This document shows positions 1-30,065 of a stretch of DNA of 30,065 nucleotides, one piece after another. The stretch is from the NCBI GenBank assembly GCA_007123195.1, contig SKLO01000508.1, positions 1 through 30,065 on the forward strand, written 5' to 3'. The translations under genes were made by a program, and so were the position numbers. The stretch comes from Verrucomicrobiales bacterium (lineage in GTDB: Bacteria; Verrucomicrobiota; Verrucomicrobiia; Verrucomicrobiales; SKLO01). The notes under the pieces are model-generated. The model was not told where the DNA came from, did not search any database, and saw nothing but the letters and a program-made list of their open reading frames with translations. How positions within the stretch are numbered: position 1 is the stretch's first letter; every line of letters begins with the position of its first letter.

Positions 1-114
1 GGCGGTCCACAGCAGGGCCAGCGCGGCCAGCAACGGCGGCGCGAGGGCGGCCAGGCCGCGGCGGTTGCGGCCGCGCGGGCGCCGGCGCGGTCTTGTGGCA
101 AGGTCAGTCGGCAT
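1..114 (-). CDS. N-terminus of a probable exported protein (partial, runs off the left edge)
   Basis: Manual translation from ATG at 114: MPTDLATRPRRRPRGRNRRGLAALAPPLLAALALLWTA, a basic n-region plus hydrophobic h-region. It starts 37 nt after the Gfo/Idh/MocA stop on the same strand. Confidence 0.45.
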   Translation of the reverse strand, partial: MPTDLATRPRRRPRGRNRRGLAALAPPLLAALALLWTA

Positions 115-150
115 GAGGCGGGTTTTTGGGGGCTGGTCAGGGTCAGGCGG

Positions 151-1479
<1,329 letters not shown>

Positions 1480-1502
1480 GTGAGGTCCCTACAGCCGTCC
1501 CG

Positions 1503-3065
1503 TCACCGGCGCAAGCGCCGCGGCGGCGGTGTTTTTGGCGGCGTTCGTCCGGGCAGGACGGCGAAGTCATCGGCCCAATTGCACTGGGTTCGGAGTGGTT
1601 GACCGTTCACCAGCAAGCCCTCGATGTGGACTCCGGCCTCCTTCAGCGAGTGCCTGAGGTCCAGGTCGACGAAATCGATCAAGCCGTCGGTGAGAACCAG
1701 CGCGGCCCGGGGCCGGCGGGTCGCCGGCTGACGGGCCAGGTGCTGCAGCACGCAGTTGATGTCGGTGCCGCCGGTGCTGTCGGCGCCCTGTTCCACGAAC
1801 CGCTGGGAGCGCCATTCGGCCACGATGTTGGAGAACGCGAACAAGCGGATCCGCCCCCGGCGCAGCGGGCCGGCCAGCACCGATGTCAGGGCCGGCAGGT
1901 GGTTGCTGATCGAGGCGCTGGTGTCGAGGTAGACATGCACCTGCTTCACCGGGATCATCTCCGGAGCGGGCACCGCAACGGCCGACCACTGGTAGAGCGG
2001 CGTTTGGCCCAGCAGGTCAGCGAGGGCGTGGACCCGGCGGTCGCGGGCGGATGGGAGCACTGATTGCAACGGCAGGGGCCGGTCGAGGATTCGCTGTTGG
2101 CGGCCGTGACGGCTTTCGCCGGCCAGCAGCGCCCCGAGTTTTCGCAGGGCCTGCTCCAGCGGGTGGACCCACGGGTGGGCCGGACCGGGTCGGTCAGGCG
2201 GCACCCGCAGCAGCGAGGCGGTCTGGTTGTGCCCGGGCGGCGCGCTGTTTGAAGATTGGGACGAGTGTTCGGGTCGGACCAACCGGGCGCCGGGCAAATC
2301 TCCGAATCGCTGGCCGACCCATTGTTTGAACGGCTGGAGATGCCCTGTCGCCCGGGTGTTTGGCGGCGTTCCGGCCGGGCGCGGCTCCGGATCGCCGGGG
2401 CGGGTGTGCGCATCCGGGTGCGAGCCCAGCAGTATTACTCTGGCGCAGGCCGCCTCGCCGTCCTTGCCTTGTTGGCGGCAGATGCGGGTGAGCATCCGTC
2501 GCACCTCGCCGTAGGTGGCCTGGCAACCGGGCGTCGATCCTCCTTGGGCCGGGTCGTCATACAACAGTTTGAACAAGCCCTGCTGCTCCGGGCACAGCGA
2601 CTCGACCGCTGCCATGCTGTCCGGCCAACCCGGTGGCGGCCGCAGCAGGCGGTCGGGAAACCGGTCGAACGGGTAGTATCGCTGCAGCAGGCCGACGCCG
2701 GCGCGGCGGCCGACGGTATGGCTGAGCATGGCGTTGATGACGATGTCGAACACCAGGTTGTCGAGCGGGGTCGGCCACCCGGCCAGTCGCGTGTGACCTA
2801 GGGTCACGTGGTAAAGCTCGTGCGACACCAGCAGCAGCAGGTCGTTGTCGTTCGGGCAGTGTTTGGCGACGAAGTCCGGGTTGAAACGCAGCACCGGCGG
2901 GTCGGTGCAGGTGACGGCGGCGGTGGCGACCTTGGTGGTGACTTCGATGTCGGCGAGGTTCAGCAACTGGATCCATGCGTGAGGTTCGAGGTCGAGGCTG
3001 TTGAACATCCGCTCGCGCAGGTGCCGGGCGGCGGGGTCGGTGGGGCGGTTGAAGAGCACGTTCAT
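1503..3065 (-). CDS. HExxH metallopeptidase-like (DUF2201-like) domain plus C-terminal VWA domain protein
   Basis: HELYH followed by NLVFDIVIN. VWA MIDAS elements DTSAS, GGTD and LTDG. Start placed at ATG 3065, which overlaps the upstream stop (ATGA); the ORF track start at 3092 is an alternative. Confidence 0.8.
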   Translation of the reverse strand: MNVLFNRPTDPAARHLRERMFNSLDLEPHAWIQLLNLADIEVTTKVATAAVTCTDPPVLRFNPDFVAKHCPNDNDLLLLVSHELYHVTLGHTRLAGWPTPLDNLVFDIVINAMLSHTVGRRAGVGLLQRYYPFDRFPDRLLRPPPGWPDSMAAVESLCPEQQGLFKLLYDDPAQGGSTPGCQATYGEVRRMLTRICRQQGKDGEAACARVILLGSHPDAHTRPGDPEPRPAGTPPNTRATGHLQPFKQWVGQRFGDLPGARLVRPEHSSQSSNSAPPGHNQTASLLRVPPDRPGPAHPWVHPLEQALRKLGALLAGESRHGRQQRILDRPLPLQSVLPSARDRRVHALADLLGQTPLYQWSAVAVPAPEMIPVKQVHVYLDTSASISNHLPALTSVLAGPLRRGRIRLFAFSNIVAEWRSQRFVEQGADSTGGTDINCVLQHLARQPATRRPRAALVLTDGLIDFVDLDLRHSLKEAGVHIEGLLVNGQPLRTQCNWADDFAVLPGRTPPKTPPPRRLRR

Positions 3066-3685
3066 GGAATCAGGCTGTTGATCAGCGGGCATTCGAACAG
3101 GCAGTGCCTGAGGTTGAGCAGGTGGGAGAGCCGCAGGTCCGGTGGGCGGTCAACGATGATCAGGTGACCGATGCGATGGGCCGCGAGCCACCCCACCATG
3201 GACAGGTCGCGCGCCCAGCGCACCGGCGCTTGCCGGCGGGGCTGCCGATGGAACGGCAACCAGCGCGGCACCGGCTCGCGTGTGCGGGCGATCAGGAAGC
3301 GCAGCCCCGGCAGCGGAGGGCGGAGCGGGCCGGTGGCCTGCAACAATGCCTCCACCGTTTCGTGGTGGTCGCGGACGTGCTCGACGACCTGCAGCCAATC
3401 GGAACTGTTGGGGTGGCAATCCGTGGTCGCGAGGGCCCTGCCGGCGACCAGGGCCAGCGGCGGCGGCAGCTCCGCGACGGCCGGCTTGCCCGCCAGCAGC
3501 AGCGCTCTGACAAGACAGCAACCCAGCAGGATGCCGTCCTCGGCTTCGGGGTCCAGGTGGTCGGAGTCATCGGGTGCCATCGATTGGTCAGGCTCCACCG
3601 GCTGGCGGCGGCGGCGGGCGCGTGCCGGCGCGACCAGCGGCGGGCAATCGTCGATGCATGCGGTGGGGTTGAGCAGGGCGGTCAT
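3062..3685 (-). CDS. Hypothetical protein (~207 aa) between the AAA+ ATPase and VWA genes
   Basis: 3' part of ORF 3062..4048. Codons are mostly G/C-ending and its TGA overlaps the VWA ATG. ATG 3709 is an alternative start. No recognisable motif. Confidence 0.6.
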   Translation of the reverse strand: MTALLNPTACIDDCPPLVAPARARRRRQPVEPDQSMAPDDSDHLDPEAEDGILLGCCLVRALLLAGKPAVAELPPPLALVAGRALATTDCHPNSSDWLQVVEHVRDHHETVEALLQATGPLRPPLPGLRFLIARTREPVPRWLPFHRQPRRQAPVRWARDLSMVGWLAAHRIGHLIIVDRPPDLRLSHLLNLRHCLFECPLINSLIP

Positions 3686-3864
3686 GATAGGAAGCGGGCG
3701 GTCGGGCATGGGGCGTGGATGGACGGTGGGCAGGGGTTGGATCTGTTTCGGGGTTTTGGTTTGGATCTGGTTATGGTTTTGCGCTTTGGGTTCGGGCGGG
3801 ATTCGGGTTTGAGCCCGGGTTGCAACGGGGGGAGGGGACGCAGCGGAGAGCTTGCCGGGTTCAC
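3682..3864 (-). CDS. Possible 60-aa basic, Pro-rich small ORF bridging the ATPase and the hypothetical gene
   Basis: GTG at 3864 overlaps the ATPase TGA (GTGA) and its own TGA overlaps ATG 3685 (ATGA). Codon usage is atypical (many A-ending codons), so it may be non-coding. Confidence 0.3.
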   Translation of the reverse strand: MNPASSPLRPLPPLQPGLKPESRPNPKRKTITRSKPKPRNRSNPCPPSIHAPCPTARFLS

Positions 3865-5471
3865 GGTTCGGCGGCCTGCATGGCGCCGTCTTGGTCCAGC
3901 CGGAAGCGCTGCCACAATTCCGAGAAATGGTTGGCAAGGCTTTCGGGGTTGATGTGGTGGTAGCCGTCCGGCAGCAGCGCCAGCAGCAGGCGCCGGAGCG
4001 CCTCGTCGCGCACGGTCGAACCGAGCGGCTGGACCAGTTGCCTGACACTGCGGACGCTGGAGAGGTTGAGCGTCCACAGCCGGTGGCGGGACTGGCTTGG
4101 GCTGGAGTCGCGGACCCGCTGCAGGCAGTCCGCCAGGGTCTCGATCGCGCACGCCGAGATCGGGCGCCCCTGGCGCAGGGCGATGTCGATCACCACCGCA
4201 AGGGCGGTGCGGCGGGCGAGGTTGGCGATGCTGGCAAGCGCGTCGGTGACCAGCGAACCAAGCTCGTCCGGCTGCAGCCTGAGGCGTTCGACCACCGCGC
4301 AGCAGAGCCGATCGACCGGGTGGTTCAGGTGCACCAGCTGCCGCCAGGGCGAATCGGCCGGCAGCGTGGCCAGGGTCCAGGCGTTGCGGTGAACGGCCCA
4401 CAGGGCGTGGGTCTCGACGTGGTCGGTGGCATGGGTCGGCAGGCAATGGGTCAATGTCAGGCGCATCACCTCGTCCCAGTCCGGCGGCCGTTCGTCTCCG
4501 GGGCGCAGGCACTCCAGCGCGGCGCGGATGCCGAGCGCGGAGCGCTGCATGATGGCAAGACGCCTGGCGGACAGGCGGATGTGCTGGGCGCGCAGCAGCG
4601 ACTCAACCGTCAGCAGGTAGTCGGTGACGGGTCCCGGGTTGTGGTCGGCCAAATCGTGGAAGCGTCGCCGGGCGTCCCGGACCAGATCCGCCAGTCCCCG
4701 GCTTGGCGGCGATTCCGAGAACCGGGAGTCGAGCAGGTGCCGGGCGTCCTTCGGGTCCAGGTCGGCCCAGTCGGGCACACTGATCAGGAACGCGAACCGG
4801 TCGGCCAGGGCGGGATCGAGCGGCTGGCAGCCTTGGTAGTGGTCCAACGGAGCGTCGTTGTCATCGTCGGACGGAGGATTCATCGCCGCCCAGCGGTAGC
4901 GCAGCTTCGGCAGATCGATGCCCTGCACCCGGCGCTCGTGAATGATCGGGAACAACTTGTTCTGCAGGTCGATCCTGGTGCGGTTCAGTTCGTCGATGAA
5001 CACCACCTCGGCGCCCCAGATGGAGCCGGGGGTCGGCAGGTAGTGCAGAGCGGAGCGGGCCGCGTTGGGCATGGGGATGCCGATGAGGTCGTCGTAATTG
5101 ATGAGGGAGGCGTTGTAGAAGCGCGGTTCGAGGCCCAGCGCCCGGGCCAGCCGCTCGAGCACCATGCTCTTGGCGGTTCCGTGGGGGCCGATCAGCAGGA
5201 TCGGGTCGGCGGTGGCCAGGGCGGCGAGCAGGACCGGCTCGAGATGGCTCCACCCGACCAGCCCGACCGCCGCGGCAGGACCGGGGACGGCGGAGGCGGG
5301 CGCCGGGCCGGGAGCGGGCTCGGGATTGTCGGGGGAGCCATCGCGGGCGGGCGATCGGGAGGGTCTGGACGGGCCGGATCGGGGCGGGCGGGTGCCGGGG
5401 CTCGGGGCTGCGGGGGTTTTGGCGGGGCGAGTGGCGACAGTGGACGGCGGGGTGGTGGTGGTGCTCTTCAT
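3861..5471 (-). CDS. MoxR/RavA-like AAA+ ATPase
   Basis: Walker A GPHGTAKS (RavA-style AKS), Walker B VFIDELNR, LQNKLF, sensor-1 AAMNP, arginine finger LDPALADRF. Long Pro-rich N-terminal extension and helical C-terminal extension. Confidence 0.88.
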   Translation of the reverse strand: MKSTTTTPPSTVATRPAKTPAAPSPGTRPPRSGPSRPSRSPARDGSPDNPEPAPGPAPASAVPGPAAAVGLVGWSHLEPVLLAALATADPILLIGPHGTAKSMVLERLARALGLEPRFYNASLINYDDLIGIPMPNAARSALHYLPTPGSIWGAEVVFIDELNRTRIDLQNKLFPIIHERRVQGIDLPKLRYRWAAMNPPSDDDNDAPLDHYQGCQPLDPALADRFAFLISVPDWADLDPKDARHLLDSRFSESPPSRGLADLVRDARRRFHDLADHNPGPVTDYLLTVESLLRAQHIRLSARRLAIMQRSALGIRAALECLRPGDERPPDWDEVMRLTLTHCLPTHATDHVETHALWAVHRNAWTLATLPADSPWRQLVHLNHPVDRLCCAVVERLRLQPDELGSLVTDALASIANLARRTALAVVIDIALRQGRPISACAIETLADCLQRVRDSSPSQSRHRLWTLNLSSVRSVRQLVQPLGSTVRDEALRRLLLALLPDGYHHINPESLANHFSELWQRFRLDQDGAMQAAEP

Positions 5472-5512
5472 GATGGGTGCGGCAGGGTCAGGGGCGCACC
5501 AGGAGCACGAGA

Positions 5513-5545
5513 AACGCCGTCCGGAAGGAGCATCAGGACGGCGTT
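5513..5545. repeat. Perfect 10-bp inverted repeat upstream of the ATPase gene
   Basis: AACGCCGTCC (5513-5522) and GGACGGCGTT (5536-5545) with a 13-nt spacer. Confidence 0.6.
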
Positions 5546-5684
5546 CGATTCGTTGGAGTATGTTGGGTTGTTCGGAAGTCTAGGGGTTCCGCACATCGGA
5601 CCGGCGGACCGGTCCTGGCACCTTGGCGACTCCATCGCCAGGTTGCCGGCCCCATTGCTGGGGCGCTCTTGATGCTATGGAATC

Positions 5685-5712
5685 AATCTACCATGAATCG
5701 AGTGGAATGCAA
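5685..5712 (-). promoter_or_regulatory. Putative sigma70-type promoter for the ATPase operon
   Basis: Minus strand reads TTGCAT-N16-TAGATT with an extended -10 TG and an AT-rich tract upstream, in an otherwise GC-rich region. Confidence 0.45.
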
Positions 5713-5726
5713 GTGGTAAATTGAAT

Positions 5727-5740
5727 TTTCTTGAAAGAAA
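5727..5740. promoter_or_regulatory. AT-rich dyad, candidate operator
   Basis: TTTCTT-GA-AAGAAA, located 14 bp upstream of the predicted minus-strand -35 box. Confidence 0.3.
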
Positions 5741-6208
5741 CGGCCGAGCGGGTGTTGTGGTAGGAAATAGTGGTGAGGGCAAGTCCGCGGCGGAGGAGTT
5801 CCGGACGCGACCGCCGCCCTGCGGCCGGGCGCTGGCGGGGGCGGCGGTCTGGCGTGCCGTGCCTGGCCCTCTGCGCGGGGTTGACATCGACCGGCGATCC
5901 GGTCGGTCCCGGCAGGCAACTGGCGCGGTGCGCGTGCCCCGCGGCGACATCCGGAACCTCGTCCGCGGGGCTTCATGCCGCGTTCCATGCCTTCCTTGTG
6001 CGATGCCTCACCGGCCTGTGGTCCGGCTGTGCGGCGCCTTGCCTGCGTGGTGAGGGACGGGAGCGGGCTCCCCGGCAATCCCCCGGCGGGAATATGCGAA
6101 TAGTCTCACAAATTGGTTGACGGGTTGATCGGTGACTTGTTAGAAGCCCTTGACGGGGATGAGTGGATCCCTGATCAGGCTGAGCCATGAAACCAATCAC
6201 CCCAGCTC

Positions 6209-7957
6209 TTGCAAGACATGAAAACCATCGCATCCAACACTCAAGCCGCTGATCCCCCGCCGCCGTCAATCTGCAGGCAGCGCCTTTTTCCCGGCAGAAT
6301 GGCATTGGCCGTCGCGGTCTTCGCGTTTTTGGCCGGCCAGGCCGTGGTCATGGGGCAACCTCCCGGGCGCGGAGGGCCGCCTGGATGGGAGCGCGTGCTG
6401 GTGCTGTTCGAGGCCGAGCCGGGACCGGCAGAGCGCGCCATGGTGAAAGGTTTCGGGGGCAGCATCGAGCGCGAGTTCCAGATCGTGCCCGCGGTGGCGG
6501 CGTCGCTGCCGCCGGGTGCCTCGAACGAGCTGCGGCGATCGCCACTGGTGCGTGTCGTTGAGCCGGACATCGAGGTCACCGGGACCGACATCGACAACAC
6601 CTGGGGGGTCAAGCGGATCGGGGCCGGCCCGGTTCACGACGGCACCTTTGGCCAGGATGCCCAACCGGTGTTGGGTACGGGTGTCAGGGTGGCGGTGCTG
6701 GACACGGGGATCGATTACAATCACCCCGAGCTGGCCGATTTTTTTGCCGGCGGCCACGATTTCGTCAATGGTGACAACGACCCGCTGGACGATCACGGCC
6801 ACGGCACCCATGTGTCGGGAACCGTGGCCGCTCTGCGGGACGGGAACGGCGTCGTCGGGGTCGCGCCCGAGGTCGACATCTTCGCGGTCAAGGTGCTGGA
6901 TTCCAACAACACCGGAGTGCTGAGCGACGTTCTAGCCGGCCTTGACTGGTGCCTTCAAAACGACATCGCGGTGGCCAATTTCAGCCTGGGAACCACCACA
7001 TTTCCAGGCATCACGGTTTGGAACGCCTTCGCCAACGCCGAACAGGCGGGTCTGGTGATGGTGGCGGCGGCCGGCAATGAAGGCGTGGGGACCGACACGG
7101 TCTGGTATCCGGCCAGGTTTGAAAGTGTGATCGCGGTGGCGGCGACCACGTCGTCGGACGGGCGCGCCGGCTTCTCAAGTACCGGTCCGGCGGTGGAACT
7201 GGCCGCCCCTGGAGAGGGGATCAACTCGACTACCCCCGGCGGCGGCTATGGCCTGGCCAGCGGCACGTCGATGGCGGCCCCCCACGTGACCGGGGTGGCG
7301 GCTCTGGTGATTGCGGCAGGAATCACCGACGCCAACGACAACGGACGCATCAACGACGAGGTCAGGATGGTGCTGCAAGTGACCGCCGAGGACCTCGGAC
7401 CTGAGGGCCGGGACGAGCACTTTGGTTATGGTTTGGTGGATGCCCAAATGGCCGTGCTTCTGGCATACGCCCCGGGGAACGGCACCGATCCTGATCCTGA
7501 TCCTGACCCTGATCCTGATCCTGAGCCGGACCCTGAGCCGGACCCTGAGCCGAGCTTCGATGCCCCCGAGGACCTGGAGGGTTCCGTGACGGGCAACACG
7601 GTGACCCTGCAGTGGGTGGACCGGTCCGATGTTGAAGACGGGTTTGAGATTGAGCTGGGGTTGGAAACCGGTGGCGTGATCACCTGGACCGGTTGGGCGA
7701 CCGTGCCCGCCGGCACCACCAGTTACAGCGACACGCTGGCCGATGGCAGCTACTGGTTCCGCGTTCGAGCCTTCCGTCTGTCGCCGGCCGAGGTCACCGA
7801 TTGGTCGAATGAGATCGAGCTGACGGTGGGCGCGTCCGCCGATGATCCGCCGCCTGGAGGTGGTCCGCCTCCGTGGGTGCCGCCTGGAGGTGGTCCGCCA
7901 TCGTGGGTGCCGCCCCAGGGACCTCCTCCGGTCGGCGTGCATGCTGCCGACCAGTGA
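6209..7957 (+). CDS. Secreted S8 subtilisin-like serine protease with propeptide, DP/EP linker, FN3-like domain and Pro/Gly-rich tail
   Basis: Catalytic motifs VLDTG, HGTHVSG and GTSMAAPHV, oxyanion AAGN, a hydrophobic signal segment, and an FN3-like segment (VTLQW...YWFRVRAF). The true start may be ATG 6299. Confidence 0.93.
   Translation: MQDMKTIASNTQAADPPPPSICRQRLFPGRMALAVAVFAFLAGQAVVMGQPPGRGGPPGWERVLVLFEAEPGPAERAMVKGFGGSIEREFQIVPAVAASLPPGASNELRRSPLVRVVEPDIEVTGTDIDNTWGVKRIGAGPVHDGTFGQDAQPVLGTGVRVAVLDTGIDYNHPELADFFAGGHDFVNGDNDPLDDHGHGTHVSGTVAALRDGNGVVGVAPEVDIFAVKVLDSNNTGVLSDVLAGLDWCLQNDIAVANFSLGTTTFPGITVWNAFANAEQAGLVMVAAAGNEGVGTDTVWYPARFESVIAVAATTSSDGRAGFSSTGPAVELAAPGEGINSTTPGGGYGLASGTSMAAPHVTGVAALVIAAGITDANDNGRINDEVRMVLQVTAEDLGPEGRDEHFGYGLVDAQMAVLLAYAPGNGTDPDPDPDPDPDPEPDPEPDPEPSFDAPEDLEGSVTGNTVTLQWVDRSDVEDGFEIELGLETGGVITWTGWATVPAGTTSYSDTLADGSYWFRVRAFRLSPAEVTDWSNEIELTVGASADDPPPGGGPPPWVPPGGGPPSWVPPQGPPPVGVHAADQ
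7487..7552 (+). repeat. Hexamer tandem repeat encoding a (DP)/(EP) linker
   Basis: Eleven 6-mers (GATCCT, GACCCT, GAGCCG) encoding DPDPDPDPDPDPEPDPEPDPEP. Confidence 0.9.
7850..7933 (+). repeat. 30-nt coding tandem repeat (PPGGGPP[P/S]WV twice plus a partial copy)
   Basis: Units at 7850-7879 and 7880-7909, with a degenerate unit at 7910-7933. Confidence 0.85.
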
Positions 7958-7971
7958 CCGTGCAGGTAGCG

Positions 7972-8006
7972 GGCCGCTGCCCTGCGGCTACGTCAGGGCA
8001 GCGGCC
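7972..8006 (+). terminator. Strong hairpin after the protease gene, probable terminator
   Basis: Perfect 13-bp stem GGCCGCTGCCCTG / CAGGGCAGCGGCC with a 9-nt loop, 15 nt after the stop. The U-tract is weak. Confidence 0.6.
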
Positions 8007-8297
8007 TTCCGCTGTGGTGGGCATTTTGCCCGTGTTCAAATCCTTTTCCGGCAGATTACGCCAGAGCGCAGTTGCGTTTTGGGGCCACTGACCGCGGCGG
8101 GATCGTCAGCCCGGCAGCCCTTGTTTCTACTCGGGTTGAATGGTTCCAGGTTGATGGAGGCATGGCACAAGGGATTCCCATGGCCCGGGCCGTGGCGGGT
8201 TCAGGTGGCGGAAGCAGACAACAGTCGCCCCCGCCGGACGATGCGGTTGCCCCGCCATCCGGTTCACGAGGCGTGGTTCCGGGCGAGGGGAACGGCC

Positions 8298-8326
8298 TTG
8301 ACAAATTCCCCGGCAACCCTACTAAT
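8298..8326 (+). promoter_or_regulatory. Putative sigma70-type promoter upstream of the ALDH operon
   Basis: Perfect TTGACA followed after 16-17 nt by TACTAA/ACTAAT. Confidence 0.45.
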
Positions 8327-8337
8327 GGTCTCTGGTG

Positions 8338-8439
8338 CGCGGGATTCCCCCACGACAGTTGGGGCCGGTGGCAACCTTTGAAGGGCGGCGAAGGTTTCTC
8401 CCGGGCCTGGTCAGGTGAGGGAGCATCAAGCGTCCTGCG
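8338..8439 (+). ncRNA. Candidate structured leader RNA (four-way junction), family unknown
   Basis: Hand-folded stems 8338-44/8433-39, 8348-52/8360-64, 8373-79/8390-96 and 8398-8402/8419-23, starting just after the predicted promoter. Confidence 0.25.
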
Positions 8440-8585
8440 GTTTCTGAGATTTTGTCGTAGAATGCCAATCTTCCTTTTCCGTGTGCCCGGGATGACAGCC
8501 AACCGCGCCCGGGCAATTCCCCGCCACAATCTGGCGCCCCGCCAATGAAATTCGCCACAACCCGCCTGCAGCCACCACTGACCCC

Positions 8586-10106
8586 ATGACCGCCCACCTC
8601 CAATCCAATCTCCCGGCGCTGCCGATCAGCGATGCCAATGCCGACTTCATCGGTCGCGCCCGCCACCACCTCATCGGCGGTCAGTGGGTGCCCTCGGCCA
8701 GTGGCGCCACCTTTGCCACCTTCGATCCCGCCACCGGCGACGTGCTGACCCACTGCGCCCAGGGCGAGGCCGAAGACATCGACCGCGCGGTCAAGGCCGC
8801 CCGCAAGGCGTTCGAATCCGGCCCGTGGAAAGCCCTGACAGCGTCCGAGCGGGGCCGCATCATCTGGAAGATCGGCGACCTGATGCTCGAACACGCCGAC
8901 GAATTGGCCGAATTGGAGGCACTGGACAACGGCAAGCCCAGGGCCGTCGCCCGCGCCGTCGACATCCCGTTGTCGGCCGACGCCTTCCACTACATGGCCG
9001 GCTGGGCCACCAAGATCACCGGCCAAACCATGCCCGTGTCCGTGCCCTATGCGCCGGGTGCCAGGTTTCACGCCTATTCCCTCAAGGAACCGGTCGGGGT
9101 GGTGGGGCAAATTATCCCGTGGAACTTCCCCCTGCTGATGGCGGCGTGGAAACTGGGCCCCGCCCTCGCCGCCGGCTGCACCCTGGTGCTGAAGCCGGCC
9201 GAGCAAACCCCGCTGACCGCGTTGCGCCTCGGCGAACTCATGATCGAGGCTGGCGTGCCCGACGGGGTGGTCAACATCGTTACCGGTGACGGCGAAAGCG
9301 CAGGCGCGCCCCTGGCCGCCCACCCCGATGTCGACAAGGTCGCCTTCACCGGCTCCAACGAAGTGGGCAAGCTGATTCTTCGGGCCGCGGCCGGCAATTT
9401 GAAGAAAGTCAGTCTAGAACTGGGAGGCAAGTCTCCCAACGTCATCTTCAAGGACGCGCCCGACCTGCCGGCCGCCATCGCCGGGGCTGCCAACGCCGTG
9501 TTTTTCAATCACGGCCAGTGCTGCGTCGCCGGCACCCGGTTGTTCGTCGAGCAGGATGTCTTCGACCAGGTTGTCGAGGGGGTGGTGGAGACGGCGGCCG
9601 GCATCAAGCTGGGTCCCGGCCTCGACGACGCCACCGAGATGGGGCCGCTGGTGTCCCAGGAACAACTTGAGCGCGTCACCGGCTACCTCGCCTCCGGGCG
9701 CGAGGACGGCGCCGACCTCCTCGTCGGCGGCGGGAGGCAGGGCGACCGTGGTTACTTCGTGCAGCCGACCGTCATCACCGGCACCCGTCCAGAGATGAAA
9801 GTCGTGCGCGAGGAGATTTTCGGCCCGGTGCTGGTGGCGGAACCGTTCACCGACGAGGCCGACCTGGTGCGCCGCGCCAACGACACCACCTACGGCCTTG
9901 CCGCCGCGGTCTGGACCAATGACGTCAGCCGTGCCCACCGCGTGGCCGCCGCCTACCGCGCCGGCACCGTATGGGTCAACTGCTACAATGTCTTCGATGC
10001 CGCCCTGCCGTTCGGCGGTTACAAGCAATCGGGCTGGGGCCGCGAGATGAGTGGTGAAGCGCTCGACCTGTATACCGAAACAAAAGCGGTGGTTGTGGGG
10101 TTGTGA
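8586..10106 (+). CDS. NAD(P)-dependent aldehyde dehydrogenase
   Basis: IIPWNFP, LKPAEQTP, FTGS, catalytic Glu in LELGGKSP, catalytic Cys in GQCCVAG, EEIFGPV and PFGGYKQSG. Confidence 0.95.
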   Translation: MTAHLQSNLPALPISDANADFIGRARHHLIGGQWVPSASGATFATFDPATGDVLTHCAQGEAEDIDRAVKAARKAFESGPWKALTASERGRIIWKIGDLMLEHADELAELEALDNGKPRAVARAVDIPLSADAFHYMAGWATKITGQTMPVSVPYAPGARFHAYSLKEPVGVVGQIIPWNFPLLMAAWKLGPALAAGCTLVLKPAEQTPLTALRLGELMIEAGVPDGVVNIVTGDGESAGAPLAAHPDVDKVAFTGSNEVGKLILRAAAGNLKKVSLELGGKSPNVIFKDAPDLPAAIAGAANAVFFNHGQCCVAGTRLFVEQDVFDQVVEGVVETAAGIKLGPGLDDATEMGPLVSQEQLERVTGYLASGREDGADLLVGGGRQGDRGYFVQPTVITGTRPEMKVVREEIFGPVLVAEPFTDEADLVRRANDTTYGLAAAVWTNDVSRAHRVAAAYRAGTVWVNCYNVFDAALPFGGYKQSGWGREMSGEALDLYTETKAVVVGL

Positions 10107-13100
10107 ACTGCTTCCAATGCCAGGCCGACAACCCCGTCGGAGCCAGGTTCTGCAGCCAATGCGGAAGTGAACTCAGGCGGCGTTGCGGCAACTGCCAGAC
10201 CGAGACCGGTCCGGGAGCGAAATTTTGCCACGAATGCGGCACGCTGTTGGACCGTCGCGCGCCAGAGAAGTCGCCGGGATCAGTCGCCGAAGTCCTCCCG
10301 TCCACCGCCGACGCCGACGCCATCCAGGCAGGAGCAGCCTCCGGCCCGGCCGCGTCCGAGGCCGCCATGCCGGAGCTTCGTCAGCTGACGGTGGTTTTCA
10401 GCGATGTGGTGTCCTTCACCCAGCTGTCGCAACGCATGGATCCCGAGGACTTCAATGCGGTCATGCACGACTACTACAACGTCTGCAAGGCGGTGTGCAA
10501 AAGCTACGAGGGCAGCGTGGCCAACTACCTCGGTGACGGCGTGCTCATGTTCTTCGGTTATCCCACTGCCCATGAGGACGACGCCGTGCGCGCGGTGCGC
10601 ACCGGTTTGGCCATCGTCGAGGGCGTGTCGGCGCTCAACCGGCGCGACTACCACACCGGTGGCATCAAGCTGCAGGTGCGCGTCGGCGTGCACACCGGCC
10701 CGATGATTGTCGGCGACGACCGCGGCGGCAACTGGCAGCAGATGGCCCTCGGTGAGACCCTCAACATCGCCGCCCGCGTGCAGGCGGTGGCGCAGTCGGA
10801 CACCGTGGTCACCAGCTCCGCGACCTACAAGCTCATCGAGGGTTTTTTCGCCTGCCGCAACCTCGGCATCCACTCCCTCAAGGGAGTTGAGCAGCCGATC
10901 GAAGTCTTCGGGGTGTCTCACGAAACCACCGCGCGCAGCCGGCTTGAGGCAGTCGGGCCCGGCGGGCTCACCCCGCTCACCGGTCGTGACGGCGAGGTCC
11001 GCCGCCTGCTTGAGTGTTGGCAACAGAACTACCAGGGGCGGGGCTGCGTCGTGCTTCTCAGTGGCGAGGCCGGCATCGGAAAGTCCAGGCTGGTCCAGCA
11101 CCTGAAGGAACATGTCGCCAACGTGCCCGGCGCCTGGCTGACGCCCTGCCAATGCTCATCTCATCACAAGAATACCGCGTTTCACCACTACGCCGACCTG
11201 CTTGAACGGGTTGTCCTGACGTTTGATCGCGGGGAAAGCTCCGCCGACCGGTTGGAGAAGCTTGAGGGTGTGTTGCACCAGTATGGCAGCGAGATCAATG
11301 TCACCCTTCCATCCCTCGCCGCCTTGCTGTCGATCCCGCCCGAGGCCGGCTACGTCCCGGTCGAGGACCCGCTCCGGCAGAAGCGCGCGATCATTGACAG
11401 CTACAAGCACATCCTCACGGTGCGATCAAGCAGGCAGCCGTTGCTGCTGGTGGTCGAGGACATCCACTGGGCCGACCCGTCGTCGCTCGAACTGCTGGAC
11501 GAGGTGGTGGCCATGGTCGCCGGGCACCGCGTCATGGCCCTGTTCACCTGCCGCCCCGAGTTTGAGTCGCGCTGGTCCGACCTGCCACATGTCAGGCACA
11601 TCGAGGTGAACCGGCTGGACCCGCAGCAGGTGCGGGTGATCTGCCGGCAGGTCGCGCGCGGCGCGCCGATCCCCGACAAACTGGTCGACCAGATCGTCAG
11701 CCGCACCGACGGGGTGCCGTTGTTCGTCGAGGAACTGACCAAGATGGTGATCGAGTCCGGCATGGCAAGCGCGCCGGTCGGCGGCCATCCCCCGGGCGGG
11801 ACACCTGCCGCGTTGTCGATCCCGACCACGCTGCAGGACTCGCTCATGGCCCGCCTCGACTGCCTGCACAAGGCCAAGGAGATCGCCCAGGTCGGTGCGG
11901 TGATCGGCCGCCGGTTCACCTTCGACCTCATGCGCAAGGTTTACCCGCTGGAGCAAAGCCTGCTGCGGCGCAGCCTCGACCAGTTGGTGGATTCCGAGCT
12001 GTTGTTTCAGTCCGGCGATGGACCGGACACAGCCTACGCCTTCAAGCACGCGCTGGTCCAGGAAGCCGCCTACCAGTCGCTGGTGAAGTCGCGCCGCCGC
12101 CATCATCATCGCGTCATCGCCCGGGCGCTTGAAGAGCACTTCCCCCACAATGCCGCGGCCGACATGGAGGTGCTGGCGCATCACTACACCGAGGCAGCGT
12201 TGCCATGGCAGGCGGTGCCCTACCTGCTGAAGGCGGGCGCCGCCGCCGCCAACCGCTCGGCCCACGCCGAGGCGATTTCGTTTCTCAGCCGTGCCATCGG
12301 CCTGCTGTCCAGGCTGCCGGACGATAACCGGCGCCGGGAGCACGAGATCGAGGCCCTGATCGCGCTCGGTGCCGCGCTGGCGGCTGCCAAGGGCTACGGC
12401 GACCACGATGTTGAGCGCACCTACACCCGCGCCCGCGACCTGAGCGAGCAGGGCGGCACTCCGGGTCAGTTGTTCCAGTCGCGCTATGGCTTGTGGCGGC
12501 TGCACATGCTGCGGGCCAACTACGACACCGCCACCCGTCAGGGCGAGGAGCTGCTGGAGCTGGCCACGCGCCAGGAGAACCGGTCGTTCCTCATCGCTGC
12601 CCATCGCGCGCTTGGCGCCACCCTGTTCTACCGGGGCCGCTTCCATCAGTCCCACAAACACGTCAACAGCGTCATCGCGGTCACCACCACCGGCCACGAC
12701 CAGGACGGCGACACGCTGGTGCGGGACATCTACGATGTGGTCGATCCCCGTGTCACCTGCCGCTCCTACCTTTCGTGGCTTCACTGGATGCTTGGAAGGA
12801 TCGGCCTGGCGCGGGAGGAAAGCCGCCGCGCCATCACCCTGGCCGAACAGCTGCAGCACCCTTTTTCCATCGCCCTGGCGCTGAGCTTCGCCAGCTGGTT
12901 GGAACAGTTCTGCGGCGACACCGGGGCGGTCGGTGAGCTCGCCAGCAGGGCCGAGGCCCACTGCCGGCGGCACGGGTTCCCGTTCTGGATCGGCTGGAAC
13001 CAGGTCATGCTCGGATGGGTCGCCGGTCACGACCCGGAACGCAGCGATGAGGCGGTGTCGATGATCCGCGCGGGACTGGACCATTGGCGCGAGAACGGCT

Positions 13101-13537
13101 CCCATCTCGGCCGCGGCTACTTTCTTTGCTTGCTGGCGGATACCCATATGCGCCGCGGTGAATGGGACCTCGGTCATCACGCGCTGGAGCAAGCCGAAGC
13201 CTTCTCCGGTGAAACCGATGAATGCTACTGGGAAGCCGAGCGACTGCGGCTGCAGGGCGAGCTGTTGCTGGGGCAGGGGGGGGCTCCTGAGGCCGTCGAG
13301 AGATTGTTCCGGCAGGCCATTGCCCGCTCGCGCGAACAGTCCGCCCGGCTGCTTGAACTGCGCGCCATCACCAGCCTGGCGCGGCTCGCCGGCAACGCCC
13401 GGTCCGGCTCCGGACAGGGGGCGGGTCCGACCGTCAGCGTCCGCGACGAGCTGGCCGCGGTGCTAGGGGGCTTTGAACACGAGCCGGAAACCGCCGACAT
13501 CCTGGACGCGCGCGAACTGCTCGCCGGGTGTGGTTGA
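10103..13537 (+). CDS. Double zinc ribbon / class III nucleotide cyclase / AAA ATPase / TPR-like multidomain protein
   Basis: Four CxxC pairs at the N-terminus, cyclase motifs FSDVVSFT, LGDG and NIAAR, Walker A GEAGIGKS, Walker B VVEDIHWAD and a long helical repeat C-terminus. GTG start overlaps the ALDH stop. Confidence 0.92.
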   Translation: MNCFQCQADNPVGARFCSQCGSELRRRCGNCQTETGPGAKFCHECGTLLDRRAPEKSPGSVAEVLPSTADADAIQAGAASGPAASEAAMPELRQLTVVFSDVVSFTQLSQRMDPEDFNAVMHDYYNVCKAVCKSYEGSVANYLGDGVLMFFGYPTAHEDDAVRAVRTGLAIVEGVSALNRRDYHTGGIKLQVRVGVHTGPMIVGDDRGGNWQQMALGETLNIAARVQAVAQSDTVVTSSATYKLIEGFFACRNLGIHSLKGVEQPIEVFGVSHETTARSRLEAVGPGGLTPLTGRDGEVRRLLECWQQNYQGRGCVVLLSGEAGIGKSRLVQHLKEHVANVPGAWLTPCQCSSHHKNTAFHHYADLLERVVLTFDRGESSADRLEKLEGVLHQYGSEINVTLPSLAALLSIPPEAGYVPVEDPLRQKRAIIDSYKHILTVRSSRQPLLLVVEDIHWADPSSLELLDEVVAMVAGHRVMALFTCRPEFESRWSDLPHVRHIEVNRLDPQQVRVICRQVARGAPIPDKLVDQIVSRTDGVPLFVEELTKMVIESGMASAPVGGHPPGGTPAALSIPTTLQDSLMARLDCLHKAKEIAQVGAVIGRRFTFDLMRKVYPLEQSLLRRSLDQLVDSELLFQSGDGPDTAYAFKHALVQEAAYQSLVKSRRRHHHRVIARALEEHFPHNAAADMEVLAHHYTEAALPWQAVPYLLKAGAAAANRSAHAEAISFLSRAIGLLSRLPDDNRRREHEIEALIALGAALAAAKGYGDHDVERTYTRARDLSEQGGTPGQLFQSRYGLWRLHMLRANYDTATRQGEELLELATRQENRSFLIAAHRALGATLFYRGRFHQSHKHVNSVIAVTTTGHDQDGDTLVRDIYDVVDPRVTCRSYLSWLHWMLGRIGLAREESRRAITLAEQLQHPFSIALALSFASWLEQFCGDTGAVGELASRAEAHCRRHGFPFWIGWNQVMLGWVAGHDPERSDEAVSMIRAGLDHWRENGSHLGRGYFLCLLADTHMRRGEWDLGHHALEQAEAFSGETDECYWEAERLRLQGELLLGQGGAPEAVERLFRQAIARSREQSARLLELRAITSLARLAGNARSGSGQGAGPTVSVRDELAAVLGGFEHEPETADILDARELLAGCG

Positions 13538-13810
13538 GTTCGGGTCATACAGACCGAGAATTTCCCGAAACACGCTTGACATCCGCGCACAAAACGATTC
13601 TCTGTTAGGAAAATCCGGCGCCTCGCTTCGGCGACGATGGGCAGGCCTGCTTGTCCCGATGCCCGCACACGCGGTTGAGCACGCTTCTCATCACGCCGTC
13701 GGCCGCCCGCGGCGTCTTGTCTGACAAATACACCTTCCAAGCGCCTGAGACGTGGCAGCCGATCACCCTGCAACAGGATCCCCGACAGACCTACAACCCC
13801 AGACCAAGTC

Positions 13811-14734
13811 ATGGCCCGATCCCTACAAGATGCACCGCACGGACAAACTCCCTGGCAGGGGTTGAAACCGAAACCGCCGGCCCAGTTCTCGCAGTGGCCG
13901 TTCTATTACGCCTCGCTGCAGTGCAACTGGGTCTACTGGTATGTCGATCCCGAGACCGCGCGGCCCTACGTCGAGCAGGCCAACGGCAACCCGACCGGTC
14001 TCAGGGTCGCCCTGTTTCCCGTTGAGGAACACGGAATCACTGTCGACAAGGCGGTCGTGCTGTTGAACTTCCAGCGCTACACCGCCCACTACACCAATGC
14101 CCTCGGCACCACCAACGAGGTTGAGTTCAACGTCATCGCCTATCCCGCCAACCGATCCCCGGGGGTTCCCTACATGCCGCTCAAGGACTTCCTTGACGGC
14201 AAGGACCAGACCAAGACCCTCGGCCACCTCCGCCTGCACGTCGCCGCCGACAACGAGGTCGCGGTCGAGGCCGGGCGTGCGGTGTTCGGTGAACCAAAAT
14301 TTTTCGGTCAGTTCGTCTACGATGTGCCAACGCTCAACGGGCCGCCCAACTGCGACTGGAAGGTGCGGCTGGTCAACCCGGAAAACGGCAACGAATTCGT
14401 CTACGACATGCACGCCGCGCTTGCCGGACTGGAGTTCTGGCCCACCAACTGCACCCCGATCCCCGAATTCGCCACCGGACTGGGACGCACGGTGTGGACC
14501 CGCTGGACCATCGCCGGCCAATTCCAGACCGCCATGCTTGACCGCGATCAGGACCGGCAGCGTGTCAGCCTGCGCATTGGCGACAACGACTTCGTCATGT
14601 CCAGGGACCTGCGCGCCCTGATCGGCGATCACAACCCCGCCGTCGCCGCCCAGACTTTTGTCTCCCTGCCGGCCTGCATCGAGCCGGAGGGGTTCTACGT
14701 GGACGGCATTGACCGGGAGGATGCTTATGGCTGA
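13811..14734 (+). CDS. Acetoacetate decarboxylase (ADC)-fold family protein
   Basis: DNEVAVEAGRAVFGEPK resembles the ADC-superfamily GRExWGxPK Schiff-base lysine motif (Lys codon 14297-14299). An NEVEF segment precedes it. Confidence 0.65.
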   Translation: MARSLQDAPHGQTPWQGLKPKPPAQFSQWPFYYASLQCNWVYWYVDPETARPYVEQANGNPTGLRVALFPVEEHGITVDKAVVLLNFQRYTAHYTNALGTTNEVEFNVIAYPANRSPGVPYMPLKDFLDGKDQTKTLGHLRLHVAADNEVAVEAGRAVFGEPKFFGQFVYDVPTLNGPPNCDWKVRLVNPENGNEFVYDMHAALAGLEFWPTNCTPIPEFATGLGRTVWTRWTIAGQFQTAMLDRDQDRQRVSLRIGDNDFVMSRDLRALIGDHNPAVAAQTFVSLPACIEPEGFYVDGIDREDAYG

Positions 14735-15200
14735 AGCCTGCCCCGACGACTTGCTCGCGCTCAGTGTGGCGCTCACCGGTTACGACCGCGCCTCCTTGTG
14801 GGCGACCGGTTGCGTGCCGCTCTACCTTGCCCAGCTTGCCGACGTGGCCGGCCCGGACCTGCTGGCGCGGCTTGAAACAGCCGGACGCGAGCACGCGGCC
14901 GCGGTCGGGGCCGACCCCGACGCGGCCGACCGGCAGTTGCGTCAGCGCGTGCTGGTGGATCCCGACCTCGGGCCGCTGGCCCGCTCGTTGATCCAGCTCT
15001 GGTATCTCGGCCAGTGGACCCCGATGCCGCCGGAATGGGTCCAGCGCAACGGTAGCAAACTCCGCGACACCGCCCGCATCCTCTCAAGCCGCGCTTACCG
15101 CGAGGGGTTGGTCTGGGACACCATCGGCGCCCACCCGATGGGCGCCAAGGCGCCGGGCTTCGGGTCCTGGGCGCTGCCACCTGCCGGAGAAACCCCATGA
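14727..15200 (+). CDS. Small (gamma-type) subunit of a FAD-dependent sugar/sorbitol dehydrogenase family
   Basis: LARSLIQLWYLGQW and AYREGLVWDTIGAHPMGAKAPGFGSWALPP match the FAD-SLDH small-subunit pattern. GGGAGG RBS lies 6 nt before ATG 14727. Confidence 0.7.
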   Translation: MAEACPDDLLALSVALTGYDRASLWATGCVPLYLAQLADVAGPDLLARLETAGREHAAAVGADPDAADRQLRQRVLVDPDLGPLARSLIQLWYLGQWTPMPPEWVQRNGSKLRDTARILSSRAYREGLVWDTIGAHPMGAKAPGFGSWALPPAGETP

Positions 15201-15201
15201 G

Positions 15202-15229
15202 TTGGAAATTGGAGATTGGAAATTGGAGA
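15202..15229 (+). repeat. Intergenic heptamer tandem repeat TTGGA(A/G)A x4
   Basis: TTGGAAA TTGGAGA TTGGAAA TTGGAGA begins 1 nt after the small-subunit stop. Confidence 0.85.
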
Positions 15230-15354
15230 TGTGGTTCTGATGATGAACCACGTTGGGGTCCTGCGCGTCCCACCCATCGAGTGCCCGCCGATGCGTTCCA
15301 CATGCCGTTGCAACGCAGGCGCTCATATCAATTCGGATGCCCAGTTCCCCTGCC

Positions 15355-17196
15355 ATGAACGATGCCCACCCCACGCACTACGACGCCGTCGTTGTCGGCG
15401 CCGGAATCTCCGGCGCCCTGGTCGCCAAGCAGCTCGCCGCCCGTGGCCATCACGTGCTGATCCTTGAAGCCGGTGCCGACCGTGGCGAGGACGCCGCGAC
15501 TTATCGCAGTTATCACACCAACTTCCAGCTGACCGAGCTGAAGACCCCCAACTCACCTTACCCGCCCAATCCCAGCGCCCCCTCGCCATCCGTGCTCGAC
15601 ATCACCTCCATCGCGGCCGGTAAACCGGACAGCAACGGCTACTTCGTCCAGCGCGGGCCGAATCCGTTCGGCTCCAATTACACCCGCGTGGTCGGCGGCA
15701 CCACCATGCACTGGCTCGGCACCTGCCTGCGCATGCAGCCGGTCGACTTCCGCATCCACAGCGAATTCGGCCGCGGTGTCGACTGGCCGCTCGGCTACGA
15801 CGACCTTGCGCCCTACTACGAGCGGGCGGAATGGGAGATCGGTGTCGCCGGCGACAAGGCGGAGAACGAGTTCCACGGCATCCACTTCGCGCCGGACTAC
15901 GACTACCCGATGGAACCGATCCCCAAGTCGTTCTCCGATCGTTGGTTCGAACAAGGAGTGGCCGGCATGAAGGTGCGCCTGAACAACGGCGAGGACAAAG
16001 TGCTGGCCGTGTCCGCCACCCCGCAGGGCCGGAACTCGACCCCGCGACCGGGACGCCACAAGGTCGGCGGTGAAACCGCCGGACCCTACGGCAGCGCCGG
16101 CAACACCGGCCCGTTCTACGCGTTCCAGGGCCAGCGTTGCGAGGGCAATTCGTCCTGCATCCCGTTGTGCCCGGTGCAGGCCAAATACAGCGCGCTCAAG
16201 ACCCTGCAGCAGGCCCGCCAGCAAAAAGGCCGGGTCGAACTGCGCACCCAGTCGGTGGTGTCCAAGGTGGACACCGATCCCGCCAGCGGGCGCGTCACCG
16301 GCATCACCTACAAGCGCTACGAGTTTTCGGGCGCGCCGGTATGGGAGATGAAGCACGTCACCGCCAAGGTCTACGTGCTCGCGACCAACGCGATCGAAAA
16401 CGCCAAGCTCGCGCTGGCCTCGGATCTTTGCCCTTCGTCAGGACAGTTGGGACGCAACCTGATGGACCATCCTTATGTGCTGACCTGGGGACTGGCACCG
16501 CGACCGGTGGGCGCGTTCCGCGGTCCCGGATCCACGGCCTCGATTCCCTCCCTGCGCGACGGCCGCTTCCGCACCGACACCGCAGCCACCCGGCTTGAAC
16601 TGGCCAACTGGGGCTGGAACTTCGCTGCCAACTCACCTTACTCCGATGTCCAACGGTTGGTCGGCCGCGACAACCTGTTCGGCGCCGCGCTGCGGGCCCG
16701 GCTGCGCGACGAAGTGCCGCGCCAGGTCCGCATCGGCATCATGCCCGAGCAATTGCCGTCCTCGGTCAACCGGGTCAGCATCGATCCCGCCTGGCGTGAC
16801 TCGCTGGGCGAACCGCGGCCGGTGATCGACTACAGTGTCGACGACTACTCGCGCGCCGGGGTGCTGCAGGCGCTCGACGTCACCCGGGCCGTGTTCGCCC
16901 GTCTCGGCATCGAGGACAGGTCGGTGGTCGACCCCTCGGCACCCGGTTACGTCACACTCGCAGGCCGCGGTTTTGTCTACTTTGGCGCCGGCCACAACGC
17001 CGGCACCCACCGCATCGGCCTGTCGCCGCGCGACAGCGTGACCAACGTCGACGGTCGCTCGTGGGATCACGACAACCTTTGGCTGGTTGGCTGCGGCGCC
17101 ATGCCCACCATCGCCACATCCAACCCCACCCTGACCATGACCGCACTCGTGCTCAAGGCGGCCGATTCCCTCCAGCGCGAGTTGGAAGGGGCCTGA
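15355..17196 (+). CDS. GMC family FAD oxidoreductase, large subunit with Cys cluster
   Basis: VVVGAGISG FAD motif, VVGGTTMHW, CEGNSSCIPLCP, GRNLMDHP, GHNAGTHRIG and TSNPTLT. ATG 15337 is an alternative start. Confidence 0.9.
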   Translation: MNDAHPTHYDAVVVGAGISGALVAKQLAARGHHVLILEAGADRGEDAATYRSYHTNFQLTELKTPNSPYPPNPSAPSPSVLDITSIAAGKPDSNGYFVQRGPNPFGSNYTRVVGGTTMHWLGTCLRMQPVDFRIHSEFGRGVDWPLGYDDLAPYYERAEWEIGVAGDKAENEFHGIHFAPDYDYPMEPIPKSFSDRWFEQGVAGMKVRLNNGEDKVLAVSATPQGRNSTPRPGRHKVGGETAGPYGSAGNTGPFYAFQGQRCEGNSSCIPLCPVQAKYSALKTLQQARQQKGRVELRTQSVVSKVDTDPASGRVTGITYKRYEFSGAPVWEMKHVTAKVYVLATNAIENAKLALASDLCPSSGQLGRNLMDHPYVLTWGLAPRPVGAFRGPGSTASIPSLRDGRFRTDTAATRLELANWGWNFAANSPYSDVQRLVGRDNLFGAALRARLRDEVPRQVRIGIMPEQLPSSVNRVSIDPAWRDSLGEPRPVIDYSVDDYSRAGVLQALDVTRAVFARLGIEDRSVVDPSAPGYVTLAGRGFVYFGAGHNAGTHRIGLSPRDSVTNVDGRSWDHDNLWLVGCGAMPTIATSNPTLTMTALVLKAADSLQRELEGA

Positions 17197-17235
17197 AACC
17201 CTCACCTTGCCGCCCCTGGCCTGACATGACATCCC

Positions 17236-18318
17236 ATGAGCATGGAATCCGAACGTGACGAATTGAGATCGCTGATGGCGCAGGCCATCCGCATCGAGCT
17301 GACCACCATTCCGCCTTACGCCACCGCCGCCTACACCATCTGCGAGGTCGGCCAGTATGACCGCATCGCGCCGACCGAGGTCAATGCCGAACCGCTCGAG
17401 GTGATCCGCCAGGTCATGATCGAGGAGATGCTGCACATGACCCTGGCCGCCAACATCCTCAATGCGCTCGGCGGCAGCGTGATCCTCAACCAACCCTCCG
17501 CCATTCCATCCTATCCCTGCCGGCTGTTGCCCTCGGGCAAGGGGCCGGAAGTCCGGTTGCGACGGTTCAGCAGGGACCAGGTGCGGGTGTTCAGGGAAAT
17601 CGAGCGCGCGCCGGTGAACTTCGACAAGTTGAGCAACGGCGATTGCCTGCGGGCGGAGACCATCGGCGGCTTTTACCATTGCGTGAGAGAGAAACTGCGT
17701 GCCCTGTGCCGCACGCATCGGCCCGATCAGGTTTTTTGCGGCGACCCCGCCTGGCAGGTCGGGGCGGAACACTACTGGGGCGCCGGCGGCCAGGCCTTCG
17801 CCGTAACCGATGAGGCCAGCGCCCTGCGCGCCATCGACATGATCGTCGACGAAGGCGAGGGCGCTGATCTCGGCGGCAGGGCGGGGGACGGCGACCCGGT
17901 TCCGGGCACCGGCGAGGAAGACGTGGCCCACTTCTTCAAGTTCAATGAGATTCTCCTGTCGCGTTACTACCGCGCGGATGACCATCTCGGCTCGCCGCCC
18001 ACCGGGGCGGACCTCGCGGTCGACTGGAGCGCCGTGCACCCCATGCGCGACGATCCCAGGGCCGAGGACTTCGCCCATCTGCCCGAGGTGCACGCGCGCA
18101 TGCTGGCGTTTGATCAACTCTACACCGGCTTCCTGCTTGCCTTGCACGAGGCCTTCAACGGCCGGCCCGAGCGCCTGCGGGAGGCGGTTCCGGTGATGAT
18201 CAAACTGCGGCACGAAGCCATGGCCCTGGTGCGCATCCCGGTCAACGATCAGGGGGAAACCGCCGGCCCCGGCTGGACCTTCCGCCCCATATATTCCACA
18301 CCAGAGCGCGCCTCTTGA
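17236..18318 (+). CDS. Stand-alone ferritin-like protein of the VioB C-terminal-domain type
   Basis: AIRIELTTIPPY, IEEMLHMTLAANILNALGG, TIGGFY, IVDEGEG and AHFFKF follow the Pfam Ferritin-like (VioB-related) pattern. Confidence 0.8.
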   Translation: MSMESERDELRSLMAQAIRIELTTIPPYATAAYTICEVGQYDRIAPTEVNAEPLEVIRQVMIEEMLHMTLAANILNALGGSVILNQPSAIPSYPCRLLPSGKGPEVRLRRFSRDQVRVFREIERAPVNFDKLSNGDCLRAETIGGFYHCVREKLRALCRTHRPDQVFCGDPAWQVGAEHYWGAGGQAFAVTDEASALRAIDMIVDEGEGADLGGRAGDGDPVPGTGEEDVAHFFKFNEILLSRYYRADDHLGSPPTGADLAVDWSAVHPMRDDPRAEDFAHLPEVHARMLAFDQLYTGFLLALHEAFNGRPERLREAVPVMIKLRHEAMALVRIPVNDQGETAGPGWTFRPIYSTPERAS

Positions 18319-18480
18319 TGGCGCCATGACAGGCCGCGTCGGCCCACTGCCCACTTTCCTGCTGGCGAACCCGGTGCCACGGGCTAGCGTAGTGACCACT
18401 GCCCCGGTGCTTGTTGGATCAATCGATCGGGCTGGGTGAATACGTCGTCCTTGGCGGCGTGTTGCTGCACCATTGAGCCA

Positions 18481-18837
18481 ATGAACGGACTGCAATCCTA
18501 CATGAACCATGTCGCCGACGGCATCGCGTTGATCGGCGGCGCAGTGATCCTGCTGGGCACCCTGGTGGCGGTGGTCGGGTTGGTGCGCACCGAGATCGGG
18601 GCGTTGCGCGGCGGTCGCGTTCTCCGTCAGCGGCAGGTCCTGCGCCACCGGTTCGGCTATTACATCCTGCTCGGGCTGGAATTCCTCATCGCCGCCGATG
18701 TGATCCGCACCCTGATCCATCCCGGCATGGATGAACTGGTGACTCTGGGCGTGATCGTCGCCATCCGCACCGTCATCAGCCTGACGCTCAATTGGGAACT
18801 GACCCGCCGGCAGCGGGCGAGCGGGGACCCAACCTGA
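18481..18837 (+). CDS. DUF1622-like small membrane protein
   Basis: Hydrophobic helices with GYYILLGLEFLIAADVIRT and IVAIRTVISLTLNWE. Start uncertain (18481 or 18502). Confidence 0.8.
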   Translation: MNGLQSYMNHVADGIALIGGAVILLGTLVAVVGLVRTEIGALRGGRVLRQRQVLRHRFGYYILLGLEFLIAADVIRTLIHPGMDELVTLGVIVAIRTVISLTLNWELTRRQRASGDPT

Positions 18838-19046
18838 AACCTGATCGCAAATGGCGCGTGGCCATCGATTCCGGTGGTGATTCCCGTGCGCCCCGCACGA
18901 AAGAGATTGCCCGGTCAGATGGTTTTATGCGAGGTAAGGTCGCGTCGCTTATGAAAATCCCCGTCTCACCCCCCGCCAGGGACGGCCGCACGAACGTGCG
19001 TCCCGTCGATCGTTCAAATCGCGAACCAGGGCCCGTCGATGGCTAC

Positions 19047-21563
19047 ATGGGAGTTCGGTGGCGTGTCGGCGCGGCGGCCCTCGCCGCCGCCCTGCTGGGC
19101 TGGGCCGGTTCGGGCGCCCCATTGCCGGCGGGCGCCTCCCCGGGCCACGGTCACGGCGCTGGGCAGGCGGCGGCCACCCCGGCCGGCGGTCACGGCCACG
19201 GGGGCGGGCAAGCCGCCGATCGCGAGGCAATCACCCGGCTCTACGACATCGTGTCGATGCAGGACGGTGACTGGTCGGCGGAGGGCACCTGGATGCCGGC
19301 CCGCCTGCCCGAGGAGGGCGACCGCGTGTTCATCAGCCCCGGCACCACGGTCACCTATGACCGCCACGACCAGGCGGTGTTCCGCGCCATCCGGGTGTCC
19401 GGGCGGCTGACGTTCGCCCGCGATCGCGACACCGAACTGCACGTCGGCGACCTGCGGGTGCAGCCGGGCCTGACACCGGAGGCCGGGGTCGATGACATCG
19501 ACGACCACGATCATGCGCACGACCAGCGGCATCAGGGCGCCGAGGGGGTGCTGGAGGTGGGTTCCGCGCATGAGCCGATTCCGCGCGACGTCAGCGCGCG
19601 CATCGTGCTGCACCACGTCGAGGGCGCCAACCCCGACAACAGCCCCGCCATCATCGCCCGGCCGGGCGGGCGCATGGAGTTTCACGGCCATCCGCTGCAG
19701 CGCACCTGGTGGAAACTGGCGGCCGACACCGCCATCGGCGACACCTCGGTGCTGGTGGACGGCGAGGTCGGCGACTGGCAGGAGGGCGACGAGATCATCA
19801 TCACCGGTGCGATCTACTCGCGCAGCGGCGATTACCCGACCGAGGAACGCGTGATCAGCCGCATCGAGGGCCGCCGCATCCACTTCGAGGGCGGCTTGGA
19901 GCAGGATCACCTTGGCGAGGGCGAATTCCGCTCCGAGGTGGCCAACCTGTCGCGCAACGTGATCATCGAGAGCGCCGACCCCGACGGCGTGCGCGGCCAC
20001 ACCATGTATCACTGGGACAGCGCCGGTTCCATCTCCTACGCCCGCTTTGCCCATCTCGGCAAGAAAGAGGTGCTCGGACGTTACCCGATCCACTTTCATC
20101 TGGTCCGCGACACCATGCGCGGCTCGAGCGTCATCGGCGCCGCCATCGTCGATTCACACAACCGCTGGATGGCGATTCACGGCACCTACTATCTGGTGGT
20201 GCGTGATTGCGTCGGCTACCAGTCGATCGGGCACGGCTATTTCCTCGAGGACGGCACCGAGGTCTACAATCTGCTCGACCGCAACCTCGGGGTGCAGGCC
20301 TTCGCCGGGCGCCGGATGCGCGGCCAGGACCTGCCGTTCGATCCCAACGACGGCGCCGCCTTCTGGTGGGCCAACGGCTTGAACACGTTCACCCGCAACG
20401 TCGGCGTCGAATCCGAGGAATACGGGTTTCGCTACGACATGCAGCACACGCGGTCGTTCGACGCCAACCTCGACGTGCGCCAGCCGGACGGCAGCTACCA
20501 AACGGTCGACGTGCGCACGCTGCCGGTGTGGCGGTTTGAGGACAACGAGGCGCACGGCAACTTCGCCGGCATGGTGCTGGCGGGCAACGGCGGCAACCAG
20601 CCCGACGTTCCGATCCGCGACCAGCAGATGCTCGAGCGCATCGAGAGCATCGACTGGACCGGCCCCGACGAGCGAAATCCCCACATGATCCGCAACTTCA
20701 CCATCTGGGCCGCCCACTACGCGTTCCGTCCGCAGACTCCGTCGATGCTGGTGGAGAACCTGCGCATTCACGACGCGCCCTACGGTGTCTACCGGCCCGG
20801 CTTTGACCGCCATGTCTATCGCAACGTCCACCTCTCCAGCCTCGGACCCGAGCCGTTCAACCGCGGCATGGACGACTCCAGCGCCCAGACCGGCAGCTTC
20901 ACGGTCGATGGATTGAAGCTGGAGGACATGCGCAACAACAGCCAGGTCCATCCGCTGGTGCACATGGCCGACAACAACCTCTCCGGCACCGCCGAATGCC
21001 ACTTCCGCAATGTCGAACTGATCAACGTCGATCCCCGGCGCGTGGTGTTCAACCGCGGCGGCAGCGTGCGCGCCGACCCGATCGTTGATCGCGGGGTTCC
21101 GTTCTACATCCACGATCATTACGGTCCCGGCAGGCATGCACTGATTGTCAGCACCCGCGCCGCCGACCTGTATCCCGGCGGTGCCGGCAACGGCAATGGC
21201 AACGGGGCTTCGGGCTTCCACGAGGATCCGCCGCTCACCGGCGACGAATCGAGGGTCCGGGAAATCACCGACGTGACCTGGCCGGAACTGCTTGATCCGG
21301 TCGACAGCCTGCCGCCCGCCACCACCATCCTCGACGTTCGTGAACACGAGGGGCGGCTGGTGGTCCGTGGGGTTTCCCATGACAACGGCGACATCGTCGA
21401 GGTGCTGGTCAACGGGGCACGCGCGGAAATCCTCAGCCAGCAGGCCGGGGTGGCCGACTGGGTGATCGAACTCGACCCGCCGGCCGACGGCAAGCTCTCG
21501 GCGCTGGCGGTCGACGACAGCGGCAACCGCGAACTGACCCCGCATCAGCGCACCCTGCGCTGA
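19047..21563 (+). CDS. Secreted G8-domain / parallel beta-helix protein (TMEM2/CEMIP/fibrocystin-like architecture)
   Basis: Signal peptide from MGVRWR, G8-like Gly-rich beta region, LSRNVII, GRYPIHFH, HGT and GHGYFLEDG, plus a C-terminal Ig-like segment. Upstream ATGs in ORF 18792 are possible starts. Confidence 0.8.
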   Translation: MGVRWRVGAAALAAALLGWAGSGAPLPAGASPGHGHGAGQAAATPAGGHGHGGGQAADREAITRLYDIVSMQDGDWSAEGTWMPARLPEEGDRVFISPGTTVTYDRHDQAVFRAIRVSGRLTFARDRDTELHVGDLRVQPGLTPEAGVDDIDDHDHAHDQRHQGAEGVLEVGSAHEPIPRDVSARIVLHHVEGANPDNSPAIIARPGGRMEFHGHPLQRTWWKLAADTAIGDTSVLVDGEVGDWQEGDEIIITGAIYSRSGDYPTEERVISRIEGRRIHFEGGLEQDHLGEGEFRSEVANLSRNVIIESADPDGVRGHTMYHWDSAGSISYARFAHLGKKEVLGRYPIHFHLVRDTMRGSSVIGAAIVDSHNRWMAIHGTYYLVVRDCVGYQSIGHGYFLEDGTEVYNLLDRNLGVQAFAGRRMRGQDLPFDPNDGAAFWWANGLNTFTRNVGVESEEYGFRYDMQHTRSFDANLDVRQPDGSYQTVDVRTLPVWRFEDNEAHGNFAGMVLAGNGGNQPDVPIRDQQMLERIESIDWTGPDERNPHMIRNFTIWAAHYAFRPQTPSMLVENLRIHDAPYGVYRPGFDRHVYRNVHLSSLGPEPFNRGMDDSSAQTGSFTVDGLKLEDMRNNSQVHPLVHMADNNLSGTAECHFRNVELINVDPRRVVFNRGGSVRADPIVDRGVPFYIHDHYGPGRHALIVSTRAADLYPGGAGNGNGNGASGFHEDPPLTGDESRVREITDVTWPELLDPVDSLPPATTILDVREHEGRLVVRGVSHDNGDIVEVLVNGARAEILSQQAGVADWVIELDPPADGKLSALAVDDSGNRELTPHQRTLR

Positions 21564-21795
21564 GCGGGGACGGGGGTTGGAGAATCCGGAGTCACCTGCG
21601 TGAGCGGCGGCGACGGTGAGCGGGCCTTGTGCGTGGCACCAAAAGCTCCAATCCGCCTTTGATAAGCGCCTCGCCTTTGCCACCATCACCAAGCGCTGAC
21701 CACATCACCGTAGAAAAACCGCCCTGGCCCGACGAGAGGAAGCCCGGTCCGGGGCCGGACCAGCTGAAATGGCCGAGGCTCTTCCCGGGACCAGT

Positions 21796-22746
21796 TCAGG
21801 CGGCCTCGGTTCCAGCGCCGGCGGCGCCGGCGGGCCAGTGGTAGTTGCTCTGGCGCAGGAAGCCGTCGATGCGGATGGAACCGTCGTCGAACATCGACAC
21901 CAGCGAGGCGCCGCTGTTGTCGGCGCCGCTGCCCTCGACCATGGCGACCAGGGTGCAGTAGTGGATGCCGTCGAGCTGGCGGTAGTCGTTGCGATGGTTG
22001 TGGCCCTGGAGCACGGCGAGCACCTTGCCCGAGGCTGCCAGAGCGGCGCGCACGTCGCCGGCGTTGTTGACGAAGTGGGCGCCCTCGCCGTCGAGCCGCT
22101 GGTGGGCGAACACCACCACGGGCTTGCCGGTGCGCTCGAGGTCCTCACGCAGCCATCGGATCTGCGCGGCCGGGATGTTGGCGTCGGTCCAGACGTAGTT
22201 GCCGCGGCCGTAGGGGTCGCCGTCGCTGTTGTAGCAGGAGTCGAGCACCACAAAGTGGAATCCGCCCTGATCGAAGGAGTAATGGGGCGCGCGGGCGCCA
22301 CAGTTCTCCAGGAACTCGTCCTTGACCAGGGTGTCGATGCAGTGGTTGCCGAGCACGTAGTGGCGATCGCACGGCGCCTTGGCGAACACCTGCTCGACGG
22401 TGCGCAGGAAACCGATCTCCTGCTCGACGGTGTCGGTCTTGTCGATGAAGTCGCCCAGCTCGACGATGAAGCCGGGCTGCTTGTCCCGCAGGTGGTCGAG
22501 GGCGGCCTCGAGTTTGTCGAGCGCCTCGCGGTAGTGCCGGTTGCCGGCCGAAGGCTTGTCGGCGTAGTGGATGTCGGTCAGGGCGCCGAACACCAGCGCC
22601 GGAGGGCGGGCGGAGTCGGCCAGCACGCGCGGCAGGGTTCCGGCGGAGGCGGCGGCCAGGCCGCCGAGGACCAGACTGCCGCGGCGCAGCAGGGCGCGGC
22701 GGGTGAGGGGGACGGAAACGGCCGGAGGGGCTTGGCGTGGTGACAT
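21796..22746 (-). CDS. Tat-exported calcineurin-like metallophosphoesterase (ADP-ribose/CDP-alcohol diphosphatase-like)
   Basis: TRRALL twin-arginine motif. Metal motifs TDIH, LGDFID, GNH, FAHQ and GHNH. DIHYAD...RHYR resembles the ADPRibase-Mn N-terminus. Confidence 0.85.
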   Translation of the reverse strand: MSPRQAPPAVSVPLTRRALLRRGSLVLGGLAAASAGTLPRVLADSARPPALVFGALTDIHYADKPSAGNRHYREALDKLEAALDHLRDKQPGFIVELGDFIDKTDTVEQEIGFLRTVEQVFAKAPCDRHYVLGNHCIDTLVKDEFLENCGARAPHYSFDQGGFHFVVLDSCYNSDGDPYGRGNYVWTDANIPAAQIRWLREDLERTGKPVVVFAHQRLDGEGAHFVNNAGDVRAALAASGKVLAVLQGHNHRNDYRQLDGIHYCTLVAMVEGSGADNSGASLVSMFDDGSIRIDGFLRQSNYHWPAGAAGAGTEAA

Positions 22747-22917
22747 GATGGTGGTGGCTTGAGTTGGCCCGGGGCCGGTGGGATGGCGGGGTTGGCTGGC
22801 TGCGCTCCGGGCAACTTGCATCGCCGGGCCGTGGGCGCAAGTGACGGCCGTGTCACAGCGGGCAAATCACCCGGTTGGCGGTTGACTTCTGGCCGGGTTG
22901 CTGGTTCTGGTGTCGGC

Positions 22918-24180
22918 ATGAACCCCTGCGATTCCCGTTCCTGTTTCGACACCCCGCGTTGCTCAAGTGCTGCCGTGGTCTTTTGTCCGACCCGCCGCCG
23001 CCGCTGGAGGGGCGGCGCGTTGGCGGTTTCCATCGGCCTCGGTCTTTGCCTTGGGCTGGGCCTGGGTCCGGTTTCGACCGGCGCGGACGCGGCCGAAGAC
23101 GTGCAGCGCATGTATATCGGCACCTTCATGGACACCGGCAGCAAGGGCATTTACCAGGTGAACCTGGATCGTGAATCCGGCGCGCTGGAGCTGGTGGGGG
23201 TGGCGGCGGAGGTGGATCGGCCGGGCTTTCTGGCGGTGCATCCGAACGGCCGGTTCCTCTACTCGGTCACCGGCGGCCAGGCGTTCCGCGACCAGGGCGC
23301 GGGCGGGGTGGCGGCGTTCGCGATCGATGCCGACAGCGGCGAACTGACCTTGTTGAACGAGGTGTCGTCGCAGGGGCGCGGACCTTGTCATGTGAGCGTG
23401 GACCCGACCGGCAGCACGGTGATGGTGGCCAACTACGGCGGCGGCAACGTGGCGTCCTACCCGATCCAGGAGGACGGCTCGTTGGGCGAAGCGGTGTCGG
23501 TGGGGCAGCACGAGGGGCCATCGGAGGCCACCGACCGCCAGCGCGCGCCGCATGCGCACTCGATTTATCCCTCGCCGGGCGGCCGGTTCGCGGTGAGCGC
23601 GGATCTTGGCACCGACGAGGTGTGGATCTACCGGCTGAATCCGGCGGAGGGGGCGATGGAGCCCAACGATCCGCCGGTGGCGTCGCTGGCCCCGGGGGCC
23701 GGGCCGCGGCATCTGGCGTTTCATCCCGACGGCCAGCGCCTGTTCGCGCTCAACGAGCTGAACGGCACCCTGACCCTGTTTTCGTGGGACGAAGAGCGCG
23801 GCGTGCTGGAGGAGATCCGCACCGTGCCGACGCTGCCGCTGGGCTTTGACGAGCCGAACACCACGGCCGAGGTGGTGGTGCATCCGTCCGGGCGGTTTGT
23901 CTACGCCACCAACCGCGGCCACGACAGCGTGGCGATGTTCGCCTACAACCCGGCCACCGACGAGTTGGCGGCGCTGGGCCACGAGTCGACCCGCGGCGGG
24001 CATCCGCGAAACTTCAACATCGACCCGTCCGGGCAGTGGCTGATCGTGGCCAACCGCGACGGCGGGAATCTGGTGGTGTATGGGATCGATCCGCAGAGCG
24101 GGCGGCTGGAGTTCAGCGGTCACGAGCTGGAGATTCCGCAGCCGGTGTGCGTGACGTTCTGGAACGGGGTCGCCGATTGA
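22918..24180 (+). CDS. Lactonase family beta-propeller (6-phosphogluconolactonase/YkgB-like), probably exported
   Basis: MYIGT, GPCHVSVD, VANYGGGNV, PHAHS, ADLGTD, GPRHLAFHP, YATNRGHDS and PRNFNIDP, with a hydrophobic N-terminal segment. Start uncertain. Confidence 0.88.
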   Translation: MNPCDSRSCFDTPRCSSAAVVFCPTRRRRWRGGALAVSIGLGLCLGLGLGPVSTGADAAEDVQRMYIGTFMDTGSKGIYQVNLDRESGALELVGVAAEVDRPGFLAVHPNGRFLYSVTGGQAFRDQGAGGVAAFAIDADSGELTLLNEVSSQGRGPCHVSVDPTGSTVMVANYGGGNVASYPIQEDGSLGEAVSVGQHEGPSEATDRQRAPHAHSIYPSPGGRFAVSADLGTDEVWIYRLNPAEGAMEPNDPPVASLAPGAGPRHLAFHPDGQRLFALNELNGTLTLFSWDEERGVLEEIRTVPTLPLGFDEPNTTAEVVVHPSGRFVYATNRGHDSVAMFAYNPATDELAALGHESTRGGHPRNFNIDPSGQWLIVANRDGGNLVVYGIDPQSGRLEFSGHELEIPQPVCVTFWNGVAD

Positions 24181-24211
24181 CGCGGCCGGGCGGAACGGTG
24201 TAGGAACGGGC

Positions 24212-26152
24212 ATGAATCCCGAGACCACCCGTGAGTTCGCCCGTCTGCGCATGCTGCGGGATTTGTATCCCGACATCGACAGCGCGGTGGCGGCGGCGGC
24301 GGGTTGGCGCGCGAGCCTGACCCTGCCCAAGGGGGTGATCCACGTCATCTCCGACGTGCACGGTGACTTCAAGAAGCTGCGGCACGTGGTCAACAACGCC
24401 TCGGGGGCGCTGCGGCCGTTGGTGGAGTCGGTGTTCGAGCACCGGCTCGACGACGCCCAGGTGCGCGAGCTGCTGGCGGTGCTGTATTATCCGCAGGAGG
24501 CGATGAACCACTTCCTCGGGCTGGACGCGCCGGAGCAGGTGCGGCGGCCGTGGGTAATGACGATGTTGCGGCGGCAGTTCGAGCTGGTGCGGCGGCTGGC
24601 GCGCAATTACCCGCGCGCGGAGGTGTTTGCCAGGGTGCCCGACCCCCAGCGGACGCTGTTTGAGGAGCTGCTGGCCGAACCGATTACCGGCCGGCCGCCC
24701 GATTACGTGGAGGCGATGGTTGGTGAGCTGGTGGCATGGGAACGCGACCGGGACGCGGTGCGTTCGGCCTCGCGGCTGGTGCGCAATCTGGCGGTGGCGG
24801 AGATTCTGGTGGCCGGCGATCTGGGCGACCGCGGCCCGCGGATCGACCGGGTGATCGGGTTCCTGCGGCAGCAGCCGCGGGTGTCTCTGGTGTGGGGCAA
24901 CCACGACGTCACCTGGATGGGGGCCACGCTCGGCCAGCCGGCGTGCATCGCCACCGTGCTGCGGTTGTCGCTACGCTACCAGCGGCTGTGGCAGCTGGAG
25001 GAGGGCTACGGCATCACGTTGTCGCCGCTGGAGCGGCTGGTGGACGAGGTGTATCACGACGATCCCGCCGCGCGATTCATGCCGCACGGCAGCGGCCTGC
25101 GCGACGCGCTGCGGGTGGCGCGCATGCAGAAGGCGATGGCGATCATGGAGTTCAAGCTGACCGGGCAACTGATCGAGCAGCATCCCGAGTGGCGGATGGA
25201 CGATCGCAACCTGTTGCCACGGATCGATCTTGAGCGCGGCAGCATCGTGCTCGAAGGCGTGGAGCACGAGTTGCTCGATCGACATCTGCCGACGGTGGAT
25301 CCGGCGCGGCCGAACGAGTTGTCGGACGCCGAGCAGTTGTGCCTCGAGCGGCTGCAGGAGTCGTTCGTCGGCAGTGCGCGGCTTTGGGAGCACATGAAAT
25401 ACGTGGTCCGCCACGGGCGCATGGCGGTGGTGCGCGACCATGTGGCGGTGTTTCACGCCTGCGTGCCGGTGGATACGGAGGGGCACATGCTGGAGCTGGA
25501 GATCGACGGCCAGCCGGTGGCCGGGCGGGCGATGTTCGAGGCGTTCGACCGGGTGGTGCACCGCGCCTACCGCAAGACCTCGACGCGACGCGACCGGGAT
25601 GCCGACTGGTTCTGGTATCTGTGGGCCGGACCGCGCTCGCCGTTGTTCGGCAAGGACCGCATGACCACCTTCGAGCGCTATTTTGTGGCTGACAAAACCA
25701 CCCACAAGGAGACCAGGAACCCGTATTTCACCCTGCAGCACGACGCCGGGTTCTGCGACCGGATCGGTCGCGAACTGGGCGCGCGCGGCGAGGTGCTGAT
25801 CGTCAACGGCCACGTGCCGGTGAAGGTCGAGGATGGCGAGACGCCGCTGAAGCGCGGCGGCAACGCCATCACGATCGACGGCGCGTTCTCCGAGTCCTAC
25901 GGCGACCGTGGTTACACCCTGGTGCTGGGCATGGACCGGGTGGATCTGGCCGAGCACCATCACTTTGAATCGGTGGAGGAGGCGATCCGGCGGGACGCCG
26001 ACATCATGCCCGAGGTGACCACGATCCGCCGTTACGAGCGGCGGCGGCTGGTGGCCGACACGGAGGCGGGCGACCGGATCCGCGCGCGATTGGGGGAGCT
26101 GGAGAAGCTGATTGAGGCGTATCGTGAGGGATGGATTTGGGAATTGACCTAG
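24212..26152 (+). CDS. fbp: Fructose-1,6-bisphosphatase class III (Firmicute-type)
   Basis: LPKGVIHVISDVHG, GDLGDRGP, WGNHD, NGHVPVK..GETPLK and IDGAFSESY. Its 646-aa length is typical of the class. Confidence 0.85.
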   Translation: MNPETTREFARLRMLRDLYPDIDSAVAAAAGWRASLTLPKGVIHVISDVHGDFKKLRHVVNNASGALRPLVESVFEHRLDDAQVRELLAVLYYPQEAMNHFLGLDAPEQVRRPWVMTMLRRQFELVRRLARNYPRAEVFARVPDPQRTLFEELLAEPITGRPPDYVEAMVGELVAWERDRDAVRSASRLVRNLAVAEILVAGDLGDRGPRIDRVIGFLRQQPRVSLVWGNHDVTWMGATLGQPACIATVLRLSLRYQRLWQLEEGYGITLSPLERLVDEVYHDDPAARFMPHGSGLRDALRVARMQKAMAIMEFKLTGQLIEQHPEWRMDDRNLLPRIDLERGSIVLEGVEHELLDRHLPTVDPARPNELSDAEQLCLERLQESFVGSARLWEHMKYVVRHGRMAVVRDHVAVFHACVPVDTEGHMLELEIDGQPVAGRAMFEAFDRVVHRAYRKTSTRRDRDADWFWYLWAGPRSPLFGKDRMTTFERYFVADKTTHKETRNPYFTLQHDAGFCDRIGRELGARGEVLIVNGHVPVKVEDGETPLKRGGNAITIDGAFSESYGDRGYTLVLGMDRVDLAEHHHFESVEEAIRRDADIMPEVTTIRRYERRRLVADTEAGDRIRARLGELEKLIEAYREGWIWELT

Positions 26153-26154
26153 AC

Positions 26155-26799
26155 ATGAATGCCCGCACCGCACCTTGTGACCGCCCGCGCCGGACCCGTT
26201 CCCCCCGCCTGCGGCGATCAATGGCGAGGGTCGCCCTGTGGGGCGTGGTCGCCGCCGGGGTCTGTGGTTGTTCAGTCACCAAACCGGTGCAGGACGAGGT
26301 CGTCCGGCACCTGCTGGAACCGGTGGTGGCGGAGGCGCCGTCGACCGCCATCGAGCCGCGGATTGCGGTGGCAAGGCCGAACCTGCCGCGCTACCTCGAC
26401 CGCATGCAGATGGTGACCCGGGACGCCGATGGCCAGATCAAGACCCACGACAACCATCTTTGGGCGGAGTCGCTCAACGTCAACATGGCCCGCGTGCTGA
26501 CCTCGAACCTGCGGCGGCTGACCCGGTCGCGCAACGTGCAGACGATCGACTCGTTCGTCACGGCCGATTACAGTGTGTTGTTGGAAGTGCGGGTGCACCA
26601 GTTCGATCCCGAGCCGTCGGGCCGGCTGGTGTTGGAATGTGATTGGCGGCTGCAACCGGTGATCGGGGGCGACATTGATCCGACCCCGTTCCGCACCGAA
26701 GTGGTGGTGGATCCCGGCGGGAGAGCGATGGACGGACGTGTGACGGCGATGAACGAGGCCCTGGGCCGGTTGGCGCGCGAGATTGCACGATCGTTGTGA
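26155..26799 (+). CDS. PqiC-like / ABC transport auxiliary lipoprotein
   Basis: Lipobox-like AGVCGC, LPRYLDRMQMV, WAESL and a C-terminal amphipathic helix. ATG 26155 lies 2 nt after the fbp stop; 26221 is an alternative. Confidence 0.75.
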   Translation: MNARTAPCDRPRRTRSPRLRRSMARVALWGVVAAGVCGCSVTKPVQDEVVRHLLEPVVAEAPSTAIEPRIAVARPNLPRYLDRMQMVTRDADGQIKTHDNHLWAESLNVNMARVLTSNLRRLTRSRNVQTIDSFVTADYSVLLEVRVHQFDPEPSGRLVLECDWRLQPVIGGDIDPTPFRTEVVVDPGGRAMDGRVTAMNEALGRLAREIARSL

Positions 26800-26859
26800 G
26801 CGGCGGGGGCTTGGTTGGTGCAGATATTCAGCAGACAGCACACTGGCATCCACGACTGA

Positions 26860-28215
26860 ATGAGTGATTTCCCTGACCGGACCGGGCCCCGCCTTGAAGC
26901 CGATCCGGCGTGGGTCGGGAACCTGTATGAACGGCTGGCGGAGGATGACGAGGGGAGGGTGTGCGAGGCCATCAGCGACGAGGCCTGCCGGGTGGTGCCG
27001 GGCAATTTCCTCCGCACCCTGGTGGCCAACACGCTGACCAGCATCGGCGACCGTATCGCCAGCGCCAAGACCACGCTGCCGTGGCTGTTGGGCCATCTCG
27101 GGGCGCCGATCTGGTGCCTGAGCCTGCTGGTGCCGATCCGCGAGTCGGGATCGATGCTGCCGCAGATGGTGATCGGCGCGGCGGTCAGGCGCCGGGCGGT
27201 GCGCAAGTGGGTGTGGGTGTCAGGCAGCCTGCTGCAGGGAGCCAGCCTGGCGGCGATCGGTTTTGTCGCCCTCACGCTGGAAGGCCTGGCGGCGGGGGTG
27301 GCGGTGTTGCTGCTGCTGACCTTGTTCAGTCTGGCGCGCGGGGCCTGCTCGGTTTCCTACAAGGATGTGCTGGGCAAGACCATTCCCAAGACCCGTCGCG
27401 GGCGCTTGTCCGGCTGGATCGGCGCCGTGGCCGGGCTGGGAGCGATGGCCACCGGGGCCGGCTTCGGGTTGCTTCCCGCCGAGGTGCCGGCGTGGGTTTA
27501 CAGCGCGCTGTTGTTTGGCGCCGCCGGGTTGTGGGTGCTGGCGGCGCTGGCCTACGCCAGGATCATCGAATATCCCGGCGCCACCGAGGGCGGGGCCAAC
27601 GGGTTCAGGGAAGGGCTGGGCAAGCTGGCGCTGCTGCGGGACGACGTTCCGTTCCGGCGCTTCGTGATCGGGCGTGCGCTGGCCATGGGATCGGGGCTGG
27701 CGGCCCCGTTCTATGTGGCGTTGGCACGGGACGACCTCGGCAGCGCGGCGGCGTTGCTGGGGATTTTCATTGCGGTCGAGGGCCTGGCCGGGTTGGTCAG
27801 CGCGCCGGTGTGGGGGCGTTGGGCTGATCGTTCCAGCCGGATGGTGTTCGGGGTGGCGTGTGCGCTCGCCGGGGTCTTGTCCTGTGGGGTGGCGGTGTGG
27901 TCGTGGCTGGATCTGCCGGCTGAGGCGGCGCGTTGGTTCTACCCGCTGGCGTTTTTCGGCCTGGGGATCGCGCATGCGGGTGTGCGGCTGGGGCGAAAAA
28001 CCTATCTGGTGGACATGGCCGAGGGCAACCAGCGGACCGACTACGTGGCGGTGAGCAACACGGTCATCGGTGCGCTGCTGCTGGGGTCGGGCCTGGTCGG
28101 CGCGGCGGCGGCGGCGTTCTCGGTGGAGGCGGCGATTGTGATTCTGGGGCTGTCCGGTCTGGTGGGGGCGGGGCTCAGCCTGCGATGGAAGGAAGTGGGG
28201 GGTTCGAAGGCGTGA
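26860..28215 (+). CDS. MFS transporter
   Basis: About 12 hydrophobic segments with WGRWADRSSR and GKTIPKTRRGRL loop motifs. Confidence 0.85.
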   Translation: MSDFPDRTGPRLEADPAWVGNLYERLAEDDEGRVCEAISDEACRVVPGNFLRTLVANTLTSIGDRIASAKTTLPWLLGHLGAPIWCLSLLVPIRESGSMLPQMVIGAAVRRRAVRKWVWVSGSLLQGASLAAIGFVALTLEGLAAGVAVLLLLTLFSLARGACSVSYKDVLGKTIPKTRRGRLSGWIGAVAGLGAMATGAGFGLLPAEVPAWVYSALLFGAAGLWVLAALAYARIIEYPGATEGGANGFREGLGKLALLRDDVPFRRFVIGRALAMGSGLAAPFYVALARDDLGSAAALLGIFIAVEGLAGLVSAPVWGRWADRSSRMVFGVACALAGVLSCGVAVWSWLDLPAEAARWFYPLAFFGLGIAHAGVRLGRKTYLVDMAEGNQRTDYVAVSNTVIGALLLGSGLVGAAAAAFSVEAAIVILGLSGLVGAGLSLRWKEVGGSKA

Positions 28216-28593
28216 GATCGGGCGTCGAATGCCAGCGATCCTCTGCTGGCGGGCGCCGCGGGTCGCCCAGCCCGGCCTCCCGGCCCATGGGCAACGCCCC
28301 GCGCGCCATGGGCCGCGAGGTCAACCCGCGGCCCGCCGCCCTCGGTCAGCGACTCATGATTGCAACGATGGCAACCGCCCGGCCTCTCGCCTCCGCCGCG
28401 CCCGCGCTTGATGCGTTGCGCATTTCCTGCTGCGCGCGCGGCTGATCTCCTGTAACTTGACCTTCCACCTGACCGGCTCCGCGGGGCTTGCCGGTCGCGG
28501 CCTGGCATCGTGCGGAGGCCGGCCTGTCGCCGAGAGGGCGGTGGTGACCCACTTGTTCATAACGACCTCGTTCATCAACATTCGTTGCATTCC

Positions 28594-29493
28594 ATGTTTG
28601 CAGGCATCTTTACCGCGCTGGTCACCCCGTTCCAGGATGACCAGATCGACGTCGCCGCGCTCAGACGGCTGATCGATTTCCAGTTTGACCACGGCATCAC
28701 CGGGATCGTGCCGGTGGGCACCACCGGCGAGAGTCCCACGCTCGATCACGGCGAGCACAAGCGGGTGATCGAGATCGCGATCGAGCAGGCCGCCGGTCGC
28801 GGCCCCGTTCTGGCCGGCACCGGTTCCAACTCCACCCGCGAGGCCGTCGAGCTGACCCGTGCCGCCGAGACCGCCGGCGCCGACGCCAGCCTGCAGGTCT
28901 GCCCCTACTACAACAAGCCCTGCCAGGAGGGGCTTTACCGCCACTACCGGGCCATCGCCGATAGCACCTCACTGCCGATCGTGCTCTACAGCATCCCCGG
29001 CCGGTCGGGGGTCGAGATCGGGGTCGACACGGTCGCCCGGTTGGCAGCCGATTGCCCCAACATCACCGCCATCAAGGAGGCCGGCGGCGCGGTTGAGCGG
29101 GTCACCCAACTGCGCGCCGCGGTGCCGTCCGAGTTCCAGATCCTGTCCGGCGACGACGCCCTGACGCTGCCATTCATGGCGGCCGGAGCCTGTGGCGTGG
29201 TGTCGGTGGCCGGCAACCTTGTGCCCGGCGTCATGAGCCGGTTGGTGAACGCCGCCCTGGTGGGGGATTGGGCGTGCGCGCTCGAACTGCACGACCGCTG
29301 GGCACCGTTGTTCAGCGGATTGCTCAAACTGTCGAGCAACCCGGTGCCGATCAAGGCGGCGATGGCCCTGCAGGGCCTGCTGCTTCCGGATGTGAGACTG
29401 CCGCTGGCCCAGCTCGACGAGGCCGCCACCCGGCGGTTGCGGGTGTTGCTGGACGATTGCGGCGTGCAGGTCCAAACGGCGTCCGCCGGCTGA
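28594..29493 (+). CDS. dapA: 4-hydroxy-tetrahydrodipicolinate synthase
   Basis: TALVTPF, GTTGESPTL, GTGSNST, PYYNKP, LYSIPGR, Schiff-base Lys in IKEA, LSGDD and NPVPIK. Confidence 0.93.
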   Translation: MFAGIFTALVTPFQDDQIDVAALRRLIDFQFDHGITGIVPVGTTGESPTLDHGEHKRVIEIAIEQAAGRGPVLAGTGSNSTREAVELTRAAETAGADASLQVCPYYNKPCQEGLYRHYRAIADSTSLPIVLYSIPGRSGVEIGVDTVARLAADCPNITAIKEAGGAVERVTQLRAAVPSEFQILSGDDALTLPFMAAGACGVVSVAGNLVPGVMSRLVNAALVGDWACALELHDRWAPLFSGLLKLSSNPVPIKAAMALQGLLLPDVRLPLAQLDEAATRRLRVLLDDCGVQVQTASAG

Positions 29494-29533
29494 TGTCCGC
29501 GGACTTCGCCGGAAGCGGGCGAAACTGGTCGCA

Positions 29534-29580
29534 GCGCCGCTTGACCACAGGGGATCCGGAGATCTTGTGGGAGCGGTCGC
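29534..29580. repeat. Long imperfect intergenic hairpin between dapA and nth
   Basis: CCGCT...CCACAGGGGATC-CGGA-GATCTTGTGG...AGCGG. It is preceded by the palindrome GTCCGCGGAC (29495-29504) and a TTCGCC/GGCGAA hairpin (29505-29523). Confidence 0.45.
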
Positions 29581-29615
29581 CGACTCATGGTGGCCGAACG
29601 ATTTACGCGCCCAGA

Positions 29616-30065
29616 ATGACCCGCAAGCAACGCGCCGAGCACGTCCTGCAACGCCTTGAACAACTGTATCCGCAAACACCGGTGCCGCTGGATCATCGCG
29701 ATCCGTTCACGCTGCTGGTGGCGGTGCTGTTGTCGGCCCAGTGCACCGACGCGCGCGTCAACCAGGTGACCCCGCACCTGTTCGCCCGCGCCGCCACCCC
29801 GCAGGCGATGGCTCAGGTGCCGGTCGAAGAGGTGGAGGCCATCGTGCGGCCGTGCGGGCTGGCACCGAAGAAGGCCCGGGCGATTGTCGAGCTGTCGAAC
29901 ATCCTGCTGCAACGCCATCAGGGCCGCGTGCCGGCTGATTTCGAGGCGCTGGAACAACTGCCGGGCGTCGGTCACAAGACCGCGTCGGTGGTGATGGCGC
30001 AGGCGTTCGGCGTGCCGGCGTTTCCGATCGACACCCACATCCACCGCCTGGCCCAGCGCTGGGGA
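29616..30065 (+). CDS. nth: Endonuclease III (partial, runs off the right edge; not in the ORF track)
   Basis: Manual translation MTRKQRAEHVLQRLEQLYP...LLVAVLLSAQCTDARVN...LPGVGHKTASVV...IDTHIHRL shows the HhH-GPD motifs. Confidence 0.93.
   Translation, partial: MTRKQRAEHVLQRLEQLYPQTPVPLDHRDPFTLLVAVLLSAQCTDARVNQVTPHLFARAATPQAMAQVPVEEVEAIVRPCGLAPKKARAIVELSNILLQRHQGRVPADFEALEQLPGVGHKTASVVMAQAFGVPAFPIDTHIHRLAQRWG

Follow-up and report, generated by a model that had tools for sequence, protein, structure and literature searches.

Three adjacent minus-strand genes of a Verrucomicrobiales bacterium, encoding a MoxR-type ATPase, a small protein (X) and a protein with an HExxH zincin-like and a VWA domain, raise the question of which cellular process such a module serves. 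The genes were confirmed at positions 1503-5471 of the window, i.e. the whole stretch of 30,065 nt analysed here (contig SKLO01000508.1, assembly GCA_007123195.1). The trio is most likely a machine of the low-SAM response, consisting of a remodelling ATPase, a small protein of new fold and a protease-like adaptor, and not a phage defence system. The locus is best explained as a single transcription unit comprising a SAM-I/IV riboswitch, a terminator-like hairpin and the genes for the ATPase, X and the zincin-VWA protein. Its features are as follows:

5557..5680, minus strand: SAM-I/IV riboswitch aptamer (Rfam RF01725); start codon of the ATPase gene ~85 nt downstream
5513..5545, minus strand: terminator-like hairpin and putative expression platform, AACGCCGTCC...GGACGGCGTT then TTCTCGTG (from sequence)
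3861..5471, minus strand: MoxR-type AAA+ ATPase, 536 aa (Pfam, motifs)
3710..3860, minus strand: C/A-rich spacer from ATPase to X, holding most of the 60-codon ORF
3864..3682, minus strand: 60-codon ORF, overlapping the ATPase and X genes by 4 nt each
3062..3709, minus strand: protein X, 207 aa from ATG 3685 or 215 aa from ATG 3709 (profile HMM)
1503..3065, minus strand: zincin-like (HExxH) plus VWA/MIDAS protein of the DUF2201 type, 520 aa (Pfam, motifs)

Gene junctions and protein domains

The stop codon of the X gene and the start codon of the zincin-VWA gene share ATGA, which is the sole true 4-nt overlap. The head-to-tail 4-nt overlaps claimed in an earlier note on this DNA therefore hold for this junction, but not for the ATPase and X genes, which are 151-175 nt apart. 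The TGA of the ATPase gene (3863-3861) is overlapped by a GTG at 3864 in another frame, and the TGA of the proline-rich reading frame opened there overlaps ATG 3685; because this GTG opens only a 60-codon ORF and 151-175 nt lie in between, there is no direct chaining of ATPase and X. The 60-aa product matches no family, and the ORF is unconserved, with no counterpart in the closest homologue, locus L008, whose ATPase gene runs 8 nt into the X gene. The spacer is probably non-coding or a decayed tail of the ATPase gene. From the in-frame ATG 3709, X begins with MPD, like its closest homologue. In relatives, the ATPase and X genes overlap by 8 or 4 nt or are separated by a gap of 1-2 nt; operon-type coupling is therefore the rule in this family, and the spacer of the window is an insertion.

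The ATPase consists of a proline-rich N-terminal tail, an AAA+ core (residues ~70-230) and ~300 uncharacterised C-terminal residues. The core contains Walker A (GPHGTAKS, residues 95-102, positions 5189-5166) and Walker B (VVFIDELN, residues 156-163, positions 5006-4983). Among Pfam models, AAA_5 (9.2e-12) and bpMoxR are matched, and the score for AAA_3 lies below that model's cut-off; among solved sequences, midasin, RavA and MoxR 2r44 come nearest. Over residues 57-531, the protein shares 58% identity with the ATPase of L008. Of 63 homologous loci, 61 have the ATPase gene ahead of the VWA gene.

The VWA partner carries the zincin motif HELYHVTLGHT at residues 82-92 and matches DUF2201_N with 24.7 bits (cut-off 23.2). 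Its MIDAS set comprises D381-x-S-x-S385, T431/T434 and T459-D460-G461. Invariant in 31 sequences are H82, E83 and H86 as well as D381, S383, S385, T431, T434 and T459-D460-G461, with H91, N103, D107 and N111 being nearly invariant; 29 of the 31 family members match VWA_CoxE and 22 match DUF2201_N. The pairing of a MoxR-type ATPase with a VWA partner carrying an HExxH domain, as proposed in the earlier note, is borne out. In an AF2 model of the protein (pLDDT 76), the best match of the VWA domain is NorD in NorQD complexes (E 1e-5).

SAM riboswitches upstream of the unit

The aptamer spans the full RF01725 model (1-99) with 47.5 bits, compared with an Rfam gathering score of 41.1 (E 1.6e-5 in 8.6 kb), and is the only RF01725 match in the whole assembly. 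Orthologous aptamers above the Rfam threshold lie upstream of the ATPase gene in L006, L008, L009 and L011, with two in tandem in L009. In an alignment of 38 aptamer instances, 94% of cells pair, as opposed to 34-41% in slid controls, and compensatory changes are found in 30 of 34 pairs. The hairpin is present in both the MFE and the centroid fold of 5690-5465 (z = -4.8); its role as a terminator is called putative because a simple terminator scan did not detect it. The riboswitch directly upstream of the ATPase gene had not been mentioned in the first sequence-only reading.

In 80 homologous loci fetched from genomes of many phyla, the same gene order recurs, an arrangement that is far beyond chance. 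Upstream of the unit, 49 of 61 loci have a SAM riboswitch; four classes are represented, among them the unrelated SAM-II. The figure of 49 combines published Rfam models with a custom model. The published models at their own thresholds detect a riboswitch in 15 of 34 loci tested; these include SAM-I in L048, L049, L064, L065, L067, L090 and L092, SAM-IV in L068, SAM-I/IV in L084 and L087, and SAM-II in L079. The custom model was built from five aptamers that each pass the Rfam cut-off, the window's own among them, and matches the coding strand immediately upstream of the ATPase gene in 38 of the 61 loci. When Rfam was applied to five of its matches, three went undetected and the other two fell slightly short of the cut-off (39.0 and 39.6 bits).

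Eight loci without the MetK-like gene described below retain the riboswitch (the window, L008, L030, L031, L033, L049, L064 and L065), which makes SAM control a property of the trio as such. One Chloroflexota clade has neither riboswitch nor MetK-like gene. Control of the unit by a SAM riboswitch, i.e. the regulatory part of the explanation, is considered highly probable. To our knowledge, SAM binding turns genes off in all natural SAM riboswitches known so far, and the unit should therefore be expressed when SAM is scarce.

Protein X and the MetK-like fourth gene

X belongs to a family of ~140-225 aa proteins that are always encoded between the ATPase and VWA genes. It has no match to known families, and a word-index search returned only X itself. 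A profile search yielded 123 representative clusters, and an HMM built without the window X and its close relative P0085 scores the window X with 30.5 bits (E 3e-8), compared with at most 7.8 bits in 2000 shuffles. The dedicated middle component postulated in the earlier note is thus a conserved family in homologous ATPase-VWA loci, so that the objection set beforehand, absence of the middle ORF from such loci, fails. The AF2 model of X (pLDDT 80.6, pTM 0.70) has no fold match in the PDB (best E 3) and apparently represents a new fold.

In 51 of 68 loci, the unit is followed by a gene for a divergent MetK-like SAM synthetase. The encoded protein keeps the motifs GHPD, DDQ, PDxK and GGGAxSGKD, scores 147-172 bits against TIGR01034 (cut-off 309 bits) and coexists with a canonical MetK; it is a divergent MetK paralogue with an intact-looking catalytic site. 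Canonical metK opens the unit in L006, L019 and L021. No published description of this four-gene cassette was found. An N-terminal motif of the X family, NMSxPPRT, occurs in 48 of 57 MetK-bearing loci but in none of 17 MetK-less loci, which suggests a physical link of X with the MetK-like enzyme; this covariation comprises only seven independent contrasts (sign test, median p 0.06).

The window shares with the four-gene cassette the riboswitch class, the ATPase, X and zincin-VWA families and their order. It differs from it by the spacer between ATPase and X, by the absence of NMSxPPRT and of the MetK-like gene, and by the gene found downstream, which encodes an unrelated Tat-signal Gfo/Idh/MocA oxidoreductase; no metK of any type was found in the 83%-complete assembly. 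In the tree, the window VWA protein is nested in a 22-row clade (99% SH-aLRT) with the MetK-like gene in 19 rows, and forms a long-branch pair with its nearest relative L008 (0.81, then 0.43 and 0.54) among MetK-bearing cassettes. The window lineage has lost both the MetK-like gene and the NMSxPPRT motif of X and is a reduced form of the cassette. The long branch of the pair (0.81) makes a relaxed or changed function possible. It would also fit a decaying remnant whose three genes drift without a specific role after loss of the MetK-like gene, as would the missing X motif, the inserted spacer and Pfam scores below those of other members of the family. However, such decay is very improbable: all three frames are intact in the window and L008 at only 47-58% identity, Walker A/B and HExxH are retained along with all MIDAS residues, and the riboswitch is above the Rfam threshold in both loci, which indicates purifying selection.

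Defence, remodelling and proteolysis

A MoxR ATPase paired with a metallopeptidase-vWA protein (DUF2201_N/DUF2201) has been described in group 2.2 jumbo phages and read as a chaperone with its cochaperone in virion assembly (Iyer et al. 2021, PMC7824862). The window protein likewise has an N-terminal metallopeptidase fused to VWA, adjoins a MoxR ATPase and passes the DUF2201_N cut-off, and its model aligns at full length, over both domains, with phage 'metallopeptidase/VWA-like' proteins (E down to 1e-11). Beyond the phage pair, the cellular family has X, the MetK-like gene and control by SAM riboswitches, and PMC7824862 mentions none of these. At the sequence level, tblastn against 50,697 phage records gave zero matches, and only two weak matches were found among 2.9 million viral contigs (IMG/VR).

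With vWA-MoxR-VMAP systems (PMC7159879), the unit shares a three-component layout with MoxR and vWA, and the Pfam model built from these systems, bpMoxR, matches the window ATPase weakly but above threshold (29.3 bits vs 27). In contrast to these systems, the window family has no VMAP-type third component, no effector array or variable effector slot and no enrichment of defence neighbourhoods. In the respective paper, metallopeptidase domains occur only in rare fusions as effectors or in separate modules for peptide processing, and SAM synthetase goes unmentioned (Kaur, Burroughs, Iyer and Aravind 2020, PMC7159879).

An anti-phage or conflict module, as suggested in the earlier note, would be de-repressed when phage SAM lyases deplete SAM, and would restore SAM for SAM-dependent restriction or BREX or kill the cell by its peptidase. 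The patchy distribution (a relative in 2 of 40 genomes of the same order, and a tree that mixes phyla) fits horizontal transfer. Type IIG restriction-modification genes lie directly downstream in L033 and L035 and nearby in L049, L089 and L082, BrxE/A/B follow in L014, and AbiE genes adjoin L012 and L013. This handful of defence genes stands within 124 heterogeneous flanking genes in which no defence family occurs more than twice, the three window proteins have zero PADLOC matches, and the window's own neighbours are metabolic. Together with the scarcity of viral matches, this makes a role in defence very improbable.

Genes for an AAA_5/MoxR-type ATPase adjoin those for a VWA partner with intact MIDAS also in NorQ-NorD, CbbQ-CbbO, RavA-ViaA and CoxD-CoxE. 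NorQ-NorD serves iron insertion into NO reductase and CbbQ-CbbO is a Rubisco activase; in these two pairs and in RavA-ViaA, the MIDAS face of the VWA domain grips one client, which is remodelled by the ATPase ring. As in the case of CbbQO and Rubisco, most relatives of the window unit encode a candidate client, the MetK-like protein, in the same operon. In contrast to these pairs, the window family has an N-terminal HExxH zincin-like domain on its VWA protein, a third protein that is obligatory and apparently of new fold, a C-terminal ATPase extension of ~300 residues without family match, and SAM-riboswitch control; in the window copy, a client gene in cis is absent.

The upstream riboswitch, its four classes in relatives and the MetK-like gene in ~75% of them place the module in SAM homeostasis. 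As a whole, the unit is tentatively explained as a MoxR/VWA remodeller that is induced by SAM starvation and serves SAM synthesis. When SAM runs short, the hexameric ATPase, docked via the VWA domain, would remodel or mature a SAM-synthesis client. The ancestral client may have been the cassette's own MetK-like enzyme, gripped by X via NMSxPPRT; in the reduced form, its place would probably be taken by the housekeeping MetK or some other protein of the SAM cycle. A processing or clearing cut might be added by the HExxH domain. Taken alone, this client-remodeller mechanism is proposed with slightly more reserve. Counted against it is the invariant HExxH, for which a protease is no worse an explanation than a chaperone.

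A reading of the trio as a split and regulated protease resembling FtsH, within the SAM regulon, is rather unlikely. At low SAM, the MoxR ring of such a protease would unfold specific proteins, be they SAM consumers, an inhibitor of MetK or X, and the VWA domain would capture these and feed them to HExxH for degradation; the MetK-like gene would be only co-regulated and its product not a client. The invariant H82, E83 and H86 and the nearly invariant H91, N103, D107 and N111 point to a working metal site, AAA+ plus zincin is the logic of FtsH, and the riboswitch-controlled trio persists after loss of the MetK-like gene in several lineages. However, the MoxR-class ATPases with VWA partners known to us so far are remodellers or insertases, and we know of none that acts as a protease unfoldase. 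The nearest structure is NorD/NorQ, and the NMSxPPRT motif tracks the gene of the MetK-like enzyme, suggesting that X is physically linked with it.

Gene order and upstream SAM aptamer

The window, with a G+C content of ~68%, contains three intact minus-strand genes encoding a MoxR-type ATPase, a middle protein X, and a zincin-VWA protein, which combines an HExxH motif with a VWA/MIDAS domain. They are preceded on the coding strand by a riboswitch aptamer that was left out of the earlier note.

5680-5557, minus strand: SAM-I/IV aptamer (Rfam RF01725, SAM clan CL00012), 47.5 bits against a gathering threshold of 41.1
5545-5513, minus strand: strong terminator-like hairpin followed by TTCTCGTG, between the aptamer and the start codon
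5471-3861, minus strand: AAA+ ATPase, intact ORF of 536 aa
3682-3864, minus strand: 60-codon proline-rich ORF, overlapping the ATPase stop (GTGA) and the ATG at 3685 (ATGA)
ATG at 3685 (207 aa) or at 3709 (215 aa; MPDRPLPIM...), minus strand: protein X, between the ATPase and the VWA gene
3065-1503, minus strand: zincin-VWA protein of 520 aa with DUF2201_N and VWA/MIDAS domains

The aptamer match covers model positions 1-99 of 99, and its 3' end lies 85 nt ahead of the ATPase start codon ATG. A simple promoter and terminator scan returned nothing within 5400-6250 and did not call the hairpin. Judging from its family membership and the terminator-like hairpin, the aptamer of the window would bind SAM and repress the genes downstream.

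Aptamers above the Rfam thresholds are also found ahead of the unit in L008, the closest homologue of the window, and in the homologous loci L011, L006, and L009. With a covariance model of our own, based on five aptamers that each exceed the Rfam cut-off and include that of the window, an aptamer was detected in 38 of 61 loci, in each case a short way upstream of the ATPase gene on the coding strand. Across the 38 aligned instances, 94.1% of the cells in the aptamer helices pair, compared to 34-41% with slid partners, and compensatory (double) changes occur in 30 of the 34 pairs, values that none of 500 shuffles matched; the alignment was fitted to the model and is thus biased in its favor. 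In loci missed by this model, elements of the SAM-I (seven), SAM-I/IV (two), SAM-IV (one), and structurally unrelated SAM-II (one) classes were found at Rfam thresholds, giving a combined count of 49 of 61 loci with a riboswitch before the unit. A cautious count with the published models alone is 15 of 34 tested loci. When five matches found only with our own model were re-run with Rfam, two fell just short of the cut-off, with 39.6 and 39.0 bits at unchanged coordinates, and the other three were not seen. A Chloroflexota clade has no riboswitch at all. In the Tepidiforma cassette, SAM-I/IV and SAM-I aptamers are arranged in tandem (L009:3415-3517 and 3697-3788). Locus L034 has a second SAM-I/IV-like element on the other strand, ~2.4 kb past the cassette (11860-11989, minus strand; 81 bits with our own model), which presumably serves another SAM-regulated gene.

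The ATPase is matched by the Pfam model AAA_5 with 45.6 bits (cut-off 22; 9e-12) and by bpMoxR with 29.3 bits, just over the cut-off of 27, and it stays below the cut-off of 27 for AAA_3 (24.4 bits); the NCBIfam model for RavA gives only 16.8 bits. The nearest solved structures by sequence in the PDB are midasin, RavA, and the MoxR protein 2r44. Both the Walker A motif GPHGTAKS (residues 95-102) and the Walker B motif VVFIDELN (residues 156-163) are intact and are kept in the L008 ATPase, which is 58% identical over residues 57-531. In the window the VWA gene is the second one after the ATPase gene, and the ATPase is encoded upstream of the VWA gene in 61 of the 63 loci with enough sequence. 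The proposal of the earlier note, a MoxR-type ATPase with a VWA partner, is supported.

The chain of 4-nt stop/start overlaps described for the three genes holds for one of the two junctions, namely that of X and VWA, which share ATGA. At the other junction, only a GTG overlaps the ATPase stop, and it opens the 60-codon ORF in a different frame. The stop of this ORF overlaps the ATG at 3685, and the true distance between the ATPase and X genes is therefore 151-175 nt. Its 60-aa product has no family match. L008 has neither spacer nor bridging ORF; its X starts with MPD..., with an 8-nt overlap at the ATPase stop. Six other loci show 4-nt overlaps of the ATPase and X genes or gaps of 1-2 nt. 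We therefore take the C/A-rich spacer of the window to be either an insertion specific to this lineage or a decayed tail, with the 60-codon ORF as a likely by-product; as a conserved gene the ORF is ruled out by its absence from the closest homologue.

The MetK-like gene and its absence from the window

In most relatives the trio is followed by a fourth gene encoding a divergent SAM-synthetase-like (MetK-like) protein. A scan of the gene rows of 80 fetched loci with our own HMMs placed it after the VWA gene in 51 of 68 loci. The MetK-like proteins retain catalytic signatures known from bacterial methionine adenosyltransferase (GHPD, D-Q, PDxK, GGPxGDxGLSGKK, and GGGAxSGKDxxKxD) and diverge in the central domain and the loop region; they score 147-172 bits with TIGR01034, against a cut-off of 309 and 552 bits for canonical MetK. 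A canonical metK is present elsewhere in four of five carrier genomes examined, and the 1.6-Mb Tepidiforma assembly (L009) has only the MetK-like gene. In three loci of the Opitutae type (two have very divergent cassettes), a canonical metK comes first behind the riboswitch, with the ATPase gene directly next (L006:1071-2683, L019:3452-4974, L021:3438-4987).

The window shares the order riboswitch, ATPase, X, and zincin-VWA with L008, L009, and L011-L014. No MetK-like gene lies directly downstream; instead, a Tat-signal Gfo/Idh/MocA oxidoreductase is encoded there on the same strand (151-1479, minus strand), beginning 23 nt past the zincin-VWA stop. Co-transcription of this gene with the trio is possible, and the neighbor is not conserved among relatives. 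In a tree of 84 zincin-VWA proteins, a long branch (0.81) unites L008 with the window, and this pair nests in a clade of 22 rows (99% SH-aLRT), of which 19 have a MetK-like gene, as do the outgroup rows. This nesting indicates that the MetK-like gene was lost secondarily in the lineage of the window. In the window's own assembly (83% complete, 666 contigs), no SAM synthetase of the bacterial or archaeal type was detected, nor a second aptamer with our own SAM-I/IV model.

The riboswitch is kept in eight loci that have no MetK-like gene (the window, L008, L030, L031, L033, L049, L064, and L065), and SAM control therefore belongs to the ATPase/X/VWA trio itself. The window thus adds a naturally reduced three-gene form that is still behind an above-threshold aptamer, a natural experiment that parts the function of the trio from that of the MetK paralogue.

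Protein X and the zincin-VWA protein

Protein X has no match in Pfam, NCBIfam, or PADLOC; the latter two databases assign none of the three proteins to a family, and the same applies to more typical members. When X was used as the query of a word-index protein search, only X itself was returned, and the comparison of window-type X with other X proteins by hhalign was marginal (E 0.013), so that a profile search of the full library and a leave-out HMM were needed. The search of 1.84 billion representatives yielded 123 X clusters of 85-269 aa. An HMM built without the X of the window and without its close relative P0085, the representative of L008-type X, scores the X of the window with 30.5 bits (E 3e-8), compared to 7.8 bits at most among 2000 shuffles. 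X is detected in most of the 80 loci, and elsewhere a gap of 245-840 nt stays between the ATPase and VWA genes. X is thus a real family, and the suggestion of the earlier note that the middle gene encodes a dedicated component is borne out by its conservation across homologous loci. A confident AlphaFold2 model of X from 80 sequences (pLDDT 80.6, pTM 0.70) had no match in the PDB by Foldseek (best E 3).

Most X proteins carry the N-terminal motif (L)LHNMSxPPRT (e.g., L014:1039-1560), which is missing from X of both the window and L008. Of 57 loci with the MetK-like gene, 48 have the motif in a frame-independent search, compared to none of 17 loci without the gene, the window among them. In seven phylogenetically independent contrasts, the motif goes with the MetK-like gene in four to six and never the opposite way (sign test, median p 0.06); this covariation, which is newly described here, is suggestive but not conclusive. 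It fits a role of X as an adaptor, in which the N-terminus would touch the MetK-like enzyme and the conserved C-terminal domain would serve the ATPase/VWA pair. The reduced form of the window points likewise to the N-terminal motif as the likely contact with the MetK paralogue. Adenosylation of the Met residue of this motif by the MetK-like enzyme was also considered, and this idea is weakened by the presence of Ile or Ser at the respective position in some members.

In the zincin-VWA protein of the window, the N-terminal HELYHVTLGHT falls inside a match to DUF2201_N (PF13203; 24.7 bits against a cut-off of 23.2), which is also matched by 22 of 31 relatives, and HELYH (residues 82-86) is invariant in all 31. 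The C-terminal VWA domain has a full MIDAS, with D381, S383, S385, T431/T434, and D460 invariant in 31 sequences. VWA_CoxE is matched by 29 of the 31 relatives, and PF09967 reaches 15.3 bits in the window protein, under its cut-off of 26.4. The modelled VWA domain has its closest structural match in NorD from the NorQD structures of 2026 (E 1e-5, probability 1.0), and it matches other VWA structures with a probability of 1.0 as well. A word-index search gave 77 relatives and a pattern scan with one genome per species 513, from Verrucomicrobiota, Planctomycetota, Lentisphaerota, Kiritimatiellota, Armatimonadota, Chloroflexota, Hydrogenedentota, Acidobacteriota, Pseudomonadota, Bacillota, and Mycoplasmatota. 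In the window's own order, only 2 of 40 genomes carry a relative, both of them distant.

In the verrucomicrobial clade, the N-termini of X (MNLLHNMSAPPRT...) and of the zincin-VWA protein (MNLLAHRPRTAEA...) resemble each other (proteins P0006-P0017 and P0083-P0092), which could reflect a shared recognition tag or an effect of the start-site context.

A possible role in SAM homeostasis and alternative readings

The locus is a MoxR/VWA variant whose physiological anchor is SAM, the main methyl donor of the cell. A riboswitch is a dependable guide to function, and on this operon four classes converge, one of which has no structural relation to the rest. Known bacterial SAM control acts on the transcription and translation of biosynthesis and transport genes. 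The natural SAM riboswitches known so far are OFF switches, and expression of the unit is thus expected at low SAM. In the MoxR/VWA pairs whose function is known, a single client protein is gripped by the MIDAS face and remodelled. This precedent, the OFF-switch logic, and the NorD-like VWA domain together favor a reading in which SAM shortage would lead to expression of the unit, and ATPase, X, and VWA would form a remodeller or maturation machine for SAM-synthetase-type enzymes induced by SAM starvation. The zincin domain might provide a processing or clearing cut, and in the reduced form of the window the client would be encoded in trans. In the main rival reading, the unit would be a regulated protease of the FtsH kind, split and belonging to the SAM regulon. 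For the favored remodeller, the regulatory part, SAM control of the unit, is well supported; the client and the chemistry of the machine we infer.

A more comprehensive proposal, possible rather than probable, is that the four classes of SAM riboswitch control a hitherto unrecognized arm of SAM homeostasis that acts post-translationally. Its ATP-driven machine, made up of MoxR, VWA-zincin, and the new-fold adaptor X, would activate, repair, or clear SAM-synthetase-type enzymes at low SAM, and in the window it would still be working and SAM-controlled after loss of the MetK paralogue. The latter would imply action on the housekeeping enzyme or on another target of the SAM cycle. If the proposal is true, the SAM regulon would gain a new kind of member, namely an AAA+ remodeller under riboswitch control together with a peptidase-VWA adaptor and a rebuilt MetK paralogue; the large uncharacterized DUF2201/MoxR group would have its first physiological anchor, and a MoxR system a testable client.

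The earlier note had suggested that the operon encodes an ATP-driven machine for substrate recognition and proteolysis, possibly in quality control or defence, an interpretation that is supported in part, as its underlying observation is in part confirmed. A defence module, the poorly supported part, has in its favor that a few loci adjoin type IIG restriction-modification, BREX, or AbiE genes. Against it, the three proteins of the window have no PADLOC match, and the neighbors are heterogeneous: Pfam and PADLOC tallies of 124 flanking genes of homologous loci revealed no recurrent neighbor, so that the idea of a defence island failed, and an Eco57I-type methylase recurs in only 5 of ~90 loci. 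The family is also nearly absent from viral collections (two weak matches in IMG/VR; no match to 50,697 phage genomes), which leaves a phage origin unsupported as well.

Genes of the Eco57I/MmeI type IIG past zincin-VWA are located at L033:5684-8131, L035:3626-7129, L049:9443-13516, L089:5249-8758, and L082:8946-10832. The loci bearing them are variants without the MetK-like gene and belong to two separate clades, Armatimonadota and Hydrogenedentota; in L033 and L035 the gap to zincin-VWA is only 17-32 nt. In these variants, a SAM-dependent restriction-modification enzyme occupies the usual position of the SAM-synthetase paralogue, an adjacency that is new as well.

A pair of MoxR and a metallopeptidase-vWA fusion has been described in jumbo phages, with a proposed role as a chaperone in virion assembly (Iyer et al. 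2021, PMC7824862). The zincin-VWA model of the window aligns with such phage proteins over both domains, and sequence similarity to them is undetectable. The vWA-MoxR-VMAP ternary conflict systems have a different third component, and SAM synthetase is not mentioned in their description (Kaur et al. 2020, PMC7159879). The VMAP component was not found in the window, X having neither a match in Pfam, NCBIfam, or PADLOC nor a fold match in the PDB, and the three proteins contain no effector domain beyond the HExxH domain. The operon is not mentioned in a comparative study of methionine regulons (Leyn 2014), and full-text literature searches returned no description of a riboswitch/MoxR/X/zincin-VWA/MetK-like unit.

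Elsewhere in the window, and unrelated to the trio, an aldehyde dehydrogenase gene and a gene for a 1144-aa protein with zinc-ribbon, adenylate/guanylate cyclase, AAA_16-NACHT, and TPR domains follow each other with overlapping stop and start codons on the plus strand (8586-13537).

Follow-up and report, generated by a model that had tools for sequence, protein, structure and literature searches.

A GMC dehydrogenase gene cluster with a ferritin-like protein in the place of the cytochrome: a candidate cytoplasmic oxidation system

The window analysed here, a stretch of 30,065 nucleotides from a Verrucomicrobiales bacterium, carries at 13811-18318 four co-directional and tightly linked genes for an ADC-fold protein, a small dehydrogenase subunit, a GMC dehydrogenase and a ferritin-like protein (FER) (Table 1). 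A preliminary description had listed these genes in this order on the plus strand, and all of them are present where it placed them. Our preferred reading, to which we give a probability of about 0.55, is that they encode a soluble cytoplasmic oxidation machine, where the Fe-S cluster of the GMC protein would feed a dimetal centre in FER and the ADC-fold partner would work on a carbonyl intermediate. The gene arrangement is far beyond what chance would give, because the same order is found again in dozens of genomes, and our literature searches on a module of GMC and ferritin-like proteins found no paper describing such a set. Periplasmic FAD/3Fe-4S dehydrogenases underlie the direct-electron-transfer biosensors for glucose and fructose, and to our knowledge a multiheme cytochrome c is the only electron exit they have. 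A cytoplasmic branch with FER would, if true, reveal a natural acceptor of a new kind for the surface 3Fe-4S cluster, give a first role to PF12902, which is also a domain of the violacein and rebeccamycin synthases, and set apart an ADC-fold family that is rare and always accompanies the module.

Table 1. Features of the module and its surroundings (window positions).
Feature	Position	Strand	Basis and remarks
Zinc-ribbon / class III nucleotide cyclase / AAA_16 STAND ATPase / TPR protein (cyclase-STAND)	10103..13537	+	Pfam domains
ADC-fold protein, 307 aa	13811..14734	+	AlphaFold model and Foldseek; small, separate family
Small subunit, 157 aa, FdhS/SldS (PF12318-related) type, no twin-arginine signal	14727..15200	+	Ribosome-binding site, orthologues, fold match
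Copy of a dispersed ~130-nt repeat	15201..15336	+	Between small-subunit and GMC genes; contains TTGGAAATTGGAGA twice
GMC FAD dehydrogenase catalytic subunit	15337..17196 (start ATG 15337 or 15355)	+	GMC_oxred_N and GMC_oxred_C
Ferritin-like protein (FER), PF12902, 360 aa	17236..18318	+	Pfam

The systems compared are the direct-electron-transfer (DET) FAD dehydrogenases, namely the Burkholderia cepacia FAD-GDH gamma-alpha-beta complex (BcGDH; 6a2u, 8grj, 8hdd), Gluconobacter FdhSCL (7w2j, 8jej) and the FAD-sorbitol dehydrogenase SldSLC. The GMC protein is a close structural-family relative of the alpha subunit of BcGDH and of the large subunit of fructose dehydrogenase (phmmer E 1e-75 against 6a2u_B and 1e-58 against 7w2j_A), which counts in favour of the proposed mechanism. 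The catalytic subunits of these complexes are homologous to the window protein and have the three 3Fe-4S cysteines in common with it, and it retains their covalent-FAD His motif and catalytic His/Asn. C296, C302 and C306 (647-aa frame; encoded at 16138-16170) align column for column with C212, C218 and C222 of BcGDH, which are the 3Fe-4S ligands there (PMC6719666), and this triad is a putative 3Fe-4S site in the window protein as well. A Cys cluster lies in the same loop of every full-length GMC protein adjacent to FER: all 55 of the class-1 GMCs have RCxGNxxCxPxCP, in the divergent class-2 GMCs the motif of this region is C-x5-C-x2-C, and in the type found at locus L005 it is CxxCxxCx4C. Where BcGDH has a sugar-recognising Asn-Asn before the catalytic His, the window protein has Ala-Gly, and the substrate is therefore probably not glucose; BcGDH makes its alpha-gamma disulfide with C213, where the window protein has a Glu.

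The true start of the small subunit is the ATG at 14727, which follows GGGAGG and gives an overlap of 8 nt with the ADC stop. A Pfam search with the window protein gave no match, while 17 of its 44 orthologues match PF12318 (FAD-SLDH; best E 1e-6), and the sole credible PDB match of its model is the small subunit of fructose dehydrogenase, 8jej_B (prob 0.89, TM 0.42-0.48). A homologous PF12318-related small subunit with the FdhS fold is thus common to the window and the DET complexes, and with BcGDH it also has the gene order small-large-third subunit in common. The canonical trimer type, with a Tat-bearing small subunit, does not fit, since the signal that exports the DET complexes to the periplasm by hitch-hiking is missing from the small subunit of the window, and the enzyme should accordingly be cytoplasmic. 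A sequence scan of the four proteins found no signal peptide, membrane helix or hydrophobic segment, RR motif or CxxCH, and the same is true for a Tat/RR motif, transmembrane segment or CxxCH in the 44 aligned small-subunit orthologues and for CxxCH or an export signal in the class-1 GMC orthologues (n=55).

The absence of a cytochrome from the module, which had been proposed from the start, agrees with these scans of the four proteins and the GMC orthologues. The position that the cytochrome gene has in BcGDH is indeed taken by the ferritin-like gene, so that in comparison with the DET complexes there is no multiheme cytochrome c, and the third and fourth genes are instead a PF12902 ferritin-like one and an ADC-fold one. 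It could be argued that the true partner is a c-type cytochrome encoded elsewhere and that the adjacency of FER is incidental. The assembly is only 83% complete, and the genome has many CxxCH proteins, with at least 20 PSCyt1/PSCyt2/PSD1 paralogues and an ORF with four CxxCH motifs, all of which would leave room for such a partner. The GMC protein and the small subunit cannot, however, meet a periplasmic cytochrome c, because no export signal is present here or in 44-55 orthologues, and a cognate cytochrome elsewhere is thereby topologically implausible. The operon moreover has no CxxCH gene, and the adjacency of FER is conserved across phyla, and we consider an incidental FER to be extremely improbable. 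No cytochrome family was found among the conserved neighbours of the FER loci.

FER matches PF12902 with 167.2 bits (cut-off 22.3) over profile positions 2-220 of 221. E21, E64-x-x-H67, E208 and H232 do not vary among 15 diverse sequences and are candidate ligands of a dimetal centre. Helices A and B can be aligned to the bacterioferritin helices that hold the di-iron site, with E21, E64 and H67 at its ligand positions. The structural-genomics entry 3hl1 ("ferritin like protein") belongs to the same Pfam family and aligns at the E, EMLH, GEG and H positions (E 2.9e-21), although it is a stand-alone protein of 317 aa and the similarity, about 25-30%, is limited to the N-terminal 240 residues. 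The residue between the candidate ligands in the E-M-x-H motif, M65, is also invariant, and by alignment this motif matches that of bacterioferritin, whose Met is a heme-b ligand; a heme in FER would be pure speculation. Bacterioferritin offers a second parallel, as there too an Fe-S protein, the [2Fe-2S] ferredoxin Bfd, supplies electrons to a ferritin-like four-helix bundle, but FER is no 18-kDa subunit of the cage-forming kind. It has a large non-ferritin C-terminal half.

Membership of the ferritin-like superfamily and tight co-encoding with an Fe-S enzyme would also suit an iron store, where FER is an iron donor or an assembly or repair factor for the 3Fe-4S cluster and no redox partner at all. 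We find this very unlikely, since at 360 aa and with its C-terminal half FER does not resemble the ferritins that build cages, many FERs have no GMC beside them, and the fusions of FER to CDGSH/4Fe-4S, ADC-like and SnoaL domains would be unexpected for an iron store.

The comparative data come from a survey of 87 FER loci, 80 of them from species genomes. A class-1 GMC gene is directly upstream of FER in 55 of the 87, the gap between the two is at most 50 nt in 42 of 52 loci, and in 24 the genes overlap. The ferritin-like gene had been expected to co-occur with the GMC and small-subunit genes, and it does so strongly, in at least eight phyla. This trio is the constant core, around which the accessory genes vary: an ADC-like protein, two TIM-barrel proteins with or without GH63, or ABM/beta-barrel/BBE proteins. 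Across the relatives the identity is 40-77% for GMC and 34-77% for FER. The FERs that lack an adjacent GMC carry Fe-S domains of their own, CDGSH/Fer4_19, in 12 of 24 loci, and others are beside a Rieske ferredoxin, while such extensions occur in none of the 60 loci with an adjacent class-1 or class-2 Cys-triad GMC, a contrast for which Fisher p values overstate the significance because the loci are phylogenetically non-independent. The complementarity is imperfect as well, since in the L005/L006 type of locus a Cys-rich GMC occurs together with a FER that has an Fe-S extension; the small subunit there bears a Tat signal, and this variant may be periplasmic. That the ferritin-like protein could be an electron acceptor, as was suggested before, is strengthened by these independent fusions, which link FER to Fe-S electron carriers.

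A different use of FER would be to handle peroxide, as a catalase, peroxidase or peroxygenase, with the GMC protein being an O2-using oxidase whose H2O2 FER removes or uses. The five-ligand set E/ExxH/E/H presumably resembles that of manganese catalases, a likeness that would favour this explanation. The arrangement would parallel the pairs of a flavin oxidase and a PF12902-containing heme enzyme, RebO/RebD and VioA/VioB, and PF12902 recurs beside flavoprotein oxidases, as in the indolocarbazole clusters with an FAD tryptophan oxidase and a heme CPA synthase (PMC10851217) and in fungal lodA/lodB loci with PF12902 genes (PMC4417212). The Cys triad is however strict in every GMC linked to FER, which is sensible only if the electrons leave by the Fe-S cluster, and the Fe-S fusions of the GMC-less FERs indicate an input of electrons and not peroxide scavenging. 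The characterised 3Fe-4S relatives are, furthermore, dehydrogenases and not oxidases (PMC6719666), and peroxide handling is in our opinion quite unlikely. The chromopyrrolic-acid synthases themselves, VioB, RebD and StaD, share a naming with FER, PF12902 relatives being called "iminophenyl-pyruvate dimer synthase domain" proteins, and act downstream of a flavoprotein oxidase (PMC10851217). They are heme enzymes of about 1000 aa encoded in bisindole clusters, whereas FER has 360 aa, and no amino-acid or tryptophan oxidase gene was found in the window or the related loci. The label "VioB-type" thus holds for the shared Pfam/InterPro naming only, and FER is not a CPA synthase of that size.

The ADC-fold label also needs some care. 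The window protein scores 19.8 bits against the Pfam ADC family (PF06314), below the cut-off of 29.8, and only some of its orthologues have a precomputed PF06314 match, so at Pfam level the label fails. A profile search of PDB sequences with the family gave no match even at E 10, a search of 121 genomes for PF06314 members on which K163 could be mapped returned only weak DUF2071-like matches, and hhalign of the family against one of these gave a probability of 2%. The AlphaFold model (pLDDT 84.7) is on the other hand matched by Foldseek to 24 chains of the ADC superfamily (E 8e-12 to 8e-9, prob 1.0), the next match having E 0.09, and it is by this model and these matches that the label stands. 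Judged from the model, the protein has a real ADC double-barrel fold, yet it is no family member at Pfam level. The matches include acetoacetate decarboxylases (3bgt, 3bh2), MppR (4jm3), the aldolase-dehydratase Sbi00515 (4zbt) and Swit_4259 (5upb), with which it has the double barrel (TM 0.5-0.67) in common, but it is only 9-14% identical to them and about 50 residues longer. The window family has a Lys that is invariant and lies within G-x-P-K, together with invariant Arg and Glu. The invariant residues are K163 (codon 14297-14299, motif FGEPKF), R141, E103, E105, E161, D147 and Y33. K163 is unchanged in 25 ADC-like sequences and is kept as FGEPKF in FER fusion proteins, and from this invariance it is a putative Schiff-base lysine. 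The family is small, with only 250 representatives among 1.84 billion proteins, and in all contexts that we examined it occurs together with the GMC/FER module.

Fusion proteins of the types FER::ADC-like, FER::SnoaL::ADC-like and FER::SnoaL exist and are part of the case for our mechanism. Those that join FER to ADC-like or SnoaL domains also count against it, in that a pure electron sink explains them no better than does an enzyme that acts on a substrate. They bring forward another explanation, that the principal catalysis is done by FER and the ADC-fold protein, as a dimetal oxygenase or oxidase on a Schiff-base-bound intermediate, and that the GMC/small-subunit pair is only their reductase, drawing on a cheap donor. 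Diiron oxygenases of the ferritin-like kind that have an electron donor of their own, e.g. BioE, are well known, and the GMC-less FERs with reductase-like Fe-S domains of their own would agree with it. It overlaps with the explanation that we prefer in electron flow and reverses which protein defines the pathway. We regard it as rather unlikely, as the accessory enzymes differ by subtype while GMC and FER remain paired, and GMC is as conserved as FER.

The cytoplasmic oxidation machine that we favour starts from the observed homology, Cys triad, missing export signals, linkage and fusions, and its direction of electron flow, metal content, chemistry and substrate are our predictions. The four genes would form one operon. 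The GMC protein, stabilised by the signal-less FdhS/SldS-type small subunit, would oxidise an alcohol or hemiacetal and place two electrons on FAD, from where they would pass to the 3Fe-4S cluster at its surface. This cluster is the docking site of a triheme cytochrome c in the periplasmic relatives; here the electrons would instead go to FER, whose carboxylate/histidine dimetal centre would reduce O2 or peroxide, either as a plain electron sink or while oxidising a pathway intermediate. The ADC-fold protein would be physically associated with FER, and most likely it holds or converts the carbonyl product by means of Lys163. A bolder version is a self-contained cytoplasmic dehydrogenase-oxygenase, in which electrons from the alcohol would run over FAD/3Fe-4S to the PF12902 dimetal centre, perhaps via a Met-ligated heme b at E-M-x-H as in bacterioferritin, and this centre would activate O2 to oxidise an intermediate that the ADC-fold partner binds as a Schiff base. 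We offer it tentatively, as an improbable scheme, but if true it would amount to an enzyme architecture of a new kind and provide the first mechanistic frame for PF12902, the domain in VioB/RebD included.

An aldehyde dehydrogenase (ALDH) had been thought to complete a route from alcohol via aldehyde to acid. Comparison gives no backing for that route, as the ALDH adjoins the cluster in no relative examined, and we reject it as a member of the pathway.

The distribution of the module is patchy: it is present in one of 401 genomes of the host phylum, the GMC gene being absent from the other 400, and yet it extends over at least eight phyla. Its rarity in the host phylum supports transfer. The genome itself is PVC-type in look and the module genes are 65-78% identical to those of Rhodobacterales, which makes a transfer likely. 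The module thus appears to move horizontally, and this suggests a metabolic trait that is specialised but portable. Cultured carriers, which make the module directly testable, are Pikeienuella piscinae, Ruegeria profundi, Shewanella, Streptomyces griseochromogenes and Burkholderia.

In relatives the small-subunit and GMC genes overlap, and the dispersed repeat, of which the genome has 13 copies, has here been inserted between them; it shows no covariation and no Rfam match. A promoter/terminator scan of 13400-18900 gave no signal above the shuffled background, and an Rfam scan of 13500-18900 no match.

The cyclase-STAND gene is located upstream of the module and outside its coordinates. Orthologues with 32-40% identity adjoin the cluster in Ruegeria, Pseudorhodobacter and three Actinomycetota loci, so that this gene has been kept with the cluster in two phyla, and within the genome of the window the orthologues from these neighbouring loci match this gene only. 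A Streptomyces locus has an AAA_16-GerE protein in its place. The cyclase-STAND protein is likely a linked regulator or signal transducer, and in the proposed mechanism it would be the sensor or regulator of the system.

The genes of the cluster and the related features are collected in the table. In the window, whose GC content is 65-72%, third-position GC singles out one coding frame for each gene. The four gene labels of the preliminary description were all correct, but the acetoacetate decarboxylase (ADC) label holds at the level of the fold only, and the small subunit diverges from the rest of its family. Homologues of the PF12902 ferritin-like protein (FER) were first met in Rhodobacterales, and in three neighbourhoods the same four genes occurred, the stop of one overlapping the start of the next. 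A scan of one genome per species gave more than 578 relatives of FER, and the best 80 loci were analysed, or 87 together with the earlier ones. A gene for the FAD dehydrogenase catalytic subunit (GMC, 40-77% identical) lies directly upstream of FER in 55 of these 87 loci, and the proposal that these families occur together has thus held up. The gap between the two genes is at most 50 nt in 42 of 52 loci, with an overlap in 24, and a signal-less small subunit is present in 48 non-redundant loci, either ahead of GMC or behind FER. The carriers are labelled as Alpha-, Beta- and Gammaproteobacteria, Gemmatimonadota, Acidobacteriota, Actinomycetota, Bacteroidota, Cyanobacteriota, Verrucomicrobiota and Chloroflexota, so the linkage is both tight and wide. 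We found no description of a module of GMC and a ferritin-like protein in full-text literature searches.

Clustering of all ORFs of the loci shows that the trio of small subunit, GMC and FER is constant while the accessory genes vary. Type A, to which the window belongs, has the order ADC-like, small subunit, GMC, FER, with or without a cyclase-STAND gene. Type B has GMC, FER and small subunit followed by two xylose-isomerase-like TIM-barrel proteins and sometimes a GH63-like hydrolase, and type C, in Flavobacterium, has small subunit, GMC, FER, an ABM protein, a beta-barrel protein and a BBE oxidase. In type D a different small protein and a divergent (class-2) GMC precede FER, and type E has FER without any GMC.

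Judged by sequence, the module is clearly homologous to the direct-electron-transfer (DET-type) FAD dehydrogenases, cysteine triad included. GMC matches the alpha subunit of Burkholderia cepacia glucose dehydrogenase (BcGDH) with an E-value of 1e-75 and the large subunit of Gluconobacter fructose dehydrogenase with 1e-58, and R-C296-E-G-N-S-S-C302-I-P-L-C306-P of GMC aligns on T-C212-C-G-N-N-N-C218-M-P-I-C222-P of BcGDH alpha. In the BcGDH structure the 3Fe-4S cluster is held by C212, C218 and C222, and C213 is disulfide-linked to the gamma subunit (PMC6719666); the position of C213 is Glu in the window GMC. GMC retains the GGTTxHW motif as well as the catalytic His and Asn. Ala-Gly stands in place of the two glucose-recognising Asn residues, a replacement that argues against glucose as the substrate. 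The small protein of the window has no Pfam match by itself, but 17 of 44 orthologues match PF12318 (FAD-sorbitol dehydrogenase small subunit), and the sole credible PDB match of its AlphaFold model (pLDDT 88.6) is the fructose dehydrogenase small subunit 8jej_B (probability 0.89, TM 0.42-0.48). The module would work like a DET-type complex, but it has neither a Tat-borne small subunit nor a multiheme cytochrome c, both among the features that define that family, and we therefore regard it as a new variant and not as a member.

A search of the four proteins for twin-arginine motifs, CxxCH and segments hydrophobic enough to span a membrane found none in any of them, and the earlier claim that the module has no cytochrome c stands. 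A Tat signal was found in 0 of 44 small-subunit orthologues, and the GMC orthologues start a few residues ahead of the FAD-binding glycine motif. The lack of export signals in GMC and small subunit leads us to predict that the enzyme resides in the cytoplasm, out of reach of a c-type cytochrome as partner. The source genome (83% complete) has one copy of each of the four genes, and no further GMC of the window type was found in it.

All 55 class-1 GMCs, the window-like type, have the motif RCxGNxxCxPxCP. The class-2 GMCs, 24-27% identical to that of the window, have C-x5-C-x2-C at the same place, and a third type, at locus L005, has CxxCxxCx4C, so that every full-length GMC adjacent to FER has a Cys cluster in the 3Fe-4S loop. 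Where FER has no GMC next to it, 12 of 24 loci encode it as a fusion to zf-CDGSH/Fer4_19/zf-CDGSH, and such FERs also occur next to a Rieske ferredoxin. An Fe-S extension is present in 0 of 60 FERs adjoining a class-1 or class-2 GMC (Fisher p ~1e-7, an overstatement given the kinship among the loci). Together these observations speak for a coupling of FER to Fe-S electron carriers. The GMC-less fusions are a separate use of the PF12902 domain. The exception is L005/L006, with an Fe-S-extended FER, a Cys-rich GMC and a PF13618 small subunit with a clear RRAFLR signal; this variant of the module is possibly periplasmic.

In FER itself the PF12902 domain is complete (167 bits) and precedes a conserved C-terminal half of ~120 residues; the one relative with a solved structure is 3hl1, a "ferritin like protein" from structural genomics (E 3e-21). 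E21, E64-x-x-H67, E208 and H232 are invariant across sequences that are 38-69% identical, and in an alignment with bacterioferritins E21 and E64/H67 fall on the di-iron helices A and B. The five-ligand pattern resembles that of manganese catalases, and the invariant Met65 gives an E-M-x-H motif like that of bacterioferritin, where this Met ligates heme b. FER could hold two metal ions, and possibly a heme as well.

With 19.8 bits the product of the first gene falls short of the Pfam ADC cut-off of 29.8 bits, and its model (pLDDT 84.7) matches 24 chains of the ADC superfamily at E 8e-12 to 8e-9, with no other match below 0.09. The family has very few members: among 1.84 billion representative proteins, a profile search gave 250 at E ≤1e-3 and 111 at ≤1e-30, and it did not reach canonical ADCs. 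In every context inspected the gene lies within the module, namely at 24 loci, in Shewanella (small-GMC-GMC-FER::SnoaL-ADC-like) and in Streptomyces griseochromogenes (small-GMC-FER-ADC-like). The 150 best representatives include five FER::ADC-like fusions, one of them with a SnoaL_2 linker, and there are one SnoaL::ADC-like and one FAD_binding_4::ADC-like fusion. FER and the ADC-fold protein therefore work together physically, which fits a FER that acts on a small-molecule intermediate, or close to one, instead of being an electron sink only. K163 (in FGEPKF), R141, E103, E105, E161, D147 and Y33 are invariant, and in a partial Pfam alignment, which covers residues 23-172 and profile positions 8-118, K163 appears to lie near the position of the ADC Schiff-base lysine.

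We infer a route in which electrons would pass from FAD over the 3Fe-4S cluster to FER, which would reduce O2 or peroxide or oxygenate an intermediate, and in which the ADC-fold protein would handle the carbonyl product with Lys163. The TIM barrels and GH63-like hydrolase of type B hint at sugars or glycosides as substrates, and the neighbours of type C and the fusions (ABM, BBE, SnoaL) at cyclic or aromatic ketones.

Features of the window and of related loci and proteins
Feature	Position	Strand	Remarks
ALDH gene	8586-10106		upstream of the four-gene cluster
Cyclase-STAND gene	10103-13537		1144-aa zinc-ribbon/cyclase/AAA_16/TPR protein; upstream of cluster; single-copy; related loci L054, L060, L085, L002, L007, L013, L016, L079
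ADC-like gene	13811-14734	+	ADC fold
Small-subunit gene	14727-15200	+	ATG start, GGGAGG box ahead; 8-nt overlap with ADC-like stop
Dispersed repeat	15201-15336		~130 nt; between small-subunit and GMC genes
GMC gene	15337 (or 15355)-17196	+	ATG start; GMC family
FER gene	17236-18318	+	PF12902; 39 nt after GMC gene
DUF1622 membrane protein and G8/CEMIP beta-helix protein			downstream of cluster
L005/L006 variant	L005:5718-9698 (and L006)		Tat-signal PF13618 small subunit; GMC called as two ORFs, possibly a frameshift; FER::zf-CDGSH/Fer4_19/zf-CDGSH
FER::CDGSH/Fer4_19 fusions without GMC neighbour	FER at ~8001-9700		L021, L023, L024, L027, L031-L033, L038, L048, L058, L076; mostly Actinomycetota, often near NmrA-like and ECF sigma-factor genes
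Second module type	~5900-9050		L026, L059, L066, L068, L080; unrelated ~160-aa signal-less small protein, class-2 GMC of 530-550 aa, short FER
Fusion proteins (FER::ADC-like, FER::SnoaL_2::ADC-like, SnoaL_2::ADC-like, FAD_binding_4::ADC-like)			P0360, P0392, P0429, P0435, P0451, P0363, P0385
PSCyt1/PSCyt2/PSD1 paralogues	e.g. L111:63-3263		contig C405 of the source genome (G000), and about 19 other short contigs

Full-length orthologues of the cyclase-STAND protein (32-40% identity) adjoin the cluster in Ruegeria and Pseudorhodobacter and are encoded on the opposite strand at three Actinomycetota loci, and each of them matches only the window gene in the source genome. At a Streptomyces locus (L089) its place is taken by an AAA_16-GerE protein, which would have the same role. 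Type A is thus accompanied by a STAND-type sensor, and the cyclase-STAND protein is co-inherited with that cluster in Alphaproteobacteria and Actinomycetota. The ALDH, whose stop overlaps the GTG start of the cyclase-STAND gene, had been proposed as a pathway partner, a role we no longer assign to it as no related locus has an ALDH beside the cluster; nor does one adjoin the cyclase gene in any of the related loci that carry it.

The source genome has at least 20 paralogous PSCyt1/PSCyt2/PSD1 ("planctomycete cytochrome C") proteins of 900-1300 aa, and the closest relatives of the class III FBPase of the window are from Verrucomicrobiales MAGs (61-63%), so the host is of PVC type. Pikeienuella and other Rhodobacterales have counterparts of the four operon proteins with 65-78% identity, and GMC was found in 0 of 400 other genomes sampled from the phylum of the host. 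Horizontal acquisition of the operon is the simplest reading of these comparisons, and the probable one. The small-subunit and GMC genes overlap in the relatives but are split in the window by the dispersed repeat, which opens with TTGGAAATTGGAGA twice (heptad TTGGARA units), matches no Rfam family and shows no covariation in favour of a structure. It has 13 copies in the source genome, with 69-90% identity. A repeat of the host genome inside the operon ties the contig to that genome, and suggests that the operon has been resident in the host for some time.
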